This document shows positions 1 through 64,000 of a DNA stretch of 64,000 nt, one piece after another. The position numbers and the translations under genes are program-made. The stretch is from contig CDPCPM010000056.1 in the NCBI GenBank assembly GCA_976551045.1, positions 21,328,001-21,392,000 of the forward strand, in the 5' to 3' direction. Under the pieces are notes generated by a model. That model was given only the letters and a program-made list of their open reading frames with translations, had not been told where the DNA came from and did no database searches. The DNA comes from Glaucostegus cemiculus (lineage: Eukaryota). Positions within the stretch are counted from its first letter, which is position 1, and each line of letters opens with the position of its first letter.

Positions 1-559
1 GTTTAAGGGAATTTCCATTAACAAAAGTTGCAAAAGTTACTTATCTTCCTTTCTAATTGTTCCATCCTCAGCTCTCCACTGCACTGTTGTTCTTATATAG
101 TGGAATACTGTGCCACATAAAACAATATATTATTTACCACCTGAAGTGCAGGTATGTGTTTCTTTAAGTCTAACTAAAGTCAATTAAATAACGAGCAAGT
201 TCAATCAAAAGTTAATAGCTACTCAGATTAAGGAAAACAACTCTGTTTTGACAGGAGTATCAGTTAAGACTGTGTAACATTTTGATGCAAATTATTACTT
301 TTACGCAATTTTTTTGAAATTTACAGTAGACAGTCTAGTACTTGTAGGTGATGCACTATAAATGCTCAAATATGGAAAAAATTTATACTACCAGAAGTAT
401 CGATAAATTATTTGCTCACTATGGGTACAAAGATATACTATTGCATGTCATGTGCAATACATCTGGCCACTATTTTACAGCAATCAGATATATGAAATTG
501 TTAGTATTATGAAATCACAAGAAGTCTTTTCTGCCACAAATTATGTGCATATTTTTGTA

Positions 560-1445
560 GAAACTACTGTAATTAAATTGATTCTTACATCTGTTTAGTT
601 TGTGTTTAATTTTAAGTCTTGCCTTATATTGTAACCCAGGATATACATGAAGAAATTAGAAAAATTATTCTGTGTTGCAGCAGCTTGGTAGTAGCACAAG
701 AGGGGAGCAGGTGGTAGGTAGGATGACATTGAGTGGATTGGTGGCATCAAATGGCCAATCCTCTGTTCTAATTGTGGGTTGAGAGAGAAATAAAAAAAGT
801 GAGGTAGTGTAGTGTAGAGGGTCTGGAGAGATGAGGACTGCTCCAGAATTTGCAAGCAGAAAGATATGTATGTGGAAATGACAGTGCAAACATAATATGT
901 GGTATTATGCTCTTGAGGATAACAAGAAGTGTATGCCACATGATGAGAACAGGAAGATCTGGGGTCATGATGTCTGAGAGCATTTAAACAATGCATTCTT
1001 GGAGGCCAGAGAAGCAGACGGCTCTATTTTACAAATGGCTCACAGGCACTCAGAAGACTGGAAGCTTTTGAGTATGGATACTTGGACAATGAACTACCAC
1101 GTAATTTTTTTTTGAGGGGAAGGTTAGGGCTGGAATTTAACAATATTGTATTTTTTCATAACTTGATGAGAAATGATGAAGGAAGCAAAGAACTTGTGTG
1201 AAGACAGCAGGATTTTAAGTGACAAGATGGAAGGGTCTGGAATAGGCATGCTGAATGTGAGGGAGTCAAGACGTGAGCCGGAAAGGCTAGGCACAGCAGT
1301 GGTGTAAGCAGCCTTGGGTAATGAAAGAGCACAGAATTTGGTGGCATGAAGAGCTGCTTGCTGGATGCAAGAATACTGGAAGAACATTGGAGATACTACT
1401 ATTGGGAAGAGGGCTGACAGTCTGGGAGCACTGCCAAGGATCTGC
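560..1445 (+). mobile_element. Very decayed PIF/Harbinger-like remnant
   Basis: Faint, frameshifted echoes of transposase C-terminal motifs (WIGGIKWPIL ~ WLLGDKGYPL; GLER*GLLQ…CKHN ~ CLDRSGGALQ…LHN) and a GGGCTGGAATTT terminus-like motif near 1126. Confidence 0.3.
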
Positions 1446-1564
1446 AAAAATAAATAGAAATATATTCATATCCTAATAAACATCTACAAATATTTTAAAC
1501 TAGCCTTCTGATATGGTGCAAGAAAAGAAAGACATGTTGATGTTCCAACATGCCCATCAACTAC

Positions 1565-1689
1565 CTTGTCCAGGCAGGCTTCCACATGTCTACTCATCTC
1601 CTCCACAGATCCAGAAAGCGTCTCATTGCATAACGGACATACCTGGCCATCCTCTGAGGCCTTCTTCCTCTTGTTTTTCCCTATCCGTG
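1565..1689 (-). CDS. RNF220: RNF220 coding exon, long form 125 nt, (A)RIGKNKRKKASEDGQVCPLCNETLSGSVEEMSRHVEACLDK; short form 1643-1689 (47 nt)
   Basis: Acceptor ctttcttgtcttttag|CA completes G+CA=Ala from the previous exon. Donors are CAG|gtatgt (after 1643) and AAG|gtagtt (after 1565), both phase 0. Lies within ORF 1484..1750. Contains a basic cluster (KNKRKK) and a C-x2-C-x13-H-x3-C finger. Confidence 0.93.
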
Positions 1690-1889
1690 CTAAAAGACAA
1701 GAAAGAAACGAGGGCTTACTATCAATATTCTTCAGGAAAAATATTTCCAATAACCCAAATAGAATTCAAAAATGCACAGATCTTTACAGGAGCTGATTTT
1801 TAAACAAAATGCTTACAGAACTAACCTGTTAATGAAACTAAGATCAAAGCTTAAGTCAAAATTATGTTTGGAAGAAGATGAATAAATTT

Positions 1890-2205
1890 CAGCCATCCCC
1901 AGGTAACACATGTTCCATTTCTACATATGTCCAAAAGTCAATTTTGTCCATAAATCAGAAAATACACAAAAATCACTCAATATGGTAACCACACCTCCAC
2001 AGTAATATAATGAATGGCATCAAAAACACACTTATTCTTAAGAAAGAACAATTACTAAAAGTGGAGAGAGAAAGGAAAATAGTTCTGCCATTTATAGGAA
2101 CAAATGCATGAAGGTATGTCGGACTTTTGAATTTAATACTTTGGGTACATGTTCATATGTAGGGGCTGTCCGTATGTCGGGTGTTCTTAACCCGAGGACG
2201 GCCTG
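1890..2205 (+). mobile_element. Non-autonomous DNA transposon (Tc1/mariner-Tigger-like MITE), copy 1
   Basis: Terminal inverted repeats CAGCCATCCCCAGGTAAC … TTAACCCGAGGACGGCCTG followed by TA. Body is homologous to the copies at 9629 and 49830. Confidence 0.7.
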
Positions 2206-2734
2206 TAGTCTGTTGATTGACCAGTACTCAAAGAGTCTGGTTAGCATATATCCCACCAAAAATGTTCAGTACACTACCTTCTCAGTCAACTGTACTGCCC
2301 ATATACAAAATACTTCTAATAATATCCAACTGTGTATCATGTACAGCTCTGCTACAAGGATTTCTGCAATGGTAATGTTGGTTCTGAGGATGAATGGATG
2401 AATGAGGATGGTTCTGAGGATGTGTGGTCCTCTGTTCTGCAGCAAGGCTCCATACATGGCAAATTAAATTTAGCTCACATGTACAAGGTTTTATTCAGGT
2501 TCCATGTTTTGCTCAGCGAGTTCATCCCAAAACATTTTCATTTCATATTATTCATGTAAATGGCTAATAAAATACAAAAGCTTAGCTCAGCTCCTTCTTA
2601 AAAGTTTAAAAAAAACAAAACCAGCTCTATTGCCTTTCCTCACCAAAAATACAGAATTCTTTAGCCACTAAGATATAAAGGCCACTGGAGTCATTGCATA
2701 CATTGGCTCTAGGTATATAAGTATCAACCTTTAA

Positions 2735-2835
2735 AAGTGCTGGTTTTTGGATGAGACATTAGCCTATTCACTTGGAGGCAAAAGATTCCACAAGGTGATA
2801 CTAAAAAAGAATACAGATACCCCAGATTTCTGGAA
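2735..2835 (+). mobile_element. Deu-domain SINE fragment (SacSINE1/AmnSINE1-like)
   Basis: ttggatgagacatta…ggaggcaaaagattccac resembles the Deu core ggatgagacgttaaacc…ggacgtaaaagatccc. Confidence 0.45.
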
Positions 2836-4239
2836 TGCAATTCTTTCTCAAACCATACCATTTAAAAAACATATATTGGTGATTTATCTTGAACTCACAT
2901 AAGCATGCTGCACTTATATTAGAAAGATCAATTAACCAGGACTGCATTTCAAAAAAGAAATCTGCATTTGCAAAGAGCTTTGAAGCATCTGGAAAGCATG
3001 GTGAAATGCCAAACAAAATCAAGTCTTTACTTTTATAAGATTTAGTACAACATAGATATACAGGAGATTTGAAAGCTTCAAATATTCTGAGCCAAAGCAA
3101 TCCAATCAACAGTTCAGCAAAAAAAAAGGAAATTTGACATTCATTAGTATTTAATAAAAAGATAAAAACAAAAGTTTAATGGCAGCAAATTGTCAGCATA
3201 TCAGTAATAGCACAATCTCCTGACTGCTAAATTAAGGAACCAGAAGCAGTTGAACAAGGAAACGCAATTAGATCATACAATTAGTAATATATTGCTGCCC
3301 AGTTTAATGTATTGTAAGGAGGAATATGATATTAGACTCTCTTGTGTCTAGACACCAAAATATTTTTAAACAGTGTGCATGCACAATGGAAAGGTTCAAT
3401 TTGTGTAGAAATTCCCTTTCCTCTCATCATTTGCAGGTGAATAATGGCTCAAAACAAATAGTGCAGAAAAAAATTATGCAACATAAAATATTGATCACAA
3501 TAATGCAGTATTTCATTAATTCAGATTACAATTTCACAGCTGTATAAAACATAAATCTCATTCATTTATCAAAGTTATTTTACTAGAGCCTTATATATTA
3601 GAGACACCAGATATGTCCTTAAATTTAACACAAATTTCTACTCCCATGCGATTCCTACCAATACATTGAACATATGTGTCTTCCAATGATGGTTTCACAA
3701 GGTTATGTTTAGCAAATAAGCCCAAAACAGGTACTAAGTTAGCTGATCTTTTCATGACCCAAGTTCATATTGGCAAGAGTGATATAGGTATGGAGAAGCT
3801 TAAACAACGCATAATCAGAAAACTACATGAAATGACAGAAGTACAATTACAACTTGGTCATGTTCTCTAAAAGACCGATCTTACAAAGACCTTCACGAGC
3901 TTTACATTTCAGAGACTGATCATTCTGTGAAAGAATACTTAATGTTACTGTTCTTCAAATAAATTTTGGATTAATTTCCATAAAATGAAGTAGTCAGATG
4001 ATATGGACATAAAACTAATTATTCTGGAAATAATTAATGGGCTTGGGTTTCCTGGTGTTTCCCTCTGGGGAAAGGTGAAGAGCATTTTTTTAATTTAGGG
4101 GATTATTGAACTGACGAATGGTCATTTTACTCAGATAGCAAGGGGCTGTAGCTTACAGGTGGAAATATTGTCAATGATCATTGGCTGCTTCCCCATCTGT
4201 AAATCACAAAGTTTGCCTTCAAGTTTTCCTTTAAAGGCT

Positions 4240-4400
4240 GAGGTAGATGCAAAATTCTTATGCTATTACTGAAGGATGATCAGATTGCTAATCACCTAAT
4301 AATTGTTACTGAACCGATTATTTGGTCAATATCAGATGTCTGATTATTGTTCCCTACTATATTAGAACAGTGACTTTTTGTGACATGTGTGCCATCTGTC
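4240..4400 (+). mobile_element. Deu-domain SINE fragment
   Basis: ggtagatgcaaaattcttatgctatt…cctactatattagaacagtgact resembles the Deu core and tail. Confidence 0.4.
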
Positions 4401-7400
4401 CTTAAGAAAGCAAAGCCAATATTTTATTTTTTTTTAAATCCAACAAAAAACTTGGAGCAAGTACGCAAGAGTTTGATCACTTGGGTAATACAAAATAATA
4501 AACTTAAAATATAACTGGTTATCCATGATGGTCAAGTTGCGGCACCTGAACCTTTACCACAACGCTGCAGGGAGGTCAAAGAGAAAGCTTGCACGCATTA
4601 ATGGGAAAGATACAGAAAAGCTGGAGCTTTATACAATCTTGGTTGCTTCAAATGATTGAGCTTAACTTGACATAACGTGTGACTGAGAATTGTCAGTTGT
4701 GTTAGAACTGACTGGTAATCACTTTTGTGCCTTTGTTTAGTCAAAAACAACATAAGTGTATTTCAGATTCCAGCTAGGCAGAACCTAGTTGACACTGCCT
4801 GACTCCAGATATACGCTCACAAGTTGAGCAACACCGGAAGGAATAAATGGCCTTCCACAAGCACAAAACAGATAGATAACATCATCATGTTTGATGTAAA
4901 GAAAAGCCAGAATTTCTACACAATGAAACTGCATCTGCAGAAATGCCACATTTAGTTTTCAGGGTGGTTCATGCGGCTTAGATATTACAGGTATTCCTTG
5001 ATTTGAGAATATGCTATTTGTAAATTTTTGCTTCAATACCTTTGATTCTTTGGCATGTGCCTTTGATTTACAAATCTAATTTTCACGATAACAAACAGCA
5101 AATCACTCTTACCTCCCCTTATGAATGCACTGTACCAAATGTATTTCGCTCTTTTTTTTGGCTTAACAAAACATTTTGCACAAATATAACCTTTTCATAA
5201 ATCAAAACATTTGACAGAACTCAAGGCTTCAACCAGAAAACATAACTACTGCTCATTCCTCACCAAATTCATACTTTCCTTAGTTAAAGATTTGACAAAA
5301 GGTTCACTAAAACAAATGTGATATATCAAATTTTTAAAAAATACGAACACTCAAGGTGTCTGTTCTTGCCTGTCTGAAAATTTCCTTTCAATTTATGAAA
5401 GAAATAATCTATCATGACAATTAGGGTCTTAATTTAAATAGTAATCAGACAGCAGATTAAATGTGTCGTGGTAAAAAAAACAGATTATTTCTTGAAACCA
5501 TTTCACTCGACAGTCTCATTCCAAAATTGTCCTTCCAATCCCCAGTGCCCATTGTACAAATTTATGAATTTTCTCTTCCCTTGTCCTTTTCTTCAAAAAC
5601 TGTCCTGCACATAATTAGAAATTTAACATTGCAGAACACTGCCTATTACACTGTAATTCTTTGTTCTTCCTTAACTGCAAATTGAGTGATGCTACATTAA
5701 TTTTTAGGTACAAGTAATATCAAAAGTAAAAGGAGGGGTGGGGGGGAGGTGTGAAAGCCATCTATGGCTATATGCAGATTATTCAGCTGTCTCTGACTAA
5801 ATACTAAATGAAATATCTCTGGTCTAATCGACAATGTACTCTTGAAAGGCTCAGCTGAATAGAAAAACCCAGCTCAATTACGCAGGACCTACTGGTGTAA
5901 CTACCACTGAATTCGTAATATTCCAGGCTCCAGAGAAATATTATTCTTACACTGTATTCTATGGAGTGAAAACCCAATAGTACATTTCCAAAGCAGGAAG
6001 CTATTATAATCCTGGATCAGATTTGAACTAATGATGACAGAATGGGTGAGAGAAGCGGCAACTAAACACAAAACTTTCAAACTTACAAAGAAAGTATGTA
6101 TTTTTTTTACAAAGAGAAAGAAAATTAATTTCAACATAGGAAATCCCCTTAATATGATCTCCCAAGTTTCTTGTTCATGTAACACTAGAAGGAAGACCTC
6201 ATTAGAAACAGCACTCAAGATATATTTTGGTCTCTCCCAACTCTTCTGATTTAAATGGAACAACTGAAAAGGAGCCATGATTTCAAAAGAAGGCATTTAA
6301 AAAAAAAGATCATAGATTGCTCATCAAATTGCAGGTTCAGTGGAGCTCAACTGTGGAAGAGGACTGATTTCTTCATTGCACTTATGATTTCCTAGAGCAG
6401 TCTTAGAAGACACTGACAAGTGATAGAAACCAAAACAACCCAAATATTACTGAGACAGCTTTCATTGCCATATTGAGTTTGCATTAAAGGGGAGTGCTCA
6501 GTCCTTGATTTTAACCTTTTTAAGATCTATGAATAGAACCTGTGCGGTCAATAATGGTAAAACTGTTTTGTACTTAAAATGTGCACCAGACATTTGGATT
6601 CTAAAGGCAGATAAGCAGCTTGTCATTTCAACTACCTCTTTGGTGCTCATCGCGAGAGAATCTTGAAGACCAGAGTCTATGGATCACATACCATAAACCT
6701 ATACTGATGCATAACAATATTTAATCATCAAACAACCCAAACACAATCCCAACGTTAAGAAGATGGCAAATGTGAACTAGGCCTCAGGCAACATTGCCAA
6801 GTAACTTCATCTCTACTCCTAGAATTTTAAATATTATTTGAATCAATATATACCAACTCATCGATATTCAGATATGGTTCTTTTACAAGCAGAATGTTTT
6901 TACCATAACCAAGTAGCTACTTCTAAGCTTATCTTCATCCCAACGGCAATAAGAATGAAATTGCCAGCTCCATGATTAAGCCAACAGGGAACTAATAAAA
7001 GCAGGTTAAACTTTACTTACCTGACACCCTTAGCGTATAGTACTTTCAGGAATGCTGTGTCCAAAACAGTTAAGACTGAATTAATTAGAAGTGATTACAC
7101 TATCATCATTAATTAATTATCTGGTAATCACACTCCTGTGTACTTTAAGATCTGGGTAGCACTGACAGAATCTAGCCCCAATCGGTGCCTGTCGGTGAGG
7201 TAGGCTATTCATTCAAACTGATTCATCGTGATGTTTCTGGTTCACATAATATTGTTAACTACAGCCTGGATCTAAACTATATCAAAAGACCACATTATTA
7301 ACCCCTCTATAAGTCTCTGGAGGTACTTGAGCACCACTGCCAAAGACAACAGAAAGAAAAGGACAGTTTCCTTTTCCCAGCAGTGTGTTCTGAATAAAGA

Positions 7401-9628
7401 CCAATTCTTTTTTTCTTTTTACAGTGACCTCATTGTATGTTATTGACACAGATCATTCTTCCAATTTTCCCCCTATTATTCTTCATAGCATCATACACCA
7501 TCCTTGAAACTGGAAGAATCCAGAATACTGATTATTTTTTCAACCATACAGTTCTCTTTCTGAATGAAATTTGATTCTTACAGGAGATAAGGAATAATAT
7601 TTATCCACCTCAGTGCAATGACTTTTTAAGGGGGTGACAATGGGTCAAAAACTTCCAAGACATACCAGTAGTATGCAGATTAAACTTTCTTACAGTTTCC
7701 ACTATTTGAAAAGTGCTTTTTTTGTTAAACAGGACCAGCATCTAAACTAGGTTTTTTTAAATCTTACATGTGCAACCAATGTACTAAACATTCTATATAA
7801 GTAGGCTTATTTTTCCTCAACTGAAGACAAATTGAGTTAATCTGCAAAAGAGAAATTGCTAAAAATCAAGGACAAGTTTTAAAACAGCTGCAAAGTCTTT
7901 TTTAGACAGAGACAGCACATCCTGTCCACTTTTAGTGCCAGAAAAGTCTGTGATATCAGATGCACCTCAAAAGCTCTCAGACTACATAATACTCCTAACC
8001 AATAAGCTCTATTTTTTTCTGATGAATACTATCACATAAGCCAAGCAAATTCACGTTACTTCATGTAATTCGATAGAGAATCTTTCAGGTTGTCATATGA
8101 CACTGTTTCTGGTGGAGCAGGACAAATACCTAATTTCTATATTTAACTGCTCATATGCAGTTGCCAGAATCTGCTACTAATTTAATAATGGTATCAAAGC
8201 ATCCCTATAATTTTGTATTTTCAAAATCCAGGCCTTCAGAAGTGGCAGCAAAACAGATACAAGTGAGTAGTAGTAATATGTGCAACAGTGCGACTTTTAG
8301 GGAACCAAAGCAGAATGTCAAATAGCAGCCAATTCATATTCTAGTTTTAATATATTCAGAAAAGCAGAAAATTTAAATTCTGATTGTCACGGCCTGATTA
8401 CTTCCTCAGTGAAGAGCATCATGCCAAATCATCACGTAGATAAGTTTAAGAACTACTTTGTTACAGGTCTTCAATTTTTAAATTAACCTTTTTACTAAAA
8501 TATTTAGAATCTATATAAATATAAATCACCAAAGAAATTAAATTCAAGAAAATAGATGTGATTTTCCACCTTCTATCTAATGGTTTCTACCCTGCATTAC
8601 AGTGAAATTAGTAAATCGGTGTCCAAGGAAGGACAGAATGCTACTGCAGTAGAATACCGATGCTATCCCAACTTTAATCATAATTCTTCTTAAGCACTTC
8701 TTTTAACAAGAGGCAGTGCCAGACAGACTTCTTCTTTCAGATTTTATTTTATGACTGTTATCTTCCTTCAGAACCAATATAGTTTACTAATAAATCTGAT
8801 TAATTAACCTTCTAGATCCTGCAATAGGCTATAGTAATAATAAATCAGGTAGGCTCCATTGTACTTATAAAGTTACCATTTAATGTCAGCTTTATGATGA
8901 TAATTTTGGAAGGGAGCCAAGATTGGTTAGTGTATTTATTGCAAATGAAGTGACAATTTGATTCCAAATTAACCACTTTGTTCAAACTACACTTGGCTAT
9001 CCGAAGACCAAGATTTTTAATCAAAAGAAATTCCTGAAAGTGAATAATAATTCTGAAAAAAGGCTTTCAAATTACTGTCCATCAGGTCAATTACAGCATA
9101 ATTTGCATAACACTGTCTCAACAAGTTCTTCCAAATTCATTGGCAAGATTGGGAAACCTATGTCAACTCCTCTCCCAGGCCAGCATTTCTGATCATCCTG
9201 AACCAGCTCTGATGGGCAGTCTACTTTGTCCATGTGCCTGATACCATGTGCCTGACACCGTACTGGAGAGAATGAACTCAAAGCTTTCACACACAAAAAC
9301 CATGGACTCAGTTACCAGATACAAGAAAAAAAATCCTCTGCTTTTTGTATCACTGAATGCTCCAGAGAGATCATAACAGCAAAAGACAAAGTAGGGAAAG
9401 ATGAAAAGGTCAGAAGGTGGATTCTGAAAAGATGGTTCAGAAACTTTTCAGAGATGTGGAATTTCAACCTAAAGGTTAGGATGGAGAAGTTGAGGCCCCT
9501 CACCTTGGAGTAAAGAAGGTCAAGAGAAGATTTGACAGAGATACACAAGTTGCAATTGGAGCAAAGAAAGAAATGGGGTCCCAATTATGGATAATTTAAT
9601 GTCCACAGGACACAAATTTAAACCAATG

Positions 9629-10185
9629 CAGGCCGTCCCAGGTAACGAATGGGTTCCATTTTCACTGACATTTTTTCCATAATTCAAAAAATGCATAAAA
9701 ACCTCTCTATATTATAACCAAACCTCCAATGTATTGTAATAAATGGCATCAAAAACACATAACAAAAACAATTATTAAAAAATGAAGAAAGGAAACTAAT
9801 TCTGGCGTTCATAGGTATGTATGCACGTCAGAACTTTGAATTTAATAATATCACAGGAGCTTGTTCCTATGTCCAGGTATCCATAAGTTGGATGTTCGTA
9901 ACTATCGGGCGGCACGATAGCATAGCGGTTAACGCGAAGCTGTTACAGCGCCAGCGATCGGGGTTCGATTCCTGTCGCTGTCTGTAAGGAGTTTGTACAT
10001 TCTCCCGTCTGCATGGGTTTCCTCCGGGTGCTCCGGTTTCCTCCCACATTCTAAAAGACGTATGGGTAGGTTAATTTGGGGGTTTAAAATGGGCGGTGTG
10101 GACTTGGAGGGCCGAAAGGGCCTGTTACCACGCTGTAAAAAGGTAAAAGTTAAAAAAAAGTAAAAGTAAACCCAGGGATAGCCTG
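9629..10185 (+). mobile_element. Tigger-like MITE, copy 2, interrupted by a V-SINE
   Basis: Starts CAGGCCGTCCCAGGTAAC and ends AACCCAGGGATAGCCTG. Collinear with 1890-2205. Confidence 0.75.
9907..10166 (+). mobile_element. Young tRNA-derived V-SINE
   Basis: tRNA-like head with B box GGTTCGATTCC, central V-domain gggtttcctccgggtgctccggtttcctcccaca, CR1-like tail gggccgaaagggcctgtt and A-rich end. Many CpGs are retained. Confidence 0.9.
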
Positions 10186-10952
10186 CAGGTAAAAGGCATG
10201 GGGAGGGGTTGGAATGCAAGTGATTTTTTTCATTCTCAGGGTGGTTATGATTTGTAATTCAATGCCTGTCAAGGAGGTGGAAACAAAAATGTCAAAATCA
10301 GGGGTTTTGATAGGGGCCTAGTTAAGTACTTGAGGTAAAAAAGCTGGGATACAAAAAAAAAGAGAAAGGGAATGGGAATGTTTATATTGTTCTACAAGAA
10401 TTGATACGGCCATGGTGGACTGCGTGGACTTGGATAATTCTGCAAGGTTAAGAAATTGCAAATCTATTGTATTGGAGGTTACAGTGGAGCTTGGAAAAGA
10501 AACAATATTCTAATCACCAAAATGCCAGAATATCGGCTCAAACCTTCCACTGGACAGACCAGATTTTCCATAATATCTGTAATTTCAGTCTAACAATCTC
10601 ACAGCAAAAGCGTATTGCTTAACCAGTCACTACAAAACAGACAAGACAGAGATTTTACAGGATGTTCTGATGCCCATTTTATGCTTCCTAACAAAATGAT
10701 GTATGGACAAGTACAATTTAAAACTATTGCATTTTGATTTCAGTTCTAGTAACTAATCATTTTGCAAAGCAAAAATAAAATCTTGACCTATACTCTCAGA
10801 CATCCAGGAGTCAAACAGAACCTTTCAGGAGTCAAAACTATTGGCAGACAGTGAAAATATTCTTGTTGATTGGAACTGGTACAGATCTGCATCAAAGGAC
10901 TTAAACTCCACACAGTACTCTCTTACCCCCTTGCTGAAATTTCACAAGCAAA

Positions 10953-11043
10953 TTCTTTAATTTGGGCTTCATTATTGCTGAAGTGTTCTTCCCTCCAAAA
11001 AAGGGAAGAACACTTCAGCAATAACAAAGCCCAAATTAAAGAA
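10953..11043. repeat. Near-perfect inverted repeat: 42-bp arms, 7-nt loop
   Basis: Arm 10953-10994 equals the reverse complement of 11002-11043 at 40/42 positions. Confidence 0.95.
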
Positions 11044-12229
11044 GTTAAAAGTTAACACCAAGATGTAAATTACAACTGAGAATTTATGGATGAAGTGGAC
11101 TAATAATAAATGTAATTGGATTACATTACTTTTCCAATATCATGACCATTGTCATTACCTGTACTTTTCCAATACCTTCTGCATTCTGTTATGCATAAGC
11201 TGCACTGAGATAGATAAAGAGGATTTTCAAGCTCATCTGGGATCTTATGTCTTAAACTGAAGACTTCAGTTTCAAATTATGAAAGGTGTTATTAACACCA
11301 AACTTGTAAAATGCACACTTAATGGTGGGTAGTAGAACTCCTTAAAAATAAAACAACTGTAAATGTTTCACAAGGATGTTGCTTGCTCCTCCAAAAGGGT
11401 ACTAAAGATGCCGGTGAAACTTTATTACAATAGGATGATTATCTGACCTAGGTACGCCTCTTGTGCAGTTATCTCCTTGAGTGAGCATTGCTTACCCAAA
11501 TGGAAAGTGATCGAAGTCAAGCTACATTTATGTTTTATGCTACATTTATGTTTTGGTTAGGAGACTGCCATGGGAAACTTTAATCTATTTAAGAAACCGT
11601 GCAGACCTTATTGGAAAATTTACACTACATGTGCGAAGTGCTTTTTAGCTTAACACCAATGCTAAACATATCACAAAGTATATTAAGCTTTATTAGTAAA
11701 TTTTACATGGAGTTGAACCTTATTTATGCTAAGTCACATCTGTGATAAATGAATTTTAAAATGTCAAAATTACACTGGAATGGTAATGTATTTATTCTGG
11801 CTTTTCATCATCTTAAACCAGGTCAGTATCATACTCTAGGAACAATGAATGTTCAAAGAGTGATTTCAAGAGGATAAAAACTAATATATACCACCAAAAA
11901 TGAAGCAGCTCATCAATTTTTAAACAACATGTATGTATGCACTTCAAGCTTTTGGAGACAATGCTCAGCAATCCCATGTGAAAGATACTGTTGCATTTAA
12001 TTGGATAAATTCTGATTAGGGTCAAGTTAATGGCCACAACAGAGATTCCATATTGACACACCTGACTGAACACAGAAAATGGCCTTTTAATATGCAAAAT
12101 ATACAGACTGACAAAGTCACTTTGCCTTCAGATGGAGGATAAGAAGTCTCATCTGTTAATCTCCTTGGAACAAGCGATGGAAGTTAACACCACATGTATG
12201 GAGAAACAACTACAGCTAGTAGGGTGCAG

Positions 12230-12290
12230 TCACAAGATCACAAGATAATGGAGCAGAAGCAGGCCAGTCGGCCCATCGAGTCTGCTCCAA
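12230..12290 (-). mobile_element. CR1 3' terminal fragment
   Basis: cacaagatcacaagat short tandem tail followed by ggagcagaagcaggccagtcggcccatcgagtctgctcc. Confidence 0.6.
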
Positions 12291-13144
12291 AGGGAAGGGA
12301 GGGTGGGGAAAAAAAGAGGATAAGAGAGAAAAAAAAATCCTATTCTAAGTCGATGAGAAGTCATCTAGGCAAAGGGCTACATTTTCCAGAGGTTTGTTTG
12401 CAAACTGCTCTCAGTGGATGCGATTAGCTACTGAGCATTCAAAGGAAAAAAGCTTCATGAGGCTCAACCACATCACATACTGTGTTTAGTTATAAAAGCA
12501 TAAAAAGGTATTTGAGTTTCAGGGACGCATGTAACAGGCTGAATTCCAGAGAGGGAAGATCAAGTCATAAGCATCACATCAACTCCCAGACTGCATCACA
12601 CCTACACAGTAGATTCCTGCCTACTTTAGGTATATTAAAACATATTTATACAAATATGCACTTCAGATTCAGTAACTAAAGAAAAATCCTACATAAAAAC
12701 TGACCACATTTAAAACATACATGGATACACACTTAAAGTGCTATATTGCACAAGGCTTTGTCCACGAGCTTAAAAGATGATAGGTGGCTCTTATAGTGTC
12801 TGGAGTTCCTCTTCAGCCAGAACAAAGCCCAAAAGGTTGAATGGGCCATTAGTTTCTATAGCTCTATGAGGATGACTGTGCATTTGCAGTGTACAGAAGT
12901 AACATTTTGGGAATATGGCTGCATGGAGGCATGATGGCATGCAGGATTGTAACCAGTGGGTACACAAAGAGAGGTGTCATTTAATGCTCCATTATCATTT
13001 CAATACTCTTCTCTGTCTTTTTCACTGCAATACTGCACCTGACCTACAACAAACTCTCCATTGGAGTGGAGCTTGGGAAAGGACGCTGACATTGATTTGT
13101 TTTTCCTAGCAATGGATAGAGAAAATTTTGCAGAAACACCATTG

Positions 13145-13188
13145 GCAGTTTGTCTCTAGTGCTTTTGCAGTTTGTCTCTAGTGCTTTT
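13145..13188. repeat. Perfect 22-bp tandem duplication
   Basis: gcagtttgtctctagtgctttt occurs twice in tandem. Confidence 0.95.
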
Positions 13189-13440
13189 GAAGTGTAATGA
13201 TGTTGGAAGATGTGGAGATCAATTTGTACACCAATGAGGCCCCATCAAATGCAATGAAAGACATAATTTGATCATCTTTTTAAAAGTATTAGTTAGCAGA
13301 TAAATATTAGCTAGGACAGTGAAGAACTATCCATAAGTTTGTGGATTTGGCTCAATAATCACCCTTCAGTTTGAAGCTTGAGGGTTTATGGAGATGTGCA
13401 TAATCAAGGACAACATTTTTCTGCCGAGAAGGCTGCCAAT
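13180..13440 (-). mobile_element. Deu-domain SINE remnant
   Basis: ttttgaagtgta…caatttgtacac…gataaatattagctaggaca is the reverse complement of the Deu-SINE core and tail. Confidence 0.5.
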
Positions 13441-13489
13441 ACCACCATTCAAACATAATGCCAAATCAAGACCCTCTCAGTGATTAGTT

Positions 13490-13772
13490 CCTTAAGGACA
13501 GCTTCTATCCACTGTGATAAGTCTATTGAATGGTTCCCTTATATGATGAGATGGATTCTGACCTCACAATTTACCTTGCAACTTATTGCACTGCACTTTC
13601 TCTGTAGCTGTGACACTTTATTCTGTACTGTTATTGTTTTTAGCTGTACTACCTCAATGCTCTCTGTACTGACTCAATGTAACTGCACTGTGCAATGAAT
13701 TGACCTGTACGATAAGTATGGAAGGCAAGTTTTTCACTGTACTTCGGTACAAGTGACAATAATAAACCAATA
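13490..13772 (+). mobile_element. Rex1/Babar-like LINE 3' end
   Basis: aaggacagcttctatcc (KDSFYP) followed by the 3' UTR ending gtgacaataataaaccaa. Homologous to 18830-19090. Confidence 0.75.
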
Positions 13773-15389
13773 CTGCTCTCCAGTAGTATGGAAAGGTGGG
13801 ACTGTTGTAAAGAGTTTCTACTCCACATTTTTCATATCAAAAACCTATTCTGACAATTACATCCTGACAATTTTGTTGTTATTAAATCAATACTGCATGC
13901 TTTACTTTCAGTCTGAAAAAAATACAAATCCTTCTGATGGGTATTATTTTGCCACTGAGAGCACCAGAAGGATATTGTTAAATTTGTTTCTGGGAAAGGG
14001 AGGTGTCCCAAAATAAAGAGCTAACAGTTCCCAGAATCCCTGAAGGGAACTGTGGCTAACTCAGAACAGGCCATATTCTCCAACTATAAGACAGAACAAA
14101 TTAAGAGCTTGTTTTAAATAAATCAGATATCATCAACCATGCTATTGATCAGACTTTGAGCTAACAATATCAATTATTATGTATGGCTGAAATGCATTGT
14201 TTTTGTCATTTTCTGGTGACGTTAGTCTCACAAACTCTTCAAATGCAGTTCACCGATATTTCTATAGTATATAGTCAAGTTTATTGTCATATGCACAAGT
14301 ACATGTATGATCACCATTGGAACAAACAACTTTAAAAAAATCAATAGGCTGAAGTAAATACAAAGGTACATTAATGATCAGGGTTCTTTTTAATATTTGA
14401 AAAGAAATCCAAACAGATTCTCACTTCCACAATGAAATAGGTCAATTCCAAGTGAAGCTATAACACATACCTCAGTGCATCAGGAGTACCTACTGAAGAA
14501 CCACCATTCCATACAGCAAGGAAGCACCATTCTCAGGGATACTACAGTTTGATATAACCAAATCCCCCGCATTACTTTTGTGCTAATGAAAGTATGGGTG
14601 ATAGCAAGATATAAGTGAACTAACAAAACAGCAAATGCCTGCTGCATGTCAGGTCTTTCAAATGTTCTACTGAAACACAAGTTATATTGCAGAATTCCTT
14701 TACTCTCAGCTGTATGCCAGCCCTACCAGTTCCATGTCATTCCCCACCTGCCAACAACCCTACCACCCTACTGACCCTCCCCATTGTTACCCAGGGAAAC
14801 TGCAGTTTCATGTCTGCAAAACACTTAGAGTATCCACTGATCTCAAGGATTATCTACACAAGCAAACTGAAGTACCCTTTGTGGTTAATTAGGAAATCTG
14901 TTATTGATGTGAACCCAAAGGAATGACAAGATGCAGACAGAACCTTGTCAACTGACATATCATAGATGGTAAGAAGATTGCCCTCATCAACCTTGTAGCC
15001 CTTGAGTCACAAGATGTAATTGGGGTGAGCGAAATTGCAAAAAGTGGCTAGAAGATGCTGAAAGGCATTGAAGATTTATCTGTCTACACATTGTATGCAG
15101 CCAAGATGTAATCTTCACAATGCAGATCAGCTGTAAATATTTCTGTGACACGAACTAAGGAAGAGCTTTTCTTCCTCTTTCTCTTGAGAGTTGCTAGGCT
15201 TGTGCCTAGGACATCTCCACTACAATATAATGGAGGGCAACAACCCAACATCATCAAAACAAAACCAAACTGGTATTCCACTCTGTCATAACACAGTGAA
15301 AAAAATAAGCTAACATAAAGACAGCTATGGTTCTATTATAGGATTTTCACATCCAAGGATCATTCATTCAATTCAAACATTCAATATAT

Positions 15390-15670
15390 TAATGCTGCAC
15401 TGTCAGAATAGTTGAGCTTTGGATTAAAACTCATGCTCAATCTGCTCAAATGGATGTAAAAGATCCCAATGCACTATTCAAAAGGGGCAAGGAGTTAGTG
15501 TAATTGTCCCTTCCAACATTAACTCCACACCGTCAGCACTAAAACAATTTGCTCTTTATAGCAACCTGGCTGCTTTTTTGCTGCATTACAACACTGGAAA
15601 CACTTCAGAAGTACTTCCTTGGTTATAAGATGTAGGAAAAGATTCAATATAAATACAAGGCCTTCCCTCC
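15390..15670 (+). mobile_element. Deu-domain SINE (SacSINE1/AmnSINE1-like)
   Basis: ggatgtaaaagatcccaatgcactatt…cattacaacac…cacttcagaagtacttc…tataaatacaag. Confidence 0.65.
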
Positions 15671-16094
15671 TTTCAGTATGTCACAACAATGAAGGGAGAG
15701 AAACAGAAATAGGCTAGATTTCTGCAGGTTTTTGTCCATAAGACTTTCAAAACAATGACTATAAAGTGTGTAAAATTAGTTCTTATCCATGGGTTTGAAC
15801 AGTTTTTGTAAGATACCAATGACAGCAGCAATAGACTGTTAAGTTGCTCTCCAATAGTTTGTAAACACTCATGTCCCATAGCTTGCCAGACAAGAGACCT
15901 CAACATATTCGATAATGTTGCTCACAATTCAGTAAAGTGTAATTGCATGGTTTTAAATTTACAAAATTGAACTGATGTTAAGTAAATATGTACAGAGTTC
16001 AAGAAAGAATAATTGTTATCAAGACAAGAAATCATATACAAACTGGATTTGTGGAAATGTAAGTTTGGGTAGCAGACGTTGTGGCTTTCACTTA

Positions 16095-17190
16095 TGTCTT
16101 CTTTACTTCCTCTTCTCAGGCAGTCCCTCAGGATCGAGGATGACTTGCTTGCACTCAAGTTCACGGGTTTCCAGCTGGCTGATGAGACCAATTTGGAACC
16201 AGAAAATACTGCCACAGGTGGATAACTTCGGAGATGGTGCCTTCTATCCACTGTTTATTATGGTTTTCAGTATACTCCCAAGAAATGAATTCAAGATTTT
16301 CAATGCCATTCCTAATTTTCCTTTGCCATTTTCTGTAGTCATAGGCCAAGGATTCCCACCTGTCAATGGAGATGTTACACTTTTACAGGGAGGCTCTGGG
16401 AACATATTTAAACCTTTTCCTCTGTCCACCTGGTAATCTCATACCATGAAAGAGCTTAAAGTAACTTTTTGAGAGTCTGAAGTTAGACATGCAAGCAATA
16501 TGGTCTGGTCATTGAAGCTAACGGAGTATAATTAGGGCCTCAGTGCTGAGGTTAGTAGAGCTTGCTGCCATTGTTTGCTTATCCTGTCAAGAGTTTTGGA
16601 GGATTCAGCAATAGACAGCTTTGGTGGTATTTCCCTAATGCTTCAAGGAGCCTGCTGTAGGTAGTTCATGTCTCAGAAATGTCGTGGAGGGCATGGCTCT
16701 TTGATGCCCAGAATACCACGCATCTTGTGCTGGGTCTGAGGTCTTGATCTTCACACAGGCTTTTCCTCAGATGGCCAAAGGCTATGGTGATACACTGAAG
16801 GCACTGACAGCTTCATCTTCGATGACAGCCTCCACTGAGACATGGCTTCTTGATAAAAGAGGCTGTCATGTTTTCCAGGGTCATAACGCAGATCTTTTAT
16901 TGCCAGAGGGCAGTGGTGTACTTTTGTTTTGCAGATGTTAAGTGTAAGGGCCATTATCTTCTCAGCGGCTTCTGAATGTGTGAATAGACAACCATGATCT
17001 GCATAATGCATCTCATGAAGTTGGGGGTGACTTTTGTGCTGGAGTGGATGCAACAGGGGTTGAACAATTTCCCATTCATCCTGTAGATTAGTTCCACAAC
17101 AGCACAAAACTTGACACCACTCTGCACTAAGATTGGATCTACTGAGGATGCAGTAGTTAAGGTCATGGTTTGCATGCCATCATGAAACAG
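16095..17190 (-). mobile_element. RTE-clade (BovB-like) LINE 3' remnant
   Basis: The 3' end (reverse complement of aggcagtccctcaggatcgaggatgacttgc) is shared with the copy ending near 61660. Decayed RT motifs (ELIYRMNGKLFN, MHYADHG, LTLNICKTKV) appear in ORFs 16954..17175 and 16751..17107. Confidence 0.8.
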
Positions 17191-17519
17191 AAGACAGAGA
17201 TGAATTTATATAGTCAGCCAAATTGACCTAAAAAAAATTGTGTACACTACAAATGTGTAAGCTAATAGAATAACTTATTTACACCTCTTTAATTTTATCA
17301 CCAAATATGACTGTCAAGGCAGGAAGTGGATACAACTTTATATAATACAGAGCTACTAAGTGTGTATGTGACAGAGAAGAAGCAGAGAGAGAAAAATTAC
17401 TTTAAAATTCATAATCTGCTAAGAGTGCAACATATATCAGGGGTATCAATCAGCTGAAACTACCATTTATTTATGGTATCAGCAATATTTTAATTCATGC
17501 ACTGTAAATATATATCCAT

Positions 17520-17830
17520 GGCAATGCCAACATTTAATGCTGATTCCCAACTGCCCTCATACTTCCAATTCAGGAACTCCAGAATTTTAATCCCATAGTG
17601 AAGAAGGGACAGCATTATATTTTTAATTCAGCACCTGGGAGAGGAAATTACTGGTGATGACATTCCCATGTGCCTACTCACTGACCTGGGAGAGATGATC
17701 TATCAGGGAAATTGGTTGAGAAAGCCTTGGTGAATTGATGCAGTGCATTTTTGGAGTTGTGTGCATTGTAGTTGGTAGGTGGTTAGAATGTGATGTGACT
17801 GCCAATCAGGTAGACTGCTTTGGCAAAGAT
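17520..17830 (-). mobile_element. Old LINE remnant (CR1/L2 group), apparently continuing at about 18320-18510
   Basis: gccaacatttaatgctgattcccaactgccct…ggaactccagaattttaatccca. A related copy lies at about 47915-48130. Confidence 0.45.
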
Positions 17831-17834
17831 GATT

Positions 17835-18320
17835 GTAGCAAAAACCTGCAGATGCAGATATTGGAAATCCAAACCAAAACCGAAAATGCTAGAGGCACTC
17901 ATCACGTACAGCTCATCCATGGGGAGATTAACAGAATCAATGTTTCAAGACAAGGACTCTTCATCAGAACTGGAAAACTAAGAAATCAAGCATTTTGTTA
18001 TAGAGAGGAGAAAAAAATGAGGGAATGGAGAAAATGCTTGTGATAAGGTGCAGACCAAAGTTGTCAAGGTAACAATTAGTTTAAAAATGTTTTGAGACAG
18101 GGAAACAAAAGGGTGATTCCCTGAAATTCAACAGTAAGCCCTGAAGGCTGTAATGTGTCCAGACAGGAGATGGGATGCTGTTCCACAAGCTTATTTCGGG
18201 CATTATTGGAGCAATATAGAAGCCAAAGACAGAGTGAAAGTGGGATGGAGAGCTAAAGTGGTAGATTACTGGAAGCACAGGGTCACCTCTGCAGACTGAA
18301 TACAGATACTCTGCAAAGCC
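17835..18320 (-). mobile_element. Penelope-like element 3' fragment (GIY-YIG endonuclease end plus terminal repeat)
   Basis: The minus strand gives LPVIYHFSSPSH and, frameshifted, KLVEQHPISCLDTLQPSGLTVEF (~ LPVA.HFNS..H…KLEEQHLIFRLGTLQP.GLN.EF). It is followed by the 'gaaaatgctggaaatactcagcagg'-type terminal repeat at 17845-17970. Confidence 0.8.
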
Positions 18321-18519
18321 TTAGGCCTGGATGTTGTTGAACTTCAACTGATGTCAAAGCTGCATTCAATGAGCACATGGAGAACATTCTATCACTGAGT
18401 TGACTTGTACCCTGTAGATTGTGGAAAGACTTGAGAGCCAAGAGATGAATCACTCGCCACAATTGCTATGACTGGCTACTGCAAACCTGTCATTTAACTG
18501 GTATGTCCTGTTAAGTGGG

Positions 18520-19345
18520 TAACACGGTGGTGCAGCTGGTAGAGCTGCTACCTCACAGTGGCAGAGACACGGGTTCAATCCCATCCTCGGATGTTGTATG
18601 TGTAGAGTTTGCATGCCATGTTACTAAGCTCTCTATCTCCTTACGGTACTGCAACTCATCATTATTTGAGATATGGCCCATTATGGTGGTATGACAACTG
18701 CTCTGCCCGTGACCACAAGAAACTGCAGAGAATTGTGGACACAGCTCAGCACATCACAGAAACCAGCCTCGCCTCCATGGACCCATCGGGCAGAAGATAC
18801 AAAATCCTGAAATAACATACTACCATGCTCAAGGACAGCTTCTATCCTGCTGTTATAAGTCCCCTAGTAATGATAAGTGTACTCTTGACCTCACAATCTA
18901 CCTCATTATGACCTTGCACCTTATTGTCTACCTGCACTTTCTCTGTAGCTGTTAAACACTTTATTCTGCCTTGTGTTACTGTTTTACCCTGTACTACCTC
19001 AATGCACTGTGTAATGAATTGATCTGTATGAACGGTACGCAAGGCAAGTTTTTCACCGTTGGTTGGTACATATGACAAAAATAAAGTAATTCCAGTTCCA
19101 ATGTCTGTGACCACGTGGGTGTCCTCCAAGAGCTCTGGTTTCCTCCCACATCCCAAAGGTGCGGCCTGGTAGGTTAACTGACCAGTGTAAGTTTCCACAG
19201 TCTGTTGGTGAGTGGTTGAATCTGGGGGGAGTTGATGAGAATGTGGAGAGAATTTTAAAAAATGAATTAATGTAAGATTAGTGTCAATGGGTGTTTGATG
19301 GTTGGAATAGACTCAGTGGGCTGTATAAAATAAATAATGCTTTAT
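18520..19345 (+). mobile_element. V-SINE split by a Rex/Babar insertion (head 18520-18615, body and tail 19100-19345)
   Basis: tRNA head with GGTTCAATCCC. The V-domain ctctggtttcctcccacatcccaaag resumes after 19100. Confidence 0.75.
18680..19100 (+). mobile_element. Rex1/Babar-like LINE 3' fragment with internal deletion
   Basis: WYDNCSARDHKKLQRIVDTAQHIT…PSGRRYK…KDSFYP plus 3' UTR. Confidence 0.8.
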
Positions 19346-20044
19346 CTCTCTCAGACTCTGTTTCTCGTTTATGGTGACTTGGAGGAGATTGTTAGAATGG
19401 TAATGCTGTTGAATGTTAACAAGTGCTTAAGGGAGATGCTCATTCCAACACTTCTACAGTGCAACTGTAACTTGCACTAATCAGCCAGTTTCTAAATGCT
19501 GTTCATACCTTACTGCAGCAGGCACAAGCTGCTCAATTATCTGTTGAGATGCAAATACAATGCTGCAATTGACATATTCTGTAACTTATTCTGCCAATAG
19601 AAGGGAAGGATTGAGGCAAAGAAAATCTAGGTGTCTGAGTGAAGGCATGAGAAATACATGCCCTATTACTTAAACATAATAATGTGGCAAGAAATTTTAC
19701 ATATTAAATGACAATCACCAAAACATCAACATCCATCAAACAATGAAAACTATCATTTGTACAACATGCATCAACCCCTTGCTGACCACCTCCTTGACTG
19801 GTCTCCCTATTTGGCATAAACTTTAAAAGATCGCAGAATCCAGTGAATATAAAGTAGGGTGCGAGTACAAAAAGAAAATGTACTTCACATTAATAACCCC
19901 AGACCCTTACAGGAGAATTTTAAAATGAAAATTAACTTGACTTCAAGGGAAATTTAAATACATGTCATGTAGCATTTGTGGTAAGAGTCAGAATTAGGTT
20001 ATGATATCATACATGTTCATTGGAACTGATAGGCCATTGATCTG

Positions 20045-20140
20045 ACACATTAACTCTCTCTCTTGATACTGCTTGACCGGCTAAGTATTTTCAGCATTTT
20101 CTGTTTTCATTTCAGATAAACAGTATCCACAGTATTTTAC
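20045..20140 (-). repeat. Penelope-type terminal repeat fragment
   Basis: tgcttgaccggctaagtattttcagcattttctgttttcatttcagat. Confidence 0.6.
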
Positions 20141-20429
20141 TGTTATAGAAATTTAAGTAGTTCTCCTTTGCATTTATATTTTTACCCCTCATATAATCAA
20201 TAACCTAATTGGATAATGTACAGGGGTGTGATGGAAAGATACATTAGGTGACTTCAATATGAAAAATAAAGCAGTGCAACAGCACTTTAGTTTCAATTAG
20301 AGTTAATTAAACAAACCTGCTGTAACAACCATATCCCAACTTGTACTAAATAATGTTTATCAAGAATCCCAGGCTTGCTGCCAGAATACTCAACTGAGCA
20401 CAGGTAAACAAATCAAAATCACAGAAAGT

Positions 20430-20725
20430 ATCATAGAAAATTTATGACTCAGCAGAACACCATTCAGTGTATCACGTCTGTTCCAGTTGAAAAAAGGTTA
20501 CCCAGTGTTCCAGAGAAAATAACCTTATTTTACCCAACCTTTCCTCATAACTACAATGTTCTAGTCCTGGCAACGTCCTCGTAAGTCTTCTCTGCACCTT
20601 CTTAAATACAATCACATCTTTCCTACAGCATGGTGATAGAACTGTACGCAACAACTCAGCCATGGCCTAATTAATATTATAAGCAGTTCTAGCAAAACCT
20701 CAGTGTCTTAGATTCTGTGCCTCTG
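20430..20725 (-). mobile_element. CR1 LINE fragment
   Basis: ORF 20472..20663 reads RKDVIVFKKVQRRLTRTLPGLEHCSYEERLGKIRLFSLE, typical of the CR1 ORF2 C-terminus. Confidence 0.85.
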
Positions 20726-20749
20726 GTTTTTATCCCTCAAAGTTTTAGG

Positions 20750-21000
20750 AACCCAGATTCAATCCAAGGTGCTATCTGTGTAAAATTTGCATGTTCTCTC
20801 CATGAATGGATGGGTTTCCTCTGGGTGCTCCCATATTCTAAAGACATACTGTCAGCTTAATTGGATACTGTAAATTAGCCCTTAGTGCAGATTAATGACA
20901 AATAAGAATGTAAGGGGAGTTGATGATCTTGTTTGAGAGGGAATAAGTGACAGTGGTGCAGGGAAATAAGGAGAGTGGGTATGATACTAATGGCCTCCTG
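20750..21000 (+). mobile_element. Degraded V-SINE
   Basis: tttgcatgttctctcc…gggtttcctctgggtgctcc…ctgtaaattagcccttagtg. Confidence 0.65.
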
Positions 21001-21064
21001 CATGCTTGAAAGTTAAAGTCATCTATATCCTTGGACTCTTGCCAAATCCAAATCATAACCATAC

Positions 21065-22420
21065 CACCCAGCACAAAATCATCAGCAAACCTGGATGGTC
21101 CCCTAATCCAGGTTTGTGAACACTTGGTCCCCTAATCCAAATCATTGATATAAATAGTGAACAGCTAGTACTCAAGCATTGATCACTGCAGCTTCCCACT
21201 AGTTACATCCTCCTAACCTGAAAGCTACTCATTTATTCCTACTCTCTGCCTGTTAACTAATCCTTAGTGTGCAGGAGTATGTAATACATAATCTCACATG
21301 CTTCAATTTTGTTTAATACTTCAAGTGGCACCTCATTGAAGATTTTCTAAAAGCCCAGGTACACCATATCCACTGTTTTCCCCTTACTAATTCTGCTGCT
21401 TACAACCTCAAAAATCTCTTAACATATCTGTCAAACGTCATTTCTCTTTTGCAAAGCTATGTTAATTCCGCCCGATCCATTCACTGTTTCCCCTTCCCCC
21501 ACCCCACCCCCCCCCAAGTGCCATGTAACCACATTCCTATTAATAGATTCTAGCATTTTGTTTTACTCCCATCATCTGGTTTACCAGTCTGTAGTTCACC
21601 ATTTTCCCTCTCCATCCATTCTTAAATAACAGTTACATTTGTTCCCTTCCAATATGTGACAAGTATTCTAGAATCTATGGAATGTTGGAAGCTGACTAGT
21701 ATCACCTCCACAGTCAACTCTTTTAAAACTAGGAATTAAGATCATCAGGTCCTGGAGATATATCTGCTTTCAGTCACATTAATTTCTCCATTTCTTTTTT
21801 AACTAAATTCTTCAGCTTCTCATTCAATCTAGACCTGTTGGTCACCACTATTTGCAGGAGGTTTCCTGTCTTTTCTTCCATGAAGGCAGACACAAAATAT
21901 TTGCTTAATTTCTCTGTCATTTCCTTTTACCCCCCAATATAACTTGGTCCTCTTTCAATAAGACACCCAGATTAACTTTTGCTATTCTTTCCTTATGAAC
22001 ACATCTGTAGCAACTTGTAGCATCTGTTTTAATGTTTCTTGCAAGATCATTCTCATGTTGTACTTTCCTTTTCAATATCTTGGTCCTTTGCTGAATTCTG
22101 AAATGTTCCTAATTCTGAAACTTCTTACTCCCTTTAGCAACATTGCAAGTCCTTGCCTTTAACTTCTCTTGTTAGCCATGGCTCAACCACTCATTCCTTA
22201 AAGTGACAGATATTTGAAGTAATCTGTGTACTAATTTTTTAAATATTAGATATTGCTTGTTCAGTGTCATAAATTTAAATCAAGTTTTCCAATTACAGCC
22301 AACTCATGTCTCCTACCTCCGTAGTCTAATTTGTTTAGGTTAAAAGCCCTGTTTTTAAATTGAACTAAATCACTTTCAATCCATATATAAAATTCTCTCA
22401 CATTCTATCAATTACTATCA
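21065..22420 (-). mobile_element. CR1 LINE ORF2 remnant
   Basis: Antisense CR1 hallmarks: tcatcagcaaac (FADD), tctgtcaaacgtcatttc, catcaggtcctggaga (SPGPD) and agccatggc. Confidence 0.7.
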
Positions 22421-22424
22421 CTCT

Positions 22425-22780
22425 TCTCACTGAACACTCTTAACAAATTTCTACAGATGTACTGTTGAAAGCGTCCTGACTGGTTGCATCATGGTCTAGT
22501 ACAGGATTTCAAATGCGCAGGAACATAAGAAGCTGCTGAGAGTAGTGGACTCTGCCCAATACATCACAGGCACATCCCCCCTCACCATCAGGTGCATCTA
22601 CAGGAGGCATTGCCTCAAGAGGGCAACATCTATCATCAAAGATCCCCACCATCAAGGCCATGCCATCTTCTTGCAGCTACCATCAGGCAGGAGGTACAGA
22701 ATCCCGAAGTCCCACACCACTAGGTTCAAAAACAGCTACTTCCCTTCAACCATTTGGTGCTTGAAGCAACCGGTACAATC
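22425..22780 (+). mobile_element. Rex1/Babar-like LINE 3' coding fragment
   Basis: FYRCTVESVLTGCI… and ORF 22545..22844 IIKDPHHQGHAIFLQLPSGRRYR…TTRFKNSYFP. Confidence 0.85.
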
Positions 22781-23334
22781 CCAATCACTAGAGTTTAGTT
22801 ATGAAAATCACTATGAGCACTTTGATCACTTTGCACTAAAATAGACTGTTCCTCAACATGCTGATCGAGAAAGTCATATAGACCATAAGTTTGTCTTCTG
22901 AAAACCTCTCTATATGCCTCCAGGCTTGCTGCTGTATTAATCTCTTAGTGTCTCATATAAGCTTCCGTTTTTTGCCTTATCTCATCCTCTATGCACCTGG
23001 TCATCCGGGGGCTCTAGCTTTGGCAGTCACTAGGTTTTCTTTGCAGGAACACACGTATTTGGAACCAGTGAATCTCCTTCTTAAATGCTTCTGATTGTTC
23101 CAAGACTGACTTACCTTCAAGTAGCTATTTCTGGTGCACTTTTAGTAAATCACTTCTTAGCCCAATTAAGTTGACCTTATCCCAATATTGAACCTTTAAC
23201 CCTATTGTGCCTTTGTCCTTTTCTATAACTATGTTAAACCTAACTGAATTATGATCACAACAATAAAAAAAGAATCTTCCACTGATGCTTCTTTCAACTG
23301 CTCAATTTCATTCCCCAAAGCACAATGAAATCAG

Positions 23335-23495
23335 CAGATTCTGGAAACAGAAAATGCTGCTGTATGCGGCAGATCATACAACATGTGCAGAAAGAGGAAA
23401 AAAGTTAGTGTTTATGGTCAATGGTATTAACTCTGTTTCTCTCTACAAAGATGCAATTTGACCTGCTAAGTATTCCCAGCATTTTATATTCACTA
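23335..23495. repeat. Palindromic Penelope-type terminal repeat
   Basis: acagaaaatgctg…agaaagagg, then inverted ttaactctgtttctctctacaaagatgc…tgacctgctaagtattcccagcatttt. Confidence 0.65.
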
Positions 23496-23706
23496 AAACC
23501 AAATCAACTTTCACCTCCCCAACCTCACCAATTGTTTGGTTTACTACATACCAAGTAATAAAGTTCCCCTGAATGCAAGTTAGTAACACAACAGCTACTA
23601 TTATTTTTATACTGATTCTATCACAGTTAATATTAAGGTAACTAAAATCCCTCAACATTACTGCTCCAGCACTTTTGCACGTCAGAAATTTGCTTACAAT
23701 TTTGCG

Positions 23707-23733
23707 CTCTCTCACTCACACACACACACACAC
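23707..23733. repeat. (CT)n(CA)n microsatellite
   Basis: ctctctcactcacacacacacacacac. Confidence 0.85.
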
Positions 23734-24084
23734 AGGTTTTAATACATTGCCAAGTGTTTCTGTCCATTTTTGTCCTTTAATTCAACTTATATAGCCTCAT
23801 TTCACAGAATACTTGCAGCACAGAAGGCCATTGGCTCAGTTCCCACTTTATGAAGGTTCTTCAAGACTTCCTTACTCTTTTATTCTAAGCCTTTGTTTAT
23901 AAAACCCTGTTTAACTATTTTCTCAAGCTGCCCTACTATTTTCAACAACCTATGCTCATAAATCCTCAGATCTCTGTTCTCATACATCTTTTAGAATTGT
24001 GCCTTTAGTTTATAATTGATAACACTTCTAACTCATCATCCCTTCTCAAAGCAAGGAGAAAGTAACACAAAAAGTGCTATCAAA

Positions 24085-24245
24085 ATTAAGCAGCATCTGT
24101 GGAGGGAGGATGGTAGGGTTAACATTTTATTCATTGACCTTTTTCCAGTAATTATCTTCTTCTTGCCACAGGTGCTACCTAGTCTGCAGCATCTGTTGTT
24201 GCTTTGATCCAAATTCCCAGCATCTACAGTTATTCTGATTTTTAT
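24085..24245. repeat. Palindromic Penelope-type terminal repeat
   Basis: gcagcatctgtggaggg… followed by inverted …ccagcatctacagtt. Confidence 0.55.
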
Positions 24246-26569
24246 TAAAAAAATAACAATGCCAAACCATTCAAGCATTATTCTTTTGACCTTATTTAAG
24301 CCCTTGATTACATAAAAGCCTCATAATACCCTTCACCAACTTTCATATTGCACATGTAATCCAGAACATGTACCATTTTTCAAACTACAAATTGGAAATG
24401 AAACAGTCAAATTTAACACTTGGCAAATAGATCAGAATAGATCTGAGCTTCAGCTCCACATTCAAAAGTGAGAATTTGTCATTAAGCTCAACATGCAAGT
24501 AGAAGTTATGGTTTAAGTGCATTATTAAAAGCCACTAAAAATATAATTCCAATGATATATTGTTGTTGTCTTTAGAAAATCTTCTAATATCTTATGTGAA
24601 ACCTGTTAACTTGTGCAGCAATTACACATCAATTCAGAGTTTAATTTTAACGATTGGCTGCATTTAAGTAGTTTCATTGTCATTTTTTTCAAGACAGCCC
24701 AATCCACTGCCTCTCTCATATACACATACTCATACACACAAGGAGCGAACAGCTGAGTGTCACACCAACTCAAACATCTCTATTCCACCTCATTCCTCCA
24801 TTTATAAGAGGGTATTTTTAGGAACACGAGTGCATAAGAAACACAGACTAGTCTGAAGAATCTGCAAATGACCCCACATAAACTTGAACATACATTTGTT
24901 CTCTGCATCAACAAGCTGGATGCACCCTACAGAGGTTTTTTCTAACTCCTTTAAGATCTCAGTCACATTGATGCAGCACAGAATGTTCCTATTATACTAA
25001 TAGAGCAATGAATGTTCTGCTGATCTTAACGAAGTAGCTGCCCAAATGCAGTACTCTGGAGAGGGATGAAGAATTGTGGATCTATTGGCACATACAGATA
25101 AAATGAAAATTCAAAGTTTGAAATATTTTTGCATTTGGTTTAGATATAGAGATCAACCTTCTTGACTATTTGTTATTTGGCAGCATTCAGACATAACTAT
25201 TTTATAGCAGTGACTGGGGAGAATACAAGTTAACAATGGAAATAAATATAAGAGACAGACAGCAAGATTTTCCAAAAATCCAACTCCATATTAATATCAA
25301 GCTGGGCATGCAGCTGAATCGTAATATGGGCAGCAACTATAGGAAACTTGAAAACCTCATACCAACATACTGTACTACACTATTTTGTGTAAATCAGACC
25401 CATACTAAAATAGTCAGCCACTGGGACAATTCCATCAATTCAACTGCTTATTTTGCCCTTTTCTACTATTCGTGCTGGTGGAAATACTGATGTTATTCCA
25501 GCTAGCAGGATGGTTATATATTACCCTCATCCTTCCATATGGCTCATCACCTTCATTTCTCAATAACAAGTGCAAAGCCCAGTGAGCAACACTACAGAGA
25601 CCCCTTCCACTTCAACAATTAAACATTGAGAATGGATTGCAGGTACTTTTGAGCATTAATGCCACGTGAATACAAGTTTGCAATGAAACTGCTTATACTT
25701 TCCAATGAAATTCTGCCAACTAATAATTTCTAGGCAGGTTATTTTTTCACAATTCTACATAATAATAAAGAAAAGGAATTTCAATGCAGAGAGCTCTAGT
25801 AATTAAAGAAATATAGCAAATTCTCTTCTAAATATTTACCATATGTCTACACACACATAGTTGTACTTGCTAGCTTGTTTAAAAAAACTGCAATTAATCC
25901 CATGATTAAAATTTTAATTAGTTAATCTTGTATCAATTAGATAGCCAATTAAAGGCAATTACAACATCCAGTATGTTCAAATTTGTTTTATTACTAATGC
26001 TATCATCCAAAAACTGATCAAGACTGCTGTATATTTTTCCTTTTTTCTACTTCCAGAAAAGTAATGTAAAATTTTTTTTTTTAATGAGGACGTTCTGCAT
26101 TTAGGGGATACGGACAGGGTCCAGATTTGTGTTGTGCTGGGGACACAGGCTCAGGTTTTAATTTCCCAGGGATGGTCATTTTGATGAAGTGATGAGTGCA
26201 GTGGGATAGCCTCAGTGAAGCAAGGACAACCATAAAAAACTGCCCATTAATTGCAGAAGTTAACTACAATTAATTCATAGCCTAAGAACCCAATACAAGC
26301 AGTTACGGTAAGAAAGACTCCATGTGGCCATATAAACGCTAATGATCTAATTAATAGATCATAAGATGTTAAGTTCTGGAAGAGCACAGCCCTTCTGGAA
26401 TGTATACGCTATCTGTACTCTGATTGGAGATTCTACTGAAATTATTCTATAGTTATAGTAGTACTTTCCCTTTTTAAAAATATGAACTTGATGATGTCTT
26501 TTTTTTGAGGAAAAACTTGGTTAACAGTGTAGATAGCAATGACCAGAATTGCTACAGGGAACTTTTAAG

Positions 26570-26935
26570 ATTAAATGAATATTTATATTGACATAGCAAA
26601 ACATTCCAAGGCACCTCATTGGAGTGTATCACTTAAGGAAATTATTGGTAATGTGATCCTGGTTTTGAGAGAGTCCTTCGAGAGAAAGTGGTTAGGCAAG
26701 CTATTCCAGAGCTTTGGGCTTTGGTCGTTGAAGACACAGACATCAAAAGTAGAGTTATTTAAAAACCAAGGACGATTCAGAGATCAGAATTATGCAAATC
26801 TTGGTGGACTGCAGGAGTAACTGGGATTACAGAGAGTGGAAGGGGGCAAAACCATGAAGGGATTGAAAACAAGAAAAAAGAACCTTAAATGCTTTTGTAC
26901 AGGGGTGATGGGTGAACAAGATTTGGTATGAAGAT
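26570..26935 (-). mobile_element. L2-like LINE remnant
   Basis: …ctattccagagctttgggc…gggattacagagagtggaagggggcaaaaccatgaagggattgaaaacaag. A similar sequence lies at about 37910-38170. Confidence 0.5.
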
Positions 26936-27095
26936 ACAAGAGACTGCAGATGCTAAAATCTAGAGCAACACAAAAGGCGCTGGAGGAACTTAGCAAGTCA
27001 GGCAGCATCTATGGAAGGAAATGTGACAGTCGATGTTTCAGGTCAGGACACAAGGGTCTCGACCTGAAACATCAACTGAACATTTCCCCCCACAG
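26935..27095. repeat. Penelope-type terminal repeat with internal inversion
   Basis: gctggaggaacttagcaagtcaggcagcatctatgga…gatgtttcaggtc…gacctgaaacatc. Confidence 0.7.
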
Positions 27096-27199
27096 GACTT
27101 GGTACGATTGAGAACACTGGCAGCAGAATTTTGAATGACCTATGATGCAGGAAATTTTTAATACGTTGCATTTAAATCATTATTTTTCATGTCCTGAGA

Positions 27200-27430
27200 A
27201 AATTACCACAAAGTCAGTTTAGTCATAATAGTTAGGGATAAACATTAGCCAAGATATCAGGAATAACACTACTCTTCAACAAAGGAATATTTTACCCAAG
27301 AGGGCAGACAAATTTTCATTTTAAAATTCTGTATTAAGGTGGTACAACCCATAACACAGCACTTAGATAGAAATGCACTGGAGTATCGGATGAGATTTTT
27401 ATGTTCAAGCTTCTGGGGTACATCTCTAAG
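27200..27430 (-). mobile_element. Deu-domain SINE remnant
   Basis: gggataaacattagccaaga…ctcttcaa…gagggcagac…tgcactggagt…gatttttatgttcaag. Confidence 0.5.
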
Positions 27431-27454
27431 TCACAACCCTCTGAACTCCTGGTG

Positions 27455-27730
27455 GATCACAGAATGGATACAGCACAGCAGGATGCCATTCAGCCCATTG
27501 AGTCTGCACCCATTCTCCAGCAACCCAAAAAGTCTCATTCTCCTGTCTTCCATAGCTTTCAAATTCTCCCTTTGTATATACTTACTCAGATCCCTTCCAA
27601 ATGCCAGAATGGAACCGACTTCAACACTTATGCCTGGCAGTCACTCCAGACCTTAACCACACACTGGACAAGACGTTTTTGTCCAGACCCTAACCACACA
27701 GTGTAAAACAAATTTTCCTTATGTCACTAA
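27455..27730 (-). mobile_element. CR1 3' end
   Basis: cacagaatggatacagcacagcaggatgccattcagccc…ggcagtcactccagacc…ttttccttatgtc. Confidence 0.65.
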
Positions 27731-28652
27731 CAAAAAATGTGACCACAGCTATCGAGTTAGTCATCCCAGAGTAACAAAAGCATAGTTGAGGGTTTCTAGA
27801 ATGAGATGAGCCGAAACAGGAACAGTGACTGCATATCATAAAAAGTAGAAATGGGCAGTACAGATTTAAATCTGACTAACCAGCCACAAGGGACTCAACA
27901 ACATGTCAGATTTGATTTGAGCTGGATCAGTATACAAGAAATTTGATAAAATAGTAAGATTTAGTTTTGATCAGAATATGCCAGACCAGCCCGACTCAGT
28001 ACTCCATCCAGGCCAAATTGATTTGCTTAATGAGAAATCAACTTTCAGAAAGTTGAGAGTTTCAGGTGTATCTATTCTATATTTCATGCTCAAATGTTTC
28101 ATTGGGATTGATAATAGTACCGCGATGGTTGGATCAGGTCAGGCATGGAAGAAGTCCTAAATACTTGGACAGGAGTTGGATTTGGATTGGCCATGGTCAG
28201 GCCAGGTGAGATTTAAATTTTATACTTAAACAATGCTATCACATGAGACATCAATCTTGTCGTCAGTTTTATTTCTGTTTCAATCAGTTGCCAGGGAAGA
28301 TAAAGCCAGCAGAGTATGACGGGGAGACCAAATGTGAGATCGCTAAATTTAAGGATGAAATAACACCTAAAAGGATTGATTTTGAAAATAAACACGGTTC
28401 CCTCCAATTCCCTGTTCCCTCCATTCAAAATAAAAGGCAAAAAGTTACTCAACATAAAGTGTGCTTACTATACATCTCAAATGGAATATTCAAGACCATG
28501 GAAAACACAGAAAAGTTATAGCTTGATGGCATATGATTAGATTTTTTCACCAGAGCACATGGCTTTAATTAAAACACCTCTCCCCCCTTCCAAAAGTGCA
28601 GTTTCCCCCCCCAAATCAGTATTTAAAAAGTTGCATTACAACATAACCTTAC

Positions 28653-28695
28653 CATTCAGCCTTGCTTGCCTGTTGGACCTTACTCGCAAAAATGT
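28653..28695 (-). CDS. RNF220: RNF220 coding exon, 43 nt, TFLRVRSNRQARLN+G
   Basis: Long polypyrimidine tract ending tttttctttag| and donor ATG|gtaagg. Phase 0 in, phase 1 out. Matches recalled TFLRVRANRQTRLN. Confidence 0.95.
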
Positions 28696-28848
28696 CTAAA
28701 GAAAAACAGAAAAGAAAGGTGAAAAATAAACAGGAAGCACTTAAACTGTCAGATGCTATCTGAATATAAGTGAAATATATGCCTGAAGCAGATGGATTGC
28801 AGTGGATTCTCTCATTGCCCAACTGCACAGGATGTAAACAAAACCTAC

Positions 28849-28941
28849 TTCCTCCTTGCCATTGGTGTGTTCTGGATCCTCCATTCCTGCTGGGTCCATG
28901 GCAGGATTAAAATGGGATAACCTGTCAATATTACTTGGCAT
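28849..28941 (-). CDS. Candidate alternative first coding exon of a short RNF220 isoform, (MPSNIDRLSHFNPA)MDPAGMEDPEHTNGKEE
   Basis: Optimal Kozak GCCATGG with the ATG at 28899-28897. Phase-0 donor GAA|gtaggt after 28849. A 153-nt intron leads to the phase-0 acceptor at 28695. Lies just downstream (minus strand) of a CpG/motif cluster. Confidence 0.65.
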
Positions 28942-29054
28942 GAATGTAGCACCTGGAAGCTTTACACCTTTATAATCCGATCCGTGCAGTTCACAGAAAC
29001 AGAGAGGATGTCATTAGATTCAAACCAAGAGGCTACATCTTGCTCAGCTTACAC

Positions 29055-29155
29055 CAGGCCTCGGAGAATGCCGGGTCACGTGACCGCTAGCGAAAGGTGA
29101 AAGTGCAAAGCACAAAGCGCACATGCGCCGACCGGCCGATAGGTGGCAGCAAATT
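29055..29155. promoter_or_regulatory. Intronic CpG cluster / candidate internal promoter
   Basis: 10 CpGs in 29062-29138 against a CpG-poor background. Perfect palindrome GGTCACGTGACC (29074-29085; USF/TFE/CLEAR-type E-box), NRF1-like GCACATGCGC (29119-29128) and CTCF-like CCGATAGGTGGCAG (29136-29149). Confidence 0.65.
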
Positions 29156-30414
29156 AGCATCCAAGAGCAGTGCCTGAATTTGACCCTGTCAGTCCTGCAG
29201 CCTGCACTGTTGCTGCTCCTTGGAGAACGTCATGCATTTGTTAATTACATCTTTAAATATTTTTTATGCATTCAAGGAAGAAAATAAACTTTTTTTTAAT
29301 CAATATTGGAAACAATAGGAAAAATTGCCTCAACTTTTTTTTAGTGTCTTGAACTGATAACTCCACATTGAATTCATATTGCTTGTTGGAATTGTGAAAG
29401 AACAGCTAAATTTTATCATTAAATGAAAAGTAACTTTACATCCTACACAACAATAGTTTTAAACAGAGGAAAAACACAAACAGCTTTTCTATCTTTTACA
29501 TCCAAACTAATATTACACCAAGTAAATTACAAGATTCAATTGATAAACTTTATATAATTTTGCACTGCAAAAAAATCTAAACCACTAAGAAACCAGCATA
29601 TATTACATTGTAAAATATATTGTGTTGAGGCAATACTAGCATAATGTTGAACAACTATTTAGCATGACCTGAAGAATACCATGTTATCATCAATGACCGT
29701 ATGGTATTCCAAGAGGGGGAATGGCAGTTACTTTAATATATCTAGTATATTCTTATTCTTCTCCTTTCTTGTTTTGATTCTGAACCACTTTTAAATGTTT
29801 GCAAATATTGTTCTATTTATTCTGCAAGCTCATCCATAAAATCACACATTTAGCAGTAATGTTCCCATGATAGTAGACTCAAGTGTCAATCTCTTTTGAT
29901 TTTTTCTTCAAACATTGGCAAACCACCTACTGAGGTGTTGGGGTGTCCTACATACACAGAGTTATTATTTTCCCTGATGGTGAACAATTAGCTAGTATTT
30001 CAACATACAGAGCCTTGAAGTAAATTATGGAAGAAAGTAAAAATAATGAGTTTTTTTTTCAGATCAAAATTCTGTTAAGCGAATTCATGATAACAGCCTG
30101 AAAAAAATTGTTAAAAGGGGAAAAAAACCCACAAAAATAAGATTGCAGATAACTGATGAGGTTGTTATGGAGATAACGGTTCCTCATAGAGAAGAAGATT
30201 CTCAGGCACTGTATTCCCTCTGCAGGTGAGAGGTTAATGATAGCACAACACAGTAAAACACACATTTTCATCAACAACAGGAGAGCATCAATTATCCAAA
30301 CTATTTATAATTAGAAGTGGTGAGGATCCAATAATTCACTTACTGGGATACTCAAACACTAATTAGGCCATATACACAAGGTTTTTTTGTTCACTCATCA
30401 TGTTAGGGACATAA

Positions 30415-30900
30415 CATTATAGAACCATAAAGAACAGAAGCCCATTTGGCCATCACGTATACTTCAGTGATATTAAAGAGTTCTCCAATTTGTTCCACTC
30501 TCCTGATCTTTTCCAATGGCCCTACATTTATTTTCTTTTTCACATATATATCTAATGCCCTTTTGAAATTTATTATTCAATCTTCTTGTGACCACTGCAT
30601 GCAAAGTCACAGAATGAAATCATGTTAAACTAAAAACTGAACTCCTCTTATTCTTTTGCCAAGTATCTCAAATCTGTGTGCTCTGGTTTTTGAGCCTCCT
30701 ACCAGAACCACTTATTTTATTGGAGCACTCATAACTTTGAATATTAGAGCTCCTCTTAACCTCTCAATGGAAAACAATCGTGGATTTTCTATGGTTATTT
30801 TAGTCTTCATGTACATTGAAGATCCCTCATTTCAGATATCATTCTGTTATGACCTGCACACTCTCTATTGTATATTTTACTGCAATTTAGCAGTTATCTA
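30415..30900 (-). mobile_element. Degraded CR1 3' end
   Basis: atagaaccataaagaacagaagcccatttggcc…aatctgtgtgctctggtttttgagcc. Confidence 0.5.
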
Positions 30901-33690
30901 TGAGCTGTATGCTTGTCTGTATGTATGATTGTTCTGAAATAGAGTTGCTGCTCATGAAATATCATTGAGTTAGAAATTTTGATGAAAACCATTCACTTGA
31001 CAAAAGTACAGCAGCATTAGCAGTATCCTTAAAGAAGGAAATAGCAACAACAAAGTGAGAAGTTTATCATTTGTACAAAATATTGAAAATAAGCTATATT
31101 TTATAAAATAAAACAGTTATTCCAAGTTTCAGTGGTGTTCTGATGCTCTGCTGTGAACAGTGAGAGAGAAGGGCACAGGAACGTAGGAAAAGGTCTTTCA
31201 GCTTACCTAGTTTACTATATAATTAAACATCTCGGCAGATCAGTAAACCTTCCGCCTATCTTTGGATTAACGGAGTGGGTCAATTTTTTAAATATTTCAC
31301 CCTGATCAACTTTCCATTTGTTCTATGATAGAGTCACATTCGTTGGCAAAGTTAAGTGGCTATTGCTTAATTTACATGTAGATTTTTGGCTACATTCGCT
31401 TGCATTCAATCCTCAGTTTCAATTCAGATTTAATACAAATTACTACTCAAAATTAACCCCTTTGTTCCCTTCATGGTTTTTATATGTTGACCCCTTCCTT
31501 TTAACTCCTCCATTTTTACCTAATAATATGTTTACATTTCTCATCCTATCCCAATGGTTTTAAGACACAGCCCTGTATAATCCTCGCTATCCTCCCTAGA
31601 TCCTTCCCAGAGACTCTTCTCTTTATGTAAATTAAGCAACTAAAGAAGAACACCATGCTCTCACTTTGTCTTCTCGCTGACACAGCACAAAAAAACTGAC
31701 AGAAGTAATTTCTCTTTCAAAGGTGTGGTTTCAGGGATGAATAATAGTGTCAGTATAATTACCTGAATCTTCTGTTATACATTTACATAACACTCCAAAA
31801 CATGTTTCCTGCTACATGTAATATCACCTTCATCGATAAAAACTTGCATGGAATTCCACATGAAGGGAATGACATTTTAAGGAATTTAGAATCACAGAAG
31901 AATTAAAATTCAGTAACATAAATAAATAAAACACATTTTTGCAAAATCACACAATTTCTAAATTGTTTTTACATGGTAAAATAATACAGGACTAGACTCC
32001 TTGATCAAACTATCTTCATTTTGGGACGAAGGAGGGTTGATGTCACTAGGCGAGGTTACCTTAGGGTCAAGGTGGCTGCACAATGAGATCCCTCAGGTGT
32101 TGAGGTGTATCCCAGGTGATATGCCCAGCAATAGAAACTTGGAACCAAATTAAACCCCTGGAGTACACAGTAAACTTGACAGTAGGTCAGACAGGCCAGC
32201 GTAGGGCAGCTGATAATTGACCAGCCAGTCCAGCTCATTAGTTCAACTTGGAAGGTAGATCTGTTACTGGAGTTGGCATTCTTCTCATTCAGGTCTTTCC
32301 AAATAAACTTTTCAAGATAATATTGAATGATGGTACAGCAGGAAGCTTACTTGCTGTTTGCTGCTGTTTTCCAACATGTGTTCGGCTCTGGACTTTTTGT
32401 TGGATAAGCTCCAGCAATTTTCCAGTGTGCACACATGCAGGGCTATTGGTTTACAAATTTGCCTAAAATCCATGAGTTTAAGTAAATCAAGTATGTGCAG
32501 CCCACTCATGGAAAACAGAATCCATATCTGTGTGCATTTCCTGGTAGTGTGTGTTGGAGGCTCTTAAAGATGGGGGCAAATGTTTGCATTGCAATAGAGA
32601 AGAATACTGCTTAGTAAAAATGAGTTCCTTTTTTAAGTGCTCAGACAAAATCTGTGTACAAGGCTAGAGACAAAACATTTACTCAAAACCTTAATTGCAA
32701 AAGAAGGGCAAAATATGTCAGACTTATTAAAATAATACTTTTTGAAATCAAACAAAGAAATTAGCATTCAAGTTCTAACTTCATATGGGGTGGGTTTTAT
32801 TTTCACACATTAATTTGACAGCTAAAACTTCCAATAAAAATGTGATGCTCCTGCATGAAGTTTACACATTCTGTGAAAATGCTAATGTTAGACAAGTAGA
32901 ACAGCTTGACCTTCCACCAAAATAATCTACCATACAGTCATTATTTGTGCTGATTTTTACTTGTTTTTACAGTTCTCCTGTTCCTCTGATGACTGACCTG
33001 ACAAATGCACCACTGGGAATGGTAGTTGGCCATACAGAACATGGTTTGAGCTGAGTTAACTGACATGAGCTTCAGCAACAGTAGGTGCACTGTAATTGGT
33101 CTCAGAACTCTTGAGCTATGGAAAGGTAAATCAACCCGGGTTTCCGATCTCGATCATTATCCAGTGACTTGAAAGTGAGAGTGTAAACTCCAGCCGAGAA
33201 CAGATCAGCTTTGACCATCACAGTTCCTGAGATGGAATAGCTTTGCTAAAACTCGCCATCCAAGTTACAAAATGAATGGTTGGTTGTCCAGGGTATGTGG
33301 AGAGCTACTGATGCTCGAGCATCAATGCTTCAGCTCAAGCCTTTGATTTGAAGAACAGATAGTGGGGGGAAAAATGTTTAAATATTTATTTTTGTTTGTT
33401 TTTAAGCCAGCTATTTTCCATAGTTCAAATCATAAAAACTGTGGTTTTATCCAGAGCCTGCACAAATTAAAACGGTGTGGTGTAATTATATTAGCTCTTC
33501 TTAATGACCTGCTTTTCCTAACCTTTTGGACATACCTTAGCCCAACTGATGCTTTTACAAGAGTAACTTTATTTAAAAGTATAAATTAATGAAACTGCAA
33601 CAAATATAAGAAAGATGCTGTTTGAATTCCAGCAATTCCTTCAATTAAAAGGATCTTATTCTGTGAAACTCTTCCTATTTTCCTACTTAC

Positions 33691-33714
33691 CCCGGGTACA
33701 GCCAGGAAACCCAT
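33691..33714 (-). CDS. Candidate second alternative first coding exon, MGFLAVPG
   Basis: Strong Kozak GGAATGG, 8 codons, then consensus donor GGG|GTAAGT in phase 0, compatible with the 28695 acceptor. In-frame TAA upstream at 33744-33742. Confidence 0.4.
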
Positions 33715-34230
33715 TCCCAAGTTGTCGATGTTAAGATCAAGTTAATTCTTAGAATACACCTCAAACCAACACAGGATGATTAATGGAATAGACTGAATGA
33801 TAGACATGGGTTGGCTGATAATCACACAGTAAGTAGAATCAGATCCAGTGTACTATAACAGTTCTTGTTGAGGCAGCCTTGGTGTCATCTGATTTTTATT
33901 CAGCTAATTTTGTCACAGAGTTCAGCAATTTAAGGCTTCAGGCACCTTTGCTCTTGGAGACACTTCTCTGATTTGAGTACAATCTCCAGTTCTTCGAAGT
34001 AAAACTAGTGACATGATGGCCTAGAAATTCAATTGTCCATTAAAGTATGCATTAGAATGCTGCTGTATGGGGGAATTGGGGCTTGTTCAATTAGTGTGTA
34101 ATTTTCAATTGTGCACCTAACACAAGGACTTGTGTGCAAAGAGGCACCAATCACAAGGTTTTGCACATTGGTGTACATGAATGGTGAATAAGTCTGGGAG
34201 TCCTGTGCACCAGCAAAAGCTACCCTGCAC

Positions 34231-34586
34231 TAGCTTATGTCATATAAGATGGGCGGTAACAGTCTTTTCCCTAGGGTACGGGAGTCCAAAACTAGGGGGC
34301 ATAGGTTTAGGGTGAGAGGGGAAAAATTTAAAAAAGGACCTGAGGGGCAACTTTTTTCACGCAGAGGGTGGTGAACATATGGAACAAGCTGTGAAAGGAA
34401 GTGGCTGAGGCACATACAATAGTATCATTTAAGAAGCACTTGGGAAGGTACACGCAGGGGAGGGGCTTAGAGGGATATGGGCTGAATGCAGGAAATTGGG
34501 ACTAGCTGGGTGGGCACTGTAGTCAGCATGGACTCGTTGGGCTGAAGGGCCTGTATCTGTGTTGTATTGGTCTGTGACTCTCTATA
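34231..34586 (+). mobile_element. Young CR1 3' end
   Basis: SLFPRVRESKTRGHRFRVRGEKFKKGPEGQLFSRRGW, then gggctgaagggcctgt and a tgactctctat tail. Flanked by CCTGCAC on both sides. Confidence 0.9.
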
Positions 34587-34949
34587 CCTGCACCCCTTGA
34601 GCGCTGAATCTAACCACTGCTGAAATTTGTTGTGCAGCTCAGAACTGCAGAGAGGAAAGACCACACGGGCACCTCCTTTACTTGGTGAGTGGTCCTGCAC
34701 GCTCGGATCTCTCGTAAATACTAAGGAACAAAGGAAGCAAAGGAGGTGGGAAGGGAGAATACCAAATGTCAAGTCCTGAGGAGCAGGTGCCAGACAAAGA
34801 TTTGTGGCCTCATGTGCGTTCAAATGTAAACTGCAACCAATCCCATCTACCAACATCCACATACTTACTGCCCCAGTGCTCTCATTCACATTTCCTATGT
34901 TGCACACACTTCTCACTATTCAATGATAGCATACGTATAGCACCCGCAG

Positions 34950-35335
34950 GGCAAAAAAGTGGCTCAGCTAGTAGAGCTGCTGCCTCACAGCTTCAGTGAC
35001 CCAGGATCAATCCTGACCTTAGACACAGTCTGTATGGAGTTTGCATGTTTTCCCTGTTATTGTGTGGGCTTCCTCCCTGTGCTCTGGTTTCTTCTTACAT
35101 CTCCCAAATTTGTGTGGGTCAGTAGGTTAATTGGCATTGCCCCTAGTGTATAGATGACTGGTAGAATCTGGTTGGGGGGGGGGGGTGGTCGTGGGGGAAG
35201 AGTTGATAGGAATGCGAGAAGAATAAAATTGGTTGGGGTAGGATTAATGTAAAAATGAGTGCTTGATGGTCAACACAAACATGGGAGGGGTGGAAACACA
35301 GGGCCTGTTTTCATGCTGCATCTCGCTGTGACTTG
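34950..35335 (+). mobile_element. V-SINE
   Basis: tggctcagctagtagagctgctgcctcacagc…GGATCAATCC…gtgctctggtttcttcttacat…gggcctgttttcatgctg. Confidence 0.85.
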
Positions 35336-35639
35336 ATGATATTCACTAACACTCTGAAGCTCTTTCTCAGAGAAGAATGTGATCACTACCGCAGGCTCTA
35401 CTAGCAACTGAAGCCATTTGGAGGAGTGGGTGCTGCCAGTACTTGGCTTGGTGACCACAAAGATGGTGTCCAGTGAAGGATTAGCATTCACTGAGGATGA
35501 TGGTGAACTCATTTCCATTCCTCCTTCTTACATCACCCCTCCCACTCACCCTGCACTCTCTTTTGTCTTAGAAGAATCAAGTGGTTCGAGCACATGTCCT
35601 GTTCCATGTCCCCTTCTCTAACCATGACCACATCGTTGT

Positions 35640-35950
35640 GCCTGTCTCTTTTCAGATGCCCAAGTAATACCAGTTGTGTATGCCTCCACAGCTGAGCCAT
35701 TAGTCAGAAGAAGAAGAGAAATAAATGGTGAATAGAATGATTTTGAGGCTATAAAGCCAGGATGATAGCATTCTTTGCATCTATAGGTACAGCAGTCCAC
35801 ATATGTGTGAATGGCTAAAGTTTGGCCTGGAGAAGGTAGCAGATCTCTATCATCACTGCATTAGCCTCCAGGTGCTTTGCAGTTCAGACAGATTGAAGTT
35901 GGAGGCCAGCTCCTGGAAAAAAGCCGAGCAAAGGCTCTTCTTTCCTACTG
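35640..35950 (-). mobile_element. PIF/Harbinger transposase N-terminal remnant
   Basis: The minus strand gives NLSELQSTWRL…VMIEICYLLQAKL*P…TAVPIDAK…FIASKSFY (~ LSE.QC.RRL…VTEICHLLQ.DLQP…TALPVAVK…FYASGSF). Confidence 0.5.
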
Positions 35951-37132
35951 TTCCTGGTCATACTTGAGACTCAGCAAGACCTCAGATAAAGTACCTACAC
36001 TTTCACACTGGAAAAAATCTGGTTTCACCTCCAAAACGCTACCAAATTACCAGAGGCATGGCCTCTCCAGACCTCACCTGAGCCAATAAACTCTGCTTTG
36101 ACTAACTCCTCAGAAGACTAGCAAATAAACGGCAATCCCTTTAAACAGTGTAAATTCAAGGTTTGACCACAGTTTAGGCCTTATTTCTTATGTGTGGCTA
36201 ATCTGCTTGTTAATTGCATGTACATGAATCAATATCAAAGGGGACGTTTCAATGATGCATTGCACAACACCTGACATCACCCCTGCATCTTTGTGTACTT
36301 TGTGCATGTGCATATCACTTGCATGGATCCTTACGACTGAAAATGATGATATTTTGTGTCATGCATGCTATAACCTTTTTTGCATCACATTTCAATCTCA
36401 TAGCACAAAAGCAGGCACTATGTGATTGAACTTCTAGGCCATTGTCCTTTACCTGAAATTCACATGCCTTGAAATTTGCTTTTTTTTCTTTTTCAAGTTG
36501 ACACAATGAACACTGTTAAAGGATGCTTTTATTGGGGTATATTTAGTTAATAATAAAATCCTACCACTAAATCCATTTTGCAGTGGCTACTACTTTTGGG
36601 TAGAAGACAGCTGGAAAGTGGTTTAATTAAAAAAAATCATTCATTGCAAGTGATCAAATTAGCTTACTTCAATGATAATATTTGACTAATGTGATGAAGT
36701 TTATCCAACTTTTCAGGACAAATTGGTATTATATTGATTTTTAAAATTATTTTTAAGATAGTCATGATGGCTGAGTGCTTGAGTTGTTGCCCAGAATTCA
36801 GAGGACTGACCTCAGATTCACTTTCTCCTTTTATCATTTACTCCAAGTAAGATTTTAATTTTTTAAAAGGAATTCTGCTGGTGAGAATTCCTATTTGAAA
36901 TGGCCCTGGCTGATGAGATTTCCCATGTAAATGATGTCCTGATTAAAAAGTGAGTCCTATTAACACAAACATTCTCTATACAATATATAATATTCTCTAT
37001 ATAAATCACATGGATGAGATCCTTTTTGAAAAGGTTTCCTGATTCTGATATCTTGTCCTGTTATGCATAAAAGTCACTTTGCACCTGGGTTCTTACAACC
37101 ATGAATGGATGCCATTCTTTCCCTTTTCCCAC

Positions 37133-37228
37133 CTGGTATCTGTCTGAGTGATGAGTGTCATCTGCAGAGAGAGGTGATGCTGTTGGCGATTCCCCTTCCC
37201 TTTTAATTGGTGCTGATAGCAAAACAGA
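37133..37228 (-). CDS. RNF220: RNF220 coding exon, 96 nt, SVLLSAPIKREGESPTASPLSADDTHHSDRYQ
   Basis: Acceptor ctttcctctttctgcag| and donor CAG|gtggga. Phase 0/0. Lies within ORF 37061..37282. Motifs IKREGESPTASP and HHSDRYQ are characteristic of RNF220. Confidence 0.95.
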
Positions 37229-38419
37229 CTGCAGAAAGAGGAAAGAATATTTGTTAAAAACACAACATTCACAATGTAACACATTACTTTCTGCATTTTA
37301 GATTTTAGAAAACATTAACATGATAAATAGGATGTTTGTAGGAATGCACAGCACCAATGTACAAATAATTCCGGCAAGGTGTCAGGGCACAGGCTCTTCT
37401 CATCAACTCACAGTGCTGTGCTGGCACTTGCTTCTCTTCCTTAGAAGGAAATGCTCGCAATTCTGTGTTGTTAATCCTGTTACTTTATGATAAAACTTCA
37501 GCATTTCTCAAAGAAAACAAAAATAATACAGCACAACTATTACAAATACTAATGATTACTTATGACACATGCATGTTCTGGTGTCTTTCACTATTTTTTC
37601 ATACTTTCTTACACACAAACTCTTACCAATGTGTGCCAGCAAGATCAAAAAATCACAAGGACCACCTGCATACTCTGACACAACGAAAGATACCAGGCCT
37701 TAAAAGTCTTTCTACAGCTTTGAATGTATTTAAAAACGTTTGTTTATGTGAATTTACACAGCAAGTCTAGAATTGCTATAGCTCATTTTCTGCTTGTAAT
37801 GATAAGATTGTGAATCACATCTTAGGGATCAGAAGATGAAGTTAATCCCATGAAAACTGATGTGAAGTTTTACAAAGATTCCTTCAGCTTGACACTGCCA
37901 GGAGTTTAACAACAATTTTCATTTATATAGCAATTTTCTACTCATATAACATTACAAGATATTTCATAGGAGATTATAAAGTAAAATTTGACAGAAGTTT
38001 CATTTGGAATTAGTGGAAAATGTGATCAAAAGCTTGGTTCTGATTTTGGAGGTGGAGAAGAGGGGTCAAATTCCAGCCTTTAGAGCCTATGCAGCTGGAC
38101 TGGTCAAATTAAAAGCAGAGGTTCACAAGAAGCCAGAATTGAAGTATAACTTAAGTATGGTATCAAACTGGTTTGAAGAAGTTGATTGAACAGACTAGAT
38201 ACAATTTAAATCTATCTGGAGTTAACTGAAGAGTTTCTCAAGCAAGGACATTTGCTTCCTGTGTTTTCTAAAAGTTTACTTTTTAACTTCTGGGATGGGA
38301 GCACCATATACGTCTACAACTTACTTGAAAATAGCTCTCTAGAACCAAAGAGTTGGAAAATCCATCTAAGCAAAGAAGCCATTTAAGGAGACAATATTGA
38401 TTTATGATTGAACTTTGTA

Positions 38420-39450
38420 CAACCACCTTTGCCCATAACCTTTAATAACCTCTTTGGCTTTTTGTTAACCAATCTTAGGTTTAAAATTTAAAACTGACTA
38501 GACATCAATAGCAACTTGTAGCAAGCATTCCAAACCTATCATATTTTGCATACATTTTTCTTCATCTTGCAGGATTTTTCTCTAATTTTTTTATTGTGGC
38601 CCCAAGTCCTGGACTCAACAACCAACAGACATTGTTTTTCTCTCTTTATCTCCTTAATATCTTGAAAACATTGACTAAACCCTACTTTAGCCTTTTAAAT
38701 TTCTGAGAATACAACCTTACTTTTGTGTAATCTCTCCTTGTAATTTAACGCTGTGTCGAGGTATCATTTGGTAAATTCACCCTGCACTTTCACTCAGGCC
38801 AATATACTCTTCCCAAGGTGTGGTGACCAGATGGTTCACAATACTTCAGGTATGGTCTCTTCAGAGTTTTTCATAACTGTGGCAAAGCTTCTACCTCCTT
38901 CTATTACATTCCTCTATATCTAAAAGTCAGCAAGCTTTTCTCATTCTTTCCTGTACCTGACCTTATGGATGTGGACCATTAAATTTCTTTGGACCTTCGC
39001 GGCTTCTAGTTTTTCACCATTTAGCCAGTGCTCTGTTCTAGCTTTTTAAGGTCCAAATTGGAGGGCCTCAGAATCAGAATCAGAGTCACTGACATAGGAT
39101 GTGAAATTGCCTCAAACTTGCCTCATGTTGATAACCATATAACTACAGTTTGGCTCATTTACTTAATCTATCATATCTCTTCATATAACTTCATTCTTCT
39201 ATCCAAAGGGTTTACAGTGCTATTTATCTTTATGTCACCAGCCTTCCATTTGAAGAACCTAAGTTATTTATAAATACCATGAATAGTCGTTGCCCTAATG
39301 CAAATCATTCCAGGACTCCACTAGTCAGATGCTGCTAATCTGAGTACCTTCCCAGTTTCTCAACCAGCTTTCTGCTGCCCAGCCAGTTTTCCGGCCTTTG
39401 ATTTGCCTTCAGATCCACGAGCTTTAACTTTAGCTAACAGTTTCAGATGT
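38420..39450 (-). mobile_element. CR1 LINE remnant
   Basis: gtaaattcaccctgcactttcactcaggccaatata…aggtgtggtgaccag…caatacttcagg (antisense LEYC…WSP.L…DI..LE.VQ). Confidence 0.7.
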
Positions 39451-40019
39451 GGGTTCAGGGAAATAATGTAACATTGAAAACCATCACCAAAATTAAATCA
39501 GAAACAAATAGGCATTAACTTGGAGTTACCACTTAACTATATGCAATAATATATGGGCATATACAAAGTGATAATTTTCCTATCTATTATATATTAATAA
39601 TTTATGATGACAGCTATAAAGCATAAAGCCAAAATGAAATGAGGAAAGTCCACATGCTCCATTATCCTTTCCATAGGCCCCCAAAAACTTGAAAATTCAA
39701 GTTCTCCTTTTGAGTTTTTCTATCTGCTAAAAGAGGCAAATAATCATTTCCATGAAAAGAAAATTCATTGTGTAATCTTTTCTTGAGGCCAAAGGCTGTT
39801 TACCTAAAACTCCAGGATATCCAACTAAAATATCTTATGCCCAGACCTGTTCTATTGGTTCCAAGAAGACTTGTCCTATTTGACTTCGGAGAATTATTAT
39901 CTGAGCCACAACTTATTCCTATAAACTTCAATCCCTTTCATACTCAGATATTTCATCCTGGTCTTTTTCAAGGATTTAATCAACGTAACATTAACTGCTT
40001 TTGATAGGAATCTGTTCTA

Positions 40020-40300
40020 CATATCTACAATTGTGTGGGGGAGAAACAATTTCTTCTAATCTCTAGTCTTGCTTGAGGCGTGTCAATTTTGTACTTGTGT
40101 GCTCTAGACCTACAATCAAATTTTAAGTTAAATAACCGGCTTACATCCACGTTATCCGTGCCTCGCGGCATTTTAAAGACCTGAATCACGCCATATCTTT
40201 TTTTATTCAATGAGAACGTCAGATTCTGTCAGCCTATCTTCATAACATAGCAGCAAGTGTTAGAAGCATCCTTGTCACTCTGCTCCCAATCATTCACATA
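40020..40300 (-). mobile_element. CR1 fragment
   Basis: ORF 40025..40210 reads VIQVFKMPRGTDNVD…RSRAHKYKI…RLEIRRNCFS. Confidence 0.75.
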
Positions 40301-43300
40301 AAATCATTCTGATGTCAGGCAGCCTGTAACTTATACATGTCCTCTGGGCACACAGTTGTATATTTCTCAACATTTTAATAAATCATTACTTTTATTATTA
40401 ATGTTCTAACTAAATACTTAGACATTACACATGGGCGCCAGGAATTGTGCCACGCTACAGTAATTAAAAAGTTTTTAGTCACAATTTGTTTTAAAAATAT
40501 CAATAATAAGAAAAGGAATTGGTTTATGTTTTTTTAATTTTAGATGTTGATTAATCAACTACTTCCGATATAAATAATAAATGCTGATGACATCATAAGG
40601 GAAACAAGCCGAGAGAAGGTATGAAATATGAGAGCTGAATTAATGAAATTAGTAGCCAAGGATGTTTTGCCAGCTATATCAACTCACAAAGAGTGTCAGA
40701 TAATTTCTTGACGAGTGTTCATAGCCAAACAGCTGTTCTTTGTGAATCCCTCTCCCCCAAGTAAGATAAGCAGTTTATTCGGCAGATTATCAGATATTTT
40801 TAATCAGAAGAAACAAAATGAAGTGAAAGTATGCTCAATTTATAACAAGAAGTCTTGATAGTAAGACTTTTACTTTAACCACCGATTTAGCATTCCCTCT
40901 TTTTAACTCATGGAGCTGAAGTGATGTCCAGGATATGCCATGGTAGTATTTTTGCAATGTAAATTACTCTTTCTTTTCCAAAGCCTTTTATTTAAAATAG
41001 AGGTCAAATGATTAATAGTCCACAATAGTTTTAGTCAAGTAGAAGCTCATTCCTGTATTAATCAAATAACTGAATAATCGGTATTCTCCCTATGCAGACA
41101 GTGGAATTAAATGTTATGTATTGGTTTCATACTTTTGGCCAGCTGCTAAAGCAAGGCCCATTTATTTCACAGCCTCTGAGATCCATGGAGACGACCTCTG
41201 AAAAATGTAGGGCCGAACTAATCCCAAACATGTCAATCTCAAGCCCTCTTCTACATACGGCTGCAGCTCAGCTTAATAAACTATTCTTAAATACTGTGGA
41301 GCTGCTCACTTCCAAACACCTCCCTTGCATGTGAAGTGGAAGTGCAGAGCCACTGATACCAAATAATACTGTCCTTCTGTAGCTGTAGTGTATTATAGGA
41401 GTGTCACAAATAATAGATCTTTTAATGCCAAACAGTTGCAGGTTGTCTGGGTGAATAATCGATTATTCAGTGATGACAAAAAGGGACATAGGGCAGTTGT
41501 TACAATTTTAGCATTTTATTTTTTTTAACAATAAATATTGTTATTTTGAACTGCAGTGCAGGAATGGGGCACTATCAATCATCCAATGCCATAAAGCACA
41601 TTCCATTTTTCATGAGGACCAATGGTTGGAGTTGCCTGTTGTGGCACTCGACTCAATAAGTATGTGGTGGTTGGATGATGTAGCATCAGAGTATTGCAGG
41701 AATTAACAGCATTCACTCAGACCTGAAAGTAAAATATTCAGCAGGCTAAAACTGGACAGAAGGAGTAACATGGAGGAAAGGTCAACATGATTATATACCA
41801 CTGTCACTGATATCTCTTGAACAGGCATTTACTGCTGGGGGCATCTAGTGGTAAGAGATTAATACTGCATTGATTTTAAAGATTTCTTAGCTTTTGTGAT
41901 ATGGACTGCAAAATATTATTAGAATCAATGGAAACTAGTTTGGCCCTTTCTATCAAATTTCATACCAGCTGTTCATTGGAAACATAGTGTATACTTAAAT
42001 CTAACACTGCAGAATCAGCCATTTTAATGATTGGCTCAATCTGGTTTGTTTATTGATGACTGGTGCACATAAATAGACATTTGGTCCCAACACGTTAAAG
42101 TCCCAGGTGTTGCCCCTGTCAATTGGAGCCTTCATTTCTCAGCCACGCAGAGTGCAGAACATGACCAAGCCTTTTCACCTTGCAATTTCTGAGCACACTT
42201 CCCTGTAAATGACATGTTCTCCTTGATGATGCAAATGGCATTAGTAGCATTTATAAAAGTAATAACACCCAATTGAAGAAAAACAGATATTGTTGAAATG
42301 GCTGCAAACGAAGAAGACAGAAGTTAAATTTGAAAGGAAAAATCCAATGTGATGCTGGACCCCTTTCAATTCCTGGGATGTGCTGTAAATATATTATTAC
42401 CAACCTTTGTTAGAATATTTTTACAAGCCTTTGCTTAAGCTTCATTAAAGCTAATTAAAGCCCTTGTTAAGAACAACTAACTGCCAGCACTGAATTTATG
42501 ACATTTGTTTATGTTCTTCGATCCCACAGTTTGGAACTGTGGTTTCTCAGAGACTTCTTATTTGACTTTATAGTAAATGATTATGAGTTAAGCTGTTATA
42601 AAATGTGGTCATGATTGTTATCCTGCTGCAAACCACAGAATGGGAATCAGAATTCCTTCCAAGTTGAATAATTTTGAAGTTCACATAGATGCAGCGAATA
42701 GAAGTACAACTCTGAACTGCTGAAAATTCATGAATCCAGGAATGCTATAAAATGTCACCTTAGATTGCCATTAACTAATCAACACGACACTCTCCCTTTT
42801 CACTGATCCTGAATCATCAAGGTTTTATTTAAAGAAACTAGCAGTTAAGATTAAGGAGGAAATGTGCTCAACTTTTGAATGACATGATTTAGGATTCCTT
42901 TCAGTTTTGTTCTCTCAGTACTCCTGGAGGGGAGCAACAAAAAAAAACTTTACAAAATGTGATTGTTTCAGTGCATGGGAGCAAGGATGGAAGACAACCT
43001 TTTTGTAATGGGCTAGTATCTCCTGCCAATGGTAAACTACTGACCTATGAAAAATGTCCAAACATAGCTTTTGTAGTCCCCTGGTGTTAACTGGTTATAA
43101 AATGCCAGCCCAAAACTTACTGATGATACCCTGCATGATGACAAGACCATATGGGTATGGCCACAGCATGGTTATGAAATAGCTGAACAAAACTTTGGTT
43201 GCCAGCCAAGCCATACCCTCGTTTAATCAGCTGTCAAACTTGTCAAAAACTATGAATGTTTCAGAACATCCCTGTAGAATGTAAGTTGCCTAATACACAT

Positions 43301-44449
43301 CCACAAATTTTTAAAGAGGAATCATTGTTCCCATGCCTTGCCTAACTTGGCGCAGGTTTGCAATATGTAAAAATGAATTGATGATTTACAATAATGCAGT
43401 CAGCAAATCAGCATCAAAGAATGGCCAGCATGTCTGAGAGTTCCGCATTTGCAAACTTGTTGGCAGCGATAAGGATAGTTAGTGGCAGCTCTCTGTGTAG
43501 AAGAAAAAGACCTCTGTTGAAATTATAATTAGAAGTGCACTACATGTAGGCTAACCTGCTAAAGCTCAGAAATTTTTCCAATCTTCAAAGAAGTTGACCA
43601 TTCAAAGCCACCTTAAATGCACTGGATCTACTCTTGGCCACCAATGGCTGTCTGAATCATAGATTTCTAAATGCTGATCCTGGAAATTATCTTGGAAGGA
43701 AATCAGAGAAAAGCAACTTGCTGCTTACTTTGGAGACTTCAAATGAAGGATCTACTATCTGGCTGCTGTAACACCCTTTGCTTGCTACCCAATTGTCAAC
43801 AAAGAGGTGAAAGGGAAAATAACTGAGAAAACCCACCTTACACCTGAATTTTCAGCTGTTAAAGTTGCAGGAAAAATATGGGTTGGACATATGAGCAAAT
43901 GATGACTCTCTTAGAGCAATAACCCTGGGTGTGGCTACCTATTATGATATGGTGAACTTATTATAGCTGTGATTACCTTGTTTGCTCTAAGTCACTGTAA
44001 GTCTTCTGTCCCATAATCTCCCAGGCCCATAATACAAGAGCTGCTCCAAACTTGCATCCCTTCAAGGTTGTGGGTTAGTATTGGGACCCATGACATTTCA
44101 GACACGCTGTGTGACAACTTAAAGCAGTGGACATTGCATAGGCATGCCACAACAAGCTAGATTTGTACACTTGGTCTCTATCCAATAGTTCTGGCTGAAA
44201 ATTATTCGCAGTTTCAAGAAAAAGAACAGGATTGGGCTTAACCACCTTGTTCCCCATGGGTGAAAAGGCTTATTGTTCCCTCATACCTAGTGTGACAAAT
44301 GACCCTTGGATAAGTTACTAGAGATTAGCAGGACCTGATAGCAATCATAAATTTGGAAGAGAGATAAGGAAGGATCTTTTTAAGAATATATATTTCAAAA
44401 TAGTTGAAATAATGACTGAAAACATAAGGATTCTGTTGCAAATTTGAAA

Positions 44450-44575
44450 AATCTGCAGATGCTGGAATCTAAAACAAAAACAGAAAATGCTGGAAATACT
44501 CAGCAGGTCAGGCCACATCTGTGAGAAGAGGAAATATCAATGTCTTATGTCTATAACCATTAATCAGAACCCTGA
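44450..44575 (+). repeat. Penelope-type terminal repeat
   Basis: ctgcagatgctggaatctaaaacaaaaacagaaaatgctggaaatactcagcaggtcagg. Confidence 0.75.
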
Positions 44576-44799
44576 TATGTATTTCACTCACAATCATTGA
44601 CAGCAACGCTGCCTACTGACTATAATGATTTCAGCACCCAGCCAGTGCTAGCTGGGCTGTAGATTTCACAACTGACCAGTTAGAGCTATTCTGCACTGCT
44701 TTAAGATAGCCTGTGCCTCTTAAAGGGAAGGGGCATCGAGGGTGCAGCAGGTACTGGAAGTCATTCTACAACAGGACTTGACCTGGGAAATTATAATGA

Positions 44800-45350
44800 A
44801 TGGAACAATATAGGAAAGAGCAAGCTCCAAGCTTTACAGATGGTCTACTGTAGGCCTTGGAGGAGGAAGCATGAAACTGCTGAGGGCAGAGAAGAGAGTA
44901 CAGAGTGGAATATGTACAGTAGGTGTCCCTTCAAACACAGTGCATTGACAGTAGGAACAGAAAGCCATCTTGATTAATGCCAAGAGTCAAGCACTGAGTC
45001 CCTGCGTGCTGTGCTGAAAGAACTTCAATGACCTTATACGAGCAGTTCAGGTCAATGAATGCATTTTCTAATGTCATTTCCTATCTACTTCATTTTTGCT
45101 ACTGGACCCAGAAGATGTCCAATGCGCTATAGTCCCATCACTCACCTACCACTGTCAGTCAAGACCTGTACTTAAGTTTATATATTCCACTGCTTATTTA
45201 ACACTGCTAAGACCTACATCCAACAGCCTGTACATGGAGGCTTTATCACCATGATAGCCACATCATACAAACACAGCACTCACTCATACTTCCCTTTCTC
45301 TTGTAGGATAAGGTAGTGCAAAACCAAAAGCAGCAGGAGCCCACACTTGT
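44800..45350 (+). pseudogene. Harbinger Myb/SANT-like DNA-binding protein pseudogene (two exons, intron 45051-45306)
   Basis: MEQYRKEQAPSFTDGLL*ALEEEA…Q*EQKAILINAKSQALSPCVLC*KNFNDLIRAVQ|gtcaat…tttctcttgtag|DKVVQNQKQQ (~ R.PRFSD..LE.L…W..VA..VNA.S…QCRKKFNDL…K.AHN). Confidence 0.7.
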
Positions 45351-45499
45351 CTATCAGCTTCTTGTAGGTCATCTGCAATCTCCCACCAGCCCACTGAAGC
45401 AGAACTCGAACAAGAAAGGACCAAGAGAACATACACAGATGGCTTGTTGTCATTGCCGTGATTTTGTTTGTTTATTTTCAGCTTTTATTTTAGCATTGT

Positions 45500-46480
45500 G
45501 GCCAAATGGATGTTCAGTAATAGAAGGAACACGCTGTACAGCTATTAGTGCATTGGGTGCTGGAGTTGCAGTTACCAACAGACACCTCAGATAAATTCTT
45601 CACAGACCACCCAGGCAGAAAAAAGTTGACTGGATTGTCTCCTCTCCTCTTTCTTCCTCTTCTTCAAAGCTAGTAAACCTTGATTTCCTGTTGTTTGGCC
45701 ATTTATTTTGACACCCACTCTACTGAGAACTGCAGAGCTTCCCCAAAATGATCTAAGCAGTGGAAGCACTACTTCTGCCTACTGATGGCCTGTTATAAGA
45801 CATATCATGTAGCATGATAGCTTTCATTGTACCAAAGCTGTGAATGTCTACATGGGTTGCATATCAGAATTATCAGGCATTTGTCAGTGGATAGCCCTTG
45901 TTATGCAATAGCCATGCTTTGGTTCCCTGTACTTGTTCAAGCACACTACAATAGACTGCTACAGAATGAAGCATCTTCATAGCTGCTAGACACTGATTAC
46001 TATGATTCTCTGTCTAAGTTGACATACCACGTGGATGTCGAGGAAGTGGAATCCATTTTGACTTTGGTATAGGATATGTAACCCTTGCAAGTGATGTGCA
46101 TGCAATGAATATCACTGGGGAAGCCTGCATTCCTGGCTTAACTGATACTCTCCTCACCTAATTCTCTCTGGCATAAAGGAACAAGATGAGGGCTAGTTTT
46201 CTTTAAATAATAATGCTTATCTGAACAGCAGAGTGCAGGATGAGATGTTGCAAATATTTCAACATGGAAGGAGCCAGGCACATAAAAGTCCGTTCTCATA
46301 GACATTTTGACAGCCGCTGGCAATGAAGGCTTACACGAGTCGTAACTATAGCAGGTGGCAAATTATGACATAGCCATTTGGTGAAATGTTCTTTGGTACA
46401 TGCCGCATTGTTTCCTGTAGACTTCTGAAAAAATTCTTAAGTCACAAAACACTTGGAGGTCATAGCAACAGCCAAAAAGA
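45500..46480 (-). pseudogene. Harbinger (HARBI1-like) DDE transposase pseudogene
   Basis: Ordered motifs on the minus strand: ICHLL; LPAAVKMSMRTDFYVPGSF (ORF 46138..46323); NGFHFLDIHVVC..RQRII; WLLHNKGYPL; YNESYHAT; FHCLDHFGEALQFS. Multiple stops and frameshifts. Confidence 0.8.
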
Positions 46481-48129
46481 AAAAAAAACCAACCAACATA
46501 TGATCCCAACTGACGGTAGGCTTACTCTTGCTACTGAAAACAAGCCCAGTCTTCTGATGTTAAGAGGGCATGAGCTGGAGCACTGTATTCCAAGAAAGCA
46601 GCACCGGTATCATGATCTGCCCGCTCTGTACATTTGCAATGGATATTCACTGGATGCTCACGGTACCCTTGTCCAAATGGCATCTGATGTAATTCACCCC
46701 ATAAGTGCGCTGAGGCACCACATATGTCATTTTAGGGCAGAAAGAATGGTCGGATCACCTCAAAAATAGACACTTCAGAGCTCAATTTCTCCCTGTAAAA
46801 ATCAGCAGAAGAATTCTCAATTATAGTGCTCACATTGTTTGAAGGAAAGCGAATGATAAAAGCATTTTGATGGAAGATACTTGTAATGATACAGCACCAT
46901 GAGACAGGGAAGGACAAAGTCTTTTGCAGTATCACCAAAGCACTCAATACTTTGACATATTTTTGCCACACTGGCATCTACAGAGGCAGAAAATCAGGGA
47001 CCCTCAGTGAGTCATCACCTGTTCTCTCCCTCCTTTTCTTCTTTCAGTGCTTGAAGAAAGGGTGTTGTGCAGGTCAGCAGTTGTGCTGAGAGGCTGAGAA
47101 ACGATAAAAGCGAGGAAAAATTAATCAAAAAAATAATTTGTGCAGCATGATTAAAAAACATAACTTTTACACAACCAGCTAGCTCAGCACAAGTGACATT
47201 TGCAAGAGGGAAAAGTATCTTCTAAAGGTAGGAGCTTAAAAATAATAATTCATGGCTTTTCAACCTTTTACATGATGTTCCCCCACCAGCTAATTTTAGG
47301 TTTAATGGCAGCGAGGCAATTAATCTTTGCAAGCCTGGTGGCTCCAACACCTCTGACTTCAAGACAGCTCCTTTTTAGAGAGAAGCATTAGACATCTTTC
47401 CCTTGCCATTTTCTATCCCACAAATTAATCTTTGTCGTACATCTCTAAAATGAATTGAAATTGCTAGCATATTGTAAATATTGTTTCCCTACGCGTGCAG
47501 GATCATGTGTCATAAAGTGAATGGAAGTGCATTTCCCTCTGACATTTTGTTAACTGAATTCCCTTTAAGGCAGCCATTTGAGACTATTAAGTGCTATCCC
47601 CTCATTTATGGACGGCTGAAAGAAGTCTTTCTCTCTCCCTTTCTTTTTCCTGTGTCTACTGGGTTGTCAGTAGATTAAACTAAAGAAAAACTCAGCTCCA
47701 ATAAAAACTGATTCCCCAGTTCTATTTCTTTTATCATTGCTGAGACAAATACTTTGGTACTTCTTTCCTCAAATTAATCATTATTTTGTGACCAACCTCT
47801 CTGGTCTTATAAAATGTGTTTTAAATGTGCCACTGGTCCTTTCTATCATTGAATGACTGCAGAGTTAAGGATCCCACTATATCATCATAACAAGCCTAAT
47901 CTGAGAGAAAAATATTAATTCATTTACAGGATGTAGACAGCGCTAGCAGGGTCTTCTTCATTATATTCAAGAAGGTGGTGGTGAACCACCTTAATGAACT
48001 TCTTGCCAAGAAGGGACCTTCACAGTATTGTTTGTTAGGAATACCAGGAGATCACCCAGCAACAACTAAGAATCTGCAATACATATTTAATTGTCAACAT
48101 TCCCATGTGCCTGCTGTCATTGCCCTTCT

Positions 48130-48830
48130 TGACATTTAGGTTGTTATCAAATAGCACAAGTAGAAGTAAATTATATTATCTAATAGTCACTACAGAGACA
48201 TAGCTAGAAGATGACTAAGTTAAAAGTAAATATTCTAGAGTACTTGACATTTCAGAAGAATAGGGAGCAAGGAAAAGGAGGTTTGGTAATTCTCTTAAGA
48301 AAAGTGGAAATTAATTCAGTACTGAGAAATTGTTTTAGGTCAGAATATCAGGATGTAGAATAAGTTTGGGTGGAGATATTAAAGAAGACACTGGTGGGAA
48401 ATGGTCTACAGGCTCCCCCCCAACTGCAGTTACATTCTAGAACAGAGTGTAAATAAAGAAATAATGGGGGCTTGCAAGATATGTACTGTAATAATCAAAG
48501 GTCACTTTAATCTTCATATAGACAGGACAAATCAAAGAAGCAAAGGTAGCACTGAGGATGAGTTCATAGTGTATATTCAAAGCAGTTACTTAGAACAATA
48601 TGTTATGGATCCATTGGAAGGGGGGAAGCTATTTGAGTCATACACAAATGGGATAGGATTAATTAATAGCAATGGATTCTCTGAGGAAGAATGTTAAAAG
48701 CATGGTAGAATTTCACATTCAGTTGAGAGTGAGAAACTTAGTTCTGAAAATAGAATTTTAAACATAAGTAAAGACAATTAACAAATGCATGAAGGCGGAG
48801 TTGGCTAAAATAAAGTCAATTAGCTGGAGG
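48130..48830 (+). mobile_element. CR1 APE-endonuclease remnant
   Basis: ORF 48401..48697 reads VYRLPPN…IIKGHFNLHID…SSYLEQYVMDP (~ VYRPPN…GDFN…FLEQYV.EP). Confidence 0.8.
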
Positions 48831-48984
48831 CAAAACTAGCTTAGGAACACCAGGTATGAACACTATAGCTGGGATTTTTGGTGGGTCCCGAGCTTTTTCT
48901 ATACTCATTGCGCTACATCAATGTAAGATTTATAACTTTGTGGAATGAAAAATGGTCACAGTGTGAAACATACTCAAATGACCA

Positions 48985-49150
48985 GTAATAAAAACAGAAA
49001 ATGCTGGAAAAAGTTAGCAGATGAGGCAAGATCTGTACAGAGAGAAACAGAGTAAATGTTTCACAAAAATCACCTTTTAGGAGTCCTGATAAAACTGATT
49101 TCATCAGTTTTTAGCATTTTCTGGTTTTATTTCTGATTGCCAACATTAAT
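48985..49150. repeat. Palindromic Penelope-type terminal repeat
   Basis: aataaaaacagaaaatgctgg… and inverted …agcattttctggttttatttc. Confidence 0.7.
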
Positions 49151-49829
49151 TTTATTTTGCTTTTATATTATTGGATGGATAAATAAATTGGAGTAGATTT
49201 TCAGTAGATAAAGGATCGGCAGGCATACAGTTAAAGCAACATTAATCTGAACTGAACAAAATGCAAGAGAATTTGAAGGCATACGACAGGAGATACAACT
49301 TTACTGGGTTCTGCCAAAGCAGACTACGAAGAGCTTAGTTGGCCAATATCATTATATGCACCTGTGGGGTCAGGAAGGGTATGATTACATTTGCTGGGCC
49401 TTCACGTCTGTCCTTCTTTTAATTCAGTTCTTGTCAGTAATTCAGCAACAAAGACATAAAGAGCAATGAGTGCAGTAATGAAGTCATTAATAAAGAGTTC
49501 TGCTTTTGTGCTCTTCAGAAACTGGGAATTGAGGTACATTGTTAAAGTATTATTGATCATTTAAATTACTAACTATTTCCAGTACCTTAGAGAATGTGTA
49601 AGAGAGATGCTTAGACATGGTGTAAGAAGTCCTGGTTGATGAATTTAAACATTATGCCTGAACAGTGGGCATGATCCCTCTCAACTGAGATAACACATGG
49701 ACATTTGCCAAGAGGCAGCATGTATGATTCAACTGAAAGAGTAAACAATGAAACAAATAAAACTGCCAAGCCTCTCGGGTTCCAGGCAAGGAAACTGAAT
49801 AAAGAATGGAAAAAGTGGTAGGAAGAGTT

Positions 49830-50137
49830 TACACTTGGGTTACAAATGCCCAACTTATGGATGCTCCCTATATACGAAGGAGCTCCCATAATATTACTAA
49901 ATTCAAATGTCCAACATTCATTCCTATAAATGCCTGAACTAGTTTCCTCTCTCACTGCACTTTTAGTAATTGTTCTTTCTTATCAGTATCATATGTTTTT
50001 GATGCCATTCATCACAATACTGTGGATGTATAATTACCATATCAAGGGACATCAGTATACTTTCTGATTTATGGACAAAATTGACCTATGGATGTCTGTA
50101 AAAATGGAACCTGTTTATTGCCTGGGGACAGCCTTAC
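49830..50137 (-). mobile_element. Tigger-like MITE, copy 3
   Basis: Reverse complement of the 1890 copy: tgtttttgatgccattcat…ttctgatttatggacaaaattgac…aatggaacc…cctggggacagcc. Confidence 0.7.
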
Positions 50138-50419
50138 AGTTGAGCTGGCTATGGCACATAAACAAGACAAAAGTAGAGATGGTACTGCATCCCAGTGGTC
50201 ACATAGGGATGGAATTATATCATAAAGGAAAACCCAGAATTTAGACTCTGGAGAATGCAGTCAATGCATCATAAGCACAATACAATCCACCAAGAAATGA
50301 TTCATGCAACCAGATGCAGACTTCGTAACAATATAATTTCTTATACTTTCTTAGCAGAATGAAAATCATTAGCAGATAATTGAAAATTCAACAGATTTAA
50401 AGCACCCACTCATCAGAGA

Positions 50420-50770
50420 TCGGTAATTTGTATTTGGTTTATTATTGTCACATGCACCAAGGTACAGTGAAAAGCTTTAGTTTGCATGCCACCCAGACAG
50501 ATCATTCCATGCATAAGTACATCAAGGTAGTACAAAAGGAAAAAAACAGAATGCAGAATATAATGTTACAGTTACCGAGAAAGTGCAGCACAGATAAACA
50601 AATAAGGTGCACAGCCATGACAAGGTAGATTGAGAGATCAACAGTTCACCTTTATTGTACAAGAGGTCCATTCAAGAGTCTTAAAATAGCAGGGTAGAAG
50701 CTGTCCGTGAGCCTGGTGGAACATGTTCTCAAGGTTTTGTATTGTCTGCCCAATGGGAGGGATGAGAAGT
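50420..50770 (-). mobile_element. Rex1/Babar-like LINE 3' end
   Basis: ggtttattattgtcacatg…agcagggtagaagctgtcc is the reverse complement of the 13490 and 18680 copies. Confidence 0.8.
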
Positions 50771-50774
50771 GGTG

Positions 50775-50995
50775 GGTGCCTGGAATGTGCAGCCAGGAGT
50801 GGTGGTGGAGGTAGATAGGATAGAGGCAATATAAAAGGCTCTTAGATAGGCATATGAATATGCAGAGAATGGAAGGCCATGGACCATGTGCAGGCAGAAG
50901 GGATTAGTGTAATTAGGCATCATTAGTTTAATTAGTTTGGCACAACATCGCGGGCTGAGAGGTCTGTTCCTGTGCTCTACTGTTTATGTTCTATG
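50775..50995 (+). mobile_element. CR1 3' end
   Basis: ggtggtggaggtagatagg…cttagataggcatatg…gggctgagaggtctgttcctgtgctctactgtttatgttctatg. Confidence 0.8.
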
Positions 50996-51869
50996 AAAAG
51001 ACCAATGTGAACATCAATCCAATATAGGGCTGCTGCCATTATGTTCCCCCAGTGGTGAACTAAGTCAAAATGGAGGCAAAAATTTAAAAAGCTATGATTA
51101 TCTATAATGCAGTTATAGGGTAATGGTTTTCCAAACTGAAGATGCAAGGCACATTAAACCGGAAAACAAAAGCGAATGGGAGTCTTCCCTATTTAACAAT
51201 GAGAAACCATTTGGCACAAATCTAGATGATTCAAGCATAGGATTTTCTGACCACTGTGAAAAGAGCCGAGTAGCAAGGCAGGAGCATTAATCGTTATATG
51301 GTTCTGCAAACTCAGGTGGGAGGCCAAATGCCTAACACTGCCCCATGGACCAGCTATTCAGCAACTCAACTGCTCAGCTCTCCCAGGACTGGAGCAGAGG
51401 TCAACCAAGCAGACCTCAGATATCCAAGAAATTAATTCAGATGTTTTAAATGCAGTGAGGTAAGTCACAAATCAAACAGCACTGATCTTTTAGGAGTAGA
51501 GCTACAGAAACCCAGAGGCCACATAAGCTTGTAAGGGAATAGATGGGCAGTTCGGTGATGACTGTTGATGTAGATCGATTAAGTCATTAAAGCAATTTAT
51601 CCATGGCAGACACAAATTTGGAACATAGGCTTAGTGGACGTCTGCTGTCTATATTAAATTTAAACCGTAAAATTGCAACTATTTGAGTACAAAAGATTCC
51701 AGTTAAATAACATTTGATAAGTGCATTTTGATATGTCAAAACACAAGCCTTTCAGTTCACTGAAAGGAATTCCAAATCTCATCGAGCTCAGTTACCCTTC
51801 TGCTATGTAGACATTAAAGTCATTTGTCTGCAAATAGGTCCTAATTTCTAATTACATATAGCTGAATGC

Positions 51870-52050
51870 AAAGCAAAATGTTACAAATGCTGGAAATGTG
51901 AAATAAAACAGAAAATGCTGAAAGTATTCAGCAAGTCAGGCAGCTGTGGAAAGAGAAACTTTGTCCTGTCCTGATGAAACATTGTCAAACTAACGTATTA
52001 ACTGTTTTCTTCTCTGCCTGACCTGCCATGTATTTCCAATATTATTTATT
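51870..52050. repeat. Palindromic Penelope-type terminal repeat
   Basis: acagaaaatgctgaaagtattcagcaagtcaggcagc … inverted tgcctgacctgccatgtatttcca. Confidence 0.7.
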
Positions 52051-52309
52051 TAATTGCATGCAGCTAAATATCATATAAATATATAATCAATAGATTGTAT
52101 GCAGCCATTTGGACATTCTTTCATCTCATCTTGACAGATTAAACTTCTTATTATAGAAGACATCGCATTATAGCCTATTTAAAATCACAGAAGGATCTTC
52201 CACATTGAACCATATCTCCTGTGAGAAGAAGCCCACCAAATTATTGGAAGACTATAAAGGGTAGGGACAAAGGTGTAAAAGGTTTAAGATTTGACATTAA
52301 CTTTTCTCC

Positions 52310-52990
52310 TTTTGGAATCACACAATAAAACAGCACAGAGGGAGGCCATTCACCCCATCATGAGTGTACCAGCTCTTTGAAAATGCTGCCAATTAGATAA
52401 GAACGACAATTAGACAAGAGGCAGGAGTAGGCTATTCAGCCCCTTGCACCCGCTCCACCAATCAATCAGATCACAGCTGATCTTTTACCTCAGTGCCACT
52501 TTCCTGTACTGAGCCTATATTCCTTGATTCTATTAATATCCAAAAATATAACAGTCTTTCTCTTGAAAACACACAGCAGCTGAACATCAACAGCACTGTA
52601 GGAACAAGAAATTCAGGATTCACTATCCTAGAAATTTCATCTCTTCTCCATTCCAAATAGCCAACCCCTTATTTTGAGACTGTAATCTTTAGTCTGAGGC
52701 ACCCTAGACAAGGGAAACATCATCCTTTCATAGCAGCTGTAAAACTTTGTATGCTTCAATTAAATTATCTCTCGCTCTTCTAATCTCTGGAAAGTAAAAA
52801 CCCAGCCAGCCTAGTTTCCCCTCAAAGGTCATTTCCCATTTGCAGAGATCAGTTTGGTGAACCTTCATTGCACTCCTTCTATTGCAAATTTATCCTTCCT
52901 TAGAGGACTGTACATAATGTTCCAAGTGCAGTCTCACCAGGGCCTTGTATTATTGCAGCAAGACTTCTTATTGTCTACAGTTTGCAATAT
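52310..52990 (-). mobile_element. Two adjacent CR1 3' remnants
   Basis: cagcacagagggaggccattcacccc; caggagtaggctattcagcccc…ggtgaaccttcattgcactcc…tccaagtgcagtctcacc. Confidence 0.75.
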
Positions 52991-55183
52991 CCCTTTGTCT
53001 GCTAATTCTTTCTTTTCAAATATGCAGCCAATTCACTTTCTCTTTCTCTATCGGCTAGCAAATATATTCTTAAGCTAACTTTGTTCTGAAAGCTCCACAT
53101 GTAAGCTGTTCACCAGGGTATCATTGCAACATATCTTTCTGGTCTCTTTCTCTTAATATGTAATATATGTTGCATTCAGCCAAGCTCCAATTCAGTGGAG
53201 CTTCATGGTTTCTGGACTGAGCACCAATACATCTCTCTGCCCTTGTTAAAAATAAAACATAAGGAATTTTCTCCTTCAGTGTCCTTGCACTCATTGGGAA
53301 CTCATGTTTGGAAAATAAGGTTCACTTCCCAGTATCTTCCACTATTAAAATTCATGGTAGCAAATCATTTGCTTGAGGTGGACAATTTCTCAATAGTTAA
53401 TTCCTAATGCTTTAAGGATAAAATGAAACAGAAAAAAATCTCATGTGCATATGTTAGTAGAGACCTCTGGTTGAATGATTAGAAGTTGCCCATCATGCTC
53501 ATTCATCGTTTGTAGAAGTCCATATTGAAGTGTAACATTTCTTAGAAAACTAGTTGTTGGATTCAACAGCTCACCATAGAGTAATGAAACCTGTGGTAGG
53601 TTTTAGCATGACCTTTTCATCTCTGGAACGTGAAAAATCCAAGACAGATGTCTGGAATAAAAATGTTCTTTAAGGCTACCTGCAAGCCATAACTCTCCAT
53701 AAATATGAACTAATCTCAGCAAGTGTGGCCAAGTAGGAATACATGGTGTTAAAAAATCAATTTATTAAAGCAAATGGTTTTGGGACTGAGGGCGGACCAT
53801 GGAGATTATGTGGACTGAAGTGTAGTCGGGTTCAGTTATGCTTCATTTGAAAACCATATATTGTTCAACATAGTTTTATCTTGCTGAATTTTAGCTGAGG
53901 AGAGAGAATGCCCTTTGAAGAACTGCCCAGGGTCCAGCTTGTGGGCTGCACTCATAGGAGTTGGCTGGCTGGCTGATCTTACAGAAGAGGCAGCTGAAGT
54001 CCTCATTTGATACTGAGCATACCTGCATTAACGGTCAGATTTCCTGTTCATGATCACTTTCCCAGCCACTAAGGCTGGAAGCATCTTAATATAGAATCCA
54101 GGTGATGTGCCCTGCTGTCAACCTACCTTCAGACACAAAGAACCAAAGCTTACTATATGTGAACACTGCATTTTGTGTCCAGAGTATTGCCTGTGGAATC
54201 TTACCTTCAAAGGAATCAGTATTCACAGAGAAGTAAGAGAAAGGAGGAATAGGCAGAGGATTTTTTGAGGAAAATGAAAACTTAGATATATTACCAGAAT
54301 AAATTTTAAGCAGTGCCTATCCATCAAGTTGGTAAGTTCATAAATTTTGGGTGCTATGTAACAAAATCATGTTAAATATTCTCTATGCCGTTAATTCTTT
54401 TTATAAAGCATTTGGTTAGTTATAAAGAAGTACATATGATCCACTACTTTTTTCAAAAATGAAATTGATGTTTTAATTTTTTTATATGTAATTTCACCCA
54501 CTTAAGCTTAAATTAGTCCATGAGTTATAAGCAAGAAAAAGCCTCAGATCCAGAGAATAGGAGGTTATATTTGTAAAAAATGTAAGTGCTTTTGTTAATT
54601 CCCCTTTAAAGACCTTTGACATGAATATTCTCAAAGCGACAGCAAATTCAGGAAAAGATTTCTGCAATAAAGGTTACAGTAGCTGCCAAAAGTTAGTTGT
54701 CTCATGGTGCTGCATTTTAACACTTTATTCTTACACAGGATTGATGACGGCCTGCGATTATTTTCTGATCCTTAATCCCACTCTGAAGGCAGCTGAAAGT
54801 CCTTGAAGAGTGCTTGTTTAACAAGGACTTAATTCTAACTTAACTAGAAATGAAGCACTCCAGGGACTGGACCGTTCTCATGTCAGTTAAAAGGTTCTTT
54901 TCCTCAGTCTCTTTCTTGTCTTCTCTCTTTCCTTGAGCTATTGCTACTTATATATCCTGTGACTTATTTCTTTCATCTCCTCATCTGAAATATTATATAA
55001 TTCTTAGTTTTTCAGTTGCCTTTTACCTTTGCACTTTGCTTATTTCTTGAATGTAAATTTATTGTTTTTTTCTGTTTCTGTTCTCTCTATTCTTCTTCAT
55101 TCTATTTTCCTTCTTGTTATTTCACTCACTTCCATCCACTTCTTCTTCGACTCACATTTTAACATTTGCTCAGGCTCACTTAC

Positions 55184-55229
55184 CTTCACAGTCCCTTGGA
55201 GTGTGTTGTCCTTCAACATGGAATGCTTA
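55184..55229 (-). CDS. RNF220: RNF220 coding exon, 46 nt, (S)KHSMLKDNTLQGTVK
   Basis: Acceptor tttcctgtttcttcaacag| and donor AAG|gtaagt. Phase 2 in, phase 0 out. Length and sequence fit the recalled mammalian exon SKNSLLKDAMAPGTPK. Too short for the ORF track. Confidence 0.85.
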
Positions 55230-58200
55230 CTGTTGAAGAAACAGGAAATAATTATTTCATTTTATTGCAGTTCATATCTTGCACATAGTTCCAGTTAATT
55301 TTCTGCATGAGTAATATTACAACATGCTAACAGATTTTGTTATTCATTATATTACCTGGCATTATCGTTTTTAAATCTCCCCTAGGTGCAAACTGTTGCA
55401 AAGTGCACTGTAATTATTTGCATGTTGTGCAAAATAATCAAATGTGTGTTTTGGCAGATTCTGTATAACACATCACACAATAAATTGCATCTCATCTGAA
55501 AGCACATCAGCTGTCCAATTGCATACTTGTCAAAGTGACATTACTTCTGTTTAGCAGAAGGAAAGAAAAATTGGAACTCAACATTATCGACATCTAGAGC
55601 TGTGCAACATTTTTACAAATGTATCAAACTTCCAGGGTATTTAAAATAGATTTAGCAGGCAAAGTTGTGAATTGCATTATAAAGGTCAGTTATCACATTG
55701 ATTTAGAGGTCTGTGCAATATTACTTTGAGTCATTTGATAGCACATTAAAAGAGATAGCATCCTTTCTATTGCCACCTCTGGGATCTAACTAAAAGCAAT
55801 TCAAGGAAAAGTATATAATCTGCTTAACATAAATGGTTTGGGCCTATGATTCTCCACAAAAAGAATTACTGAGCTGACGGAGATGCATGGAAACATCCAT
55901 AGCCTCTCCACATGAAGAGGACACTTGCTTTGATACCTCTTAACAGGCATATACTGCTCAATAGCAGATTGTAACATTTTTCACAAACAGGACGACAGAA
56001 CATTCATCCTGCCCCTCTTCAATTTGATGCTATTGTCTGCTCCTTGTACCCTTTATTTATCCTTGTGATTATTGGGGAAGAATGTTAGTAACCTTTGAAA
56101 ATTGCTTGAATAATCAAATAAATATGAAATAAAGTTGAATGAAGATTTCTATGTCAAACAAAAGTTGTTATTATTCCAGTTGCCATTCCCATCACCCTCT
56201 AACCTCTGCCATTGCCACTTCATCCCTTCCCCCCACCACCCTAAAAAGTCACTCTATTGATTAGTTGTGCAAACAGTAACTGGTCACTATTATCTATCTA
56301 TACTTCAATCCCGATTTTCCAGGGAAACGTATGGTGCAACAATAGAAAGAATACAATTTAACCATCATATTGATCATTCCCAGTTTAACTGGCAAGAGGA
56401 ACAGGGAACATGTCTGGAGAGATCATGAAGTTAACAACAATTGTAATTAAAAATCATTTTTAGAAATTACCTTCATCTGGAGGACTATAGTAAGGTTGTT
56501 TTTTTTCCAAAATGTCTATCAAATATATTCATTACGTGAGATTCAGGTGGTGACATCTTTTCAATACTATACATTTCAGTTATTTGATAGCATTTTACAA
56601 GATATATAAATGATTTCATTTATTTTCTTATTGTCTTTTCTATCCCAAGGTTACAAGGAGGTGATCTGGTACCCACAAGCATTCCTCCACCAGTTCTGTC
56701 CTGAAGCCAGCTGCTGGGAGATTCCAAGATTAACTGAACTTCCTTCCTTCCCTCTGTTGGGCACCTGATGACAGGCCTAAGACTGGAACGTAGTTCTTTC
56801 AGGAACTAAAAGTGTAAAACCTTTTCTTATTATTCCATGGTACAGCACATTAGCTAGAGCATGGCCAGGCTCTACAATCACACCATACTTTATTATCACG
56901 GATAATTTACTGCTGTTAGAGGGACTGTACAAACAATAGATGTGATGATATTTTTACTCATTGTGATTGTAATTTGGCCTGTTAAAAATGTGCAATCTGC
57001 CAAAAACAAATTCAATTAATAGGAATAAACAGCTGAAGTAATTCAGCTAATAGGCTGCAGAGAGGTGGTGGTTTGGGATATTCATTTTTTTATTCATTTA
57101 GGACAAGAGCAGCATTCATTTATCAAGTATTCATATATATCATTACAGTAATAATAATGACAGAATACACTATACTCTAAATTACTACCCATTTTGACTA
57201 TTATACTCCATTATGTAGATAAAAAAGTGCCATCTCCAGATATATTAATTTCCCTCAATTCCAACATTTTCAATATTCAATTCTTATATCAGCTCAACTT
57301 TTAAAGGTGATTATTTTCTTCTCAACATACTGTAAATCAATACTGTTAAAAGGGAACTTATGCTATTTGCTTCCAGGCCTCCTAATGAATGTGATAGTGA
57401 CTTCAGTTTTTCTAAATGGGGATAGTGCTTGCTTTCCTTTAGTACCTCTACGCTGCAACATGGTTAAGTATGCAGTAGGGGAAACTGGTGGGGGGGAGGA
57501 TACATGGACCCTGGTTGTGATGGTAGTGCAAGACACAGAGCTAATGATGCATTTCCCTGTAGAAAATTTAAACATTGCTGTGCTTTCATCTCTAAGTGTC
57601 ACCATTCAGTAAACATACCTCAAGACAAACAATGCAGGAGACATTTGCTAATTATTTTCTGTGAGAAGTTACCATAAAACCTGCAAGAGAAATGCCTAAG
57701 ATTATTTCACCTTTACCTCCCATCTTAAGCTCTAACTGGTCTTTGTAGTGACTCCTTGTCTAAAAAATGGGATTAGGAATTCACAGGCACCAATCTTATG
57801 TCTTACTACTTGCATGTTCACTGAAATACTCCATCACTGCAACTCACAGAAGATGACAGCAAAATAAGTGTGGGTCTACAGTAATAATGCATTGAATTCA
57901 CAAATATTCCCCAAGAATTATCTTACTTCTTTGGAAAATTTATGGATGAATTTCTGTGGGTTGGAGGTGTTATCAGAGAGGAGAATAGTATTCAGACTCT
58001 CCCAAAACTGCCTTTCCCAATAATATTTCCATCCTTTTCATGCATGCACACAGCTAAAAATTTACAGACTGCAAAGCACTGCACAATTAACAAACACCAA
58101 AGACGTGTACAAAATACTATAATAATGGCAAACAGATAGATGTGTGTGACAGATTGTGACATTGCATATTTGGAAGTGTTCAGGGAACCTTTTTTATTAG

Positions 58201-60539
58201 TTTTCTATAAAACAGATAGAATGTATTAATCTACATTGTAGCTATGAAGAATTTCTTATTAATTACCCTGAAGTAAAACTGTTCAATTATACATTTAAAT
58301 TATTGAAGTTTCAATCTAATCTCTTATGAAATTTCTCCTTTTAGACAAGTTCAATTTGAAACAATTGTACAGCTTTAGAAAATGAGTTGAAAATAAATTT
58401 TTTATTAAAGTAATTATACAATGGCAGAAGTAGATCATTCTTTAACAAATGAAAACAGACCAATGAGAAGTAATGATTTCTTTTGTCACATCAAATTTGT
58501 AACTGTTTTCTCTTTCTTTTCTCATTATAGCACTTAACTGTTCAAAGATGTAGATGCTGGTATGTACATCTATCAACTTATGAATATATTGTACAAAAAT
58601 TACATACTTATAGTGCCAAAGCCATCAGCCTCAGGGGCAAAGCAGCTTACTATAAAGGCCAGATCTTAACTGCATCCGCCTTGCAACTTTGGGAATGACT
58701 GATTATAAGACAGCAAGTATTAAAAAGCATTGCTAAGCGCTGGTCGCCAATAAGGGAAGACAGATCAAATCATATCTGTGCTGCAGACACTAATATCCTA
58801 GGCTGCAAACAGGGACATCAATAAATTTTTATGAGACTTTGAAAAGATCAACACAGTAGATGTGACAAAAAACAATGCTCCTGTCATGTTCAGTTTGTCC
58901 ACAGCGCTCAGCCGCAGCCGCCTAAGAGTATGTCAGTGGAGCAAAATTTAATTTTACAAGATTAAATCCACCTTCATTGGCAGATGGCCGGATGCCTTGA
59001 AATGAGCACTGAAGGTGTTTCTTGAAGGCATGCGGTGCTAAGCTCCTCTAGGACATTATGCTTTAAAACAGCACTCAAACCAAAGGGACAGAAAGAAGCT
59101 GTTAATACAAAACAACCCTAATATAATAAATGCGTCATAGAAGTGGAGGCTATAATTGAGATGGAGGAAGGGAGAAAGAGTGAAGGAAGAGTGATCCCTG
59201 ATATAAAGTGCACTTGGAATTCCTTGCTTCCCTACTCCCCATTTCCCACTAATGCTTCCTGTTTTTTGTTCCATATATATGATGCAGCCCATGTGGATCT
59301 TTTTGTCTTTCTTATAATCCAGTTTGCTGGAGTTAAGGAAATAAAATCCCCAATTCGCATACTTCTAAAGGAGCAGAGGGTTTACATCCTCCCAGTAACA
59401 ATGAGAAGTCAAAAAGAGAGTAACAGTTTGACAAAAAACAAGAAAAGATAATAAGTGGAGCAAACAGAAAAGGCAGATTATCTTTTTTTCTATGGTGTTG
59501 TTGTGAAACCCTGAAAACTGTATAGTTGAAGAGGAGAATAAAAAGATCATTCTACACTATCTGGGAGGTGATGTCAACACTTCTGATAATTAATCTGCTG
59601 GAAACAGAGGGACAGATTGTACTGATTGTTAGAATTCAGCTTTTTGTGAATGTCTATAAAAGCCTGTTATGTATTTTGTCTAATAATGTCAATGATGCTC
59701 TGTGTACAACAGATCAAAGGTAACCCAATTAAAAATGATAATGGGTTTCTTCAACCTTTTGGGTGCTGATCAGCCTTCACAAACTCACATTCTCAAGTCA
59801 ATAAATTCTACAAGAAAGGGAAAAATCCTGTACTTAGTTTTCTGTTTTTTTCATTTTATCAGGGAAATTATTGACTTGCTTGAAGCACTGCTGAGTGAAG
59901 AAGAAATGATTAATTGAAAACCACAAATGTTCAATGCGTAACCAATTGAATAATTGGATTTTGAACTGAAAGTTTCATATTCAGCAATTCTCCGCCTACT
60001 TATAATACAAGAGTGGAAATGAACAGCAGCACTTTCAGCCACTTTCCTTAAATTATTTTCTGTATTGTTGTCCTTTTCTCTCAGGGTGAAGTGAAGCCAC
60101 AGCCCCAGAAACATAGCTCAATTTCAAGTGCTTAAGTCCCTGTTGAATTCAACAAGCTTCAGGCCCACTTTTGTTGTATAACAATACTGCAGTGTCCCGT
60201 TTCCGATGATCAATATCATTAACTTTCCAGTCAATTTTTTGCATTCAGAGTAAGCCACCTCGGGATCTCTGTAGCTAAGAGATCCCATAGGTCTAGAATG
60301 CACACACATACCATAATATTAACACAATGAGAACAGTGCAGCTCCACTACATTCCAAGAAACCAATAGAACCATAGAACCACGTAAGTTTACAGCACAGA
60401 AAGATACCATTTGGCTCTCTGATTCAAGGCTGGCACTTTGCAAATGTAATTCAAAACCAAATCCTCTGCTGCTCCTCCTTGTTTGCCCAATCTACCAAAT
60501 CGTGTCTTCCTGAAGTCTTTGCTCAAAGTTCCACAATGT

Positions 60540-61660
60540 TTGCCAAATAATCTGTTTGGTCATCAGTAAATATCAAGGTTACACTTGTTATAACTTCCTA
60601 TTACAACAGAGACAAATTCAGTGAAGACTCTTGCCAATCACCCCAAGACTATGTTATCGCTCCAACACTTCCCTCAATCTTGCACTCACAATGCTGCACC
60701 TCACCTTCAATGAAATTACTGCAGGAGTAATAAAATTTTTTAGAACTAGTGGGAAGTTATTCAGCCAATGACAACTCTACTGCAGAACCATGATCACCCC
60801 AAACTAAACAGTCATGGTGCAGATTGCAGATGACACTTGTGTTTGTGTCTGCTCGGAGGCTAAGTTCCCAGTCATCATTGATTTCTTCACCAAAGCATAT
60901 GAGAGGATGGGTTTTATTCTCTACATTCACCAGACAAAGGTAATTTACCAACTGGCTCCTGCTGTACAAAACTGTCCTCCAATAATAAATATTAATGGCA
61001 AGCAGAATCTTTGATCCATTGAGGAAATGTGTTTCTGAAGATCAAGAGCTCAAACCTGGTTATGGTTTACAAGGCTGCAGAGACCCCTGACCTCCTCTGT
61101 GCTTCTGAGATCTGGACCACCCACAGCAGGCTCTGGAAAGAAACCACAAAAGGTCTCTCTTTCAAATGGTTCAAATTCACTGGATGGACAGTGAACTAAC
61201 TTCAGTGCCTTCTCCATAATTATACCCAGTTGGCTCCATTGAGCAGGCTACAATGATTACATACCTATCAGCAGTCTCTCAAAACAGACACTGGGTTTCA
61301 AACTCTGTCACAGGAAAAGATTGCCAGGCAGATAGAGCAAAACATTCAAGGATATTCTCAAAGCCCCCTTGAAAAAATACAACATCTCCATTGGAATCTC
61401 TGGCCCATGATTGCTCAAGGTAGAGACAGACCGTTGAGAACAATATGGAGAACCGGGGGTCCCTGCATCAGGTGCATCCAGAAACACAGCTTAAAAACCT
61501 CACAAGCTACCCACTCACTCATCCTGTCAGGCACCTCCTACCCTGTCTGTTGCAGAGTATGTGGATCCCACATTAGCCTCATCAGACACCTAAGGCTGCT
61601 CAAAACGAGAGTGAAAGGCAAGTCATCCTTGATCCCAAGGGAATGCCTAAGAGAGATATG
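60540..61660 (+). mobile_element. RTE-clade (BovB-like) LINE 3' remnant
   Basis: QIADDTCV and LYIHQTKVIYQ (ORF 60814..61014), C-terminal CCHH finger CCRVCGSHISLIRHLR, and a 3' end caagtcatccttgatcccaagggaatgcctaag shared with the 16095 copy. Confidence 0.8.
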
Positions 61661-62200
61661 ACTTTCAACAATCTCCTGTAACGCCCAATCTTTGTTTCCT
61701 GTTCATTGACAAACTAGCTATCAGACTTCTATATTTTATCTTATTCTGCTTATCTATATTTTTTCAGTAAGACACTTCAGAGATACATTAGCAATACCTT
61801 CTGAAAATCCTTATGTATGACATTTACAGTAGTCCCTTTATCTATTCAATCAATAACATTTCTCTGTAACCTTTATTAAATTTGTGAAACCACTTGGTGT
61901 TAACAGATTTTTATTGGTTACCTTTGATTAAATCTGGTATTTCTTACTAACTGTGATCTCCAATAATGGATTATGAACTAATATTAAACAGATTCATGCT
62001 TGTTCTTTTCTTCCTCCATTAACAAGGGTGTTACATCAGTAACTTTTCCATGTCAAAACAACATTTGTATATTAAAGGAGAATTGAAAAGATCTAGTTAG
62101 TGCCCTGATCACGCTTATTTCTCTCAACAGCTGATAACATGGAATTAGGGCCAAGAGACTTTACCGTCTTGATCCATAATTCTTTTCTTCTGTTTTAACA
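61660..62200 (-). mobile_element. Highly decayed CR1 remnant
   Basis: agcaataccttctgaaaatcc (antisense DFQK..) and taaatttgtgaaac. Confidence 0.45.
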
Positions 62201-62619
62201 GCAACAGATGATGAATACGTTACAGTCTTTGCTTAGCAATCATTCTTCAATAGTCACATCAATTATTTGCCCCACTATTTTTTATTTTCTAAAACCAAAT
62301 CAGGATTTTTTTTTCTTTTTTCATGTATCCACAGTTTTTGCTTTATAAATACTTTTTCCTTTGCTGGACAAAAATGTCATGATCTAGGAAGCAGTCCTGA
62401 ATGCAACCTGAATACAATTTCCCATTTTGACTTTGTTATGGCTACAATACACATCTCTTTGTCATTATTACTGGCTCGAACTCCAATTGTTAAAAATTAT
62501 CTTGGCATTCACAATCCCGCTACACACAGTTTTGGAATAGTAACCTTAACTTTTTACCCCATTTTTATATCTCTTGCTCATTCTACAACAGTGCTTTAAA
62601 CCCCGTATTCTTATCCTTT

Positions 62620-63705
62620 CTCATAGAAACATAGAAAAGTACAGTGTATTATGTCCGTGCCAACCATGATGTCAAACTAAATTAAACTCATCCATCTGTA
62701 CATGGTCCATATCCCAATATTCCCTGCCTGTTTATGTGTATGTCTAAATGCCTCTTGAATATTGCTATTGTATCTGCTTCTAGCACTTCACTGACAGTGC
62801 ATTCCAAGCACCTACCATCTCTGCGTAAGAACCATGCCTTGCACATCTCCTTTAAACTTCTCCCCCCTCACTGTTAACCTATGCCCTCTAATATTTGACA
62901 TTTCCACCCTCGGAAAAAGACTCTGACTATCTCTCCTATCTATGCCTCTCATCAGTTTATATACTTTGATCAGGTCGCCCTTCAGCTGCTGGCACTCCAT
63001 GGAAAACAATTCAAGTTTGTCCAATTTCTCCTTGTAGCTAATACACTTCAGTCCAGGAAACATAATGGTGAACCTCTTTTGAGCCATCTCCCAAGTCCTG
63101 ACATTCTTCCTGTAATGCGCCAATCACAATTCCACACTTCAAATGCACCTAACTAAAGTTTTATGCAGCTACAACGTGACTGATTTGTTTGCTCAGTGCC
63201 CCGATTGATAAAGGCAAGCATGCCCTACACCTTCTGTATCACCCCATCTATTTGTGTTGCCACTTTCAGGGAGCAATGGACTTGAACCTCAAGATCATTC
63301 TGTACCTCAATGCTCCTAAGGGTCCTGCCATTTGCTGTATACTGTCCTCTTGCATTTGACCTCCCAAAATGCAACAGCTTACACCTGTCCAAATAAAATT
63401 TTATTTTCCATTTCTCTGCCCAAACTTCCAACTGATCTATACCCCGATGTATCCTTTGACAATCTTTGTCGCTATTCACAACTCCACCAATATTTGTGTC
63501 ATCTGCAAATTTACTAATCAGACCACCTACATTTTCATTCAAATCATTAATATATCTTACTAACAACATAGCTCCCAGCATCAGTTCCCAACACCACTGG
63601 TCAAAGACCTCCAGTCAGAAAAACACCGCTCAACCACTACCCTCTGTCTTCTATGACCAAGCCAATGTTGAACTGAATTTACCAATTCACCTGCATCCCA
63701 TGTGA
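62620..63705 (-). mobile_element. CR1 LINE RT and 3' end
   Basis: ORF 63225..63581 (YINDLNENVGGLISKFADDT…) and ORF 62812..63123 (QKRFTIMFPGL…RGHRLTVRGEKFKGD), with a catagaaa tail at about 62623. Confidence 0.92.
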
Positions 63706-64000
63706 CCTTCTCATTATTTAAATTCTGCTCCTCTTCGAATAGTTTTAATAATCCTGCTGTTCCTTTCTAGTCTCACACTTCCTCCAATTTTCTAGGGAAT
63801 TAGCATAAATCTTCTACACATATTCAAATTAGCATTTCTGCAAAAATACAGGTAATATTTTGATTATATCCCCTTCAGTATAAACTTCATTTGTTCCAGA
63901 GATATCTCCTATGTCCCAGGAATAACAACCTTTCTACTAGGAACAACTTATTAGCCTTCCTGACTTTTCACTTTTTAAACTCCCCAAAATGTGGCACAAG

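Follow-up and report, generated by a model that had tools for sequence, protein, structure and literature searches.

A probable internal first exon of RNF220a in Glaucostegus cemiculus, spliced onto the common exons in related fishes

Results

The RNF220 locus

The RNF220 gene lies on the minus strand of the window (the whole 64-kb stretch of Glaucostegus cemiculus DNA analysed here). Its long-form exons occupy positions 55228-55184, 47096-47019 and 37228-37133; the rest of the exons, as far as the RING, fall outside the window on its left. The exon at 1689-1565 matches cartilaginous-fish RNF220a or RNF220 proteins plus one unnamed record (15 matches among 39 candidates). Since the best matches are named RNF220a and one locus has the full exon set, the gene is, judging from sequence, the RNF220 orthologue and not a paralogue. 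The features that concern the short form are as follows.

37133..37228, minus strand: upstream long-form exon, with a phase-0 donor that competes for the acceptor at 28695
28849..29079, minus strand: alternative first exon of RNF220a, about 231 nt; 5' end approximate (29064-29087)
28849..28941, minus strand: coding part of the first exon, 31 codons, with 7 acidic and 2 basic residues
28696..28848, minus strand: GT-AG intron of 153 nt; the joint 28695/28849 skips 153 nt and ends CT..AC on the plus strand
28653..28695, minus strand: 43-nt exon (TFLRVR...) common to the short and long forms, placed from the genome and RNA joints
1565..1689, minus strand: exon following the TFLRVR exon, with the basic patch and then an optional 78-nt extension; donors at 1643 and 1565

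The sequence cues on which the exon had been proposed are all found where the initial annotation put them. An open frame of 31 codons runs from the ATG at 28941 to 28849 on the minus strand; the ATG at 28899, described as an optimal Kozak start, sits in CCTGCCATGG and opens a 17-codon leader; the phase-0 donor reads GAA/GTAGGT at 28849/28848; and the 153-nt intron ends with the acceptor TTTAG/ACA at 28695, where the next exon begins in phase 0. These coincident cues are not unique, however, as other pairings of the kind occur in the same intron (see below).

The predicted order of an acidic leader, a basic patch, an optional finger and the RING agrees with that of annotated relatives of 325 aa. 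The finger, a C-x2-C...H-x3-C motif, is encoded by the 78-nt extension, which makes the exon 125 nt rather than 47 nt long and is included in all ten leader-bearing models. It scored above the Pfam cut-off for no family, the best weak matches being zf-C2H2_4 and zf-BED; it may resemble the ubiquitin-binding UBZ fingers. The exon lengths counted from 28941 total 978 nt (325 codons and a stop) if one downstream exon measures 97 nt, and a GC donor stands where such an exon would end. All downstream exons of the Pristis pectinata model P0022, which matches PF15926 positions 76-248 and PF13923, were found in frame in the genome at 88-100% identity. The predicted product has no N-terminal half but has the RING and the C-terminal part of the RNF220 domain.

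Several other features of the gene and its surroundings were recorded. The 78-nt exon at 47096-47019 (minus strand) is present in the ray long-form models P0008 and P0011, is absent from P0002 and P0013, and is likely to be optional. To the left of the window, an RNF220 intron (L005 9839-8222, minus strand) has the donor GCATCCTTT, with a GC start, and a branch-like TTCTTTAAC about 10 nt before the AG; by the U12 consensus it is presumably a minor-spliceosome intron. Inside the 153-nt intron, at 28815-28783 (minus strand), an ATG and 11 codons precede a GC, with 10 of the 11 residues as in the leader of Hypanus isoform X9 (P0025); no joint using this frame is listed in the runs examined. Interspersed repeat fragments at 34174-35357 gather thousands of divergent RNA reads on both strands. 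A divergent RNF220 paralogue lies on contig C382 at about 1,898,000-1,933,000 on the plus strand (L011-L014). Its long N-terminal exon is 36% identical, with one stop near the start of the match, its RING exons are 87-92% identical and its basic-patch and middle exons are poorly matched; by eye, no similar first exon is evident in its matching 0.8-kb intron.

Splicing of the leader exon in related fishes

The RNA evidence comes from 8 of 23 public runs, representing five related organisms. None of the runs recorded as RNA was listed as containing the stretch itself, and the raw RNA runs were taken by the species label of organism A. Split reads from 28849 to 28695 had been predicted, and the joint is indeed present in 7 of the 8 runs and four of the five organisms, both in raw reads and in contigs. 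Raw RNA-Seq reads of organism A cross it 15 times from 11 starts in X21, 8 times from 6 starts in X22 and twice in X23; contigs carry it in X1, X6, X10 and X12, four runs whose RNA nature is guessed and whose contigs span organisms A, C, D and F. In all 25 raw reads the first mate lies on the plus strand, which fits RNA from the minus strand in most stranded libraries. Organism A has two listed differences within the exon. Only X5 (organism B) is without the joint, containing a single unspliced piece at 28608-28761. In the relatives' RNA the leader exon is spliced onward, through the TFLRVR exon, to the exon at 1689: loose ends at 28653 in X21, X22, X1 and X6 carry the start of that exon.

The acceptor at 28695 is common to the short joint and, in the relatives, to the long-form joint 37133>28695. 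The latter was found in X12 only, where its depth is 6.6 as against 20.6 for the short joint, a comparison that leans on contig depth, a poor measure of abundance. The long joint is not listed for X10, X5 or X23, and X21 and X22 have no loose end at 28695.

Three stacked start codons

The leader can be entered at three in-frame ATGs. Those at 28941 and 28899 had been recognized at the outset and stand; the third, at 28884 and likewise in a strong context, had been overlooked.

28939..28941, minus strand: ATG1, weak context (T at -3, C at +4); public 325-aa models start here
28897..28899, minus strand: ATG2, strong context; predicted product 311 aa
28882..28884, minus strand: ATG3, strong context; aligns with the bony-vertebrate short-form start; predicted product 306 aa
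28991..29038, minus strand: two short upstream frames in the 5' leader, a start-stop at 29038 and 7 codons at 29014

Both upstream frames, which the initial annotation did not mention, are out of frame and terminate before ATG1. Methionine occupies the ATG1 and ATG2 positions in all ten leader-bearing shark and ray records. At the ATG3 position six of the ten have Met and four have Val, with GTG in organisms C, D and F, and we read this as loss of ATG3 in stingrays.

We somewhat favour ATG2 as the main start, hold ATG1 to be a possible one and consider ATG3 improbable in that role. A competing reading, in which the same exon yields mainly the 325-aa protein from ATG1 and selection acts on the additional 14 residues as an elasmobranch extension, we entertain tentatively. 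Consistent with it, ATG1 and its 14-codon spacing from ATG2 are kept, with neither indels nor stops, in ten of ten leader-bearing records, and the sole listed change between the two codons is synonymous. However, ATG1 has a weak context, and the records were chosen for starting there. The shark and ray proteins are computed gene models, in which the most upstream ATG is conventionally taken as the start. Conservation also extends beyond ATG1 (Mustelus P0021 has the window's PGATF), so that slow change could suffice. Substitutions affect 1 of 42 sites between ATG1 and ATG2 and 14 of 138 sites upstream (Fisher p 0.20), as counted from partial difference tables (8 of 10 differences for X6, 7 of 11 for X10 and 9 of 11 for X12). 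In these comparisons substitution density separated neither coding from untranslated sequence (p 0.20 and 0.23) nor one start codon from another.

Conservation of the leader and its mammalian counterpart

The leader is present in 10 of the 14 members of a cluster formed at 90%, the ten coming from ten named sharks and rays. ATG1, ATG2 and the donor position are kept in every one of these ten records. The window's leader is identical to that of P0022 at 30 of 31 residues. Across seven aligned public RNF220a models of 325 aa, 25-30 of the 31 leader residues are identical, and the junction, finger and RING are the same, with no difference of substance. Examples are:

XP_051867781.1: Pristis pectinata
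XP_078417122.1: Cetorhinus/Carcharodon record
XP_059840122.1: Hypanus/Hemitrygon record

A second stingray copy, the 'RNF220-like' protein of Hypanus sabinus (P0019, XP_059829990.1), has the same 31-residue leader, together with dispersed changes and two residues missing from the RING. It has the look of a retrocopy processed from the short mRNA; if it is one, expression in the germ line would be implied. No such copy was found in the Glaucostegus cemiculus genome.

Gar, bowfin, sturgeon, teleosts, frogs, squamates and mammals all have short forms in which a private leader meets the common part at the same junction residue, the leaders of gar, bowfin, teleost, frog, squamate and mammal forms measuring 8-22 residues. 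The bony-vertebrate start aligns with ATG3. In an ungapped test of the last 12 leader residues, chosen after the alignment had been viewed, 6 of 12 are identical to gar, zebrafish, eel and milkfish. Among 66,329 null 12-mers, from a pool that contained the leader itself, 1 scored as high. As many as 27-31 null 12-mers score as high as the frog leaders and 83-171 as high as the mammalian ones, where the match is weak (3 of 12 identical, 83 of 66,329 null as high). For sturgeon the figure is 8,431 of 66,329, and by this ungapped test similarity is absent. Zebrafish Rnf220a (NP_001070038.1, 307 aa) and gar have a 12-residue leader that aligns from ATG3 (6 of 12 identical), lack the 19-residue upstream extension and keep Met at the position called M38 in mammals. 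Lamprey Rnf220-like proteins (P0212, P0357, P0361) are annotated as short forms only, of 310-348 aa, in 8 of 9 cluster members, the ninth being a 137-aa fragment, and some have an acidic leader. That of P0212, a protein with a long branch and unusual make-up, was not counted as a homologue.

A short form of this kind is already known. The deltaN-RNF220 protein is described as human isoform 4, of 308 aa, which starts in exon 5a, is the main form outside the brain in mouse and is needed for myoblast differentiation; a second start at M38 yields product 4b, whose nuclear signal is partly disrupted and which binds WDR5 less strongly (PMC12296455). As far as that account goes, the resemblance is close: an internal alternative first exon joins a private leader to the TFLRVR exon, the N-terminal half is gone and the RING is kept. 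The splice variant of 224 versus 146 bp given there (PMC12296455) corresponds to the 78-nt extension, 125 versus 47 nt in the ray. The two differ in that the ray leader has 31, 17 or 12 residues, versus 18 in deltaN-RNF220 as described, is acidic (7 acidic, 2 basic) where the mammalian one is basic (2 acidic, 6 basic), and has three stacked ATGs, unlike the first exon described in PMC12296455. The novelty implied by the initial annotation accordingly falls away, the isoform being published in mammals and annotated in public shark and ray models; our literature search found no study of it in cartilaginous fishes.

The 308-aa records of mammals agree with what PMC12296455 states for isoform 4, their residue 38 being a Met that falls within the basic patch. 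From this, and from the equal 78-nt variant, we infer that the ray exon is the counterpart of human exon 5a. The shark and ray first exon could instead have arisen independently of exon 5a, through convergent internal promoters, as the opposite charge of the ray and mammalian leaders and their 3/12 identity might suggest. We find this quite unlikely in view of the gradation of leaders that runs from sharks by way of gar and teleosts to frogs and mammals, the same junction residue and the G-[KR]-x-E ending common to most leaders.

The start of product 4b is missing from the ray. The M38 codon is AAC (Asn) in the window, so 4b cannot arise from that start. Among 201 proteins, the position is Met in 143, Asn in 46 and Leu in 3, all catfish records, with 9 lacking the motif. 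The Asn records comprise 42 named cartilaginous-fish records and 4 unnamed ones; all 42 named cartilaginous-fish records with the motif have Asn, many of them being isoforms of one gene and so not independent. The divergent homologue P0222 also has Asn; in the tree it branches outside the jawed vertebrates with moderate support (92/88, the fork being drawn as open). The invertebrate homologues compared have no Met at this position. Asn is likely to be the ancestral residue, with Met apparently gained in bony vertebrates.

The 5' end and the likely promoter

Transcript initiation had been predicted at about 28950-29100 on the minus strand. With the RNA 5' end read from where coverage stops, the relatives' coverage ends within 29064-29087, in line with the prediction: contigs end at 29079 in X1 and X10, 29087 in X6 and 29064 in X12, and raw-read depth in X21 and X22 stops at about 29079. 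The contigs themselves start at the 5' end of the exon, position 1 of the X10 record falling at 29079, and in X1 and X6 the match stopping within one letter of the contig's own end. Two features coincide with this end.

29062..29137: CpG cluster, likely promoter (activity presumed), straddling the RNA 5' end
29074..29085: perfect 12-bp palindromic E-box, at the RNA 5' end and inside the CpG cluster

The cluster lies 121-196 nt upstream of ATG1, very close to the 120-200 bp first reported. The 200 nt at 28971-29170 hold 12 CpG (GC 52%, observed/expected 0.89), the window mean being 1.3 per 200 nt, and form the second densest CpG window of the 64 kb. The densest, 9901-10100 with 16 CpG, resembles a short interspersed repeat by its appearance. 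The 10-bp core of the E-box occurs once in the window, and we take the palindrome to be a candidate site of the USF/TFE type.

In X23 alone, minus-strand depth of 3.1 extends over 29142-29437, upstream of the supposed start; it may come from RNA that starts further up, from an extended exon or from nascent transcripts. This signal, and a 5' end read from coverage, would suit a transcript that begins further upstream, with the leader exon as an internal cassette in it or as the last stretch of a longer unspliced 5' region. Such an arrangement is highly improbable, as four contigs from four organisms end within 29064-29087 and the X21 and X22 depth stops there, the runs examined for the leader exon list neither an upstream joint nor a loose end for it, and stops in frame upstream of ATG1 within the exon mean that it cannot be an internal coding cassette.

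The sequence cues by themselves would count for little. Under a loose donor rule, the 8.4-kb intron contains six ATG-donor pairings in which the frame stays open from a strong-context ATG to a phase-0 GT donor, two of which belong to the RNF220 leader exon; it is the RNA and the conservation that raise the exon above chance. That the ATG and donor are a chance coincidence with no transcript, as the four other pairings might invite one to think, is already contradicted by spliced reads and contigs in four organisms and by a leader conserved in ten named species, and we give it practically no credence.

Discussion

Taken together, the results make us highly confident that this RNF220a exon, spliced to the TFLRVR exon in relatives, is the likely first exon of a second, internal promoter and the source of a predicted ligase of 306-325 residues that lacks the N-terminal half and has the basic patch, an optional finger and the RING. 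In the mechanism we propose, transcription would begin in the CpG cluster near 29080-29100, and ribosomes would scan past the two short upstream frames. A start codon in weak context is generally bypassed in favour of a stronger one downstream. By such leaky scanning some ribosomes would start at the weak ATG1 (325 aa), most at the strong ATG2 (311 aa) and few at ATG3 (306 aa). The basic patch would be intact in all three products, from which 4a-like behaviour is predicted: they should be nuclear, like 4a, and none should resemble the 271-residue 4b. If the exon is orthologous to human exon 5a, it would predate the split between cartilaginous and bony fishes.

It has been suggested that the short form is the original RNF220 (PMC12296455). 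Over its first 215 residues the ray long form has matches, by pairwise E-values on predicted proteins, in amphioxus (1e-44), Lingula (3e-20), a damselfly (6e-15) and a bumblebee (2e-7), the N-terminal region being matched by 8 of 21 homologues compared. The presence of the N-terminal half in amphioxus, a brachiopod and insects argues against that suggestion. One reading, which we consider reasonably probable, is that the internal promoter and leader exon date back to the first jawed vertebrates or earlier; that bony vertebrates gained M38 and with it the partly cytoplasmic 4b; that sharks and rays never had M38 and stacked up to three leader AUGs, of which stingrays dropped the ancestral one; and that the short form is a derived truncation, the long form being no late addition.

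The finding opens no new mechanism and confirms a known isoform in another lineage. Its value is a modest evolutionary one, in that the exon-5a form would be dated to the jawed-vertebrate ancestor and the 4b product confined to bony vertebrates, though not to all of them, three catfish records having Leu. This is relevant when exon-2 knockouts and the R363Q/R365Q disease alleles, which PMC12296455 discusses, are interpreted across species.
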